Sequence record: MZ997841.1 | Direction: 5' to 3' (one strand) | DNA length: 46,142 nt | Source of the DNA: Escherichia phage ULINTec7 | Part shown: one piece after another, positions 1-46,142 of the stretch | How positions within the stretch are numbered: position 1 is the stretch's first letter | Layout: every line of letters begins with the position of its first letter | Program-made: the position numbers and the translations under genes | Notes under the pieces: generated by a model | The model's database searches: none | Told to the model about the DNA's origin: nothing | Seen by the model: the letters and a program-made list of their open reading frames with translations, nothing else

Positions 1-634
1 CCATATGGGGTCGGTCGGCGGTTGACCTAGGAATTGGGCGGGGCGGGTCCGTCTTCAACCTGCTGCCGCAGGAAGCTCGACGGGTGGGCGAGGGCTTGCC
101 TTGTACTCGCTTAGTGGTACACAAGGAGAACGCCTAGGAAGCGCTAGGGCACGCCTTAGTATTGGACAAGGTGATTGCCTTAGTTCAACCGCTTAGGGCT
201 TACACGGGCCGTTTTAGGGCCATTCCTGAGCGTTTGACAGGGTGTGAGGGCGTGGGCTATCTGTTCGTTTCGTTCACTCCGCTTGCGCTACGTTCACTCG
301 CTCACGTGTACCTTAGGTTATTCCTTGATGGATAGCTTAGATTAGCCTTAGTGGATTACCTTAGTTAAAGCCTTAGTGCTTCACTTAGTATCAGCTTAGT
401 AGTGTACCTTAGTAAGTCTTAGTGTCTTCTCTTAGTGATTGCACATGCAAGCATGTAAGATGCCATTAGGTCGCGGTCGGTAGACCGCTAAAAGAAGGAG
501 AATAGTAATAAGATGCAGTAGGAGGAACACCAGAAGCCTAGCCAACCTAGCCTATCCTAGCTCTGTATCTATTGCTTTTCCTTAGTCTAACACGTTAGAC
601 AACCTATCTTATTCTTAGTGATGGTAACTTAGTG

Positions 635-663
635 TTGACAAGATAATCTTAGTGTAATACTAT
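635..663 (+). promoter_or_regulatory. Candidate host sigma70-type early promoter
   Basis: TTGACA at 635-640, 17-nt spacer, TACTAT at 658-663, upstream of the first early ORFs. Analogous to the T7 A-promoters. Confidence 0.45.
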
Positions 664-735
664 GCATCACGTAGGCGGTGCTGAGGCACCTAGTAGCCAG
701 CTAGTAAGGCATATGAAGAGACTAGCGCTTACATT

Positions 736-760
736 GCTCTTTAACAATTTGCTTAGTGTA
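736..760 (+). promoter_or_regulatory. Early-region conserved element, copy 1 (GCTCTTTAACAAT core, partial)
   Basis: Core GCTCTTTAACAAT at 736-748, lying 17 nt upstream of the ATG at 765. Confidence 0.4.
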
Positions 761-764
761 ACCT

Positions 765-989
765 ATGTATGCCGTGGTTAACTACTTATTGAATGAGGTA
801 TTAACTATGACATTAAACAACCGTGAACTGTCCGTTATCTTCACTCTGTTATGCTACATGATTCGTAACAACGAATTGCTTACAGATGATGAGTTGGCAC
901 TATATCACCGCTTTCTTAACGAAGGTTGGACAGATACAGTTAACCATAAACGTGACTTGATGAAGGAGTTAAGCAATGTATCAGCATGA
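765..989 (+). CDS. Hypothetical early protein
   Basis: ORF in early region. The ATG at 765 has no obvious SD; an internal ATG at 807 with GAGG 8 nt upstream is an alternative start giving 60 aa. Confidence 0.4.
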   Translation: MYAVVNYLLNEVLTMTLNNRELSVIFTLLCYMIRNNELLTDDELALYHRFLNEGWTDTVNHKRDLMKELSNVSA

Positions 990-1200
990 GGTTTTCTTTG
1001 AATCAGCTAAAGAAGCTATTCGATTGCATGATGATATGAAGTTAGCAGATATGAAGGTTGGCTTGACCAGCTTCCTGCTGGATTACAACATGGAATATCA
1101 CCGAGTTACCTTAGTATCTGAGTATGACAACCAAGTCATTACTGAGTATCTAGGTAGTGAAGATTATGATTACGATGAAGTAATCACGACAAATCTCTAA
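976..1200 (+). CDS. Hypothetical early protein, acidic C-terminus
   Basis: 74-aa ORF with AGGAG 7 nt upstream of the ATG. Confidence 0.5.
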   Translation: MYQHEVFFESAKEAIRLHDDMKLADMKVGLTSFLLDYNMEYHRVTLVSEYDNQVITEYLGSEDYDYDEVITTNL

Positions 1201-1208
1201 ATTAACTA

Positions 1209-1237
1209 TTGACAACCACGGCATACAAGGTTACATT
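1209..1237 (+). promoter_or_regulatory. Candidate host sigma70-type early promoter
   Basis: TTGACA at 1209-1214, 17-nt spacer, TACATT at 1232-1237. Confidence 0.4.
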
Positions 1238-1270
1238 AAGCATCAAGACGGCGACGTCTTTAAACATCCC

Positions 1271-1308
1271 GCTCTTTAACAATCTGGCTAGTGCCTTGGT
1301 AGGCTAAC
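1271..1308 (+). promoter_or_regulatory. Early-region conserved element, copy 2
   Basis: Core GCTCTTTAACAAT at 1271-1283 followed by CTTGGTAGGCT, 44 nt upstream of the ATG at 1327. Confidence 0.4.
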
Positions 1309-1326
1309 TACTTACTAAGGTGAAAT

Positions 1327-1539
1327 ATGAACTACTGCGACATCGCTCACGAATTACGCATGGAACGTGAGAAACAAGAAAGGCGGATTATCAAGAAGAT
1401 GGCTGTACTGCTTGCACACTATAAGGCAGACAAACAGCCAACACATGATGAGTTCGTGGACTTCTGTAACATGTATCTTAATGTGAGTAAGGCCACTGGT
1501 TACAGATGGCTTAAAGCACTGAATGATGGAGAATTGTAG
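1327..1539 (+). CDS. Hypothetical early protein
   Basis: 70-aa ORF with AAGGTGA SD, downstream of conserved element copy 2. Confidence 0.5.
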   Translation: MNYCDIAHELRMEREKQERRIIKKMAVLLAHYKADKQPTHDEFVDFCNMYLNVSKATGYRWLKALNDGEL

Positions 1540-1561
1540 CAATAAGCCAGCTTAATAGCTG

Positions 1562-1616
1562 GCCTATCAAGGCACTAACCTAGCTCTTTAACAATCTGGT
1601 TTGTGTCTTGATAGGC
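1562..1616 (+). promoter_or_regulatory. Early-region conserved element, copy 3, with flanking inverted repeat (candidate RNase III-type stem-loop)
   Basis: GCCTATCAAGG at 1562-1572, core at 1583-1595, CTTGATAGGC at 1607-1616. The two arms are reverse complements, giving a ~10-bp stem around the core. Confidence 0.45.
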
Positions 1617-1638
1617 TTACTAACAAAGGTGAACTATC

Positions 1639-1803
1639 ATGACTAACGCACAACGTAAACGCTATGATGCATTGCAAGAGAAACTTGCTGTTGCTTATGC
1701 CGCTTGGCAAGCTAACACAGATAAGAGCAAACACGATAAACTTTATAGTAAAGTGGTTGCAATTAATGCTAAAATAGATAAACTTGTGAATAGTATCTTA
1801 TGA
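1639..1803 (+). CDS. Hypothetical small early protein (54 aa)
   Basis: Hand-translated ORF below the 60-aa track cutoff, with SD AAAGGTGA and placed like its neighbours after conserved element copy 3. Confidence 0.4.
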   Translation: MTNAQRKRYDALQEKLAVAYAAWQANTDKSKHDKLYSKVVAINAKIDKLVNSIL

Positions 1804-1824
1804 GATAGTTGCTGGCACTAGCCA

Positions 1825-1888
1825 GCCTATCAAGGCACAAGCCACGCTCTTTAACAATATGGGTAGTCGCTTCTTAGTCTGGATAGGT
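1825..1888 (+). promoter_or_regulatory. Early-region conserved element, copy 4, with flanking imperfect inverted repeat
   Basis: GCCTATCAAGG at 1825-1835, core at 1846-1858, CTGGATAGGT at 1879-1888. Confidence 0.4.
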
Positions 1889-1956
1889 TAAACCTAGGGT
1901 ATTCTTTTGAGTTCCCTATAATGTAACCTAACTAACTAACTAATGAGGATTAAATC

Positions 1957-2283
1957 ATGGAACGCAATGCTAACGCTTACTACAACCTTCTGGCTGCAAC
2001 TGTTGAAGCATTTAACGAGCGCATTCAGTACGGTGCAATTCGTGAAGGTGATGATTATTCTGATGCACTTCACGAGGTTGTAGATAGCAATGTTCCAGTT
2101 TATTACAGTGAAATCTTTACTGTGATGGCTGCTGATGGGATTGATATTGAATTTGAGGATGCTGGTTTGATTCCTGACACGAAGGATGTAACCAAGATTC
2201 TACAAGCTCGCATCTATGAGTCTCTTTATAATGATGTACCAAATGATAGTGATGTAGTTTGGTATGAAGACGAGGAAAAATAA
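1957..2283 (+). CDS. ocr: Ocr-like DNA-mimic anti-restriction protein (T7 gene 0.3 homolog)
   Basis: Translation [45 protein letters not shown] aligns closely by eye with recalled T7 Ocr ([45 protein letters not shown]). Highly acidic, 108 aa. Confidence 0.88.
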   Translation: [108 protein letters not shown]

Positions 2284-2284
2284 G

Positions 2285-2398
2285 ATGGAAAGGCAATATA
2301 ACTTCATCTTCTCAGACGGTGTAACCTTGAAATGCTCCTTACGATTTGCGCAGATTCGTGAGGAAGTGCTAGGTACTACATACAAGCTATTTAGTTGA
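2285..2398 (+). CDS. Hypothetical small protein (37 aa)
   Basis: Short ORF immediately after ocr with GAGGA upstream. Confidence 0.25.
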   Translation: MERQYNFIFSDGVTLKCSLRFAQIREEVLGTTYKLFS

Positions 2399-2412
2399 CA
2401 CTATAAGAGAAG
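2389..2412 (+). promoter_or_regulatory. Phage-RNAP promoter-like sequence (variant)
   Basis: ATTTAGTTGACACTATAAGAGA matches the window consensus at most positions and resembles the SP6 promoter ATTTAGGTGACACTATAGAAG. Confidence 0.45.
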
Positions 2413-2474
2413 GCTTAACAAGGCGTTGCTACGGTAGCGCCTGATTAAACTTTCACTTACTAGAGGTTAAGATT

Positions 2475-2600
2475 ATGAAACTATCGCCATCAACTAAAGG
2501 TCTTATTGCAGAACTTAAAGACTCTTTGAGGAATCCAATCATTTGGGCACTTATCTACATACCTTATGGTATCTACCTGTTTCACCTCATCACTGAGTAA
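2475..2600 (+). CDS. Hypothetical small membrane protein (41 aa)
   Basis: Hydrophobic stretch IWALIYIPYGIYLFHLI, SD-like AGAGG upstream. Confidence 0.3.
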   Translation: MKLSPSTKGLIAELKDSLRNPIIWALIYIPYGIYLFHLITE

Positions 2601-2633
2601 CTAGCCTATAGCCTGCCTGTGTGGGCTATGTGA

Positions 2634-2654
2634 TATTTACTTACACTATATAAG
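2634..2654 (+). promoter_or_regulatory. Weak phage-promoter-like sequence
   Basis: ATTTACTTACACTATATAAGG, a degenerate match to the consensus. Confidence 0.25.
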
Positions 2655-2663
2655 GTGACTATT

Positions 2664-3548
2664 ATGACTACTGAAAACACCCTTCTGTCTGTTCGTGAAG
2701 CTGCAACCGCTGAAATCAAGCAGCACTTAGACAATATCGGCACTTCTTACATCAAAGTTGGCGCTTGTCTGAATGAATTACGCGGTGATTTCGAAGGTCA
2801 AAAAGACTTTTTAGCTTATGTAGAATCAGAGTTCGGCATCAAGAAGGCACAATGCTACAAGCTGATGAGTGTAGCCCGTGTCTTTGAAGGAGACGAACGC
2901 TTTAAAGGTGTGGCTATGCGTGTAATGCTGGCGCTTGTTCCTTTCGCTGATGAAAATATAATCATGGAGAAGGCCGCAGAACTCGCCGCAGATGGCAAGC
3001 TGGACACTAACGCCGTAAACGCCCTGATTGATCCTAAGAAAGAGACAAAGGCCGAGACGGTACAATCTAAGGCTGAGACAGTAAAACCGCAGGAGAACGC
3101 TACTGAGGCCGCAGAATCACAGGAAATGCAAGCGCCGCAGGTAGTTCCACCCGCTAGCGAGCAGGATGCCGACGAATCAGCACCGTGGGATGAGGAAAGC
3201 AAGCCGGAAGCGCCAAAGGCAGCGCCGCTGGATAACACGGCTAATACCGAAAACGCCGCTATATCTGGCCTACTGGCACAAATTAAGGCACTGACTGAGC
3301 AATTACAGGCAGCTAATGACCGCATCGCCTCCTTAAGTAGTGCACGCGAAAGCAAGAAGGCAGCCGCGCCTATGCTGCCGCAATTCAAATCTTCCTGCTT
3401 CTATGCTCGCTTAGGTTTAAGCGCTGAGGAGGCAACGAAGAAAACAGCAGTTAACAAGGCACGCCGCGAACTGGTTAAGCTAGGCTACGGTGAAGGCCAT
3501 GAAGCATGGCCCTTAATCTCTGAGGCAGTAGAAGAGTTGACTAAGTAA
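2664..3548 (+). CDS. Early protein of unknown function, in the slot occupied by kinase 0.7 in T7
   Basis: 294 aa from the ATG at 2664 (TAAGG 8 nt upstream); the ORF-track start at 2655 is a GTG. No kinase motifs seen. Has a central Ala/Glu/Pro/Lys-rich low-complexity linker. Confidence 0.6.
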   Translation: MTTENTLLSVREAATAEIKQHLDNIGTSYIKVGACLNELRGDFEGQKDFLAYVESEFGIKKAQCYKLMSVARVFEGDERFKGVAMRVMLALVPFADENIIMEKAAELAADGKLDTNAVNALIDPKKETKAETVQSKAETVKPQENATEAAESQEMQAPQVVPPASEQDADESAPWDEESKPEAPKAAPLDNTANTENAAISGLLAQIKALTEQLQAANDRIASLSSARESKKAAAPMLPQFKSSCFYARLGLSAEEATKKTAVNKARRELVKLGYGEGHEAWPLISEAVEELTK

Positions 3549-3611
3549 CCTTATCGGTGGCATCTTCTTAGGTGTCACCTATTAAGGTTTCTTTCACTAG
3601 GAGTAAACAAG

Positions 3612-6239
3612 ATGCAAGACCTACACGCTATTCAACTTCAACTTGAAGAAGAAATGTTTAACGGCGGTATCCGTCGCTTTGAAGCGGACCAACAACGCCA
3701 GATTGCATCCGGTAATGAATCAGACACGGCATGGAATCGCCGCTTATTGTCCGAGTTAATCGCGCCAATGGCTGAAGGTATTCAGGCATACAAGGAAGAG
3801 TATGAAGGTAAAAGAGGCCGTGCACCACGTGCATTAGCTTTCATTAACTGCGTAGGGAATGAAGTAGCAGCATATATCACCATGAAAATCGTTATGGATA
3901 TGCTGAATACAGACGTTACCTTACAAGCCATCGCTATGAATGTAGCCGACCGAATCGAGGACCAAGTACGTTTTAGCAAGCTGGAAGGTCACGCAGCTAA
4001 GTACTTTGAGAAAGTGAAGAAGTCGCTTAAGGCTAGCAAGACTAAATCTTATCGTCATGCGCACAACGTAGCGGTAGTAGCTGAGAAGTCTGTTGCTGAC
4101 CGTGACGCGGATTTCTCCCGTTGGGAGGCATGGCCTAAAGACACCTTGTTGCAAATAGGCATGACCTTGCTAGAAATCTTGGAGAATAGCGTATTCTTCA
4201 ATGGTCAACCTGTCTTCCTTCGTACCTTGCGCACTAACGGCGGAAAGCATGGTGTTTACTATTTACAGACCAGTGAACATGTTGGCGAGTGGATAACTGC
4301 ATTTAAGGAACATGTAGCGCAGCTCAGCCCTGCCTATGCACCTTGCGTTATACCTCCCCGCCCTTGGGTATCACCTTTTAACGGCGGTTTCCACACTGAG
4401 AAAGTAGCAAGCCGTATTCGTCTGGTAAAAGGAAACCGCGAACACGTCCGCAAGCTGACCAAAAAGCAAATGCCAGCGGTTTACAAGGCTGTTAACGCTT
4501 TGCAGGCGACTAAGTGGCAGGTTAATAAAGAAGTTTTGCAGGTAGTAGAGGACGTTATCCGTCTCGACCTTGGTTATGGTGTACCTTCCTTTAAACCACT
4601 CATCGACCGCGAAAACAAACCAGCTAATCCGGTGCCGCTAGAATTTCAGCACCTGCGAGGCCGTGAACTGAAAGAGATGCTAACGCCGGAACAGTGGCAA
4701 TCCTTCATTAACTGGAAAGGTGAATGCACCAAGCTGTACACCGCAGAAACTAAGCGTGGCAGCAAGTCGGCGGCTACGGTCCGCATGGTTGGTCAGGCCC
4801 GTAAATATAGCCAGTTCGACGCAATCTACTTCGTGTATGCACTGGACAGCCGCAGCCGTGTATATGCGCAATCTAGCACGCTCTCACCGCAATCAAACGA
4901 CTTAGGCAAGGCACTCCTACGGTTTACCGAAGGGCAGCGCCTTGATAGCTCTGAGGCGCTTAAATGGTTTTTGGTGAACGGGGCTAATAACTGGGGTTGG
5001 GATAAGAAAACTTTCGACGTGCGCACCGCTAACGTGTTAGATGGTGAATTCCAAGACATGTGCCGCGACATTGCAGCGGATCCTCTGACCTTCACTCAAT
5101 GGGTAAATGCCGACTCCCCTTACGGCTTCCTTGCTTGGTGCTTTGAATATGCGCGTTATCTGGATGCACTGGATGAAGGCACGCAAGACCAATTCATGAC
5201 GCACCTCCCAGTCCATCAAGATGGTAGTTGTTCTGGTATCCAGCACTACAGTGCTATGCTACGCGATGCAGTAGGTGCGAAAGCGGTAAACCTTAAGCCC
5301 TCTGACTCCCCTCAAGATATTTATGGTGCCGTTGCGCAGGTAGTAATTCAGAAGAATTATGCATACATGAATGCAGAGGATGCGGAAACCTTCACTTCTG
5401 GCAGCGTGACTTTAACAGGTGCAGAACTTCGTAGCATGGCTAGTGCGTGGGATATGATAGGAATCACTCGCGGCCTGACCAAAAAGCCTGTAATGACACT
5501 ACCTTATGGCAGCACACGTCTAACCTGCCGTGAATCAGTGATTGATTATATCGTTGATTTGGAAGAAAAAGAGGCCCAACGGGCTATTGCGGAAGGGCGT
5601 ACCGCCAATCCTGTACATCCTTTTGATAATGACCGCAAAGACAGCCTGACACCTAGCGCAGCTTATAACTATATGACAGCTTTAATCTGGCCTTCTATTT
5701 CGGAAGTGGTTAAAGCTCCTATAGTGGCAATGAAAATGATTCGTCAGCTTGCACGTTTCGCAGCTAAAAGAAACGAAGGCTTAGAATATCCCTTACCAAC
5801 TGGCTTCATCTTGCAACAAAAGATAATGGCTACCGATATGCTCCGCGTATCCACTTGCTTGATGGGTGAAATCAAGATGAGTCTCCAGATTGAAACAGAT
5901 GTAGTTGATGAAACGGCAATGATGGGTGCGGCTGCTCCTAACTTCGTCCATGGTCACGATGCTAGCCACCTGATTCTGACTGTATGTGACCTAGTGGATA
6001 AAGGTATTACATCCATTGCAGTCATCCATGATTCTTTCGGTACTCATGCAGGACGTACCGCAGACCTGCGGGATAGCTTAAGGGAAGAAATGGTTAAGAT
6101 GTATCAAAACCATAATGCCCTGCAAAACCTGCTAGATGTGCACGAAGAGCGTTGGTTAGTAGACACCGGAATCCAAGTACCAGAGCAAGGAGAGTTTGAC
6201 CTTAACGAAATCTTAGTTTCAGACTATTGTTTCGCATAA
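3612..6239 (+). CDS. Single-subunit DNA-dependent RNA polymerase (T7/SP6 type)
   Basis: 875 aa with [16 protein letters not shown] and [13 protein letters not shown] motifs matching the T7 RNAP catalytic region. Confidence 0.97.
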
Positions 6240-6313
6240 TATTAATAGGCCATTCCTTAGGGAGTGGCCTTTTTCTTTACCTACTACCTGTAACATTTCA
6301 TTAACATAAAAGT

Positions 6314-6329
6314 GTCTCACATGTGAGAC
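6314..6329. promoter_or_regulatory. Conserved palindrome GTCTCACATGTGAGAC, copy 1
   Basis: Perfect 16-bp palindrome immediately 5' of the promoter at 6331. Confidence 0.6.
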
Positions 6330-6330
6330 T

Positions 6331-6352
6331 TATTTACCGGACACTATAGGAT
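6331..6352 (+). promoter_or_regulatory. Phage-RNAP promoter
   Basis: TATTTACCGGACACTATAGGATAG matches the consensus. Confidence 0.7.
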
Positions 6353-6500
6353 AGCCGTCGGAGACGGGAAAGAAAGGGAAGATAAAGGATATAAAGGAAG
6401 TAATAGGTATTAAAGGTTATATAGGTTATCTAGGAATACCTAGGAATACCTATTACCTTCTTCCTTCCTCTTATTACCACTTAGAGGAAGGGCAGACCTA
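6353..6500. promoter_or_regulatory. AT-rich dyad-symmetric region, candidate primary replication origin
   Basis: Purine-rich arm at 6366-6411 and complementary pyrimidine-rich arm at 6445-6478, with direct repeat TAGGAATACC x2 at 6431-6450. Lies between two promoter copies just downstream of the RNAP gene, the position of the T7 primary origin. Confidence 0.45.
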
Positions 6501-6503
6501 GGT

Positions 6504-6520
6504 TGTCTCACATGTGAGAC
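6504..6520. promoter_or_regulatory. Conserved palindrome TGTCTCACATGTGAGAC, copy 2
   Basis: Same palindrome as at 6314, followed by a promoter-like sequence. Confidence 0.6.
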
Positions 6521-6522
6521 TT

Positions 6523-6547
6523 CGTATTTACCGGACAGTATAGATAA
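6523..6547 (+). promoter_or_regulatory. Phage-promoter-like sequence (degenerate: ACAGTATAGATAAG)
   Basis: GTATTTACCGGACAGTATAGATAAG differs from the consensus in the conserved CACTATAGAAG core. Confidence 0.35.
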
Positions 6548-6573
6548 GACTAACTTACTTTGGAGATTTAACC

Positions 6574-6711
6574 ATGCGTAACGTAGAAAAGATTACCCGT
6601 AGAAGCCGTCATGAGTGCGATGTAGATATTAGCACCCTTAAGAATCGTGCCAAAAAGTGGGTACAACAACGCGGCGGTGTCAATCGTAATATGAAACGTA
6701 ATTGGAACTAA
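6574..6711 (+). CDS. Small basic protein (45 aa), T7 gp1.1-like
   Basis: Hand-translated MRNVEKITRRSRHECDVDISTLKNRAKKWVQQRGGVNRNMKRNWN resembles recalled T7 gp1.1 (MRNFEKMTKRSNRN...). Confidence 0.5.
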   Translation: MRNVEKITRRSRHECDVDISTLKNRAKKWVQQRGGVNRNMKRNWN

Positions 6712-6721
6712 AGGGCAGACC

Positions 6722-7875
6722 ATGGCTATTATTAATAACATCCCATGTCCTCAATGTCAGAAGAATGGACACGATAAATCAGGCAACCACCTTATGATAT
6801 TCGAGGATGGTGCTGGGTACTGTAACCGTGGTCACTTCCATGATAATGGCAGACCTTACTACCATAAGCCTGAAGGGGGCATCGAGATAACCGAGTTGCC
6901 TATTACTGGCAATATCAAATATACACCTTCCCAGTTTAAAGAGATGGAGAAGGAAGGGAAGATTAGCGACCCTAAGCTACGCGCCATCGCACTTGGTGGT
7001 ATGCGTATGAAAGACCGTTGGGAGGTTATGAATGAGCAAGAAAGGGCAGACCAAGAAACAGAGTGGAAACTTGATGTTGAATGGTTCCTCACGCTTAAGC
7101 GTAAGAATCTTGTTTCCCGACACATTCGCGGCGACATTTGCGCATTGTATGATGTACGGGTCGGACACGATGAAGAAGGTAGAGTCTCACGGCATTACTA
7201 TCCACGCTTCGAAAAATGTGAGCTAGTAGGCGCTAAGTGTCGCACATTACCTAAAGACTTTAAGTTTGGTCATTTAGGTAAACTATTTGGTATGCAAGAT
7301 CTTTTCGGTATGAATACTTTGTCTCACGTGTTAGACAAGGGAAGACGAAAGGATTGCTTGCTTATTGTCGGCGGCGAACTGGATGCACTAGCAGCACAGC
7401 AAATGCTCCTTGATTCTGCCAAGGGTACTAAGTGGGAAGGCCAGCCTTACCATGTATGGTCTGTCAATAAAGGTGAGTCTTGCCTTGAAGAGATAGTACA
7501 GAACCGTGAACACATCGCCCAATTTAAGAAGATTATATGGGGTTTTGATGGAGATGAGGTAGGGCAGAAGCAGAATCAGCAAGCGGCTCGCCTGTTTCCT
7601 GGCAAATCCTATATCCTTGAGTACCCTTCTGGTTGCAAAGATGCCAACAAGGCATTGATGGCTGGCAAGGCTAAAGAGTTTGTTGATGCATGGTTTAATG
7701 CCAAGTCATCTGATGAAGTCTTTGGTAGCCAGATTAAATCTATCGCATCTCAAAGGGATAAGCTCAAGGCTGCACGTCCAGAGCAAGGACTATCATGGCC
7801 TTGGCCTAAGCTGAACAAGGTAACGCTAGGTATTCGTAAGAACCAACTTATCATTGTAGGCGCAGGCTCTGGCGT
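6722..7875 (+). CDS. DNA primase-helicase, exon 1 (zinc ribbon, TOPRIM, start of helicase Walker A)
   Basis: CPQC...C..GHFH zinc ribbon and LLIVGGELDALAAQQ TOPRIM resemble T7 gp4. The ORF continues to ...LIIVGAGSGV and then runs into a stop at 7895-7897 within inserted sequence; the proposed exon ends at 7875. Confidence 0.7.
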
Positions 7876-8662
7876 TAACATTAGCGCCGCCATGTAGTAA
7901 TACATGGGCAATAATCGTGTGAACTCAGGGGAAGACTAGAACAGTTAATCCTGAGCCAAGCTAGGCACACCTCAAATTCAAAGGAGGTGTTATGCAATTT
8001 AAAGAAGTACCAGATCACAGTAATTATATTTGTTATGAGAATGGCACGGTTGTTAATCGTAAGACTGGAAAGGTCTTGAAAGAAGATACAACTAACCGAG
8101 GTTATAAGCGGATTACAGTAAGCAAGGGCAACAAGGTAACACGTTGGAGTGTGCACCGTTTAGTTGCTTTACTGTTTATCCCTAACCCTCATAATTATGA
8201 AACTGTTAATCACATATCGGGAGATAAGACGGATAACTCTGTTAGTAATCTTGAGTGGATGAGCCAAGAACAGAACCAAGCCCATGCTAAATATACAGGA
8301 CTGTGTCCTAAAGGTGAGGCTGTTGGCACTAATAAGTTCAAAGAGGCAACTATTCATCAAGTGTGCAAGCTAATAGAGAAAGGTTTATCTCGCGGTGAAA
8401 TTATGAAAGCAACGAGCATCTCTAAAGCAACCTTTGATGACATTCGTAGAAGGAAGACTTGGAAGCACGTATCTTGTTCATATAAATGGTGACAATCTGG
8501 TGTGCCTAGAAGGTGCAACGACTATCCCGAAAGGGAGTACAGCCAAGCGGCTGGAAGCGCACGACACCCATCGTGGGTGATGATATAGTCTGGTCTATAT
8601 GGGGACATATAGCAGTTCATAAGAGAACGGGCGTGGCTTAGCGAACCACGTCGAACATAACG
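7876..8662 (+). mobile_element. Putative group I intron carrying an HNH homing endonuclease ORF, inserted in the helicase Walker A codons
   Basis: The 5' exon ends in U (7875) and the insert ends in G (8662). Exon 3' end GGCGU can pair with intron GCGCC at 7884-7888 (P1 with a U.G wobble). The downstream frame opens right after a stop at 8658-8660 with GKTEF and no start codon. Joining gives the contiguous P-loop GAGSGVGKTEF. Confidence 0.6.
7992..8492 (+). CDS. HNH homing endonuclease (intron-encoded)
   Basis: 166 aa with HRLVALLFIPNP...VNHISGDKTDNSVSNLEW, a typical HNH/AP2-type motif; AGGAGG SD upstream; a paralog of the ORF at 10976. Confidence 0.85.
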   Translation: MQFKEVPDHSNYICYENGTVVNRKTGKVLKEDTTNRGYKRITVSKGNKVTRWSVHRLVALLFIPNPHNYETVNHISGDKTDNSVSNLEWMSQEQNQAHAKYTGLCPKGEAVGTNKFKEATIHQVCKLIEKGLSRGEIMKATSISKATFDDIRRRKTWKHVSCSYKW

Positions 8663-9497
8663 AGGTAAGACTGAGTTCCTTCGTGAAGTAGTTAAGCACC
8701 TCATTGAAGAACACGGTGAATCTGTAGGCATCATTTCTACAGAAGACCCGATGGTCAAGGTGTCCCGTGCTTTTATCGGCAAGTGGATTGATAAGCGTAT
8801 TGAGTTACCGCCAACCAACGACCCGAAAGAAGATGGATACCGTGAGGTGTTCGACTACACCGAGGAAGAAGCTAACGCCGCCATTGATTATGTAGCTGAT
8901 ACAGGTAAGCTGTTTGTGGCTGACCTAGAGGGTGACTATTCGATGGAAAAGGTAGAGCAAACTTGCCTAGAGTTTGAGGCTATGGGCATTTCTAATATCA
9001 TCATTGATAACTTAACGGGGATTAAATTAGATGAGCGTGCTTTTGGTGGGAAGGTTGGTGCACTTGATGAATGCGTCAAGCGGATTGGTACTATCAAAGA
9101 CCGACACCCGGTTACTATATTCCTTGTATCACACCTTACACGTCCTCCGGCAAACCGTACCCAACATGAAGAAGGTGGCGAAGTTATCCTTTCTGACTTC
9201 CGAGGCTCAGGCGCTATCGGATTCTGGGCATCTTACGCCTTGGGGATTGAGCGTAATACAAGAGCTGAAACGCTTGACGAAAGGACTACCACGTACATCT
9301 CATGTGTCAAAGACCGCGACCAAGGTATCTGGACTGGAACCAAGGTCATGCTTAAGGGTGACATTCAAACCGGACGTTTAATGGAACCACAAGCCCGTAC
9401 TAAGTCATTTGATACAGGTGAAGCAAGGCAACAAGAAGTGCCGGATTTACCGGACACTATAGAAGAGACAACCTTTGACGATGAACAGGAGTTTTAA
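8663..9497 (+). CDS. DNA primase-helicase, exon 2 (helicase RecA-like domain)
   Basis: Frame reads GKTEFLREVV... from 8663, through the ORF-track ATG at 8751, to DDEQEF. FLVSHLTRP and SDFRGSGAIGF...LGIERN resemble T7 gp4 helicase motifs. Exon 1 plus exon 2 is 1989 nt, a 662-aa product. Confidence 0.7.
9445..9467 (+). promoter_or_regulatory. Phage-RNAP promoter inside the helicase 3' coding region
   Basis: ATTTACCGGACACTATAGAAGAG matches the consensus. Confidence 0.65.
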
Positions 9498-9658
9498 TGG
9501 AAATTATTAAACCAGTATTGAATATCGGTATTGAGATCCTATTCATGCTTGTGATCGCAGATTATGCTGCACGATATGGATTCAAGAAAGCTGTGAAACT
9601 TATCGTTGCATCTGGTTTTCTTATGTCAATGTTCTTTATTGTAACACGCCTTATCTAG
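9497..9658 (+). CDS. Hypothetical small membrane protein (53 aa)
   Basis: ATG overlaps the helicase stop (TAATG); hydrophobic segments present. Confidence 0.35.
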   Translation: MEIIKPVLNIGIEILFMLVIADYAARYGFKKAVKLIVASGFLMSMFFIVTRLI

Positions 9659-9671
9659 TGTATTTATCAGG

Positions 9672-9695
9672 GCTTGTCTCACATGTGAGACAGGC
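9672..9695. promoter_or_regulatory. Conserved palindromic hairpin GCTTGTCTCACATGTGAGACAGGC, copy 3
   Basis: Extended 11-bp stem around the 16-bp core, located at a gene end. Confidence 0.6.
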
Positions 9696-9730
9696 TCTTA
9701 TTAAGTACATTAAATAACTGGAGATTGATT

Positions 9731-10453
9731 ATGTATAAATTAGTATTGAATGTAGGTGATTATGTTCGTAACATCAATGAAGCCTCACGTCGTTATCGTT
9801 GCCGTGGTGTAGTGGCTCGTGTAAGTGAGAACATGTATCATGTAGAATATGAGGATGGTATTAAGGCTTCTTACCACAAGAAAACAGCACATAAATATCT
9901 TGAAAAGATTGTAGAGATAAACAATCAATGTAAGTGCATACATGATGAGGTTTGCGATAAGTGTGCACGTCAGGCAGTTAAAGCCTTTACCTTTGCTCAA
10001 CGTTATGGTTCTATGTATGGCGCTGGTCACAAGACCCTTGCAGAAGCAGCTTGGAAGACATTACAGTTTGAGCGTTCAAATGGACGACGCACCACAATTA
10101 AGAAAGAGCGCCGCAATGTAATCACTGGTAAGACTCAAAGTGAAATGATTAAGCAATGTGGCACTGCACTAGGTGTTACGCAGTTTAACACTCGTGCTCT
10201 TGGTAAATCCACAGGACAAGCTATGGTAAAGATTGGCGAAGCCATGATGCATCCAAATGTACCTGTACGAATCAGGGATGTTGACCATGCAATCACAGAA
10301 CACGGTACGCAACGACGTGTAATTAATAAGCATTTTGCCGACACTATAGAAGGTATTATTCGTAAGCAAGGGTTGAAAGGTCTTCACATCTTGAATGATG
10401 AAGAGTTACTGTACCTCCCTATTGTTACTGAAGAAACCTACGTGAATATCTAA
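9731..10453 (+). CDS. Hypothetical protein (240 aa)
   Basis: ORF with GGAG 7 nt upstream of the ATG at 9731; several Cys pairs in the N-terminal part. Confidence 0.55.
   Translation: MYKLVLNVGDYVRNINEASRRYRCRGVVARVSENMYHVEYEDGIKASYHKKTAHKYLEKIVEINNQCKCIHDEVCDKCARQAVKAFTFAQRYGSMYGAGHKTLAEAAWKTLQFERSNGRRTTIKKERRNVITGKTQSEMIKQCGTALGVTQFNTRALGKSTGQAMVKIGEAMMHPNVPVRIRDVDHAITEHGTQRRVINKHFADTIEGIIRKQGLKGLHILNDEELLYLPIVTEETYVNI
10334..10354 (+). promoter_or_regulatory. Phage-promoter-like sequence inside the ORF
   Basis: TTTTGCCGACACTATAGAAGG. Confidence 0.4.
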
Positions 10454-10463
10454 GGAGTTAATC

Positions 10464-10682
10464 ATGACTAAAGTATTAATTTATATGCGTGGACCTCATA
10501 AATGCTATGCAGTTGTAGCACCAAATGGTGTTAAGCCCTATAGTACTTCAAAAGGATTGGCATTAATAGGTGCTAGTAGTAGTGCAAGTTTCCAAATGGA
10601 ACTTTTTGGTCATTGGAATGAAAGGCAATTCCGTGAGGATTTTAAAGTCATTGGCAGCTTCATGGTGAAACATGCAGAATAA
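10464..10682 (+). CDS. Hypothetical protein (72 aa)
   Basis: Strong SD TAAGGAG before the ATG. Confidence 0.55.
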   Translation: MTKVLIYMRGPHKCYAVVAPNGVKPYSTSKGLALIGASSSASFQMELFGHWNERQFREDFKVIGSFMVKHAE

Positions 10683-10848
10683 ACATAGTCTTAAAATGTT
10701 CGATGGTCATGAAGACCTGCAAGCCAAGATTACTAACCAAGCCTTCCTGTTTGCACAGTTAACTATGGCTGAAGCAAAGAAGAATAGCCTGACGCGTGAA
10801 CAGGTTATCAAGGAAAGTGAAGTGAAACGTAAGATTCGCAGTCGATAA
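10672..10848 (+). CDS. Hypothetical small protein (58 aa)
   Basis: Hand-translated ORF overlapping the end of the upstream gene. Confidence 0.3.
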   Translation: MQNKHSLKMFDGHEDLQAKITNQAFLFAQLTMAEAKKNSLTREQVIKESEVKRKIRSR

Positions 10849-10854
10849 GTCAAG

Positions 10855-10878
10855 GGTTGTCTCACACGTGAGACAGCC
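10855..10878. promoter_or_regulatory. Conserved palindromic hairpin, copy 4 (loop variant CACACGTG)
   Basis: GGTTGTCTCACACGTGAGACAGCC: the stem is conserved while the central dinucleotide differs. Confidence 0.55.
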
Positions 10879-10908
10879 TTTCATCATATTGATTGGAGGA
10901 TTAACTTT

Positions 10909-11016
10909 ATGAATAACTACGACTCTGATTGGGATTTCTACGATTCAATGCAATCTAAACCAGAAAGGAGGGAGGATGAGTTCGAAACAGATCAAATGTA
11001 CGAGGATTTTTACTAA
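10909..11016 (+). CDS. Hypothetical small acidic protein (35 aa)
   Basis: Short ORF that overlaps the start of the HNH gene; weak call. Confidence 0.2.
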   Translation: MNNYDSDWDFYDSMQSKPERREDEFETDQMYEDFY

Positions 11017-11455
11017 CTACATCCTCTACTCTGATGGTCGAGTTCTTAACGAGAAAACCGGACAATATCTAAGAGGTTACTTAGATAAAGATGGGTATCA
11101 TATTATGAATATTAAAGGGAAACACCTTAAAGTTCATCGATTAGTTGCTATCCATTTCATACCTAACCCTAATAATTTACCTGAAGTTAACCATAAAGAT
11201 CATGACCGTCTAAACAATAATGATTGGAATCTAGAGTGGTGTACTCATCAAGATAACAACAAGCATAGCTTACATTTAGTAATAGCTTCTTGTGCTAAAC
11301 GCTATGACTTTATATCACCACAAGGTGTCCATGTAGAAGTCTATAACTTACGTGAGTTTTGTAGGAATAACAACCTACAGCAATCTCATATGGTTAAGGT
11401 GGCTAAAGGTAAAGTAAGACATCATAAAGGTTGGACTAATTATGCTAGATGTTGA
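10976..11455 (+). CDS. HNH homing endonuclease (free-standing)
   Basis: 159 aa with HRLVAIHFIPNP...VNHKDHDRLNNNDWNLEW; AGGAGGGAGG SD; paralog of the intron ORF at 7992. Confidence 0.85.
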   Translation: MSSKQIKCTRIFTNYILYSDGRVLNEKTGQYLRGYLDKDGYHIMNIKGKHLKVHRLVAIHFIPNPNNLPEVNHKDHDRLNNNDWNLEWCTHQDNNKHSLHLVIASCAKRYDFISPQGVHVEVYNLREFCRNNNLQQSHMVKVAKGKVRHHKGWTNYARC

Positions 11456-13988
11456 TTGGAAAGAATTTGGAAAGAATCGCATACTTGTCATGGATGCTGA
11501 AAGTAAAGGTTTACTTGATGCTATCCGATATGGACACCGTGAAGATGTGCATATCATTTGCTGTATGGATTTGCTTACTACCGAGGAGTTTCTCTTCTTT
11601 GACCCGTATGAGATGCGTGACCCTGAAGCAAGAGAACGCCTGAAGGAATGGGAAGGTCATCAAGATGGAACCTTGGTTGACGGTGTTAACTTCCTGAAGC
11701 ACTGTGAGGCTATTGTGTCGCAGAACTTCCTAGGGTATGACGGTCTTCTCTTTGAGAAAGCATTCCCTGATATTTGGAAAGGCTTTAACTATACCGAGAA
11801 GCGCGGTAAGGGCAGACTCCGTGCTGACCTGTGTCCTATCCGTGTTGTAGATACGCTGGTGATGAGTCGTCTGCTAAACCCAGATAGACGCCTTCCTCCG
11901 CAAGCATATGCCAAAGGCATGGGTAACGTCGCCCCTCACTCAATTGAGGCGCACGGCATCCGTATAGGCCGCTATAAACCAGAGAATGAGGACTGGTCTA
12001 AACTAACTGACCACATGGTTCACCGTGTACGTGAAGACGTGGCAATTGGTCGTGACCTTTTCCTATGGCTTTACAACGGAGAGTGGACGGAGCACAAACG
12101 CCGTGGCGTGAATAAACGTACTGGCCTAGGTATTGAGACAGCCTTCCACATGGAGTCCATTGTGGCGCTGGAGATGAGCCGTCAGGCCGAGCGCGGGTTC
12201 CGTCTGGACATCGACAAGGCTTTGTCCCGATGCGAAGAATTGGACGCTAAGATTGACGAGACAGTCGCAGCGTTCCGCCCTCACATGCCTATGCGTATCA
12301 AGTCTAAACCTTTTAAACCGGAAGAAAAGAATGAAGTATGCCAACGCGCAAATGAGTATGGAGCTAGCAACAATATACCTACTGTCCTTGACCCCTCACA
12401 CTTTCTTCATGCCGAGAGACGAGGAGATCGCAAGACAGTATGGAGTGTCACTACTAAGTCTGGTGATTGGTCGGCTAGTGTCAAGAAAGACTTTCCTCAC
12501 CTTAGAGGAAACCGTAATGACACGCCAAGCATCAAGTGGATTGGCGCTTACTCGCCTGTTACTTTCGAAGAGATTCCCTTGGGTAACAGGGATACAGTTA
12601 AGCAAGTGCTCTATGATTATGGATGGAAAGGTGTTGAATTTAACGATACCGAGCAAGCGCATCTCGATGAGCACGGAGTGTTACCCAAACCTTGGAGTGG
12701 TAAGATAAATGAAAAGTCCCTTACTTTATGGCAAGAAAGAGCCGCACGTGAAGGTAAAACAGTCCCTGATTGGTGCTTGGGTATCGCTGCATGGTACATA
12801 CTCGTATCCCGTCGTGGTCAGATACTCAACCGTGGTGACGTTGAAGCCTTCAACGAGAAGGGAACGTGGCCCTCGCAGGCTGGTGTACGAAAGTGTCGCG
12901 GCCTTGTACCTGTAGCATTCAACAAGGAGCTAGGAATCAATGCGCAGCAATACTACGAGAGGTACGGATATTGGCCTACGTCTGACAAAGATGACGGAGA
13001 GTGGCGTGTTCCAGCTGTTGCTATTAGTATTGGCACTTCTACGTTCCGTATGCGTCATCGTAACGTGGTTAATATTCCTGCCCGTGGCTTGTATCCTTTA
13101 CGTGATTTATTCATAGCAGGGAAAGGCAAGCTAATCCTTGGTTGTGACGGTGCAGGTCTTGAACTGCGTGTCCTGTCTCACTTCATGAATGACCCTGAGT
13201 ACCAAGAGATTGTACTGCACGGTGATATTCATACGCATAACCAGATGAAGGCTGGTCTTCCTAAGCGTGATATGGCGAAGACGTTTATATACGCCTTCCT
13301 CTATGGCTCTGGTATAGCCAACCTTGCAGCAGTATGTGGTGTTACTGAGGAGGAAATGAAGGAAGTTGTGGCAAGATTCGAGATTGAACTGCCGTCTCTT
13401 GCACGTCTTCGTGAGAATGTTATCGCACAAGGTAACAAGTTTGGCTACCTGCAAGCACCTGATGGGCATTGGGGTCGCATCCGCATGTCTGGTGGTGAAC
13501 TTAAAGAGCACACTATGCTTAACGTATTACTCCAGATGACTGGCTCTTTGTGTATGAAATATGCATTAGTAAAGGCATTTGCAGTAATGCGCAAGGAAGG
13601 TGTAGCCTTGGATGCTATGGGAAGCCCTTGTGGTGTGGCTAACGTCCACGATGAAATCCAGATGGAAGTTCCTGAAGAAGAGGTCTTGTACCTTAACTAT
13701 GACCTACCTTTCACCTTAGAAGGGTTTGAAACAGAGAAGGCTGCTGTGAAAGCAGTGTTCGATGCAGAAGAGAAACGTGTTCATGTGGATTCTGAAGGAC
13801 GTATGTGGTCTGCTGCAAACCTCGTTAGTGTTGATGCTGATGCTGGTGTACTTCATTGTCAGCGCCGTTATCACCGTGCTGGGCATATCATTGCCGACGC
13901 CATGACTTGGGCTGGTCAGTATCTGAAGATGCGTTGCCCGATGGCAGGAGAATATAAGATTGGCACAAGTTGGAAGGAAACACACTGA
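11442..13988 (+). CDS. DNA polymerase (family A, T7 gp5-like)
   Basis: N-terminal exo motif ILVMDAESKG resembles T7 MIVSDIEAN; GCDGAGLELRVLSHF, GDIHTHNQ...AKTFIYAFLYG and HDEIQ polymerase motifs. Start is uncertain between 11442 and 11490. Confidence 0.93.
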   Translation: MLDVDWKEFGKNRILVMDAESKGLLDAIRYGHREDVHIICCMDLLTTEEFLFFDPYEMRDPEARERLKEWEGHQDGTLVDGVNFLKHCEAIVSQNFLGYDGLLFEKAFPDIWKGFNYTEKRGKGRLRADLCPIRVVDTLVMSRLLNPDRRLPPQAYAKGMGNVAPHSIEAHGIRIGRYKPENEDWSKLTDHMVHRVREDVAIGRDLFLWLYNGEWTEHKRRGVNKRTGLGIETAFHMESIVALEMSRQAERGFRLDIDKALSRCEELDAKIDETVAAFRPHMPMRIKSKPFKPEEKNEVCQRANEYGASNNIPTVLDPSHFLHAERRGDRKTVWSVTTKSGDWSASVKKDFPHLRGNRNDTPSIKWIGAYSPVTFEEIPLGNRDTVKQVLYDYGWKGVEFNDTEQAHLDEHGVLPKPWSGKINEKSLTLWQERAAREGKTVPDWCLGIAAWYILVSRRGQILNRGDVEAFNEKGTWPSQAGVRKCRGLVPVAFNKELGINAQQYYERYGYWPTSDKDDGEWRVPAVAISIGTSTFRMRHRNVVNIPARGLYPLRDLFIAGKGKLILGCDGAGLELRVLSHFMNDPEYQEIVLHGDIHTHNQMKAGLPKRDMAKTFIYAFLYGSGIANLAAVCGVTEEEMKEVVARFEIELPSLARLRENVIAQGNKFGYLQAPDGHWGRIRMSGGELKEHTMLNVLLQMTGSLCMKYALVKAFAVMRKEGVALDAMGSPCGVANVHDEIQMEVPEEEVLYLNYDLPFTLEGFETEKAAVKAVFDAEEKRVHVDSEGRMWSAANLVSVDADAGVLHCQRRYHRAGHIIADAMTWAGQYLKMRCPMAGEYKIGTSWKETH

Positions 13989-14104
13989 TGGATAGGCTTG
14001 ACATTGTTTGCCTGTTCTTCACTTTCTTTCTTACACTCCTTATGCTTGCTTGTTATGGGAGTGTGAGACTAGATATACCTGATGAAGAAGAGGGTTACGA
14101 CTAA
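13988..14104 (+). CDS. Hypothetical small hydrophobic protein (38 aa)
   Basis: ATG overlaps the polymerase stop; hand-translated. Confidence 0.25.
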   Translation: MDRLDIVCLFFTFFLTLLMLACYGSVRLDIPDEEEGYD

Positions 14105-14202
14105 TGCAAACTGCTTTTATTATTCTTGGTGTCGTATTATTTATGGTAGTACTCTGGGCCTTCTCTGGCATTGACCCGGATTGTGATGGTAACTACGACT
14201 GA
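14104..14202 (+). CDS. Hypothetical small membrane peptide (32 aa)
   Basis: TAATG overlap with the previous ORF; single hydrophobic segment. Confidence 0.25.
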   Translation: MQTAFIILGVVLFMVVLWAFSGIDPDCDGNYD

Positions 14203-14259
14203 GTTATACTCAAGGTCACTTACGAGTGGCCTTTATGAATAACTTAACTGGAGAGTATT

Positions 14260-14520
14260 ATGATTAAATCACAGAAGTATTTCTCAACTAAAGATCGTAA
14301 GGTAGGTTTTGAAATCAAAGTTTGGGAAGACGGACACATTACTATTATTTATGAAGGTAAAGGTTCTAATGGTATGATGCTACGCAGATGCCGTACATTC
14401 ACAAAGAAAGAATGTATGCATATGTCTGAATGCATGTTTCTTTACATCATTGCTGATGATATTAAAGGTATGAAGCTAATTGTATCTCTACCTTTAATAC
14501 CTAAATCTTTGTTAGGTTGA
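14260..14520 (+). CDS. Hypothetical protein (86 aa)
   Basis: ORF with GGAG SD. Confidence 0.5.
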   Translation: MIKSQKYFSTKDRKVGFEIKVWEDGHITIIYEGKGSNGMMLRRCRTFTKKECMHMSECMFLYIIADDIKGMKLIVSLPLIPKSLLG

Positions 14521-14543
14521 TTTACTGGACACTATAGAAGGAA
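14521..14543 (+). promoter_or_regulatory. Phage-RNAP promoter
   Basis: TTTACTGGACACTATAGAAGGAA. Confidence 0.75.
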
Positions 14544-14606
14544 AGCCTAGACAATCTAGGTTTATAAGGTAGTATAGGTAATTAAGTAAATATAGGAGAT
14601 ATAAAC

Positions 14607-14984
14607 ATGTCTATGGTAACTACTCTGGTATTTGTAGCTCAATACTTTCGTGGTCTGGCTAATAAGTTCAAGTCCAAGGCTATCAAAGCTATTGAGTCTC
14701 GCATCGAGGTAGTACAGGCAGAGCAAGTTAAAGTTGAAGAACATCGTAGTTCTCAAATGATTGACTGCCATAACCGCTACTATGCATCTCGTGATGACCT
14801 TAATGCACGCCAAGTCAAAGAGGTTGAAGATATGATGGCACGTCACCAGCAAGAGCGTGACAGCATGAAAGCTGAATTTGAAGAGAACAAGGCATCCATT
14901 GCTCTGGTACACCAATCTGCATCTGACAGTCTGAAGAAAGAGATTGTTATGCTTGAAATCGAACTGGACAACCTGACCAAATAA
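14607..14984 (+). CDS. Hypothetical protein (125 aa)
   Basis: ORF downstream of the promoter with AGGAG SD. Confidence 0.55.
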   Translation: MSMVTTLVFVAQYFRGLANKFKSKAIKAIESRIEVVQAEQVKVEEHRSSQMIDCHNRYYASRDDLNARQVKEVEDMMARHQQERDSMKAEFEENKASIALVHQSASDSLKKEIVMLEIELDNLTK

Positions 14985-14990
14985 GGAATT

Positions 14991-15290
14991 ATGATGGAAG
15001 AAGTAATTCAAGCTAAACATGTAGGTATCATTTTTCGTGATCTAGAGCAGCGTAAAGTTGCAGGTCACACTCGTCTGGCTAAAGAGGAAGACACCGCAAT
15101 CACTACGGTAGAACAAGCAGATGCCTATCGTGGGCCGGAGTTCACTCAAGGTGAAACTTGTCACCAATTGAGCCTATCACTTTGTGACACTATGGCTATT
15201 GTAAATGTGCAAGAAGCCGAAGAAGGTGAGTGTGTCAGTTACATCTACCCTTTAGATACTATTTCACGCATTAAGGTAATCCATAAGTAA
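14991..15290 (+). CDS. Hypothetical protein (99 aa)
   Basis: ORF with AGGAA SD. Confidence 0.5.
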   Translation: MMEEVIQAKHVGIIFRDLEQRKVAGHTRLAKEEDTAITTVEQADAYRGPEFTQGETCHQLSLSLCDTMAIVNVQEAEEGECVSYIYPLDTISRIKVIHK

Positions 15291-15312
15291 TTACTGGACA
15301 CTATAGAACAAT
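15291..15312 (+). promoter_or_regulatory. Phage-RNAP promoter
   Basis: TTACTGGACACTATAGAACAAT. Confidence 0.7.
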
Positions 15313-15459
15313 AGGTCGGCTTAGTTCGGCCTATGATTGTAAAGTGTTGTTGATGTTGAACCATTGTGCATCTTGCACAACCCGATACCGTATCGGGCTT
15401 TCTAGTGAGTACATGCTTGTGCTCAGTACAAAGCTAACTGACAATAGGAGACTAAATAA

Positions 15460-16266
15460 ATGGCACGTGGTGATTTTGATTTTGGTGCTTCCGTATCTAA
15501 AGCTGAAGGTAAAGTCTTTAAGAACCCAGAAGTAGGTGATCATGAAGCAGTAATCTCTGGCATCATTCATGTTGGTTCCTTCCAAGACATCTTTAAGAAA
15601 GGTAATACCACTGAAGTTAAGAAGCCAGCAAACTTTGTTCTAGTTAAGATTGTCCTGATGGGCGACGATGACAAGAACGAAGATGATTCTCGCATGGAAC
15701 AATGGATGGCTGTTCCTCTGAAGTCTGGTGATAAGGCAACACTGACTAAGTTCCTAAATGCAGTTGACCCAAAAGAATTGCTTGGTGGCTTCGATGATTT
15801 TATCGGGGAATGCCTGACTGCAACTATGGTTGGCTCTGGTGACAAGAATGACGATGGTTCATTCAAGTATGTTAACTGGAAAGGATTCGGTGGTATGCCT
15901 GACAAGCTTAAGAAACTTGTCATTGCTCAGGTTGAAGAAGAGGGTCTGTCTATGACAGGTCACATCACCTTCGACAAGCTGACCAAAGAAATCCTTGATG
16001 ACATTCCTGCTAACTTGGTACGCCAATACTTCCTGAATGAAACGCCTCGTGGTAAGAACCTGTCTGTTGCTGGCTCTCATGTAGAAGCAATCATTAAAGC
16101 TGCTCGTGAAGAAGACCCAGAGTGGAAGAAGGCCAAGAAGAAAGATGATGAGGATGCCACTCCAGCTAATCGTAAATCTCTGGACACTGGTGAGTCTGTT
16201 CCGCAGGAAGTACCTGAAGCAGAAGATACGCCTGCACCGGAGATGGATGAGGACGCAGAATATTAA
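15460..16266 (+). CDS. Putative ssDNA-binding protein (gp2.5-like by architecture)
   Basis: 268 aa with an acidic C-terminal tail ending in an aromatic residue (PEMDEDAEY), as in the T7 gp2.5 tail. The assignment is an inference from architecture only. Confidence 0.4.
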   Translation: MARGDFDFGASVSKAEGKVFKNPEVGDHEAVISGIIHVGSFQDIFKKGNTTEVKKPANFVLVKIVLMGDDDKNEDDSRMEQWMAVPLKSGDKATLTKFLNAVDPKELLGGFDDFIGECLTATMVGSGDKNDDGSFKYVNWKGFGGMPDKLKKLVIAQVEEEGLSMTGHITFDKLTKEILDDIPANLVRQYFLNETPRGKNLSVAGSHVEAIIKAAREEDPEWKKAKKKDDEDATPANRKSLDTGESVPQEVPEAEDTPAPEMDEDAEY

Positions 16267-16275
16267 GGAGAACTG

Positions 16276-16494
16276 ATGAAAGTACAAATCGTAACTCTGC
16301 ATTGCAAGAAAGGAATCACCACGCTTGGCGGCAATACTTTCCACTCCTTCTCCGAGGGGGAGGTTTATTCTGACCTGCACTACATCTGGCGCGATGGACA
16401 GCACGTGGTGAACTACAGCGACCCAGCTACGGGTAAACGCCACGGCGTATCGCTTCCGGCGCATGACATTGCTCAGGTGAACACAGTTTTATAA
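16276..16494 (+). CDS. Hypothetical protein (72 aa)
   Basis: ORF with AGGAG SD. Confidence 0.45.
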   Translation: MKVQIVTLHCKKGITTLGGNTFHSFSEGEVYSDLHYIWRDGQHVVNYSDPATGKRHGVSLPAHDIAQVNTVL

Positions 16495-16495
16495 A

Positions 16496-16511
16496 GTCTC
16501 ACATGTGAGAC
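16496..16511. promoter_or_regulatory. Conserved palindrome GTCTCACATGTGAGAC, copy 5
   Basis: Lies 15 nt upstream of the promoter at 16526. Confidence 0.6.
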
Positions 16512-16525
16512 AAATCGGTGTCCGG

Positions 16526-16549
16526 TATTTACTGGACACTATAGAAGAG
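16526..16549 (+). promoter_or_regulatory. Phage-RNAP promoter
   Basis: TATTTACTGGACACTATAGAAGAG. Confidence 0.8.
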
Positions 16550-16598
16550 AAGAATTTTAATCGGCGATAATGCCACAACTAACAAAGGAGAATTTAAT

Positions 16599-16976
16599 AT
16601 GTTCAAGATTGAAACTATCGTAAACCGTGTTGTTAAAGGTGCTGCTCTGGTATCCGTTGAGTCTTTCATTATCGTCGATGAAGCTGATCAACTGGTAGCT
16701 GGTACTAAGGCTTACGATACCCGTGAAGAAGCTCAGGCTAAGATTGACAGCATGGGTAACTTCGCTGCTGGTCTGGAGTTCGCTCGTGCTTGCTTCCCTG
16801 AGCAGGCTGACAAAGCTCAGATTGGTAAGGCTAATATCGTAGCTGAATATCTGGATTGGATTGCTGCTGGTAAGCCGGTGAAAGAAGTTAAGTCTGCTGA
16901 AGAAGCTGAAGCTCAGGCAGTAGAAGAAGTAGCTGCACCGGTAGATGCTCCGGTAAGCGAAGAAGAAGAGTTTTAA
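16599..16976 (+). CDS. Hypothetical acidic protein (125 aa) with C-terminal SEEEEF tail
   Basis: Bracketed by a consensus promoter upstream and a hairpin plus T-run downstream; AAGGAG SD. Confidence 0.65.
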   Translation: MFKIETIVNRVVKGAALVSVESFIIVDEADQLVAGTKAYDTREEAQAKIDSMGNFAAGLEFARACFPEQADKAQIGKANIVAEYLDWIAAGKPVKEVKSAEEAEAQAVEEVAAPVDAPVSEEEEF

Positions 16977-16982
16977 TTGATG

Positions 16983-17014
16983 CCCTGTCTGCCTTAGTGT
17001 AGGCAGGGTCTTTT
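16983..17014 (+). terminator. Putative intrinsic terminator
   Basis: Stem CTGCCT/AGGCAG with a 6-nt loop, followed by GGTCTTTTG. Confidence 0.45.
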
Positions 17015-17040
17015 GCGTAATAGTTATTGGAGAATGAATT

Positions 17041-17346
17041 ATGCCGACTATTAAATCTCGTTTAGTAGCAGACTATGTGTATGGTCGTGACTTAAAGTTA
17101 ATGCAAGATTACTTTAAAGTAATCATCCTGCTGGATGGAGAAGTGTTTCACACTAAAACATTCACCCTTCCTGAATTGTTTGATTTAGGTTATTGGGTTT
17201 ATACATATCAGGCCATAGCAGACAAGGTGCTACTCAGTGTATTAGAGGAGTGGCCTACATGCGACCAAACTTCGACTTCGGAGCTACAGTATCGGAAGAC
17301 AATAATCTCATCTTGTGGCCAACTGAAGGTAATAGAATCGCTTTAA
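17041..17346 (+). CDS. Hypothetical protein (101 aa)
   Basis: ORF with GGAG SD that overlaps the exonuclease start by about 88 nt. Confidence 0.3.
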   Translation: MPTIKSRLVADYVYGRDLKLMQDYFKVIILLDGEVFHTKTFTLPELFDLGYWVYTYQAIADKVLLSVLEEWPTCDQTSTSELQYRKTIISSCGQLKVIESL

Positions 17347-18287
17347 TAGATGCTGATATGCTACCCTACATCGTAGCTTATACAATCAGTGACATGACTT
17401 ATGTGCGAGCCACAACTCGTGTTAAGTCAGGACAAGTCCCATCAATCAAAGATACACCTGAGTGTAAGCAAGCGTGTGACCGTGTGAACTCCTTGCTCAA
17501 CTCTTGGGTGTATGCAGCAGAGTGTGATGCAGCTAAGTTATTCATGACGAAATCAGAAGCTAACTTCCGTGTTCGCCTAGCCTTCACCAAGCCTTATAAG
17601 GGTCAACGTAAGACCGAGAAGCCTCCGTTCTTCTATGAATTGCGAGAGCATCTCTTAGAGGTTCATGGTGCAATCTTGGCAGATGGAGAAGAGGCTGATG
17701 ACCTCATGAGCATTGCACAATGGGACAGCCACCGCCGCTTCCAGCAAGATACAGGTAACGAGTTCCCTATCGGTAGTCCAGAGCATAAAGCATTCTCTGA
17801 TACTTGCATCGTTTCCTTAGATAAGGATTTGATGATTGTTCCCGGTTGGCATCTTCAGCCGGGTCAAGAGAAGAAATGGGTAGAGCCTATGGGTTGGCTT
17901 GAGTTACGCCGTAAGGCTAATGGTCAGGTTAAAGACCTTAAAGGTGCTGGCCTCATGTTTCATTATGCACAGATGATTATCGGTGATGATATTGATAACT
18001 ATGCTGGCATACCTGGACGTGGTGCTAAATACGCCTATGATCTTCTCAAAGATTGTAAGACAGAGAAAGAGTTGTACATGGCAGTGCTTGGTGCTTACAA
18101 GGCTAAGTTCGGACATGGACAAGTTAAGATTAAGAATTACCGAGGTGGTTATCGTATCGGCAAGGCCTTTGACCTGATGCTCGAATGTGGTCGCCTAGCT
18201 CACATGGCAAGATTCAAAGGTGATATATGGCGAGCCGATAAGAACCCAATCTTGTGGGGAGATGATGCGGAATGGTTAGCAAATTAA
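17259..18287 (+). CDS. 5'-3' exonuclease (T7 gp6 / FEN-like)
   Basis: IALIDADMLPYIVAY, IVSLDKDLMIVPG and GDDIDNYAGIPGRG resemble T7 gp6 ILVMDGDWLV, IISCDKDFKTIP and GDITDGYSGIAGWG. Start at 17259 has AGAGGAG SD; an alternative ATG lies at 17193. Confidence 0.85.
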   Translation: MRPNFDFGATVSEDNNLILWPTEGNRIALIDADMLPYIVAYTISDMTYVRATTRVKSGQVPSIKDTPECKQACDRVNSLLNSWVYAAECDAAKLFMTKSEANFRVRLAFTKPYKGQRKTEKPPFFYELREHLLEVHGAILADGEEADDLMSIAQWDSHRRFQQDTGNEFPIGSPEHKAFSDTCIVSLDKDLMIVPGWHLQPGQEKKWVEPMGWLELRRKANGQVKDLKGAGLMFHYAQMIIGDDIDNYAGIPGRGAKYAYDLLKDCKTEKELYMAVLGAYKAKFGHGQVKIKNYRGGYRIGKAFDLMLECGRLAHMARFKGDIWRADKNPILWGDDAEWLAN

Positions 18288-18682
18288 AATCATCGGAGGT
18301 AGCAGCTTATAAGAGGGAATTGCTAGAGAAGCAAGGATGGAAGTGCCCACTATGTGGCGGCAGTCTCAAGGCTGTTACTCCTATAAACCGTGTACTTGAC
18401 CATGACCATGAGACAGGATTCTGCCGTGCTGTTGTATGCCGAGGCTGCAATGGTGCAGAAGGAAAGATTAAGGGTGTTATCTCTGGTTACGGTAAGGCTG
18501 GTAACAACCGTTACTTCCAGCTTCAATGGTTAGAGCGGCTATATGAATACTGGAAGTTACATAGTACGCCTCAGACAGATAAGTTATATCACAAACACCA
18601 AACGGAGGCAGAGAAGCGCGAGGCTAAGAACCGTAAGGCACGCCTTGCTTATGCAAGAAAGAAGGAGGTTAAAGTTGGGTAA
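18272..18682 (+). CDS. Endonuclease VII-type Holliday junction resolvase
   Basis: CPLCGG...LDHDHETG...CRGCNGAEGKIKG resembles T4 endo VII (CLICQ...LDHDHEL...CNLCNAAEGQMKH). Confidence 0.8.
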   Translation: MVSKLKSSEVAAYKRELLEKQGWKCPLCGGSLKAVTPINRVLDHDHETGFCRAVVCRGCNGAEGKIKGVISGYGKAGNNRYFQLQWLERLYEYWKLHSTPQTDKLYHKHQTEAEKREAKNRKARLAYARKKEVKVG

Positions 18683-19682
18683 GCTTCGCAGCTTGTACAA
18701 AGACTCCGAGGTACTTGATGCAATTGAGCAAGCTACCGACGAGAAAGGTAATGTTAATTACAATGAGATGGCACGTGTATTATCGTGTCACCCTGTGGGT
18801 AAGAAGATTACCCGCCAGTTGGCTCGATACTGGCATGGTCAATTCAAGAAGACCAAGAAGAATGGTGATTATTACCAGACCCTTCTGCAAGAAGATAAGC
18901 GTATCAAAGAAGAGCGTAAGCTCAGGACTCCTGACCGCTACGAGGATTTGGCTATTGTACCATTGCCTGACTCGCCTCATCGAAGTGTACTGGTAATCCC
19001 TGATACTCATGCACCTTATGAGCATCCAGATACCTTAGAGTTCCTTGCAGCAGTCGCGGCACGTTACCGTCCAGATACAGTGGTTCACTTAGGAGATGAG
19101 GCAGATAAACACGCCCTCTCCTTCCATGACTCTGACCCGAATCTGGATAGTGCTGGCATGGAGCTAGAGAAGGCTCGTGTCTTCATGCACAAGTTGCACA
19201 AGATGTTCCCTGTGATGCGCCTGTGTCATTCTAATCACGGCTCTATGCACTTCCGTAAGGCAAGCGCCAAGGGTATTCCAGTGCAATATCTTCGCACCTA
19301 CCGTGAAGTCTTCTTCCCAAATGGAGGTGGCGACCAGTGGGATTGGCAGCATACACATGTTCTTGAGTTGCCGAATGGCGAACAAGTGGCATTCAAGCAT
19401 CAACCTGCTGGCTCTGTCCTAGCAGATGCAGCGCATGAGCGTATGAACCTTGTGTGTGGTCACTTGCACGGTAAGATGTCTGTGGAGTACGCACGTAATA
19501 CACATGAACAGTATTGGGCTGTGCAAGGTGGCTGCTTAATTGATGAGTCGTCCCGTGCATTTGCCTATGGGCGTGAGTCTAAATACAAGCCAGCATTAGG
19601 TTGTGTGGTTATTCTGGAGGGTGTACCTCATATTGTCCCGATGCAAACCAATAGCGACAACCGTTGGATTGGCAAGATTTAG
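18675..19682 (+). CDS. Calcineurin-like metallophosphoesterase
   Basis: Motifs VIPDTHAPYEH, HLGDEAD, SNHG and CGHLHG. Proposed TTG start at 18675 with GAAGGAGG 6 nt upstream; the ORF track extends to 18543, overlapping the endo VII gene. Confidence 0.6.
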   Translation: MGKLRSLYKDSEVLDAIEQATDEKGNVNYNEMARVLSCHPVGKKITRQLARYWHGQFKKTKKNGDYYQTLLQEDKRIKEERKLRTPDRYEDLAIVPLPDSPHRSVLVIPDTHAPYEHPDTLEFLAAVAARYRPDTVVHLGDEADKHALSFHDSDPNLDSAGMELEKARVFMHKLHKMFPVMRLCHSNHGSMHFRKASAKGIPVQYLRTYREVFFPNGGGDQWDWQHTHVLELPNGEQVAFKHQPAGSVLADAAHERMNLVCGHLHGKMSVEYARNTHEQYWAVQGGCLIDESSRAFAYGRESKYKPALGCVVILEGVPHIVPMQTNSDNRWIGKI

Positions 19683-19700
19683 TTGACACTATAGAACAAA
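19677..19700 (+). promoter_or_regulatory. Phage-RNAP promoter (variant)
   Basis: ATTTAGTTGACACTATAGAACAAA. Confidence 0.6.
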
Positions 19701-19782
19701 GGGCTAGGTAAGACTTTATCGGCTGGCGTATTCAAATGATATTGCACTAGCCCTTGATTGTATAGTGAATGGAGGATTCAAT

Positions 19783-20286
19783 ATGTCACACTATGAATGT
19801 AAGAAGTGTCATAAGCGTTATGATTACTGTACTTGTGGTCAAGAGAAAACATCTTTTAAAGTTGGAGACAAGGTATTTCGTAATGAAAAAGATTCTATTC
19901 CTTGGAATCAATACTGCAAAGAAGCTGGTATTGACCCTGATAGCCCTGTAACCATAGATGATATTGATGGCATTAACTTGTGCTTTCGTGAGGTGAGGGG
20001 TACAGGTTGGGATTCCAAAAAATTCAAACTTGCATCTGATAAGTTAGACAACAATATGGTAACTCAGCCTAAGCACTACGAGTTCTTTGATGGCGTAGAA
20101 GCAATTACTATCATCGCCCGTAGTATGACCGAGAAGCAATTCGCGGGGTATTGCATGGGTAATGCTTTGAAGTATCGTCTGCGTGCAGGTAAGAAGTTCA
20201 ATACTGAAGAAGACCTGAAGAAAGCAGACTACTACAAAGAGTTATTCCAGAAGCACCGTCACGAATGTATTGATGAGGATATTTGA
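19783..20286 (+). CDS. Hypothetical protein, DUF3310-like
   Basis: PKHYEFFDGVEAITIIARSMT...GNALKYRLRAGKK resembles the DUF3310 family from memory. Start at 19783 with GGAGGA SD. Confidence 0.45.
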   Translation: MSHYECKKCHKRYDYCTCGQEKTSFKVGDKVFRNEKDSIPWNQYCKEAGIDPDSPVTIDDIDGINLCFREVRGTGWDSKKFKLASDKLDNNMVTQPKHYEFFDGVEAITIIARSMTEKQFAGYCMGNALKYRLRAGKKFNTEEDLKKADYYKELFQKHRHECIDEDI

Positions 20287-20287
20287 T

Positions 20288-21235
20288 ATGAATATCTTTG
20301 AGTTCCTAGGTCTTCCAGAAGACCACCGCAATCACCCATTCATGCTGGTGAAGCATCGCGGTGAAGTTCCTGAGAAGAAATTAACTTTTCCATGTTATGC
20401 ACAGGTGAAACGAGATGGTATCTTTTCTGCTGTTGTTGTTCGCACTGATGGTATCGTTGGCATTTTTGGTCGCACTGGTAAGAAATTGGCAAACACTGAA
20501 GGACTCGAACAAGCCTTTGCTACCTTTCCGGTTGGCATTTATCTTGGTGAGCTTCAGTCTATGGCCATTGATATCTACCTTGAGGCAATCTCTGGGGTTG
20601 TGAACCCCAATCGCACTGAGCCACTTGATTTCATAGGCCAGCAGATTAAAGACAACCTGTATATCGACTTCTTCGATATGTTAACTATTAAGGCATTCCA
20701 TGATGGATTCACTGATGTTTCTTATCTCAAACGTTACGATGCTTTACATCGTCGTATCGGCGCTCATCTTAGCGGGTGCAACGCTATCCTTCCTATCACT
20801 CCTTGCCATAATGAGCGAGAAGTTGAAGCGTTTGCGCAAGAGCAAATAGATGCAGGACGTGAGGGTGCTGTATTCAAACTAGACTGCGATTATGAAGCAG
20901 GACACAAAGGTTATCGTCAGACTAAAGAAGTCCGTAAGGTAACCTATGACCTTACTTGTATTGGCTTTGAAGAAGGTAAAGGCAAATACAAAGGTAAGGT
21001 AGCTAACCTCATTTTCAAATGGAAAGGAGGCAAGACAATCAAAGCTATGTTAGGTAAGGGGTGGACTCATGCAGATGCAGAACAGATGTTCCACGACATT
21101 AAACATGGTGGACGATTGAATGTCATTGGTAAAATCTTTGAAGTCAAAGGTCTTCAGGATTCAAGCAAGGGCAACATTCGTCTGCCCAAAGCGGGAGAAT
21201 TAAGACATGACAAAGATGAACCAGATTTCTTTTGA
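20288..21235 (+). CDS. ATP-dependent DNA ligase
   Basis: Candidate adenylation motif I K-x-D-G-I at QVKRDGIFS; size and position fit a phage ligase. Start at 20288 follows the upstream stop. Confidence 0.7.
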   Translation: MNIFEFLGLPEDHRNHPFMLVKHRGEVPEKKLTFPCYAQVKRDGIFSAVVVRTDGIVGIFGRTGKKLANTEGLEQAFATFPVGIYLGELQSMAIDIYLEAISGVVNPNRTEPLDFIGQQIKDNLYIDFFDMLTIKAFHDGFTDVSYLKRYDALHRRIGAHLSGCNAILPITPCHNEREVEAFAQEQIDAGREGAVFKLDCDYEAGHKGYRQTKEVRKVTYDLTCIGFEEGKGKYKGKVANLIFKWKGGKTIKAMLGKGWTHADAEQMFHDIKHGGRLNVIGKIFEVKGLQDSSKGNIRLPKAGELRHDKDEPDFF

Positions 21236-21422
21236 TAGCATGAAGGCAACTCGTGCAGTTGAGGTAGCAGAAGCTATCTTCGAAACTTTATCCTGTGGCA
21301 TGGAAGTGCCATATACTTTACTTGCTGATGCAGAAGAACTTGGTCTTTCTGTAGAAGCTATCCAAGAGAAGGTTGACGAATTATATGGTACAGACGAAGA
21401 AGAAACCGACGATTTCATTTGA
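21207..21422 (+). CDS. Hypothetical acidic protein (71 aa)
   Basis: ORF overlapping the ligase 3' end. Confidence 0.4.
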   Translation: MTKMNQISFDSMKATRAVEVAEAIFETLSCGMEVPYTLLADAEELGLSVEAIQEKVDELYGTDEEETDDFI

Positions 21423-21426
21423 AGGA

Positions 21427-21555
21427 ATGGAGATGCTTGAGATGATTCTCAAGCCTTCTTCTCCGAAGGTGACTAAGACTCATGAAGAGTTAATCGTTGA
21501 TGAAGTGAAGCGTTACATCATGGATTGTGTCAGAGCACAACTGGTGGTCCAATGA
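21427..21555 (+). CDS. Hypothetical small protein (42 aa)
   Basis: GAAGGA SD before the ATG at 21427; weak call. Confidence 0.25.
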   Translation: MEMLEMILKPSSPKVTKTHEELIVDEVKRYIMDCVRAQLVVQ

Positions 21556-22013
21556 TACGTCCAGCTTCCTTCCTAGATATTCCTGAGATTATAAACCTTG
21601 GGAATAAATATGTGGAAGAGGAAGTCAAGGTAGTGGCCCATCACTCAGCCTCATGGAATGCAGAACAAAGCGCACATAACCTTTGCGCATCTCTTAGTAG
21701 AGAAGATTTATTCCTATGGGTTGCTGTAGATGAAGGGCGGATTGTAGGGTTCCTGTGGGCTGGCTATCACGAGTTGGCCCCTTGGACACCTGTAAGGGTT
21801 GCCTCTGACATTCTCTTTTATATTATACCAGAGAAGCGAGGAACCCTACTTGGTATGCGTCTCATCAAAGCCCTAAAGCAATGGGCTAGTGATAATGAAT
21901 GCTCTGAGGTTCGCCTGTCTATCGCCTCTGGTATTAATGAAGAACGTGTCGGACGTATGTATAAGCGACTTGGCTTTGAACCGTTTGGCACTGTGTACAA
22001 CCTGAAGTTCTAA
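21552..22013 (+). CDS. GNAT-family N-acetyltransferase
   Basis: Fold-like pattern ...ILFYIIPEKRGTLLGMRLIKALKQWA...EVRLSI...ERVGRMYKRLGFEP. Confidence 0.55.
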   Translation: MIRPASFLDIPEIINLGNKYVEEEVKVVAHHSASWNAEQSAHNLCASLSREDLFLWVAVDEGRIVGFLWAGYHELAPWTPVRVASDILFYIIPEKRGTLLGMRLIKALKQWASDNECSEVRLSIASGINEERVGRMYKRLGFEPFGTVYNLKF

Positions 22014-22022
22014 GGAGATAAC

Positions 22023-22232
22023 ATGGGTGTTGTAAAGAAAGCATTTAAGGCTATCGGTCTTGCTCAAGATGCACCACGTATTGAAGCCAAAGTCCCAGCA
22101 CAGCAGCTTGAGCGTAAGCCTGAAACTGAAGCTGAAGATATTCAAATTGGTGCAGGTGGTGATGATGCGACTGCATCTGCAAAAGGTAAGCGCGGCCTTG
22201 TCCGTCCGGTAGCTTCTAGCTTGAAGGTGTAA
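22023..22232 (+). CDS. Hypothetical protein (69 aa), possibly a virion protein
   Basis: ORF with AGGAG SD immediately upstream of the portal gene. Confidence 0.45.
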   Translation: MGVVKKAFKAIGLAQDAPRIEAKVPAQQLERKPETEAEDIQIGAGGDDATASAKGKRGLVRPVASSLKV

Positions 22233-22233
22233 T

Positions 22234-23784
22234 ATGAAACAGAGCACAGATTTGGAGTATGGAGGTAAGCGGTCTAAGATACCTAAGCTATGGGAGAAGT
22301 TCTCCACTAAACGTAGCTCTTTCCTTGATAGGGCGAAGCATTACTCCAAATTAACCTTGCCCTATCTGATGAATGACAAAGGTGATAACGAGACTTCGCA
22401 GAATGGATGGCAAGGTGTAGGTGCTCAGGCAACTAATCATCTAGCCAACAAGCTAGCGCAAGTACTATTTCCTGCACAGCGTGCCTTCTTCCGTGTAGAC
22501 TTAACTGCACAAGGTGAGAAGGTTCTTAATCAGCGTGGCCTGAAGAAGACAGAGCTAGCTACCATCTTCGCTCAAGTGGAAACACGGGCAATGAAAGAGT
22601 TAGAGCAACGTCAATTCCGGCCTGCTGTAGTGGAAGCATTCAAGCATCTTATTGTTGCTGGTAGCTGTATGCTATACAAGCCGAGCAAAGGTGCAATCAG
22701 TGCTATCCCAATGCATCACTATGTAGTTAACCGTGATACCAATGGCGACCTGTTAGACATTATCTTACTGCAAGAGAAAGACTTACGCACCTTTGACCCA
22801 GCTACACGTGCTGTAGTAGAGGTTGGCCTGAAAGGTAAGAAGTGCAAGGAAGATGACAGCGTTAAGCTGTACACACATGCTAAGTATCTTGGTGATGGAT
22901 TTTGGGAACTCAAGCAATCTGCTGATGATATCCCTGTGGGTAAGGTGAGTAAAATCAAATCAGAAAAGCTACCCTTCATCCCATTAACTTGGAAGCGAAG
23001 CTATGGTGAGGATTGGGGTCGCCCTCTTGCAGAGGATTACTCCGGTGATTTATTCGTTATCCAATTCTTATCTGAAGCGGTTGCCCGTGGTGCTGCGCTG
23101 ATGGCAGATATCAAGTACCTGATTCGTCCGGGTGCTCAAACTGATGTTGACCACTTTGTTAACTCTGGCACTGGTGAGGTTGTCACTGGTGTAGAAGAAG
23201 ACATCCATATTGTACAGTTAGGTAAGTACGCAGACCTCACACCTATTAGCGCGGTTCTAGAGGTATACACTCGCCGTATCGGTGTTGTCTTCATGATGGA
23301 GACAATGACACGCCGTGACGCCGAACGTGTTACTGCTGTAGAAATCCAGCGAGATGCGTTAGAGATTGAGCAGAACATGGGTGGTGTATACTCCCTCTTT
23401 GCTACTACTATGCAATCGCCAGTAGCGATGTGGGGTCTGCTGGAGGCAGGGGAGTCCTTCACTAGTGACTTAGTGGACCCTGTGATTATCACAGGTATTG
23501 AAGCTTTAGGACGCATGGCTGAGTTGGATAAACTGGCTAACTTTGCTCAGTATATGTCACTGCCATTACAATGGCCTGAGCCTGTCCTAGCTGCTGTGAA
23601 ATGGCCTGACTATATGGATTGGGTGCGTGGTCAAATCTCTGCTGAACTGCCGTTCCTTAAATCGGCTGAAGAGATGGCACAAGAACAGGAAGCACAGATG
23701 CAAGCACAGCAAGCACAGATGCTTGAAGAAGGTGTGGCTAAGGCCGTGCCGGGTGTAATTCAACAAGAACTTAAGGAGGCGTAA
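22234..23784 (+). CDS. Portal (head-tail connector) protein
   Basis: 516 aa, placed before scaffold and capsid as T7 gp8 is; size consistent. Confidence 0.8.
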   Translation: MKQSTDLEYGGKRSKIPKLWEKFSTKRSSFLDRAKHYSKLTLPYLMNDKGDNETSQNGWQGVGAQATNHLANKLAQVLFPAQRAFFRVDLTAQGEKVLNQRGLKKTELATIFAQVETRAMKELEQRQFRPAVVEAFKHLIVAGSCMLYKPSKGAISAIPMHHYVVNRDTNGDLLDIILLQEKDLRTFDPATRAVVEVGLKGKKCKEDDSVKLYTHAKYLGDGFWELKQSADDIPVGKVSKIKSEKLPFIPLTWKRSYGEDWGRPLAEDYSGDLFVIQFLSEAVARGAALMADIKYLIRPGAQTDVDHFVNSGTGEVVTGVEEDIHIVQLGKYADLTPISAVLEVYTRRIGVVFMMETMTRRDAERVTAVEIQRDALEIEQNMGGVYSLFATTMQSPVAMWGLLEAGESFTSDLVDPVIITGIEALGRMAELDKLANFAQYMSLPLQWPEPVLAAVKWPDYMDWVRGQISAELPFLKSAEEMAQEQEAQMQAQQAQMLEEGVAKAVPGVIQQELKEA

Positions 23785-24704
23785 TGTCTTTCTCATTTAC
23801 TGAACCGTCAACCACTCACCCTACTGCTGAAGAGGGTCCGGTAGAAACCAAGGAGGTAACAACTGATGCTGCTACTACTGATGCTCCTGCTGACGCTGGC
23901 ACTGCTGTACAAGATGACAATGCTGGTGCACAACCTACTGAAGACACCGGAGGAGAAGCTTCTGGACAGCCTTCAGAAAAAGGAGACAATGGCGGAGAGA
24001 ATGGTGAACCTAAGCCAGATGATACCGCGACCGACACTGAGGAAGTGCAATACTTCTTCGGAGAACATGAAGTAACAGTAGACATCCCACAGGATGTAAC
24101 TGACAGCCTTAAAGAGAAAGGCATTGATGCCAAGCAGGTTGCCAAGGAACTCTATTCCAAAGGTGGCAAGTTTGAACTGTCAGATGCAACCAAGCAGAAA
24201 TTGTATGATGCTTTTGGCAAGTTTGCGGTAGATGCTTACCTGTCAGGTCTTAAGGCTCAAAATGAAGCCTTCTTCCTGAAAGAAGCCAACGTAGCTAAAG
24301 AGTTGGAAGCAGCTAACACCCAACGCTTCTCTGATGTTTCTAAGGAAATTGGTGGCGAAGAAGGTTGGTCCCGTCTTGAGGCATGGGCGCTTGAAGCGCT
24401 GTCCGATGATGAACTAACGGCATTCAATGCGGTGATGGAATCTGGCAATCAGTACCTCCAGCAGTACGCTGTGCGTGAACTGGAGAGCCGCCGTAAGGCT
24501 GCACAGGGTGATGACAAGCCAAACTTGATTGAACCATCTGCACCTGCTGCTGCATCTGAAGATAACGGCCCTCTCTCTCGTGAGCAATATCTGCGTGAGA
24601 TGATGACCCTTAGCTCTCGCTTCGGTACAGACAAGAAAGCTGCTGCTGAGTATCAGGCTAAGCTGGATGCTCGACGCCGTGCGGGTATGGCTCGCGGACT
24701 TTAA
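23784..24704 (+). CDS. Capsid assembly scaffolding protein
   Basis: 306 aa, acidic and low-complexity N-terminus, between portal and capsid. Confidence 0.7.
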   Translation: MSFSFTEPSTTHPTAEEGPVETKEVTTDAATTDAPADAGTAVQDDNAGAQPTEDTGGEASGQPSEKGDNGGENGEPKPDDTATDTEEVQYFFGEHEVTVDIPQDVTDSLKEKGIDAKQVAKELYSKGGKFELSDATKQKLYDAFGKFAVDAYLSGLKAQNEAFFLKEANVAKELEAANTQRFSDVSKEIGGEEGWSRLEAWALEALSDDELTAFNAVMESGNQYLQQYAVRELESRRKAAQGDDKPNLIEPSAPAAASEDNGPLSREQYLREMMTLSSRFGTDKKAAAEYQAKLDARRRAGMARGL

Positions 24705-24708
24705 TCAG

Positions 24709-24733
24709 TATTTACTGGACACTATAGAAGGGA
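24709..24733 (+). promoter_or_regulatory. Phage-RNAP promoter upstream of the capsid gene
   Basis: TATTTACTGGACACTATAGAAGGG. Confidence 0.8.
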
Positions 24734-24780
24734 GAAATGTCTCCCTAAGTTATCAATTTGATTTATAAGGAGGTTTATTA

Positions 24781-25986
24781 ATGTCTACACCGAATACTCT
24801 GACCAACGTTGCAGTCTCCGCTTCCGGTGAGGTAGACAGCTTGCTCATTGAGAAATTCAATGGTAAGGTGAATGAGCAGTACCTGAAAGGTGAGAACATC
24901 ATGTCCTACTTCGATGTTCAGACTGTTACTGGTACTAACACGGTAAGCAACAAATACTTGGGTGAAACAGAGTTGCAGGTTCTGGCACCGGGCCAGTCTC
25001 CGGCTGCAACCTCTACTCAGGCCGATAAAAACCAGCTGGTAATTGATGCCACTGTTATCGCTCGTAACACCGTTGCACACCTGCATGATGTACAGGGTGA
25101 CATTGATAGCCTGAAGCCGAAACTGGCAACCAACCAAGCTAAGCAACTGAAGCGTATGGAAGATGAAATGCTGATTCAGCAGATGCTGCTGGGCGGTATT
25201 GCTAACACTCAGGCTAAGCGTACCAATCCGCGTGTGAAAGGCCATGGCTTCTCTATCAACGTAGAGGTCAATGAAGGGGAAGCGCTGGTTAATCCGCAGT
25301 ATGTAATGGCTGCTGTAGAGTTCGCTCTGGAACAGCAGCTTGAGCAGGAAGTTGACATCTCCGATGTAGCCATCCTGATGCCGTGGCGCTATTTCAACGT
25401 ACTGCGTGATGCGGATCGTATCGTTGACAAGAGCTACACTATTAGCCAGTCTGGTGCAACCATTCAGGGCTTCGTACTGTCTTCCTACAACTGTCCAGTT
25501 ATCCCATCTAACCGATTCCCGAAATTTGCTCAAGGTCAGAAGCATCACCTGTTGTCTAACGAAGACAACGGCTACCGCTATGACCCTATTGCAGAGATGA
25601 ACGGCGCGATTGCTGTACTGTTCACTGCCGATGCACTGTTGGTGGGGCGCTCCATTGATGTTACTGGTGATATCTTCTATGAGAAGAAAGAGAAGACCTA
25701 CTACATCGACACCTTTATGTCTGAGGGTGCAATCCCTGATCGTTGGGAAGCAGTTTCTGTTGTGACCACTAAGCGTAATGTCACCACTGGTGCTGCTGAC
25801 AGTACCGCTGCTGCACAGCATACTCAGGTTCTTAACCGTGCACAGCGCAAAGCTGTATACGTCAAGAATGCTGCTCCGGCAGGTGATGCCGCTGCTGCTA
25901 CTCTTTCTGCTGAAGACTTGGTTGCTGCTGTTCGTGCTGTAATGGCAAATGACATTAAGCCGACTGCAATGAAACCTACTGAGTAA
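24781..25986 (+). CDS. Major capsid protein
   Basis: 401 aa with strong SD and codon usage that looks highly optimised; followed by a terminator. Confidence 0.85.
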   Translation: MSTPNTLTNVAVSASGEVDSLLIEKFNGKVNEQYLKGENIMSYFDVQTVTGTNTVSNKYLGETELQVLAPGQSPAATSTQADKNQLVIDATVIARNTVAHLHDVQGDIDSLKPKLATNQAKQLKRMEDEMLIQQMLLGGIANTQAKRTNPRVKGHGFSINVEVNEGEALVNPQYVMAAVEFALEQQLEQEVDISDVAILMPWRYFNVLRDADRIVDKSYTISQSGATIQGFVLSSYNCPVIPSNRFPKFAQGQKHHLLSNEDNGYRYDPIAEMNGAIAVLFTADALLVGRSIDVTGDIFYEKKEKTYYIDTFMSEGAIPDRWEAVSVVTTKRNVTTGAADSTAAAQHTQVLNRAQRKAVYVKNAAPAGDAAAATLSAEDLVAAVRAVMANDIKPTAMKPTE

Positions 25987-25994
25987 TACCTATG

Positions 25995-26028
25995 CCCTAT
26001 CTACCCTGCGTAGGTAGGGTTCTTTTTG
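25995..26028 (+). terminator. Intrinsic-type terminator after the capsid gene
   Basis: 10-bp stem (25995-26004 pairing with 26010-26019), 5-nt loop, then TTCTTTTTGTT. Confidence 0.7.
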
Positions 26029-26040
26029 TTAGGAGGGTTC

Positions 26041-26778
26041 ATGCCTGTAATTAGACAAACCAGTAAAGTAGGACATATGATGGAAGATGTGGCCTTCCAG
26101 ATTATTGATAGTAAGCTGGAAGCGGTAAACTTGTGCATGCGAGCTATTGGTCGTGAGGGTGTGGATTCTCTCGACTCAGGTGACTTGGACGCAGAAGACG
26201 CAAGCAAGATGATCGACATCGTATCTCAGAGGTTCCAGTACAACAAAGGAGGTGGCTGGTGGTTCAATCGTGAACCAAACTGGCAGATTGCACCTGATAC
26301 CAATGGTGAAGTCAACTTACCTAACAACTGCCTAGCAGTATTGCAATGTTACGCTTTGGGTGAGAAGAAAGTACCCATGACTATGCGAGCAGGTAAGCTC
26401 TACTCTACATGGAGTCATACCTTTGATATGCGTAAGCATGTGAATGCTAATGGTATGATTCGTCTTACCTTACTCACCTTACTTCCATATGAGCATCTAC
26501 CTACTAGTGTAATGCAGGCTATTGCCTATCAAGCTGCTGTAGAGTTTATTGTGTCTAAGGATGCAGATCAGACTAAGTTAGCCACTGCACAGCAGATTGC
26601 TACTCAGCTTCTTATGGATGTGCAATCAGAACAAATGTCACAAAAGCGATTGAATATGCTTGTGCATAATCCTACGCAGCGTCAGTTCGGTATTATGGCT
26701 GGTGGTTCTCAGAATGTACCTGCTTACTCTCATTCACCATATGATAGTTGGACTCTTCGTCCGTGGGAGGATCGGTAA
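26041..26778 (+). CDS. Tail tubular protein A (gp11-like)
   Basis: AGGAGGG SD and position after the capsid gene. Confidence 0.7.
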   Translation: MPVIRQTSKVGHMMEDVAFQIIDSKLEAVNLCMRAIGREGVDSLDSGDLDAEDASKMIDIVSQRFQYNKGGGWWFNREPNWQIAPDTNGEVNLPNNCLAVLQCYALGEKKVPMTMRAGKLYSTWSHTFDMRKHVNANGMIRLTLLTLLPYEHLPTSVMQAIAYQAAVEFIVSKDADQTKLATAQQIATQLLMDVQSEQMSQKRLNMLVHNPTQRQFGIMAGGSQNVPAYSHSPYDSWTLRPWEDR

Positions 26779-29180
26779 TGGAAGTACAAGGTTCATTAGG
26801 GAGGCAAATCCAAGGGATTAGCCAGCAACCTCCAGCAGTACGTCTTGATGGTCAATGCACGACTATGGTGAACATGGTCCCCGATGTAGTGAATGGGACT
26901 CAGTCCCGCATGGGTACAACTCACATTGCTAAGCTCTTGGATGAAGGTACAGATAATATGGCAACGCACCACTATCGCAGGGGCGAGGGGGATGAAGAGT
27001 ATTTCTTCACCTTAAAGAAAGGGCAAGTGCCAGAGATATTTGATAAGCATGGACGCAAGTGCAATGTCGTCTCTCAAGATGCACCTATGACCTACCTTTC
27101 TGAAGTTGTCAGCCCTAGGGAAGATGTGCAATTCATGACTATAGCTGATGTTACTTTTATGCTTAACCGTAGGAAAGTGGTTAAAGCTAGTAATAGGAGG
27201 TCACCTAAAGTCGGAGATAAAGCCATTGTGTTTTGTGCATATGGTCAATATGGTACATCTTATTCTATCATAATTGATGGAACTACAGCTGCTAGTTTTA
27301 AAACACCAGACGGTGGAAGTGCAGAACATGTTGAACAAATCCGAACAGAGCATATCACTTCTGAATTGTACTCCAAGTTACAGCAATGGAGTGGCGTAGA
27401 CGGCTATGAAATACAAAGAGATGGTACGAGTATATTTATAGAGAGACGCGATGGTACAAGTTTCACAGTAACAACTACCGATGGTGCAAAAGGTAAGGAT
27501 TTAGTGGCTATCAAGAATAAAGTTAGCTCTACTGACCTACTCCCTTCTCGTGCGCCTGCTGGCTATAAAGTGCAAGTGTGGCCTACTGGCAGCAAGCCTG
27601 AGTCTCGTTACTGGCTGCAAGCTGAGCCTAAAGAGGGAAACCTTGTGTCTTGGAAAGAAACAATAGCTGCTGATGTATTACTTGGGTTTGATAAAGACAC
27701 CATGCCTTACATTATTGAACGTACAGGTATTATTGACGGCATAGCTCAATTCACGATAAGACAAGGTGATTGGGAAGATCGTAAAGTAGGGGATGACTTG
27801 ACTAACCCTATGCCCTCTTTTATTGATGAGGAAGTGCCCCAGACAATAGGTGGAATGTTCATGGTGCAGAACCGCCTATGCTTTACAGCAGGCGAAGCGG
27901 TTATTGCTTCTCGTACATCATACTTCTTCGATTTCTTTCGTTATACGGTTATCTCTGCATTGGCAACTGACCCATTTGATATTTTCTCAGATGCGAGTGA
28001 AGTCTACCAGCTAAAACATGCAGTGACCTTAGATGGCGCTACCGTGTTGTTCTCTGATAAGTCACAATTCATTTTGCCAGGAGATAAACCGCTAGAGAAA
28101 TCCAACGCCCTACTCAAGCCTGTCACAACATTTGAAGTCAACAATAAAGTTAAACCAGTGGCTACTGGTGAGTCTGTAATGTTTGCTACGAATGACGGTG
28201 CTTACTCTGGTGTCCGAGAGTTCTATACAGACTCTTATAGTGACACTAAGAAGGCACAAGCAATCACAAGTCATGTGAATAAACTTATCGAAGGTAACAT
28301 TACCAACATGGCAGCAAGTACCAATGTCAACCGATTGCTTGTCACTACAGATAAATATCGTAACATAATTTACTGCTACGATTGGTTATGGCAAGGCACA
28401 GATCGTGTACAATCAGCATGGCATGTATGGGAGTGGCCTATGGGTACAAAGGTGCGAGGTATGTTTTACTCTGGTGAATTACTTTATCTACTCCTTGAGC
28501 GAGGCGGTGGCGTCTATCTGGAGAAGATGGACATGGGGGATGCACTAACCTATGGTTTGAAGGACCGCATCCGAATGGATAGGCAAGCAGAGTTGATCTT
28601 CAAGCATTTTAAAGCAGAAGATGAGTGGGTATCTGAACCACTTCCTTGGACTCCTACTAACCTAGAACTTTTGGATTGCATCTTAATAGAAGGGTGGGAT
28701 TCCTATATTGGAGGTTCTTTCCTATTCAAATATAACCCTAGTGATAATACCTTGTCTACAACCTTTGATATGTATGATGATAACCGCGTAAAAGCGAAGG
28801 TTATTGTTGGGCAGATTTACCCTCAAGAGTTTGAACCTACACCTGTAGTCATCAGAGACAGACAAGACCGTGTATCCTATATTGATGTACCTGTTGTGGG
28901 GTTAGTTCACCTTAATCTTGATATGTATCCTGATTTCTCCGTGGAGGTTAAGAATGTGAAGAGCGGTAAAGTACGCAAGGTGCTAGCGTCAAACCGCATA
29001 GGTGGTGCTCTCAACAATACAGTAGGTTATGTTGAACCAAGAGAGGGTGTCTTCAGATTCCCACTGAGGGCTAAGAGTACGGATGCTGTTTATCGTATTA
29101 TTGTAGAATCACCTCACACATTCCAGCTCCGCGATATTGAGTGGGAAGGGAGCTACAATCCAACCAAAAGGAGGGTCTAA
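26778..29180 (+). CDS. Tail tubular protein B (gp12-like)
   Basis: 800 aa; ATG overlaps the upstream stop (TAATG). Confidence 0.7.
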   Translation: MEVQGSLGRQIQGISQQPPAVRLDGQCTTMVNMVPDVVNGTQSRMGTTHIAKLLDEGTDNMATHHYRRGEGDEEYFFTLKKGQVPEIFDKHGRKCNVVSQDAPMTYLSEVVSPREDVQFMTIADVTFMLNRRKVVKASNRRSPKVGDKAIVFCAYGQYGTSYSIIIDGTTAASFKTPDGGSAEHVEQIRTEHITSELYSKLQQWSGVDGYEIQRDGTSIFIERRDGTSFTVTTTDGAKGKDLVAIKNKVSSTDLLPSRAPAGYKVQVWPTGSKPESRYWLQAEPKEGNLVSWKETIAADVLLGFDKDTMPYIIERTGIIDGIAQFTIRQGDWEDRKVGDDLTNPMPSFIDEEVPQTIGGMFMVQNRLCFTAGEAVIASRTSYFFDFFRYTVISALATDPFDIFSDASEVYQLKHAVTLDGATVLFSDKSQFILPGDKPLEKSNALLKPVTTFEVNNKVKPVATGESVMFATNDGAYSGVREFYTDSYSDTKKAQAITSHVNKLIEGNITNMAASTNVNRLLVTTDKYRNIIYCYDWLWQGTDRVQSAWHVWEWPMGTKVRGMFYSGELLYLLLERGGGVYLEKMDMGDALTYGLKDRIRMDRQAELIFKHFKAEDEWVSEPLPWTPTNLELLDCILIEGWDSYIGGSFLFKYNPSDNTLSTTFDMYDDNRVKAKVIVGQIYPQEFEPTPVVIRDRQDRVSYIDVPVVGLVHLNLDMYPDFSVEVKNVKSGKVRKVLASNRIGGALNNTVGYVEPREGVFRFPLRAKSTDAVYRIIVESPHTFQLRDIEWEGSYNPTKRRV

Positions 29181-29902
29181 TGGCTATAGGTTCAGCCGTT
29201 ATGTCTGGTATGTCTTCTATTGGTAGTATGTTTGCAGGCAGCGGTGCAGCAGCCGCTGCTGGAGGTACTGCCGCAGGTGGCGGAGGTTTGCTAGGTTCAC
29301 TAGGCGGATTCCTAAGTGGCTCCACTGCTGGCTTCTCTAATGCTGGCCTCCTTGGTGCTGGCCTTCAAGGGTTAGGCTTGATTGGTGATCTCTTTGGTGG
29401 AAGTGATGAAGCCAAGGCAATGAAGAAAGCACAAGAAGAGCAATGGCGGCAGCAGCTTATTGCTACACAAGAGGCATACAAGACAGTGGCAGACGCAGAG
29501 CGTTCTGCTGCTAAACAGTATCATGCAGATGCAATAAGCAATCAGGCTTCACTACTACAGCAGCGAGCACAGGTTGCATTACTAGCAGGTGCTACTGGTA
29601 CTGGTGGTAACTCTGTATCTTCTATGCTGAATGACTTAGCAGCAGAGGGTGGGAGGAACCAGAGTACAATTATTGATAACTATGAGAATCAGAAGATTAA
29701 CTTCACTAATCAGCTTAAGTCCATCCAGCGAGGTGGGCAGATGCAGATGCGTGAGTTTAAGAAACCTTCTGCTGTGAGCACCTTGGTTCAAGGTATCCCA
29801 AGTCTGGCTTCTGCTTATGTAACTGGTAGCAAGTCGGGTATGGCTTTAGGTAAAGCTCTAACGGATTCTCGTACATATTCATCTGGAACAAGAGGTATTT
29901 AA
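29180..29902 (+). CDS. Internal virion protein
   Basis: Gly/Ala-rich N-terminal region; AGGAGGG SD; position. Confidence 0.55.
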   Translation: MAIGSAVMSGMSSIGSMFAGSGAAAAAGGTAAGGGGLLGSLGGFLSGSTAGFSNAGLLGAGLQGLGLIGDLFGGSDEAKAMKKAQEEQWRQQLIATQEAYKTVADAERSAAKQYHADAISNQASLLQQRAQVALLAGATGTGGNSVSSMLNDLAAEGGRNQSTIIDNYENQKINFTNQLKSIQRGGQMQMREFKKPSAVSTLVQGIPSLASAYVTGSKSGMALGKALTDSRTYSSGTRGI

Positions 29903-32850
29903 TGGCAATTGAGCGACAAGCAGTACAAGGTCTGCCACAAGTGCAGGCCACTTCTCCTAATGTCATGACCTTTGCACCTCAGCAAGCTGGAGGTGTGGAG
30001 GCTGGCGTAGCTTCTACCTCCGGTAGTCGATTTATCGAAGACCTTATTCGAGCAGCCAGTAGTGTAGCTGATGTAACCACTGGTATCCTTAATCAAAAGA
30101 TTGAGGAAGATAAGGTTGTTCAAATGGAACGGGCATATAATGGACTGATGCCTTCTGAGGATGCAACTCGTGGTGGCGCTCGTGCTAACATGCTTGTCAA
30201 AGCTCAACTGCTAGCTAATGATGAAGCAGCACGAATGAAAGACATGGCTACTCGTTTCCAAGGAACAGATGACGAGTGGACACAACTCATGGTTGACTCT
30301 CGTAATGAGATGCAGAATAAGCTGTTCCAGCAATACCCTGAGTTGCAAGGTGACAAAGATACTATGCGTATGGTCACTAATGTCTTCCAAGAACAGCAGC
30401 CTCAAATTTGGGCTACACGAACCCAGCATAAACTTGACCGTGAACAAGCAGACCGTGAGGACACCTTTGACGGGCGAGTGGCTTCTACTTGGGATTCTAG
30501 TATTGACCCAGAGGCTTCTGGTTATGCCCTACAGGAGCGAATCCGCGAGGGGTTTACTCAAGGGCTATTACCTGAGCAGATGCATAAGAAGCTGGTAGAG
30601 CGAGCTATTTCACTTGCTCAGGGTGGTGATATTAGCATGGCTGAAGCCTTGAAGTACGTGAAGGACGACAAGGGTGTTTCTGTCTATGCTAAGAATCCGC
30701 AGCTTATCACAGCTATCACTAGTGGTAATGCAGTTTGGGCTAGGAATAATGTTGCTGATGTGACTCGCATGTCTTTTGAAGTCAAAGAATCCTATCTTGC
30801 AGGTGACTTGACGGATGAAGAATTACTGGAGCGAGCACAGCACATTAATAGCCTGACAGGAAACTCTGTCTTCTCTAATCCAGAACTAGAAGCACTGATG
30901 CGTCAACGAGCTAAGCAGAATGCAGAGCTAGGTGCAATGCAGGATATGCGACGTGAACTTTACTCTGACCGCATGACTGGCTTCCAAGGTAAGACAGATA
31001 AAGAGAAGAAAGCCTACATTGATGTTATCAAACAGGATAGCCAACTATATGCAGACCAGCAAATCAAGCAGCGCGGATTGGACCCTTACAGCCAAGAGGC
31101 TGAAGCTATCCGTGGTGCAGTAGAAGTGCAGCGCCTGCAATTCATGAACTCCAAAGGCTTAGTGGATGATACCTTTGAGTCTCGTATCAAAGCCATGGAG
31201 TCTATGCTATCACCTGAGCACTTCGCTAAAGGCGAACCACAGGAGTTAATGACTATTCGTCAGTTGTGGGAACAGTTACCAGAAGAAAGCCGAGGTGTCT
31301 TTGGTGATACGGTGAATGGCTATATGGATAACTACAACACTGCATTACAAATGGGGGAGACGCCTTTGCAGGCTGCAAGGTTTGCCCGTGAAGCACAGCA
31401 GAAATTCTCTCGTACTGAGAAAGAAACCAAGAAGTTCAACTCAGCTATTGGAGATGCACTGGATGAGGTATCGGGTGCTGGCTGGTTTGATGGTAAAACC
31501 GAAGTGTCTGACTTAGGTAAAGCTATTGCAGAAGAAGAGTTACGAGCTAAGGCCAATATGCTGTGGTCTAGCGGTATGCGTAACATGGATTCCATCAAGA
31601 AGGCTTTAATTACTTGGGGCAATAAACGCTACACTCAATCAGAGGATGCAAAGACTTCCGGTGGTTATTTCATTAAAGGTGATTACACTTCTGCATCTGA
31701 CATGCTTATGTCTGTTGGGAAAGGTGTAAACCCTACCGATGTACCTCTGGCTCTTGGTAGGTATGTAGAAACACAAATGCCAGAATTGAAGAAGGAACTT
31801 CAAGAGTGGGAAACTAAGGATGATGTATACATTGATTACAATGAACAGAAAGGTACTTTCGTGATTCGTGCTGGTGCAGCAGGTCGCCCTCTTTCTGGAG
31901 TAATCCCTGTCACCTCTTTAGATACCACTTCACTGCTAGACTCTGCCTATCAGAAGAAAGTAGAAGAACGAGATAAAGGTGAATATGTTCACCCATATCG
32001 TACAGATATCGGTGCACAAGAACCCATGCCAGCTAAGCCAACTGCCAAGGATATTGGTAAATTTGGACTAGCTAATTTCCTCATGTCTTCTGCCTTTGCT
32101 TCTGGTGAGAACCTACCTTCTAACTTCGAGATTAACTATAGAGGCAATATGCAACAATTCTATGACAAGCTAGCTATGGATGAGAATGGCGATAAGCTGG
32201 GCTTCAACAAAGCCACAGGAACCTTCACACCGTACAAAGATGCACATGGCGAGTCGGTAGGCTATGGTCACTTCCTTACGGAAGAAGAAAAGAGAAATGG
32301 GTACATTAAGATTGGCGACGAACTAGTCCCGTATCGCGGCTCTATGTCTCAGCTCACTGAGAGTAAGGCCCGTGCTCTTATGGAACAAGATGCCAAGAAG
32401 CATGTACCTCCAACTCGTGATTGGAAAATCCCATTCGACCAGATGCATCCGGCACAGCAGCGCGGTTTAATGGATTTAACCTATAACTTAGGTAAAGGTG
32501 GAATCCAGAATGCACCGCGTGCTCTTGCTGCATTCAAGGCAGGTAAGCTTACAGAAGGCTTTATCGAAATGTTGGGTACTGCATCAAGTGAAGGTAAGCG
32601 TATTCCTGGTTTACTGAAGCGACGCGCTGAGGCTTACAATATGGCAGCTGCCGGTGGTGTACCTAAGATTACCGAAGTAGAGACTCGTGAAGATGGGTCT
32701 ATGTGGGTTAAGTTCGGTGGACCTATGCCAGCAGGTTCTGTATCTGCATGGACTCATAAACGTATTGGCGCTGATGGCTGGTATCAGGTTTATGAGGCTG
32801 CACCTACCAAGTTAGCTAAAGGCTCTAAGGTGGGTAAAGTTAAGTTGTAG
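29902..32850 (+). CDS. Internal virion protein with C-terminal lysozyme-like domain
   Basis: 982 aa; C-terminal YKDAHGESVGYGHFLT...LTYNLGKGGI resembles the T4 lysozyme segment YKDTEGYYTIGIGHLLT...MVFQMGETGV. Confidence 0.65.
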   Translation: MAIERQAVQGLPQVQATSPNVMTFAPQQAGGVEAGVASTSGSRFIEDLIRAASSVADVTTGILNQKIEEDKVVQMERAYNGLMPSEDATRGGARANMLVKAQLLANDEAARMKDMATRFQGTDDEWTQLMVDSRNEMQNKLFQQYPELQGDKDTMRMVTNVFQEQQPQIWATRTQHKLDREQADREDTFDGRVASTWDSSIDPEASGYALQERIREGFTQGLLPEQMHKKLVERAISLAQGGDISMAEALKYVKDDKGVSVYAKNPQLITAITSGNAVWARNNVADVTRMSFEVKESYLAGDLTDEELLERAQHINSLTGNSVFSNPELEALMRQRAKQNAELGAMQDMRRELYSDRMTGFQGKTDKEKKAYIDVIKQDSQLYADQQIKQRGLDPYSQEAEAIRGAVEVQRLQFMNSKGLVDDTFESRIKAMESMLSPEHFAKGEPQELMTIRQLWEQLPEESRGVFGDTVNGYMDNYNTALQMGETPLQAARFAREAQQKFSRTEKETKKFNSAIGDALDEVSGAGWFDGKTEVSDLGKAIAEEELRAKANMLWSSGMRNMDSIKKALITWGNKRYTQSEDAKTSGGYFIKGDYTSASDMLMSVGKGVNPTDVPLALGRYVETQMPELKKELQEWETKDDVYIDYNEQKGTFVIRAGAAGRPLSGVIPVTSLDTTSLLDSAYQKKVEERDKGEYVHPYRTDIGAQEPMPAKPTAKDIGKFGLANFLMSSAFASGENLPSNFEINYRGNMQQFYDKLAMDENGDKLGFNKATGTFTPYKDAHGESVGYGHFLTEEEKRNGYIKIGDELVPYRGSMSQLTESKARALMEQDAKKHVPPTRDWKIPFDQMHPAQQRGLMDLTYNLGKGGIQNAPRALAAFKAGKLTEGFIEMLGTASSEGKRIPGLLKRRAEAYNMAAAGGVPKITEVETREDGSMWVKFGGPMPAGSVSAWTHKRIGADGWYQVYEAAPTKLAKGSKVGKVKL

Positions 32851-32862
32851 TACCTAACTCAA

Positions 32863-32888
32863 GGCTTGTCTCACATGTGAGACAGGTC
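32863..32888. promoter_or_regulatory. Conserved palindromic hairpin, copy 6
   Basis: GGCTTGTCTCACATGTGAGACAGGTC, between the internal virion protein genes. Confidence 0.6.
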
Positions 32889-32914
32889 TTTATGATAGGC
32901 ACTATGGAGGAACT

Positions 32915-35900
32915 ATGGAACAAGATATTAATACTAATTGGGCTGGTTATGTCCAGTCTACTCCTGAGCCGTTTTCTATTGAGGCGGCTCCGGTATCGGC
33001 TCCTACGATACGCCAGCGTAATGAGCTACAAGAGCAAGTCCTTGAAGCTAAAGCAGACGCGGATATCATAGGTGCTGTAGGTGCTGCCTTCCAGAATGAG
33101 TGGTTGGCATTCGGAGGTAAGAGATGGTATGACCGTGCCACTGCTGACTTCACACCTCAACCTGATTTTGAAATCCAACCAGAGCAACGTGAAGCTCTTC
33201 GCTTCAAATACGGAACGGATATGATGCAGACAATCACTGAGGGTGTTCGTTCTGAGGATGAATTAAACTTCCGTATTCAGAATGCTGATGAAGATCTTGA
33301 GCGCAATAAGCGCATTGCTCAGGCTGGCTGGGCTGGTTCTGTGGCAACTATTGGCGCTGCTGTGCTTGACCCTGTAGGCTGGGTTGCCTCTATACCAACT
33401 GGCGGTGCAGCTAAAGTTGGCCTTGTAGGCCGTGCTGTGCGTGGCGCTATTGCCGCTGGCGTGAGTAACGCCGCTATTGAATCCGTGTTAGTCCAAGGTG
33501 ACATGACCCGTGATTTAGATGACATTATGGTAGCACTAGGCTCAGGTATGGCTATGGGTGGTGTTATCGGCGCTGTGGCGCGTGGCAGGGCCGCCAAACT
33601 CAGCGACCAAGGGGATGACAGGGCTGCGAGCGTTGTGCGAAGTGCAGACGCAGGTGATCGGTATATCCGTGCTGTTGCGGATGACAGTATAGGTGCGATG
33701 CGCGTTAAGGGCGAGGAGGTGCTTACTGAGGGCGCATTTGATATATCTAGTAAAGGCGAAGACTTGCTGAAAACATTGCAGAGGGAAGGAAACTCTATTG
33801 ATATGGCCCCTCGCCGCTGGGCCGGAACTCTGTCTGCCCTTGGTACTGTCGTACATTCCTCTCAGGATGCAAGTGTACGCGGTCTTGGTGCTCGTCTGTT
33901 TGAGTCCCCGCAAGGCTTAGGTGCACAGAAGGCATCGGCTAGTCTCATGCAGAATACTAACTTGAACCGTCTGAAATCTGCTGATATGAATCGTTTCAAC
34001 GATGGGTTCGATTTATGGCTCAAAGAGAATAATATCAATCCGGTTGCAGGTCATACTAACTCTCACTATGTGCAGCAATATAATGAGAAGGTATGGGAGG
34101 CTGTACGCATCGGTATGAATGAGTCTACGCCTAAGTCTATCCGTATGGCAGCAGAGGGGCAGCAAGCTATGTATCGTGAAGCCTTAGCATTACGTCAACG
34201 CTCTGGTGAAGCTGGGTTTGAAAAGGTTAAAGCAGATGATAAGTACATGCCTGATATTTTTGACAGTATGAAGGCTCGTCGTCAATTCGGTATGCACGAT
34301 AAAGAGGACATCATTGAGCTATTCTCTCGTGCATACCAGAATGGTTCTCGTAAGGTTCCAAAGGAAGTGGCTGATGATATTGCACGTGCACAAGTAAACC
34401 GTGTTGTGGATGCCACCCTGACAGGACGTATGAGTTTCGAAAAAGCTATGTCTGGTCAGACTAAGGCAGAATATGAAGCAATAATGCGCAAGGCAGGCTT
34501 CAGTGATGAAGAAATTGAAAAGATGGTAGAAGCTCTGGATAATAAAGAAACCAGAGATAATATCTCTAACCGAGCTAAGATGAGTTTAGGCTTAGATGTT
34601 ACTCAAGAATACAATGGCATTCGTATGCGTGACTTTATGAATACTAACGTGGAAGAGTTAACAGATAACTACATGAAGGAAGCGGCAGGTGGTGCTGCCT
34701 TGGCTCGTCAAGGTTTCTCTACCTATCAGGCTGCACTTAATGCAATTGACCTTGTAGAGCGAAATGCACGAAATGCAACTAAAGATACAAAAGCACACGC
34801 ACAATTTGAAGCGGAGTCTGCTAATATTCGTCAATCAGAACCTGATTACAAGAAGGCACAAGAGAAGATTGAAGAGTTAAAGAAGAGACTTAAATTGAAA
34901 GAGAAAGATGAAGCAGCAGGTCTGGCTATTGATGAAGAAATCCGTCAAATGCGAGAAGGTCTTCGCCTAATTATGGGTAAATCTATTGATGCGGACCCAC
35001 AGGCTTTGTCTACTAAAATGCTGCGTCGTGGTCGTGACATTACAGGTGTACTTCGCTTAGGTCAGATGGGCTTCGCACAGCTAGGTGAACTTGCTAACTT
35101 CATGGGTGAGTTTGGTATTGCTGCAACCACTATAGCTTTAGGTAAGCAATTCCGCTTTACATCTAAAGCTTTGCGGAGCGGGGATGGCTTCTTCCGAGAT
35201 AAGAACTTGGCAGAAGTAGAGAGGATGGTAGGTTACATTGGTGAGGATAACTGGATAACAACCAAGGGTGCACGTCCAGATGAGTTTGGTGATGTAACCA
35301 CAGTAAGAGGGATGATGGCTCACTTTGACCAATCCATGAACTCAATACGTCGTGCTCAGACCAACCTATCGCTCTTCCGCATGGCACAGGGTTCTCTGGA
35401 GCGAATGACTAATAGGCAAATAGCCTTGTCTTTCATTGACCACCTTGAAGGCAAGAAGATTATTCCTCAGAAGAAACTGGAGGAACTTGGTCTTACTCAG
35501 GGGTTCATGACTAACCTACAGAAGCACTATGATGCTAACTCTAAGGGTTCTGGCTTGCTTGGATTTGATACAATGCCTTATGCCATGGGTGAAACTTTAG
35601 CTAATGCTATTCGTCGTAAGTCAGGTCTAATTATCCAACGTAACTTCATTGGTGATGAAGGGATCTGGATGAACAAAGCGCTTGGTAAAACTTTTGCACA
35701 GCTTAAGTCTTTCTCTTTGGTATCTGGTGAGAAGCAATTTGGTCGAGGTATTCGCCACGATAAGATTGGTCTTGCTAAGAAGACAGCCTATGGGTTTGCT
35801 TTAGGTTCCATAGTATATGCAGCGAAAGCTTATGTGAACTCTATTGGACGAGAAGACCAAGATGAATATCTGGAAGAGAAACTATCCCCTAAAGGGTTGG

Positions 35901-36223
35901 CTTTTGGCGCTATGGGTATGATGAGTACAACTGCTGTGTTCAGCTTAGGTGGAGACTTCTTAGGCGGCCTAGGTGTTCTCCCTTCTGAGTTAGTACAATC
36001 CCGTTATGAGGCTGGCTTTCAGACTAAGGGTTTGATAGACCAAATACCACTAGTAGGTGTTGGTCAAGATGCATATCGTTTAGCAGATTCTATAACTAAA
36101 TATGCAGAGGGTGATACAGAAGGTGTAGATGTGGCACGTAGGGCTTTACGCTTAGTGCCTCTAACTAATGTAATAGGAATCCAGAACGCATTGCGTTATG
36201 GCTTAGATGAACTGGAGGATTGA
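32915..36223 (+). CDS. Large internal virion protein (gp16-like)
   Basis: 1102 aa, called by position and size. Confidence 0.65.
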   Translation: MEQDINTNWAGYVQSTPEPFSIEAAPVSAPTIRQRNELQEQVLEAKADADIIGAVGAAFQNEWLAFGGKRWYDRATADFTPQPDFEIQPEQREALRFKYGTDMMQTITEGVRSEDELNFRIQNADEDLERNKRIAQAGWAGSVATIGAAVLDPVGWVASIPTGGAAKVGLVGRAVRGAIAAGVSNAAIESVLVQGDMTRDLDDIMVALGSGMAMGGVIGAVARGRAAKLSDQGDDRAASVVRSADAGDRYIRAVADDSIGAMRVKGEEVLTEGAFDISSKGEDLLKTLQREGNSIDMAPRRWAGTLSALGTVVHSSQDASVRGLGARLFESPQGLGAQKASASLMQNTNLNRLKSADMNRFNDGFDLWLKENNINPVAGHTNSHYVQQYNEKVWEAVRIGMNESTPKSIRMAAEGQQAMYREALALRQRSGEAGFEKVKADDKYMPDIFDSMKARRQFGMHDKEDIIELFSRAYQNGSRKVPKEVADDIARAQVNRVVDATLTGRMSFEKAMSGQTKAEYEAIMRKAGFSDEEIEKMVEALDNKETRDNISNRAKMSLGLDVTQEYNGIRMRDFMNTNVEELTDNYMKEAAGGAALARQGFSTYQAALNAIDLVERNARNATKDTKAHAQFEAESANIRQSEPDYKKAQEKIEELKKRLKLKEKDEAAGLAIDEEIRQMREGLRLIMGKSIDADPQALSTKMLRRGRDITGVLRLGQMGFAQLGELANFMGEFGIAATTIALGKQFRFTSKALRSGDGFFRDKNLAEVERMVGYIGEDNWITTKGARPDEFGDVTTVRGMMAHFDQSMNSIRRAQTNLSLFRMAQGSLERMTNRQIALSFIDHLEGKKIIPQKKLEELGLTQGFMTNLQKHYDANSKGSGLLGFDTMPYAMGETLANAIRRKSGLIIQRNFIGDEGIWMNKALGKTFAQLKSFSLVSGEKQFGRGIRHDKIGLAKKTAYGFALGSIVYAAKAYVNSIGREDQDEYLEEKLSPKGLAFGAMGMMSTTAVFSLGGDFLGGLGVLPSELVQSRYEAGFQTKGLIDQIPLVGVGQDAYRLADSITKYAEGDTEGVDVARRALRLVPLTNVIGIQNALRYGLDELED

Positions 36224-37185
36224 TGAGTTATACTTTCACAGAACATATAGCCAACGGTACGCAAGTAACCTATCCCTTTAGCTTTGCTGGTAGGGATAAA
36301 GGTTATCTTCGTGCCTCAGATGTGATAGTGGAATCTCTTCAAGGTAACACTTGGATTGAGGTTACATCTGGCTGGCAACTAACTGGCACGCACCAGATTA
36401 CTTTTGATGTAGCACCAGTTGCAGGTTTGAAGTTCCGTATTCGAAGGGAAGTACAAAAGGAATATCCATACGCTGAGTTTGACCGTGGTGTTACCTTGGA
36501 TATGAAGTCTTTAAATGGTTCTTTCATTCATATACTGGAGATTACACAGGAGTTACTTGACGGGTTTTATCCAGAAGGGTACTTCATTAAACAGAATGTA
36601 AGCTGGGGCGGCAATAAGATTACTGATTTGGCTGATGGCACAAATCCGGGAGATGCAGTAAATAAAGGGCAGCTTGATGCCGTTGACAAGAAGCATACAG
36701 ATTGGAACACCAAACAGGATATTGAGATTGCTGGCCTTAAAGCAGGTATGACTTCTGGTATTGCGCACAGAACTATCCCTTGGTACACGATCGCCCAAGG
36801 AGGTGAGGTTTCCGTAAAACCTCCTTATGAATTTCAAGATGCACTAGTTTTCCTTAATGGGGTCTTGCAACACCAAATCGTAGGCGCATACTCTATAAGC
36901 AGCAACACTATCACTTTCGCAGAGCCACTTGTGGCTGGCACAGAGGTGTATGTGCTGGTTGGTAGTCGTGTGGCTACATCTGAACCTAATATTCAGTTAG
37001 AGTTGAACTTTGACTTAGTAGAAGACCAACAAGTAGTACAGATTGGCTCTGCATTTAAGTACATTGAGGTCTACCTTGATGGATTATTACAACCTAAACT
37101 TGCTTATCAGGTAGACGGTGACATTGTTACTTTCTCAGAAAGAGTACCAGAATGCCGGATGACTGCTAAGATTATCACAGCATAA
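36223..37185 (+). CDS. Tail fibre N-terminal-domain protein (tailspike adaptor)
   Basis: N-terminus TQVTYPFSFAGRDKGYLRASDV resembles the T7 gp17 N-terminal tail-attachment domain. The ORF-track start at 36220 is a TTG. Confidence 0.6.
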   Translation: MSYTFTEHIANGTQVTYPFSFAGRDKGYLRASDVIVESLQGNTWIEVTSGWQLTGTHQITFDVAPVAGLKFRIRREVQKEYPYAEFDRGVTLDMKSLNGSFIHILEITQELLDGFYPEGYFIKQNVSWGGNKITDLADGTNPGDAVNKGQLDAVDKKHTDWNTKQDIEIAGLKAGMTSGIAHRTIPWYTIAQGGEVSVKPPYEFQDALVFLNGVLQHQIVGAYSISSNTITFAEPLVAGTEVYVLVGSRVATSEPNIQLELNFDLVEDQQVVQIGSAFKYIEVYLDGLLQPKLAYQVDGDIVTFSERVPECRMTAKIITA

Positions 37186-37194
37186 GGAGGTGGG

Positions 37195-37389
37195 ATGATT
37201 AACTCCGAACTGGTAGATAGTGGTGTGAAGCTTGCGCCACCTGCACTCGTATCAGGTGGGTACTTCCTCGGTATCAGTTGGGATAATTGGGTGTTAATAG
37301 CAACATTCATTTATACCGTGTTGCAAATTGGGGACTGGTTTTATAATAAGTTCAAGATTTGGAGGGAGAAGCGTGAGCGTACACAATAA
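37195..37389 (+). CDS. Holin (T7 gp17.5-like)
   Basis: 64 aa; IATFIYTVLQIGDWFYNKFKIWREKRE resembles T7 gp17.5 VAAIAYTVVQIGAKVVDKMIDWKKANKE; one transmembrane segment and a charged C-terminus. Confidence 0.75.
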   Translation: MINSELVDSGVKLAPPALVSGGYFLGISWDNWVLIATFIYTVLQIGDWFYNKFKIWREKRERTQ

Positions 37390-37672
37390 ACATGCAGCTA
37401 CAGAGGACGAGGTTGGCATTCTGCATGGTGCTATTACCAAAATCTTTAATAAGAAAGCACAGGCAATACTGGACACTATAGAAGAAGACCCAGATGCAGC
37501 ATTGCATTTAGTGTCTGGTAAAGACATTGGAGCTATGTGTAAGTGGGTTCTTGATAATGGTATTACCGCTACACCTGCTGCACAGCAGGAAGAGTCCAAG
37601 TTATCTAAGCGCCTCAAGGCTATCCGAGAGGCATCCAGTGGTAAGATAATTCAATTCACTAAGGAGGATTGA
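37373..37672 (+). CDS. Terminase small subunit (putative)
   Basis: GTG start at 37373 with GGAGGGA SD; sits immediately before the large terminase. Confidence 0.5.
   Translation: MSVHNKHAATEDEVGILHGAITKIFNKKAQAILDTIEEDPDAALHLVSGKDIGAMCKWVLDNGITATPAAQQEESKLSKRLKAIREASSGKIIQFTKED
37466..37488 (+). promoter_or_regulatory. Phage-RNAP promoter inside the small terminase gene
   Basis: AATACTGGACACTATAGAAGAAG. Confidence 0.6.
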
Positions 37673-39570
37673 TGGCTAAGGCAAGAGAATCACAAGCGGA
37701 GGCTCTTGCCAGATGGGAGATGCTACAGGAGTTACAGCAGACCTTTCCCTATACAGCGGAAGGTTTGCTTCTCTTTGCAGATACAGTTATCCATAACTTG
37801 ATTGCAGGCAACCCTCATCTGATTCGTATGCAGGCTGATATCTTGAAGTTCCTATTCTACGGACATAAGTATCGCCTCATCGAAGCGCCTCGTGGTATCG
37901 CTAAGACAACACTATCAGCAATCTATACGGTATTCCGTATTATCCACGAACCGCATAAGCGTATCATGGTTGTATCCCAAAACGCTAAGCGAGCAGAGGA
38001 AATCGCTGGTTGGGTGGTGAAAATCTTCCGTGGCCTAGACTTCCTTGAGTTTATGCTGCCGGATATCTACGCAGGGGACCGTGCATCCGTTAAAGCATTT
38101 GAGATTCATTACACCCTACGTGGTAGTGATAAGTCTCCCTCTGTATCCTGTTACTCAATCGAAGCAGGTATGCAGGGTGCTCGTGCTGATATTATTCTAG
38201 CGGATGACGTAGAGTCGATGCAGAATGCTCGTACGGCAGCGGGCCGTGCCTTGCTTGAGGAACTGACTAAGGAGTTTGAATCTATCAACCAGTTTGGGGA
38301 TATCATTTACCTTGGTACGCCTCAGAACGTAAACTCTATCTACAACAACCTACCTGCTCGTGGCTACTCTGTTCGTATCTGGACTGCACGTTACCCCTCA
38401 GTGGAGCAGGAGCAATGCTATGGTGACTTCCTTGCACCTATGATTGTGCAGGATATGAAGGACAACCCCGCACTTCGCTCTGGTTATGGGTTGGATGGTA
38501 ATAGTGGTGCACCTTGTGCCCCTGAAATGTATGATGATGAAGTCCTGATTGAGAAGGAAATCTCTCAGGGTGCAGCTAAGTTCCAGCTTCAGTTCATGCT
38601 TAACACTCGCATGATGGATGCAGACCGCTACCCACTACGCCTGAACAACCTCATCTTCACCTCATTTGGTACAGAGGAAGTCCCTGTGATGCCTACGTGG
38701 AGCAATGACTCCATCAACATCATCGGTGATGCACCGAAGTATGGCAATAAGCCTACAGACTTCATGTATAGACCTGTGGCTCGCCCGTATGAATGGGGTG
38801 CTGTTACACGCAAGATTATGTATATTGACCCTGCTGGTGGTGGTAAGAATGGTGACGAAACAGGCGTGGCTATAGTCTTTCTGCACGGCACATTCATTTA
38901 CGTGTATCAGTGCTTCGGTGTGCCAGGCGGATACCGTGAATCGTCCCTGAATCGCATTGTGCAGGCCGCAAAGCAGGCGGGTGTTAAAGAGGTATTCATT
39001 GAGAAGAACTTTGGTCATGGCGCGTTTGAGGCCGTTATAAAGCCATACTTTGAACGAGAGTGGCCTGTAACTCTGGAAGAGGATTACGCCACAGGACAGA
39101 AAGAGTTGCGTATCATTGAGACGCTGGAGCCACTCATGGCGGCGCACAGGCTCATCTTCAATGCCGAGATGGTCAAGTCTGACCTTGAGTCAGTACAGCA
39201 CTATCCACTTGAACTACGCATGTCCTACAGCCTTTTCAATCAAATGTCGAACATCACGATTGAGAAGAACAGCCTCCGGCACGATGACCGCTTAGACGCT
39301 CTGTATGGCGCTATACGGCAATTAACTTCTCAGATAGACTATGACGAGGTTACACGGATTAATCGCCTCAGAGCGCAGGAGATGCGCGATTACATCCATG
39401 CTATGAACACACCTCACCTCCGTAGGGCGATGCTCTATGGAGATTATGGCACTGAGCGAAGAGTAACCAACACTTCCGTGGCTATGCAGCAAAGAGTGTA
39501 CGGTCAGAATTACAGGAGTAAATCGGCCAACCGAAATACACTTTCTGCAAGGATTTCAAGGACTTATTAA
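37669..39570 (+). CDS. Terminase large subunit
   Basis: 633 aa; ATPase and nuclease region with IILADDVES; position and size match T7 gp19. Confidence 0.85.
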   Translation: MMAKARESQAEALARWEMLQELQQTFPYTAEGLLLFADTVIHNLIAGNPHLIRMQADILKFLFYGHKYRLIEAPRGIAKTTLSAIYTVFRIIHEPHKRIMVVSQNAKRAEEIAGWVVKIFRGLDFLEFMLPDIYAGDRASVKAFEIHYTLRGSDKSPSVSCYSIEAGMQGARADIILADDVESMQNARTAAGRALLEELTKEFESINQFGDIIYLGTPQNVNSIYNNLPARGYSVRIWTARYPSVEQEQCYGDFLAPMIVQDMKDNPALRSGYGLDGNSGAPCAPEMYDDEVLIEKEISQGAAKFQLQFMLNTRMMDADRYPLRLNNLIFTSFGTEEVPVMPTWSNDSINIIGDAPKYGNKPTDFMYRPVARPYEWGAVTRKIMYIDPAGGGKNGDETGVAIVFLHGTFIYVYQCFGVPGGYRESSLNRIVQAAKQAGVKEVFIEKNFGHGAFEAVIKPYFEREWPVTLEEDYATGQKELRIIETLEPLMAAHRLIFNAEMVKSDLESVQHYPLELRMSYSLFNQMSNITIEKNSLRHDDRLDALYGAIRQLTSQIDYDEVTRINRLRAQEMRDYIHAMNTPHLRRAMLYGDYGTERRVTNTSVAMQQRVYGQNYRSKSANRNTLSARISRTY

Positions 39571-39590
39571 TTACTGGACACTATAGAAGG
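39567..39590 (+). promoter_or_regulatory. Phage-RNAP promoter
   Basis: TTAATTACTGGACACTATAGAAGG. Confidence 0.8.
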
Positions 39591-39690
39591 AAGGCCCAGA
39601 TAATAAGAGAAATAACAAGGATAATATAGGTTAACCTAGGTTATATAGGTATGCCTTAGTATGGGTGTACTCCTGTACACCCTATTCCTT
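39591..39690. promoter_or_regulatory. AT-rich repeat region related to the 6353-6500 origin-like element
   Basis: Shares the 12-mer GGTTATATAGGT (39639-39650 and 6415-6426) plus ATAGGTTA and CCTAGG motifs; palindrome GGGTGTAC-TCCT-GTACACCC at 39663-39682. Confidence 0.4.
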
Positions 39691-39728
39691 ACTTCCTTAC
39701 TATACTCACATAATAGGAGAGAGAGAGA

Positions 39729-40007
39729 ATGTCTAATAGTTATAGCACACAACCCCTTACAGGTAAGTCTGCTCGTAAGCAGATACAACCTGTGAGTGAA
39801 GCCCTGATGCTTCCTGTAGTTTACGAGGACACTGTTGAGAAGAAAGGTGATGTTATTAATGATGCCACCAAATCAGGTAAGCAGAAAGGAGCCATGGTGT
39901 GTCTTGATACACATGATACACTGGTTATTGCTATCGCAGTTGATGGCAAAGAAGATTCCAATTGGCTGACCACGTTATTAGCGGTCACGACTATTACCCC
40001 AGCTTAA
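39729..40007 (+). CDS. Hypothetical protein, paralog A of a tandem pair
   Basis: 92 aa; shares MSN..., LKKK.D.IN, SGKQKG.MV, IAIA and TP.A with the next ORF. Confidence 0.55.
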   Translation: MSNSYSTQPLTGKSARKQIQPVSEALMLPVVYEDTVEKKGDVINDATKSGKQKGAMVCLDTHDTLVIAIAVDGKEDSNWLTTLLAVTTITPA

Positions 40008-40019
40008 GAGGAGAATTAC

Positions 40020-40307
40020 ATGTCTAATTATGGAAACGCAGGTACTGTTACTGGTCAAGCTTTTCGAGTAAAAACTGTACAAACCACTGCAACGGCAATC
40101 CCTTTGCCTATTGTTGCTGAAGCAGACCTTAAGAAGAAAGATCACCCTATCAACATTAAACACCTATCTGGCAAACAGAAAGGCTCCATGGTTGCTGTAG
40201 AGAAAGCAGACAACTCCTTGTACATCGCTATTGCACGTGGTAGTGAACCAACTGACCCTTGGGATGCAACCACTATGGAGACGGAACCTGTAACACCTGT
40301 AGCTTAA
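40020..40307 (+). CDS. Hypothetical protein, paralog B of a tandem pair
   Basis: 95 aa; see paralog A. Confidence 0.55.
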   Translation: MSNYGNAGTVTGQAFRVKTVQTTATAIPLPIVAEADLKKKDHPINIKHLSGKQKGSMVAVEKADNSLYIAIARGSEPTDPWDATTMETEPVTPVA

Positions 40308-40328
40308 TTGTAACAGATGAGGTCAATA

Positions 40329-40673
40329 ATGCTTAACAAATATTTCAAGCGACGCGAGTTCGCTTGCCGTTGTGGGTGCGGTACATCCACTGTTGATGCT
40401 GAGGTTGATGCTGAGTTATTACATGTGCGTGAGCACTTTGGTGCTCCTGTAGTTATTACTTCTGGACACCGCTGTGCTAAGCACAATGCCAATGTAGGTG
40501 GCGCTAAGAACTCCATGCATCTTACTGGTAAGGCTGCTGACATTAAAGTGTCTGGCATATTACCTTCTGAAGTGCATAAGTATCTTACTAGCAAATACCA
40601 AGGCAAGTATGGTATCGGTAAGTATAACTCCTTCACTCACATCGATGTACGGGATGGTTGTGCACGATGGTAA
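40329..40673 (+). CDS. Endolysin, peptidase M15 (zinc D-Ala-D-Ala carboxypeptidase / L-Ala-D-Glu peptidase type)
   Basis: ITSGHRCAKHN...MHLTGKAADI...FTHIDVRD matches the His/Asp/His zinc-ligand pattern of the family. Confidence 0.7.
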   Translation: MLNKYFKRREFACRCGCGTSTVDAEVDAELLHVREHFGAPVVITSGHRCAKHNANVGGAKNSMHLTGKAADIKVSGILPSEVHKYLTSKYQGKYGIGKYNSFTHIDVRDGCARW

Positions 40674-40798
40674 GATGTGTTGAATGGTGTGAGCGTATGG
40701 TTGCCCAAGCTGCCGAGGATGGCAACTATGATGACTGGAAGAACTACTCTGACTTGTTAGCTCAATGGAAAGGGAGATGCAATGAAAAAGCTGTTTAA
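40667..40798 (+). CDS. Hypothetical small Cys-rich protein (43 aa)
   Basis: Hand-translated ORF overlapping the endolysin stop. Confidence 0.25.
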   Translation: MVRCVEWCERMVAQAAEDGNYDDWKNYSDLLAQWKGRCNEKAV

Positions 40799-40931
40799 GT
40801 CTAAGAAGGTTGTAGGTGCACTGGTTGCACTTGTTATTGCTCTTGTTTCTGTAGGTCTTGGTGTAGACCTTGGCTCTGGCACGGAATCCTCTGTGACAGA
40901 TGTGGTCTGCCAAGTGATTACCTGTGAATAA
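40782..40931 (+). CDS. Small membrane protein (49 aa), lysis-associated candidate
   Basis: N-terminal basic stretch then transmembrane segment VVGALVALVIALVSVGLGV; GGGAG SD. Confidence 0.35.
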   Translation: MKKLFKSKKVVGALVALVIALVSVGLGVDLGSGTESSVTDVVCQVITCE

Positions 40932-41145
40932 GTTTCTAGAAGTGCTGGCAGGTCTTATTGGCCTGCTTGTCTCTGCTAAGAAGAAACAAGAAGAGAAGGA
41001 GGCACAAAGTGAAGCGAATCATGTTAGTGACAATCCTGCTGATTGGTTCGCTGACCACTTCCGGGTGTCAGCAGGCGTTACCAGAGAAAGCAATGGTGAA
41101 ACCTCTGAGGCCGACGCTGACGGAAGTTTACGAGGTAGACGATAA
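40924..41145 (+). CDS. Candidate i-spanin-like membrane protein
   Basis: GTG start; N-terminal transmembrane segment FLEVLAGLIGLLVSA then a charged region; contains an out-of-frame embedded ORF. Confidence 0.3.
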   Translation: MNKFLEVLAGLIGLLVSAKKKQEEKEAQSEANHVSDNPADWFADHFRVSAGVTRESNGETSEADADGSLRGRR

Positions 41146-41218
41146 GGTCTGCTTTAGTAAGCCTGACGCTACAAAATTAGGTTTGTATATTCTTTCGCTA
41201 GAACGCGGATATAATTAA
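40958..41218 (+). CDS. Candidate o-spanin-like lipoprotein overlapping the previous ORF
   Basis: Signal-like region ending in lipobox-like LTTSGC. Start uncertain between 40958 and the internal ATG at 41021. Confidence 0.35.
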   Translation: MACLSLLRRNKKRRRHKVKRIMLVTILLIGSLTTSGCQQALPEKAMVKPLRPTLTEVYEVDDKVCFSKPDATKLGLYILSLERGYN

Positions 41219-41247
41219 TACATAGCTTTATGTATCAGTGTCTTACG

Positions 41248-41270
41248 ATTTACTGGACACTATAGAAGAG
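41248..41270 (+). promoter_or_regulatory. Phage-RNAP promoter upstream of the tailspike genes
   Basis: GATTTACTGGACACTATAGAAGAG. Confidence 0.8.
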
Positions 41271-41349
41271 GTAAGATAGCGCCGTTCTTTTGAGCGGCCT
41301 ATTACTAGCCAATCTTCATAGGGAGGGTTGGAAAGTAATAGGAGATAGC

Positions 41350-43248
41350 ATGGCTAAATTAACCAAACCTAATACTGAAGGAATCTTGCATAAAGGACAA
41401 TCTTTGTATGAGTACCTTGATGCGAGAGTTTTAACATCAAAGCCATTTGGTGCTGCAGGTGACGCCACTACTGATGATACGGAGGTTATAGCTGCTTCAT
41501 TAAACTCTCAGAAAGCTGTCACAGTCTCAGATGGTGTATTCTCTAGCTCTGGTATTAATAGTAATTACTGTAACTTAGACGGTAGGGGTAGTGGCGTGCT
41601 AAGTCACCGTTCCAGTACAGGTAATTACTTAGTATTTAACAATCTACGTGCAGGTCGCTTAAGTAATATTACGGTAGAAAGTAATAAGGAGACTGATACA
41701 ACTCAGGGGCAGCAGGTATCTCTTGCTGGTGGAAGTGATGTTACTGTAAGTGACGTTAACTTCTCAAACGTTAAAGGTACTGGTTTCAGTTTAATCGCAT
41801 ACCCTAATGATGCGCCACCTGATGGACTTATGATTAAAGGCATTCGAGGTAGCTATTCCGGCTATGCTACTAATAAGGCAGCAGGATGCGTACTTGCTGA
41901 CTCCTCAGTTAACTCACTCATAGATAACGTCATTGCTAAGAACTACCCTCAGTTCGGAGCAGTAGAGTTGAAAGGTACAGCCAGTTACAACATAGTCAGT
42001 AATGTTATAGGGGCAGATTGCCAGCATGTAACTTACAACGGCACTGAAGGGCCAATAGCCCCTTCTAATAACCTTATCAAGGGGGTGATGGCTAATAACC
42101 CTAAGTATGCAGCGGTTGTTGCAGGCAAAGGAAGTACGAACTTAATCTCAGACGTGCTAGTAGATTACTCAACTTCTGATGCTAGGCAGGCTCATGGTGT
42201 TACCGTAGAAGGGTCTGATAACGTCATAAATAATGTGCTTATGTCAGGATGTGATGGTACTAACTCTTTAGGACAAGGGCAGACTGCTACAATTGCACGC
42301 TTTATAGGTACAGCTAATAACAACTATGCGTCTGTATTTCCTAGCTACAGTGCTACAGGTGTTATTACTTTCGAATCCGGCTCTACCCGTAACTTCGTAG
42401 AGGTAAAGCACCCTGGCAGGAGAAACGACCTTCTCAGTTCTGCTAGTACTATTGACGGTGCAGCTACTATTGACGGCACTAGTAATAGTAACGTAGTGCA
42501 CGCACCTGCCTTAGGGCAGTACATAGGTAGTATGTCAGGCAGGTTCGAATGGCGGATTAAGTCCATGTCACTCCCTTCAGGAGTTCTTACTTCTGCTGAT
42601 AAGTACAGAATGCTTGGAGATGGTGCTGTGTCATTAGCTGTAGGTGGGGGCACTTCTTCTCAAGTTCGCCTATTTACTTCTGATGGTACTTCTCGGACAG
42701 TGGCCTTCACCAACGGTAACGTGCGTCTTTCTACCAGTAGCACAGGCTATTTGCAGTTAGGTGCTGATGCAATGACCCCAGATAGTACTGGTACATACGC
42801 ATTAGGTTCCGCCAGTCGAGCATGGTCTGGCGGTTTTACTCAAGCAGCATTCACTGTTACCTCAGATGCTCGGTGTAAAACAGAACCTCTTACTATCTCA
42901 GATGCCTTACTGGATGCTTGGTCTGAAGTTGACTTTGTGCAGTTTCAGTATTTGGATCGGGTTGAGGAGAAGGGTGCAGACTCAGCTAGATGGCACTTTG
43001 GTGTCATCGCTCAGCGAGCTAAGGAAGCTTTCGAACGTCACGGCATAGATGCACACCGCTATGGCTTCTTGTGCTTCGACAGTTGGGATGCTGTATACGA
43101 GGAAGATGCCAATGGCTCTCGTAAGCTGATTACACCAGCAGGTTCCCGCTACGGTATTCGTTACGAGGAAGTACTGATATTAGAGGCTGCATTGATGCGG
43201 CGGACTATTAAGCGTATGCAGGAAGCACTAGCTGCCCTTCATAAGTAA
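41350..43248 (+). CDS. Tailspike 1: beta-helix polysaccharide depolymerase-like protein with C-terminal intramolecular chaperone domain
   Basis: 632 aa from the ATG at 41350 (AGGAG SD). Repetitive Gly/Ser/Thr/Asn/Val-rich beta-helix-like sequence. C-terminus SDARCK...GIRYEEVLILEAA is homologous to the endosialidase C-terminus. Confidence 0.7.
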   Translation: MAKLTKPNTEGILHKGQSLYEYLDARVLTSKPFGAAGDATTDDTEVIAASLNSQKAVTVSDGVFSSSGINSNYCNLDGRGSGVLSHRSSTGNYLVFNNLRAGRLSNITVESNKETDTTQGQQVSLAGGSDVTVSDVNFSNVKGTGFSLIAYPNDAPPDGLMIKGIRGSYSGYATNKAAGCVLADSSVNSLIDNVIAKNYPQFGAVELKGTASYNIVSNVIGADCQHVTYNGTEGPIAPSNNLIKGVMANNPKYAAVVAGKGSTNLISDVLVDYSTSDARQAHGVTVEGSDNVINNVLMSGCDGTNSLGQGQTATIARFIGTANNNYASVFPSYSATGVITFESGSTRNFVEVKHPGRRNDLLSSASTIDGAATIDGTSNSNVVHAPALGQYIGSMSGRFEWRIKSMSLPSGVLTSADKYRMLGDGAVSLAVGGGTSSQVRLFTSDGTSRTVAFTNGNVRLSTSSTGYLQLGADAMTPDSTGTYALGSASRAWSGGFTQAAFTVTSDARCKTEPLTISDALLDAWSEVDFVQFQYLDRVEEKGADSARWHFGVIAQRAKEAFERHGIDAHRYGFLCFDSWDAVYEEDANGSRKLITPAGSRYGIRYEEVLILEAALMRRTIKRMQEALAALHK

Positions 43249-43255
43249 GCAACAG

Positions 43256-43285
43256 GCAGTGCGCAAGCACTGCTTTTCGCGCAAC
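43256..43285 (+). terminator. Putative intrinsic terminator between the tailspike genes
   Basis: Stem GCAGTGC / GCACTGC with loop GCAA, followed by TTTTCGCGCAACTTTTC. Confidence 0.5.
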
Positions 43286-43333
43286 TTTTCTTAAAGGTTA
43301 TCATGATGGTAGCCTTTCAGAAAAGGAGGTTAC

Positions 43334-45769
43334 ATGATTCAAAGACTAGGTTCTTCATTAGTTAAATTCAAGAGTAAGATAGCGGGTGCAATCTGGCGCA
43401 ACTTGGATGACAAGCTCACCGAGGTTGTATCTCTTAAGGACTTTGGGGCCAAAGGTGATGGTAAGACTAACGACCAAGATGCAGTAAATGCAGCGATGGC
43501 TTCAGGTAAGAGAATTGACGGTGCTGGTGCTACTTACAAAGTATCATCTTTACCTGATATGGAGCGGTTCTATAATACACGCTTCGTATGGGAACGTTTA
43601 GCGGGTCAACCTCTTTACTATGTGAGTAAAGGTTTTATCAATGGTGAACTCTATAAAATCACGGATAATCCTTATTACAATGCTTGGCCTCAAGACAAAG
43701 CGTTTGTATATGAGAATGTGATATATGCACCTTACATGGGTAGCGACCGTCACGGTGTTAGTCGTCTGCATGTATCATGGGTTAAGTCTGGTGACGATGG
43801 TCAAACATGGTCTACTCCAGAGTGGTTAACTGCCCTGCATCCAGATTACCCTACAGTGAACTATCATTGTATGAGTATGGGTGTATGTCGCAACCGTCTG
43901 TTTGCCATGATTGAAACACGTACTTTAGCCAAGAACGCACTAACCAATTGTGCATTGTGGGACCGCCCCATGTCTCGTAGTCTGCATCTCACTGGTGGTA
44001 TCACTAAAGCTGCAAATCAGCGATATGCAACAATACATGTACCAGATCACGGACTATTCGTGGGTGATTTTGTTAACTTCTCTAACTCTGCGGTAACAGG
44101 TGTATCAGGTGATATGGCTGTTGCAACTGTAATAGATAAGGACAACTTCACGGTTCTTACACCTAACCAGCAGACTTCAGATTTGAATAACGCTGGAAAA
44201 AGTTGGCACATGGGTACTTCTTTCCATAAGTCTCCATGGCGTAAGACAGATCTTGGTCTAATCCCTCGTGTCACAGAGGTGCATAGCTTTGCTACTATTG
44301 ATAATAATGGCTTTGTTATGGGCTATCATCAAGGTGATGTAGCTCCACGAGAAGTTGGGCTTTTCTACTTCCCTGATGCTTTCAATAGCCCATCTAATTA
44401 TGTTCGTCGTCAGATACCATCTGAGTATGAACCAGATGCGTCAGAACCATGCATCAAGTACTATGACGGTGTATTATACCTTATCACTCGTGGCACTCGT
44501 GGTGACAGACTTGGAAGCTCTTTGCATCGTAGTAGAGATATAGGTCAGACTTGGGAGTCACTAAGATTTCCACATAATGTGCATCATACTACTTTACCGT
44601 TTGCTAAGGTAGGAGATGACCTTATTATGTTTGGTTCAGAACGTGCAGAAAACGAATGGGAAGCAGGTGCACCAGATGATCGTTACAAGGCATCTTATCC
44701 TCGTACCTTCTATGCACGATTGAATGTAAACAAATGGAATGCAGATGATATTGAATGGGTTAACATCACAGACCAAATCTATCAGGGTGACATTGTGAAC
44801 TCTAGTGTAGGTGTAGGTTCTGTTGTAGTTAAAGACAGCTACATTTACTATATCTTTGGTGGTGAAAACCATTTCAACCCAATGACTTATGGTGACAACA
44901 AAGATAAAGATCCATTTAAAGGCCACGGACACCCTACTGATATATACTGCTATAAGATGCAGATTGCAAATGACAATCGTGTATCTCGTAAGTTTACATA
45001 TGGTGCAACTCCTGGTCAAGCTATACCTACTTTCATGGGTACTGATGGTGTTCGTATTATCCCTGCTCCACTTCACTTAGCAGGAGAGGTGGTTGCAGCA
45101 GATATTACTGTCGAACATCTTACCCTGAAGGCAAGTACAAGTGCTGATATTCGCTCAGAGATGCTGATGGAAGGTGAGTATGGGTTTATTGGTAAAACTA
45201 TACCAACGGATAACCCGACAGCCCAACGTGTTATCATATCTGGTGGAGATGGTACAGCAGCAGATAAAGGTGCGCAAATTACCTTACACGGAGCAGGTTC
45301 TAGTACCTCTAGACGCGCAGTATATAATGCCAATGAGCACTTGTTCCAAAGTGGGGCCATTATGCCATACAATGATAACGTGTACCCTGCTGGCGGTCCT
45401 CGTAATAGATTCACTACTATCCACCTTACAAGTGACCCTATTATTACGTCTGATGCCACTCATAAGTACGGCTCACAAGGTATTGATGAGCAAGTACTAA
45501 AGGCATGGGGTAAGGTTTACTTCAAGCAGTACAAGTTGATTGGCGAGATGTCTCGTGGTGTACATCACACTCACTTTGGTGTATTGGCACAAGATATTGT
45601 AGCTGCTTTTGCATCCGAAGGGTTAGATGCAATCGACTTCGGCATTGTCTCCTTCGAAGAAGGTCAGTTTGGTGTTAGATATAGTGAAATCTTAATCTTG
45701 GAAGCTGCCTATACTCGCTATCGTCTTGATAAATTAGAGGAGATGTATGCCGCTAATAAAATCAGTTAA
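43334..45769 (+). CDS. Tailspike 2: endosialidase-like (endo-N-acetylneuraminidase) with C-terminal intramolecular chaperone domain
   Basis: 811 aa. Two Asp-box motifs, SGDDGQTW and SRDIGQTW. N-terminal DFGAKGDGKTNDQDAVNAA. C-terminal TSDATHK...GVRYSEILILEAA chaperone-like region. AAGGAGG SD. Confidence 0.8.
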   Translation: MIQRLGSSLVKFKSKIAGAIWRNLDDKLTEVVSLKDFGAKGDGKTNDQDAVNAAMASGKRIDGAGATYKVSSLPDMERFYNTRFVWERLAGQPLYYVSKGFINGELYKITDNPYYNAWPQDKAFVYENVIYAPYMGSDRHGVSRLHVSWVKSGDDGQTWSTPEWLTALHPDYPTVNYHCMSMGVCRNRLFAMIETRTLAKNALTNCALWDRPMSRSLHLTGGITKAANQRYATIHVPDHGLFVGDFVNFSNSAVTGVSGDMAVATVIDKDNFTVLTPNQQTSDLNNAGKSWHMGTSFHKSPWRKTDLGLIPRVTEVHSFATIDNNGFVMGYHQGDVAPREVGLFYFPDAFNSPSNYVRRQIPSEYEPDASEPCIKYYDGVLYLITRGTRGDRLGSSLHRSRDIGQTWESLRFPHNVHHTTLPFAKVGDDLIMFGSERAENEWEAGAPDDRYKASYPRTFYARLNVNKWNADDIEWVNITDQIYQGDIVNSSVGVGSVVVKDSYIYYIFGGENHFNPMTYGDNKDKDPFKGHGHPTDIYCYKMQIANDNRVSRKFTYGATPGQAIPTFMGTDGVRIIPAPLHLAGEVVAADITVEHLTLKASTSADIRSEMLMEGEYGFIGKTIPTDNPTAQRVIISGGDGTAADKGAQITLHGAGSSTSRRAVYNANEHLFQSGAIMPYNDNVYPAGGPRNRFTTIHLTSDPIITSDATHKYGSQGIDEQVLKAWGKVYFKQYKLIGEMSRGVHHTHFGVLAQDIVAAFASEGLDAIDFGIVSFEEGQFGVRYSEILILEAAYTRYRLDKLEEMYAANKIS

Positions 45770-45896
45770 GCAATCTGCTGTACGCCAGAACACAGAAGAA
45801 CCCATTCAATCAGGACGTGACCCTAAGCAGGCTCATGCCATTGCAAAGGATGTACAACGTCGTGCCTTGAATAAACCTTCTGCATCTTCTGCTTAA
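45747..45896 (+). CDS. Hypothetical small protein (49 aa)
   Basis: Hand-translated ORF overlapping the endosialidase stop; weak call. Confidence 0.2.
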   Translation: MPLIKSVKQSAVRQNTEEPIQSGRDPKQAHAIAKDVQRRALNKPSASSA

Positions 45897-45904
45897 GCAG
45901 GTTA

Positions 45905-46030
45905 ATATCTTAGTGTACACAAGGGCAGACTTAGGTTTGCTCTTAGTGTCCTCAAAGGAGGTTGTAGGTATGTTATCGTTGTTGTGTATACTAAGTGATG
46001 TCCTAGGTCGTAAGAGGTACATTCTTAGTG
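45905..46030. repeat. Right-end copies of the CTTAGTG short repeat
   Basis: TCTTAGTG at 45908-45915, 45941-45948 and 46023-46030; ACTTAGG at 45929-45935; an inverted copy CTAAGTG near 45991. Confidence 0.6.
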
Positions 46031-46142
46031 AAGACCAAATAAGGGACGAGAAGATACGGAGGTCGCTCACAAAGTAACCAAAGTCAAAATTTTGATACAG
46101 GCGTGTGTGAGGTGTCTCGCCCTCGCCCTCGCCGGGTTGTCC

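Follow-up and report, generated by a model that had tools for sequence, protein, structure and literature searches.

Tandem tailspike genes of Escherichia phage ULINTec7: a predicted K5 lyase and K1 endosialidase, each ending in an S74 chaperone domain

Two consecutive large reading frames at the right end of the genome of Escherichia phage vB_EcoP_K1-ULINTec7 (ULINTec7; GenBank MZ997841, 46,142 bp; published in Viruses 2021, PMC8541614) raise the question of which host capsules this phage attacks, and of how the two encoded proteins would be expressed, matured, and attached to the tail. The window refers below to the whole stretch of 46,142 nt that was analyzed. An earlier note on this DNA had described two consecutive ORFs of 632 and 811 aa, and both the sizes and the coordinates (41350-43248 and 43334-45769) were borne out. 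The module as a whole is as follows:

41350-45769, plus strand: tailspike module at the right end of the genome, tandem lyase and endosialidase genes

The genome is that of a Vectrevirus, and its whole late region is collinear with those of K1-5 and AAPEc6. We assign a probability of roughly 0.95 to the reading that the module specifies the apparatus by which a K1-5-type Vectrevirus adsorbs to its host and destroys the receptor: a K5 lyase and a K1 endosialidase, encoded in tandem, which would be chaperone-cleaved and adapter-docked. This dual K1/K5 tailspike system of ULINTec7 is already known, and the finding is correct but ordinary, because growth of the phage on K1 as well as K5 strains has been published; the same paper names the K5 lyase and the endosialidase (PMC8541614). 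The paper gives no account of the two chaperone domains or their cleavage sites, nor of the promoter, the inter-spike junction, or the PK1A-type C-terminus. The only addition of the present analysis is that the stalk and chaperone of the endosialidase are of the PK1A type and not of the K1E/K1-5 type.

The first gene was assigned as follows:

41350-43248, plus strand: K5 (heparosan) lyase tailspike, 632-aa precursor (2x3h, K1-5 gp46 identity, UCR91919.1)

The longest form of this ORF opens at TTG 41290, but the predicted start is ATG 41350, because of an AGGAG ribosome-binding site and the agreement with K1-5 gp46. The protein matched PDB 2x3h (KflA of coliphage K5A, a beta-helix lyase whose enzymatic activity has been characterized) with E=0 over aa 1-505, showing only seven differences in the 505 aa (N8K, L99P, A101T, E114A, G310R, A452S, and F453L, with the ULINTec7 residue first). 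PDB 9vvr was likewise matched with E=0, and the lyase body and chaperone of KflA and 9vvr are near-identical to those of the ULINTec7 lyase. The 9vvr protein is the 843-aa K5-lyase tail spike of T7-like phages, and it differs by an extra N-terminal region of ~240 aa, which we take to be a direct tail anchor, whereas the ULINTec7 lyase uses a separate adapter instead. Amino-acid identity with K1-5 gp46 was 98.6%, and the gene showed ~98% nucleotide identity to K5A kflA, VEc3, and K1-5 (98.2% to kflA Y10025). The exact protein sequence is UCR91919.1, deposited as 'K5 lyase'. These matches support the prediction that tailspike 1 is a K5 heparosan lyase, in agreement with the beta-helix depolymerase and K5 lyase that had been proposed for it.

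For the second gene, the assignment and its motifs are given below:

43334-45769, plus strand: endo-N-acetylneuraminidase (K1 polysialic acid endosialidase) tailspike, 811-aa precursor (Pfam, endoNF structures, UCR91920.1)
43787-43810, plus strand: first endosialidase Asp-box, aa 152, SGDDGQTW (motif S-x-D-x-G-x-T-W)
44531-44554, plus strand: second endosialidase Asp-box, aa 400, SRDIGQTW (same motif)

Four endosialidase Pfam domains were found at full length, PF12218 End_N_terminal (120.6 bits), PF12217 End_beta_propel (738 bits), PF12195 End_beta_barrel (157 bits), and PF12219 End_tail_spike (278 bits), which correspond to an N-terminal extension, a six-bladed beta-propeller into which a beta-barrel is inserted, and the stalk of the tailspike. 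The endoNF structures 3gvl and 1v0e matched with E=0 over aa 38-705. The K1F endosialidase has the catalytic triad Glu581/Arg596/Arg647 (PMC2955717), and Glu371, Arg386, and Arg437 of the ULINTec7 protein align with these residues when the endoNF chain index is offset by 240, a value inferred from the chain end at Thr910. The exact sequence is UCR91920.1, deposited as 'endo-N-acetylneuraminidase'. Both Asp-boxes were present in the protein for which they had been reported, and the assignment of tailspike 2 as a K1 endosialidase with predicted catalytic Glu371, Arg386, and Arg437 is supported. Its domain set, triad, and S74 chaperone are as in K1F endoNF (1v0e, 3gvl, and 3gw6). In contrast, the N-terminus of endoNF is a long T7 gp17-type anchor, whereas that of the ULINTec7 endosialidase is only a short adapter-docking peptide.

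The published plating results agree with two active enzymes. The efficiency of plating of ULINTec7 was 0.94-1.45 on three K5 (kfiB+) strains, and the phage plated productively on many K1 strains (PMC8541614), which bears out the recognition of two capsule types suggested by the earlier note. These data bear also on whether one spike is functional and the other a decaying relic, comparable to the truncated gp46 of K1E, so that the phage would have a single specificity. In K1E-type relatives, the place of the lyase is taken by a remnant of 111 aa, which has only the N-terminal peptide in common with the lyase, and the loss of one spike therefore does happen in the lineage. However, neither ULINTec7 ORF is truncated, the lyase shares 98.6% of its residues with active enzymes, the endosialidase retains its triad-matching residues and both Asp-boxes intact, and the published efficiency of plating is ~1 on K5 and K1 strains alike (PMC8541614); we consider a relic spike very improbable.

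The C-termini of the two proteins were then compared. The predicted released domains are as follows:

42862-43245, plus strand: lyase intramolecular chaperone domain, Ser505-Lys632, 128 aa (PF13884, 3gud, 3gw6)
45449-45766, plus strand: endosialidase intramolecular chaperone domain, Ser706-Ser811, 106 aa (PF13884, 3gw6)

PF13884 Peptidase_S74 scored 55.9 bits at aa 505-565 of the lyase and 34.9 bits at aa 706-763 of the endosialidase, above the gathering cutoff of 22 in both cases. An alignment of the two C-termini spans 156 columns with 28% identity (E=3e-18). The earlier note had described a shared, homologous C-terminal domain of about 150 aa; the homology held, whereas the sequences are diverged rather than identical, and the size did not hold for the released chaperones, of which the endosialidase copy is the short one. 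Some 25-45 aa of the ~150-aa homologous stretch belong to the mature stalk. The lyase chaperone matched PDB 3gud (2e-24) and 3gw6 (5e-22), with Ser505 at the position of S911A in 3gw6 and Lys510 at endoNF Lys916; the endosialidase chaperone matched 3gw6 (1e-22), with Ser706 and Lys711 at the same two positions. A conserved Ser, which the aligned C-termini had been expected to reveal, was thus found in both proteins as part of a Ser-x4-Lys dyad with Thr before the Ser: T504-S505-DARC-K510 in the lyase and T705-S706-DATH-K711 in the endosialidase. The dyad and the preceding Thr are common to the S74 domains of endoNF, the GA-1 neck appendage (3gud), and T5 pb1 (4uw8), and the homology with these relatives reaches the last triple-beta-helix strands.

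Structural work places the cut in S74 domains at the Thr|Ser bond, directly before the conserved Ser, and attributes it to Ser/Lys catalysis (PMC4690869). The predicted self-cleavage sites in ULINTec7 are Thr504|Ser505, with Ser505 and Lys510 as catalytic residues, and Thr705|Ser706, with Ser706 and Lys711. The chain of 2x3h stops at Ser505 of the lyase alignment, the mature endoNF structures stop at the Thr aligned with endosialidase Thr705, and a review table gives K1-5 gp46 as 67 kDa, processed to a mature form of 52 kDa. Both ULINTec7 spikes presumably cleave themselves, and the proposed likeness to the self-cleaving chaperone of endosialidases agrees with the Pfam scores and the conserved dyad. 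Upstream of the cleavage site, endosialidase Arg692 aligns with the Arg of the endoNF NRF motif, a putative folding sensor, and the spacing of Arg692 and Asp681 from the Ser (−14 and −25) equals that of T5 pb1. Arg490 of the lyase was one column off the endoNF Arg in the ungapped alignment.

Next, we analyzed the sequences that would govern expression of the two genes:

41248-41270, plus strand: SP6/K1-5-type phage RNA polymerase promoter, exact match to the genome's own consensus
43249-43333, plus strand: inter-spike junction, 85 nt, two hairpins in conserved sequence

The consensus ATTTACTGGACACTATAGAAGAG occurs eight times in the window, always on the plus strand, with 0 copies expected from shuffles. 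The copy at 41248-41270 lies 30 nt 3' of the spanin ORF and 80 nt 5' of the lyase ATG, and the search across the whole window gave no match in the junction between the spike genes. This arrangement agrees with the single promoter previously placed ahead of both genes and suggests that the genes are co-transcribed from it. In the junction, hairpin 1 (43254-43275) has a GCAA loop and is followed by UUUU, hairpin 2 spans 43285-43325, and the hairpins reach the GGAGG ribosome-binding site of the endosialidase gene. The RNA fold of −36.7 kcal/mol corresponded to z=−5.8 against shuffles. The junction is near-identical in K1-5, AAPEc6, and VEc3, and K1E keeps 67 nt of it. Hairpin 1 with its UUUU could attenuate transcription between the spike genes.

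The attachment of the spikes involves an adapter gene and two N-terminal peptides:

36223-37185, plus strand: adapter protein, K1-5 gp37 homologue, 320 aa (PF03906, 7y22_e, gp37 cluster)
41350-41370, plus strand: lyase docking heptapeptide MAKLTKP, exact match to the published sequence (PMC6872550)
43334-43366, plus strand: endosialidase docking undecapeptide MIQRLGSSLVK, exact match to the published sequence (PMC6872550)

The adapter contains PF03906 Phage_T7_tail at aa 3-153 (27.5 bits, cutoff 25.2), matched PDB 7y22_e ('tail adaptor protein') with E=3e-81, and shares a 90% cluster with K1-5 gp37 (AAR90079.1). The adapter sequence, like those of the two spikes, is exactly the one deposited for ULINTec7. 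The literature describes the N-terminal domain of this adapter as T7 gp17-like and as its anchor to the tail, with one docking site for each of the two tailspikes, and MAKLTKP of spike 1 and MIQRLGSSLVK of spike 2 are the published adapter-docking peptides (PMC6872550). The same docking geometry probably applies in ULINTec7.

Based on these features, we propose the following mechanism. The single late phage-RNAP promoter would transcribe both tailspike genes in tandem. Each spike would trimerize with the aid of its own C-terminal S74 chaperone domain, which would then cut itself off by Ser/Lys catalysis; the scissile bonds would be Thr504|Ser505 (lyase) and Thr705|Ser706 (endosialidase). Once mature, the trimers would dock via MAKLTKP and MIQRLGSSLVK on two different adapter sites at the tail, so that each tail position would have one K5 lyase and one K1 endosialidase. 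Whichever enzyme fits the host capsule would open a path through it for the virion as far as the outer membrane, which would account for the dual K1/K5 host range. The gene structures, homologies, conserved catalytic and cleavage residues, promoter, junction, and adapter were computed here. The analysis found no evidence that contradicts the two-spike explanation.

The comparison with relatives placed the module among dual-spike phages. K1-5 (gp46/gp47/gp37) and AAPEc6 have the same gene order, the same lengths of 632 and 811 aa, the same junction and promoter position, and also the same docking peptides and adapter; the K1-5-type dual architecture named in the earlier note is therefore present. 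The region is a mosaic: the lyase block (40900-43300) is nearest to AAPEc6, VEc3, and K1-5, the backbone is nearest to ULINTec6, an isolate of the same study, and the 3' third of the endosialidase gene is PK1A-type. Such a pattern would also be expected if the assembly had joined a K5-type and a K1-type phage, isolated together, into a chimeric module. However, K1 and K5 strains alike supported plating of the purified stock (PMC8541614), the arrangement of the genes, of the 85-nt junction, and of the flanking sequence is that of the independently sequenced K1-5 and AAPEc6, and the breakpoints lie at conserved cassette borders, as natural recombination predicts. A chimeric assembly is thus hardly credible.

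Heparosan, of which the K5 capsule consists, is the precursor of heparan sulfate. That the lyase spike mainly binds mammalian heparan-sulfate-like glycans for mucosal retention, and does not serve K5 infection, is the least credible alternative: one paper ties a K5-lyase-like tail fibre to mammalian glycan targeting, but such binding would come on top of K5 infection instead of replacing it, and among the sister isolates only ULINTec7 plates productively on K5 strains (PMC8541614), so that retention of the lyase gene is sufficiently explained. The tandem K5 lyase and K1 endosialidase reading has little significance beyond confirmation; it is a textbook case of host range widened by two capsule depolymerases on one adapter. 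The residue-level annotation may aid the engineering of ULINTec7 or its depolymerases for therapy, where the cleavage sites, docking peptides, promoter, hairpin junction, and PK1A-type stalk and chaperone would be useful.

The origin of the mosaic was considered from the endosialidase alignments. Over aa 1-572, the enzymes of K1-5 and AAPEc6 are 98-100% identical to that of ULINTec7, whereas aa 573-811 (distal stalk and chaperone) show 62-73% identity to K1-5, AAPEc6, and K1E but 93-97% to PK1A. The PK1A endosialidase (EF507428) has 97.2% amino-acid identity over the whole length. The ULINTec7 module is therefore a different mosaic from that of K1-5, because its endosialidase stalk and chaperone are PK1A-type. 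In addition, the ULINTec7 backbone has ~92% nucleotide identity to K1-5 and carries homing-endonuclease insertions of ~1.3 kb, which K1-5 lacks. At even odds, the dual-spike module arose as a separate recombinant and not by direct descent from K1-5 or AAPEc6, with the lyase cassette placed in a K1E/ULINTec6-like backbone and endosialidase aa ~573-811 swapped as a unit. If so, a unit of stalk end plus S74 chaperone would recombine independently of the catalytic domain. In such a recombinant, the lyase cassette would run from the codons for the docking peptide to the hairpin junction.

The analysis confirmed the dual tailspike module observed in an earlier note, a K5 lyase followed by an endosialidase, and its interpretation was supported. 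Two large plus-strand ORFs were found, running from 41290 (the most upstream possible start) to 43248 and from 43334 to 45769. The TTG at 41290 was ruled out as the lyase start; the ATG at 41350 has a ribosome-binding site, AGGAG, upstream of it and agrees with gp46 of phage K1-5 and with the KflA crystal structure 2x3h. The product from this ATG is 632 aa and that of the second ORF is 811 aa, the sizes that had been read from the sequence. Both Asp-boxes reported for the second protein were located, SGDDGQTW at residue 152 and SRDIGQTW at residue 400, and the C-terminal strings quoted in the note were found in both proteins. A 49-aa ORF (45747–45896) overlaps the 3′ end of the endosialidase gene by 23 nt and has no Pfam match; its homologues in K1-5, AAPEc6, and ULINTec6 are annotated as a hypothetical protein (gp48).

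Next, the identity of each enzyme was analyzed; solved structures are available at 90–99% identity. The body of the 632-aa protein matched no Pfam family. It aligned with the solved K5 lyase KflA (crystal structure 2x3h; E = 0), from which 7 of 505 residues differ, and it was 98.6% and 98.3% identical to K1-5 gp46 and the AAPEc6 lyase, respectively; its gene shared 98% nucleotide identity with those of VEc3, K5A (kflA), and K1-5. Because of these matches, the first enzyme, whose identity the note had inferred, is a K5 lyase. The exact protein is deposited as UCR91919.1 under the label 'K5 lyase'. The solved tail spike 9vvr (843 aa) aligned with residues 31–632 of the lyase; over this range 9vvr and the protein cluster members P0003 and P0010 (843 aa; vB_EcoP-PM139 and vB_EcoP-R1) share a near-identical K5 lyase body and chaperone. 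The lyases of vB_EcoP-PM139 and vB_EcoP-R1 carry an additional N-terminal region of ~240 aa, presumably a T7-type anchor, these phages presumably being T7-like; if so, one lyase module is mounted on two attachment architectures.

The 811-aa protein showed full-length matches to the Pfam families End_N_terminal, End_beta_propel (738 bits), End_beta_barrel, and End_tail_spike, and also matched Peptidase_S74. Solved K1F endosialidase structures aligned with residues 38–705 (E = 0), so that the proposed homology to endosialidases, carried by four endosialidase-specific families and these structures, held. The active-site triad of the K1F enzyme is Glu581/Arg596/Arg647 (PMC2955717), and the aligned positions are Glu371, Arg386, and Arg437. 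The protein is identical to UCR91920.1, labelled 'endo-N-acetylneuraminidase'. It was 97.2% identical to the PK1A enzyme along the entire length, whereas residues 573–811, comprising the distal stalk and chaperone, were just 62–73% identical to K1-5, AAPEc6, and K1E. The nucleotide similarity profile switched to PK1A-type sequence at about 44950–45700.

Both C-termini matched PF13884 (Peptidase_S74, 'chaperone of endosialidase'; gathering score 22), with 55.9 bits for the lyase and 34.9 bits for the endosialidase, and also the solved chaperone domains of the K1F endosialidase endoNF (3gw6) and the GA-1 neck appendage (3gud). The two domains were 28% identical over 156 columns (E = 3e-18). Thus, the claim of a shared domain of about 150 aa stood as to homology, but at 28% identity 'shared' does not mean identical. 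Ser505 of the lyase and Ser706 of the endosialidase occupy the Ser911 position of 3gw6, where that structure has Ala, and Lys510 and Lys711 aligned with its Lys916. In the structural paper on T5 pb1, the scissile bond is Thr|Ser, the Ser departs with the chaperone, and an Arg of the neighbouring chain in the last beta-helix turns is the folding sensor. Cleavage is predicted from the alignment at Thr504|Ser505 in the lyase and at Thr705|Ser706 in the endosialidase, with predicted release of chaperones of 128 and 106 aa, shorter than the length that had been given; the ~150-aa figure arises because the homology runs 25–45 residues upstream into the mature stalk. The endoNF Arg aligned with Arg692 of the endosialidase, and Arg490 of the lyase was one column away in an ungapped alignment.

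Attachment to the tail was also analyzed. A 320-aa ORF (36223–37185) contains the T7 tail-fibre N-terminal domain, matched a solved 'tail adaptor protein' at 3e-81, fell into one 90% identity cluster with K1-5 gp37, and is exactly UCR91909.1 of ULINTec7. K1-5 gp46 is bound to the adapter via the heptapeptide MAKLTKP and gp47 via the undecapeptide MIQRLGSSLVK (PMC6872550). Both peptides are unchanged at the N-termini of the ULINTec7 lyase and endosialidase.

Two features were recorded with regard to the expression of the two genes.

41248–41270, plus strand: phage promoter 23-mer ATTTACTGGACACTATAGAAGAG, exact copy
43249–43333: 85-nt junction between the genes, two hairpins, minimum free energy −36.7 kcal/mol, z = −5.8

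At up to three mismatches, ATTTACTGGACACTATAGAAGAG had eight copies in the window, all on the plus strand, compared with none in 100 shuffles. It is the SP6/K1-5-type phage promoter and resembles that of SP6. As had been described, it lies ahead of both tailspike genes, and no copy was found between them. Scans of 40900–46142 for sigma-70 promoters and intrinsic terminators gave sites no more numerous than in shuffled sequence; their sole match in the junction was called on the minus strand, as the scan requires five T and the T-run on the plus strand is only four long. Junction hairpin 1 (43254–43275) is followed by UUUU, and hairpin 2 reaches the GGAGG of the endosialidase gene. We infer that both spike genes are co-transcribed from the single promoter, possibly with modulation by the hairpins. 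The junction is nearly the same in K1-5, AAPEc6, and VEc3, and 67 nt of it are kept in K1E; the second spike of VEc3 is an unrelated 567-aa protein. When 851–1253 of the K1E sequence L006 was compared with the junction, K1E gp46 (111 aa) had only the MAKLTKP start in common with the lyase. We read the stop codon of K1E gp46 as the counterpart of the hairpin 1 loop (GTAA in K1-5, GCAA in ULINTec7), which would be consistent with a deletion that fused the junction to the 5′ part of a spike gene.

The whole window was collinear with Vectrevirus genomes. In a phage collection without ULINTec7, the best whole-region matches were 92–96% identical, and both spike genes occurred together only in K1-5 and AAPEc6. 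The feature is already known for this exact genome: the 46,142-bp sequence (MZ997841) was placed in Vectrevirus, and HHpred assigned an endosialidase and a K5 lyase (PMC8541614). In that study, ULINTec7 lysed three K5 strains with an efficiency of plating of 0.94–1.45, where its sister phages gave no infection, and it also plated on many K1 strains. Dual K1/K5 plating was thereby published with the outcome the earlier note predicted, and therefore the plating experiment it proposed has already been done. Three alternatives, namely that one spike is a relic or inactive, that the dual module is an assembly chimera, and that host-glycan binding is the primary role of the lyase, are disfavoured because the sequences are intact, the genome is collinear with phages that were sequenced independently, and the host range has been published.

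What the present analysis adds to the dual-tailspike reading is the PK1A-type endosialidase C-terminus and the borders of the lyase cassette. Similarity to the sister isolate ULINTec6 ended 26 nt into the lyase gene, right after the docking-peptide codons, and restarted 10 nt ahead of the lyase stop codon, where the conserved junction begins. These two points are the borders of the exchangeable cassette. Thus, the mosaic structure of the ULINTec7 module differs from that of the K1-5 module, in line with the modular exchange known for the spike genes of this group.

When searched for repeats, the window showed no second terminal repeat, and no direct repeat of at least 40 nt joined its ends (1–300 versus 45960–46142); therefore, the deposited sequence appears to hold one terminal-repeat copy at most. 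The alignment with K1-5 ended ~200 bp short of the end of the K1-5 record.

Other features of the window were also observed. An insert of ~790 bp (7876–8662), not present in K1-5, divides the primase/helicase gene into the ORFs 6722–7897 and 8751–9497 and contains an HNH_3 homing-endonuclease ORF (7992–8492). Rfam gave no match in the window at gathering thresholds; a group I intron (RF00028) scored 37.2 bits (E = 1.3e-7) at 8329–8612 in the insert, below the gathering score of 50. ULINTec6 has the same split, labelled phage intron. A second HNH_3 endonuclease ORF (159 aa; 10976–11455) lies directly 5′ of the DNA polymerase gene (11442–13988) and overlaps its start, in a stretch (~10905–11451) with no K1-5 counterpart. 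Three direct repeats of ~62 nt in the early region (1244–1880; 61–77% identical, spacing 312 and 263 nt) have the core GCTCTTTAACAATCTGG in common and may be early regulatory elements. Downstream of a promoter-like site (39569–39591), the tandem paralogous ORFs 39729–40007 (92 aa) and 40020–40307 (95 aa) were 38% identical (E = 2e-15), and neither had a Pfam match. In RefSeq, the homologous proteins of K1-5, AAPEc6, and VEc3 carry the name 'acetyl-CoA acetyltransferase', a label that appears spurious.

Follow-up and report, generated by a model that had tools for sequence, protein, structure and literature searches.

CTTAGTG repeats at both ends of the Escherichia phage ULINTec7 genome: candidate sites for processing of the concatemer junction

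The heptamer CTTAGTG is enriched at both ends of the genome of Escherichia phage ULINTec7 (MZ997841.1), analyzed here as one stretch of 46,142 nucleotides (the window). We lean modestly toward the explanation that the copies at the right end are part of a family of short direct repeats bracketing and entering the terminal repeat (TR), and that these repeats would be sites for a phage-encoded factor that processes the concatemer junction. Alignments with related phages support the placement at the junction: the heptamers appear to lie to either side of the TR and, in a concatemer, would enclose the cleavage sites. A role of the heptamer in end recognition or junction processing, as suggested by the initial annotation of this DNA, is plausible.

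CTTAGTG occurs 20 times in the window, compared to 7.5 ± 2.7 times in dinucleotide-preserving shuffles. Nine exact copies lie near the left end (110 to 758) and three near the right end (at 45909, 45942, and 46024), all on the + strand. The interior + strand rate served as the reference for both clusters (nine copies in 1 to 800, Poisson P ~ 1 × 10−16; three copies in 45900 to 46114, P ~ 1 × 10−6). Intervals of 250 bp with at least three + strand copies of CTTAGT started only at 1 to 628, 45775 to 45909, and 46072 to 46142 (the last set wrapping onto the left end), and 23 of the 24 CTTAG cores at the two ends were on the + strand. Enrichment at both genome ends is real, and the initial annotation was right that the motif reappears at the right end and is common to both. 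Its count of at least four direct copies and one inverted copy stood in part: three direct copies are exact, a fourth is reached only by the 5-base core CTTAG, and the inverted copy is CTTAGTA on the minus strand (TACTAAG). The supposed fourth direct copy, CTTAGGT at 45930, matches CTTAGTG at 6 of 7 bases. The placement of all copies after the final gene had to be given up, since the copies at 45991 (minus strand) and 46024 fall within a 35-codon ORF. The right-end copies are thus of several kinds: two are conserved heptamers, one belongs to a hairpin, and the remaining two are lineage-specific and fall in a small ORF (Table 1).

Both ends of the window matched Vectrevirus phages (K1E, K1-5, and relatives; Autographiviridae, Molineuxvirinae) at 80 to 97% identity, and the last 10 kb was ~93% identical to K1-5 and AAPEc6, both tailspike genes included. 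All large ORFs of the window are on the + strand. Together with the presence of the terminase genes, these matches indicate that the window is the whole genome of an SP6/K1-5-type podophage, K1-5-like (Vectrevirus). No direct TR was found within the window: the first and last 600 nt share a longest common string of 10 nt, and the window itself is therefore without a TR. In circularly permuted relatives, the equivalent of position 46142 continues straight into the equivalent of position 1. Records with both copies gave measured TR lengths of 288 bp (K1E), 234 bp (K1-5), 174 bp (SP6), and 160 bp (T7). SP6-type TRs start with TCTC(T)CG... or TCGCC... and end with ...GGGCTA followed by TCTGTT (K1E, K1-5, and SP6 records), while the T7 TR starts with TCTCACAG and ends with ...CCCTA, again followed by TCTGTT. 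By homology with K1E, K1-5, and SP6, the ULINTec7 TR would comprise 46115 to 46142 plus 1 to 259, 287 bp in total. The assembly thus appears to hold a single TR copy, opened 28 bp inside the TR, and the physical ends are probably at 46115 (left) and 259 (right) rather than at the ends of the window. TR-bearing genomes usually collapse to one TR copy in assemblers (PMC10438801; PMC3350473), and T7-type concatemers carry a single TR copy per junction (PMC10438801). The earlier suspicion that a TR copy was absent is well supported by the lack of any shared end string above 10 nt, the continuity of the permuted relatives, and the two copies in the K1E, K1-5, and SP6 records. With one copy of about 287 bp absent from the assembly, the true genome would therefore be ~46.4 kb.

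Table 1. Features at and near the two ends of the ULINTec7 window, with the terminase genes; TR limits are placed by homology
Feature	Position	Strand	Remark
TR, remainder (inferred)	1-259	+	Ends ...CTA then TCTGTT, as in K1E, K1-5, SP6, and T7
TR-internal CTTAG copies	110, 155, 179, 192	+	Four
ATCTGTT, class II pause/termination signal of T7-type RNA polymerases	259-265	+	Straddles inferred right boundary of TR (259/260)
Main left array, ten CTTAG(T/G), all direct	312-437	+	Spacing 24, 11, 13, 12, 12, 11, 13, 10, 13 bp
Five more copies, early-promoter zone	581-758	+	
Terminase small subunit gene	37328-37672	+	
Terminase large subunit gene	37669-39570	+	
gp48-like small gene, 49 aa	45747-45896	+	phrog_2423 match, function unknown, E = 1.5e-20
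Heptamer copy 1, CTTAGTG	45909-45915	+	Conserved across genera
Conserved hairpin, AAGGGCAGAC-TTAG-GTTTGCTCTT, 10 bp	45921-45944	+	Covariation
Heptamer copy 2, CTTAGTG	45942-45948	+	Overlaps 3' arm of hairpin
Ribosome-binding site, AAAGGAGG	45955-45962	+	Conserved, strong; directly 3' of heptamer 2
Lineage-specific 35-aa ORF	45970-46077	+	Annotated in close relative UTI89UKE2
Inverted copy, CTTAGTA	45989-45995	−	Inside 35-aa ORF
Direct copy, CTTAGTG	46024-46030	+	Inside 35-aa ORF
Most conserved junction block, CAAAGTAACCAAAGTCAAAATTTTGATACAGGCGTGTGTGAGGTG	46070-46114	+	Ends at inferred left-end cleavage site (46114/46115)
TR, first 28 bp (TCTCGCCCTCGCC..., inferred)	46115-46142	+	Aligns with K1E record position 1 and with K1-5 and SP6 TR starts

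The right cluster begins just after the gp48-like gene, the last widely conserved gene upstream of the right-end noncoding region; homologues of gp48 follow a tailspike gene in SP6, K44, and the N4-like phage St11Ph5. Heptamer 1 was found at the same place in K1E, SP6, UTI89UKE2, T147P1, CrRp3, K44, and PM93, with CTTAGTA in K1-5. Across genera (SP6, K1E, K1-5, CrRp3, and Proteus phage PM93), only the copies at 45909 and 45942 are kept. An alignment of eleven junctions showed heptamer 1, hairpin, and heptamer 2 retained in phages of E. coli, Salmonella, Citrobacter, and Proteus; Klebsiella phage K44 retains heptamer 1 and the hairpin and has no heptamer 2. At the position of heptamer 2, the Klebsiella K13 lineage carries CATAGTG (CGTAGTG in the IMG/VR contig L044) and Lelliottia phage phD2B carries CTTGATG, resembling the left-array heptamers of these lineages. 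Behind the conserved ribosome-binding site, other relatives have unrelated small ORFs or none (PM93), and the ORF that fills this slot in ULINTec7 had no PHROG match. The two copies inside this ORF are specific to the sub-lineage of T145P2 and UTI89UKE2. The inverted one pairs with 45909 to 45922 (heptamer 1 and its flank) as a 14-nt inverted repeat and reads CTCAG in the nearest relatives. Closest to the TR, the block at 46070 to 46114 was the sole part of the junction query that still matched Klebsiella and Lelliottia phages (81 to 95% identity), and the bases that open the K1E and SP6 records, TCTC(T)CG..., come immediately after it. Neither a sigma-70 promoter nor an intrinsic terminator was found in 45000 to 46142.

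Between the two conserved heptamers lies a hairpin, whose TTAG loop and adjoining final stem base make up the presumed copy at 45930 (CTTAGG). Nine distinct sequences, aligned without gaps, had 92% of cells paired, compared to 28 to 61% when the partner was slid. Two pairs were altered on both sides in a compensatory manner (CG/UA/AU and AU/UG), the covariation score was reached by 1 of 500 shuffles, and the local minimum free energy fold had a z score of −2.86. Several G-U pairs are possible on the + strand only, so the structure appears to belong to that strand, most simply to a late transcript, and is most likely formed in RNA. A covariance-model search against Rfam gave nothing at the gathering score over the window and nothing with E ≤ 1 over 45600 to 46142. 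It is an observation against a junction role that the right cluster has only two conserved heptamers, entangled with this independently covarying hairpin.

These features raise an alternative that we regard as rather unlikely, in which the right cluster would be mainly a transcript-level or cassette-boundary element. The + strand RNA hairpin would then act as a 3' stabilizer, processing site, or attenuator after the tailspike/gp48 unit; the variable small ORFs would take their ribosome-binding site from a repeated intergenic linker, CTTAGTGTAAyCAAAGGAGGT; and the heptamers would be part of this linker or carried along, not end signals. The covariation and the strand-specific G-U pairs of the hairpin favor such an element, as does the conserved ribosome-binding site directly after copy 2, behind which unrelated ORFs stand in different phages. 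Moreover, the sequence CTTAGTGTAAyCAAAGG recurs at the borders of inserted small ORFs, on each side of them, in CrRp3, K44, and contig L043, whose two ends bear different motifs. An N4-like genome has also acquired the cluster along with gp48 and the tailspike: in the interior of St11Ph5, a 53-bp stretch over the right cluster is 90.6% identical, with gp48 homologue, heptamer 1, hairpin, and heptamer 2 placed between two tailspike genes. This interior location, which also speaks against a junction role, means that the cluster can persist away from a genome end and travel with a tailspike cassette. However, the hairpin loop in St11Ph5 is split by ~60 nt, and at this level of identity the copy fits a recent transfer without retained function as well as a cluster that is mainly an RNA or cassette-boundary element. 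Other evidence runs counter to the RNA or cassette-boundary explanation. Phages of the K13 lineage have their own CATAGTG following the hairpin position, the same as in their left array; T7 carries CCTAAAG at the equivalent place without sequence homology; and PM93 keeps both heptamers and the hairpin with neither gp48 nor a small ORF.

Relative to the inferred TR, the right-end copies lie 85 to 206 bp before it, four copies lie inside it, and the ten copies of the main left array start 53 bp after it. A de novo k-mer count over the 260 bp that follow the TR put CTTAG first among the 5-mers and CTTAGT first among the 6-mers. Whichever heptamer they carry, the left arrays of nine Molineuxvirinae genomes have a modal spacing of 12 bp, and in T7 the spacing is 13 bp; the spacings in the right cluster are 21, 12, and 82 bp, and this cluster is too short for its regularity to be judged. 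At the right boundary of the TR stands ATCTGTT, present in the 46 kb once on the + strand and six times on the minus strand. TATCTGT was found at the TR boundary, measured or inferred, in 14 of 14 genomes compared, T7 included; Klebsiella phage K13 has ATCTGTC. The class II signal of T7 RNA polymerase is present at the T7 concatemer junction (bioRxiv 10.1101/2021.01.11.426313), and the paused polymerase has been reported to interact with gp18/gp19, starting maturation and packaging (PMC3276506). The SP6-type polymerase of ULINTec7 would likewise use ATCTGTT. This T7 class II (CJ) signal is a neighbor of the heptamer arrays in ULINTec7 and a distinct element. The phage RNA-polymerase promoter TTACTGGACACTATAG was considered and rejected as an identity for the repeats, with about a dozen + strand sites at 2391 to 41250 and none in 41266 to 46142 or 1 to 1900; the likeness of CTTAGTGTACAC to this promoter is superficial.

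Further to the right, two of the copies bracket a sigma-70-like promoter (TTGACA at 635, −10 region TACTAT ending at 663). That many copies lie beside or inside early sigma-70 promoters counts against a junction role and fits a transcriptional role too. We consider it improbable that the heptamers serve as operators through which an early regulator encoded by the phage would control the early promoters used by the host polymerase, with gp1 (807 to 989) as one candidate regulator and the TR copies as accessory or reservoir sites. Copies abut the −35 element and occupy the spacer of the promoter at 635 to 663, the heptamers proper to K13, L044, and phD2B abut the equivalent −35 element, and in T7 a CTTAAAG overlaps the −35 region of A1. 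Each lineage thus has its own heptamer close against the −35 element of the early promoter, so an operator role is possible. Most copies are located elsewhere, however: for 19 of the 24 end copies, the nearest predicted promoter is 140 bp or more away, or the copy sits within the TR or at the opposite end of the genome.

The same candidate arose when we profiled all + strand ORFs for presence or absence and identity against SP6, PM93, K44, K13, and phD2B in search of a reader of the heptamer. gp1, the first early protein, was the only ORF present in SP6, PM93, and K44 (all with CTTAGTG) and absent from K13 and phD2B. It matches only a family of unknown function. We treat gp1 as a weak lead for the reader; the profile comprises five genomes, early genes turn over quickly, and T7 has arrays without a gp1 homologue, all of which also weighs against gp1 as an operator-binding regulator. 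The small and large terminase subunits, the RNA polymerase, and other proteins followed the overall divergence of these five genomes, not the heptamer; for the small terminase, this lack of correspondence counts against the junction explanation. gp48 was excluded as the reader because PM93 carries the motif without gp48.

To compare lineages, we took the 260 bp that follow TA/TCTGTT in the window and 13 other genomes and ranked their k-mers without preselecting a motif. CTTAGT was the top 6-mer in the window and in 10 of the 13; elsewhere, the top motif was CATAGTG (Klebsiella phage K13PH07C1L), CATGATG (phD2B), or CCTAAAG (T7). IMG/VR contigs found by the conserved cleavage-site pattern gave the same motifs again, plus a CTTATG lineage; two of the 29 matches read (L034 and L045) were rejected as chance pattern matches in unrelated contigs. 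The element order was common to 13 Molineuxvirinae junctions and T7. Two Klebsiella phages differ in heptamer (CTTAGTG in K44, CATAGTG in K13), whereas phages of E. coli, Salmonella, Proteus, and Citrobacter share CTTAGTG. The heptamer thus tracks phage lineage and not host, a pattern that favors a reader encoded by the phage over a host factor and over neutral repeats. Neutral slippage or duplication in noncoding terminal DNA, giving repeats with no sequence-specific function, is an origin that we find very hard to credit. Copy number in the main array does vary from 7 to 11 among relatives, and K1E has a local CTTAGCTTAG duplication, as slippage would produce. Nevertheless, the CTTAG core is retained across genera while the spacers diverge, the copies share one orientation and hold a period close to 12 bp, certain lineages have exchanged the heptamer throughout an array, and the same architecture is found in the distantly related T7.

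If one factor reads both sides of the TR, the two sides may be expected to change in concert, and in the K13 lineage they have done so. At the right end of K13, CATAGTG occurs twice within 140 bp of the TR and is absent from the preceding 790 bp, and contigs L028, L049, and L051 have right-end CATAGTG as in K13. In this lineage, the right-end copies and the left array have changed together. In contrast, contig L043 has CTTATG in its left array and CTTAGTG at its right end, and at the right end of phD2B the only copy is CTTGATG, which departs from that phage's heptamer CATGATG at a single position. Joint change at both ends is therefore not general, and its support for a shared reader is real but not uniform. 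The differing motifs of L043 and the one-mismatch right copy of phD2B are further observations against a junction role. Across the comparison, the same motif was found on both sides of the TR in the window, all CTTAGTG phages, T7, and the K13 lineage, with L043 and phD2B as the cases that depart from this pattern.

Short-repeat arrays beside the T7 TR have been known for some forty years. The T7 CCTAAAG arrays were reportedly named SRR and SRL by Dunn and Studier in 1983, and we know of no function demonstrated for them. We measured their layout again from the sequence: 22 of 25 CCTAAAG copies are on the + strand, with three in the TR (recurring in the right TR copy), eight exact copies at 175 to 332 after the left TR, two before the right TR, and six in the interior. 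ULINTec7 resembles T7 in having direct 7-bp repeats mainly on the + strand, a large array to the right of the left TR (8 exact copies in T7, 10 copies in the window), and few copies to the left of the right TR (39671 and 39700 in T7; 45909 and 45942 here). Both also have TR-internal copies (three in T7, four here), a TR that ends in TA followed by TCTGTT, and heptamer variants extending to the early promoters. They differ in heptamer (CCTAAAG versus CTTAGTG), period (13 bp versus ~12 bp), and TR length (160 bp versus 287 bp), and the covarying hairpin and the variable small-ORF slot belong to the ULINTec7 right cluster. DNA homology between T7 and the window was not detectable, and hence the relation is one of architecture only. 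With regard to SRL/SRR-type features, ULINTec7 has an enriched direct 7-bp motif on both sides of the TR and inside it, spaced at just over a helical turn. As to exact TRs and fixed ends of the T7-supergroup kind, its relatives are Autographiviridae with measured TRs, and the window holds one TR copy with ends placed by homology. The ULINTec7 arrays therefore look like the counterpart of the T7 CCTAAAG arrays and, judged by architecture, are already known in kind.

Closer relatives agree in more than architecture. The Zindervirus and Vectrevirus phages SP6, K1-5, and K1E have the same heptamer, element order, cleavage-site sequences, and hairpin as ULINTec7. They differ from it in TR length (174, 234, and 288 bp, respectively, versus the inferred 287 bp), in the small ORF between cluster and TR, and in the copies at 45991 (minus strand) and 46024, which are the ULINTec7 sub-lineage's own. 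Arrays recognized by a small terminase subunit beside the cut site are familiar from other phages, as in the R sites of lambda cosB and the pacL/pacR boxes of SPP1. The ULINTec7 repeats are like these in being short, in fixed orientation, and beside terminase cleavage sites, and ULINTec7 has terminase genes. They differ in being more numerous and in extending over ~900 bp, on both sides of two cuts and inside the TR. A full-text literature search for CTTAGTG matched only primer sequences; literature on SRL/SRR, pacB, and Vectrevirus terminal repeats contained nothing on CTTAGTG repeats, the SP6 and K1-5 genome papers being outside the scope of that search.

In the junction-processing explanation that we favor, a concatemer would be read in the following order. 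The gp48-like gene would be followed by heptamer, hairpin, and heptamer (45909 to 45948), the variable small ORF, and the conserved block. Next would come the left-end cut at 46114/46115, the TR with its four copies, and ATCTGTT at the right-end cut at 259/260. The ten-copy array of ~12-bp periodicity and then the early promoters would complete the region. At the heptamers, a sequence-specific DNA-binding factor encoded by the phage would bind, coating the region of the junction in a single orientation. By analogy, the first candidate for this factor would be the small subunit of terminase. Such a factor would aid the paused polymerase and the terminase in finding and processing the junction and in duplicating the TR. 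The hairpin would be an element separate from the heptamers, forming on the + strand and most likely in RNA.

In the SP6-like subfamily, too, the arrays are a constant feature, with the period of ~12 bp kept while the heptamer itself has been replaced lineage by lineage. This comparison narrows the question to a candidate phage-encoded reader and offers natural variants for testing. A more speculative extension, to which we give only a low probability, is that the heptamer is a lineage-specific address: one putative phage protein would bind to either side of the TR and also at the early promoters, tying control of these promoters to recognition of the concatemer junction. If true, heptamer switches (CTTAGTG, CATAGTG, CATGATG, CTTATG, and CCTAAAG) would create groups of packaging or regulatory incompatibility among co-infecting T7/SP6-like phages, and L043 and similar mosaics would be intermediates of recombination between phages with different codes.

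Within the terminal repeat of Klebsiella phage K13PH07C1L (compared sequence L015, 993-1144), TGTGGATAA is present five times exactly and twice in near-matching form, always in the same orientation, and copies likewise lie within the terminal repeat of L044, an IMG/VR contig of the same K13 lineage. This motif is the complement of TTATCCACA, the DnaA-box consensus. In the CTTAGTG phages, the positions that TGTGGATAA holds in the K13-lineage repeat are taken by copies of the heptamer. We also found that the copy inside the window's terminal repeat (110-126) and copy 1 at the right end (45909-45924) have in common a longer element, CTTAGTG(G)TACACAAGG. Similar extended heptamer pairs are also present in SP6, K44, and PM93, and sub-classes within the heptamer family may therefore exist. 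About 27 bp into the terminal repeat, the window carries a palindrome, CCCCATATGGGG (46141-46142 plus 1-10); at the equivalent place, T7 has CCCCCATAGGGGG.

Between the left array and the first early gene, two elements are conserved (see table). The first hairpin of the block shows a compensatory difference, with ACATGC/GCATGT in the window versus ATAGC/GCTAT in SP6, K1E, and K44. The palindrome was kept in all Molineuxvirinae left ends seen, with variants GTCCAACATGTTGGAC in PM93 and GTCTAACATGTTGGAC in the Lelliottia phage phD2B.

Coordinates of left-end features in the window
Feature	Position	Remark
Conserved block GATTGCA-[short hairpin]-AAGATGC..TAGGTCGCGGTCGGTAGACCGC	441-490	Immediately after the ten-copy array
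Palindrome GTCTAACACGTTAGAC	586-601	Between array and early promoter
gp1 (60 aa, phrog_9275)	807-989	First early gene

The polymerase pause signal ATCTGTT occurs only once on the plus strand of the whole window, at the terminal-repeat boundary (259-265), and six times on the minus strand, suggesting that it is avoided in the transcribed sense. With regard to gene content, gp1 was the sole ORF present in all of the CTTAGTG genomes tested (3/3) and in neither of the genomes with other heptamers (0/2). Two further ORFs (7992-8492 and 10976-11455) gave partial matches in PM93 and phD2B only, with none in SP6, K44, or K13; these ORFs may be mobile-gene insertions that would explain some of the extra length of the genome relative to K1-5.

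At the right end, window positions 45955-46077 and the same region in five compared sequences (L004, L008, L013, L014, and L016) have a conserved ribosome-binding site, which reads AAAGGAGGTAACATG in most. The small ORFs behind this site are unrelated between phages (25-51 aa where counted), and in PM93 no small ORF follows it. Repeats of CTTAGTGTAAyCAAAGG border the inserts in CrRp3, K44, and the IMG/VR contig L043 (3300045988_000301). Taken together, the region and its equivalents look like a slot for small-gene cassettes. In L043, the junction joins a left array of six CTTATG copies to a right end with three CTTAGTG copies, and this right end hardly differs from its counterpart in Klebsiella phage K44. 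L043 is probably a recombinant with mismatched ends.

The right-end cluster was also found in St11Ph5, an N4-like Escherichia phage of the Schitoviridae. Here, a gp48 homologue is accompanied by the cluster known from the right end of Vectrevirus genomes, with its two heptamers and the hairpin between them (L020, 2358-2640; 63.8-64.0 kb of the record). Approximately 60 nt interrupts the hairpin loop. Both homologue and cluster are positioned between the two tailspike genes of St11Ph5, in what looks like a case of a tailspike cassette passed between phage families.
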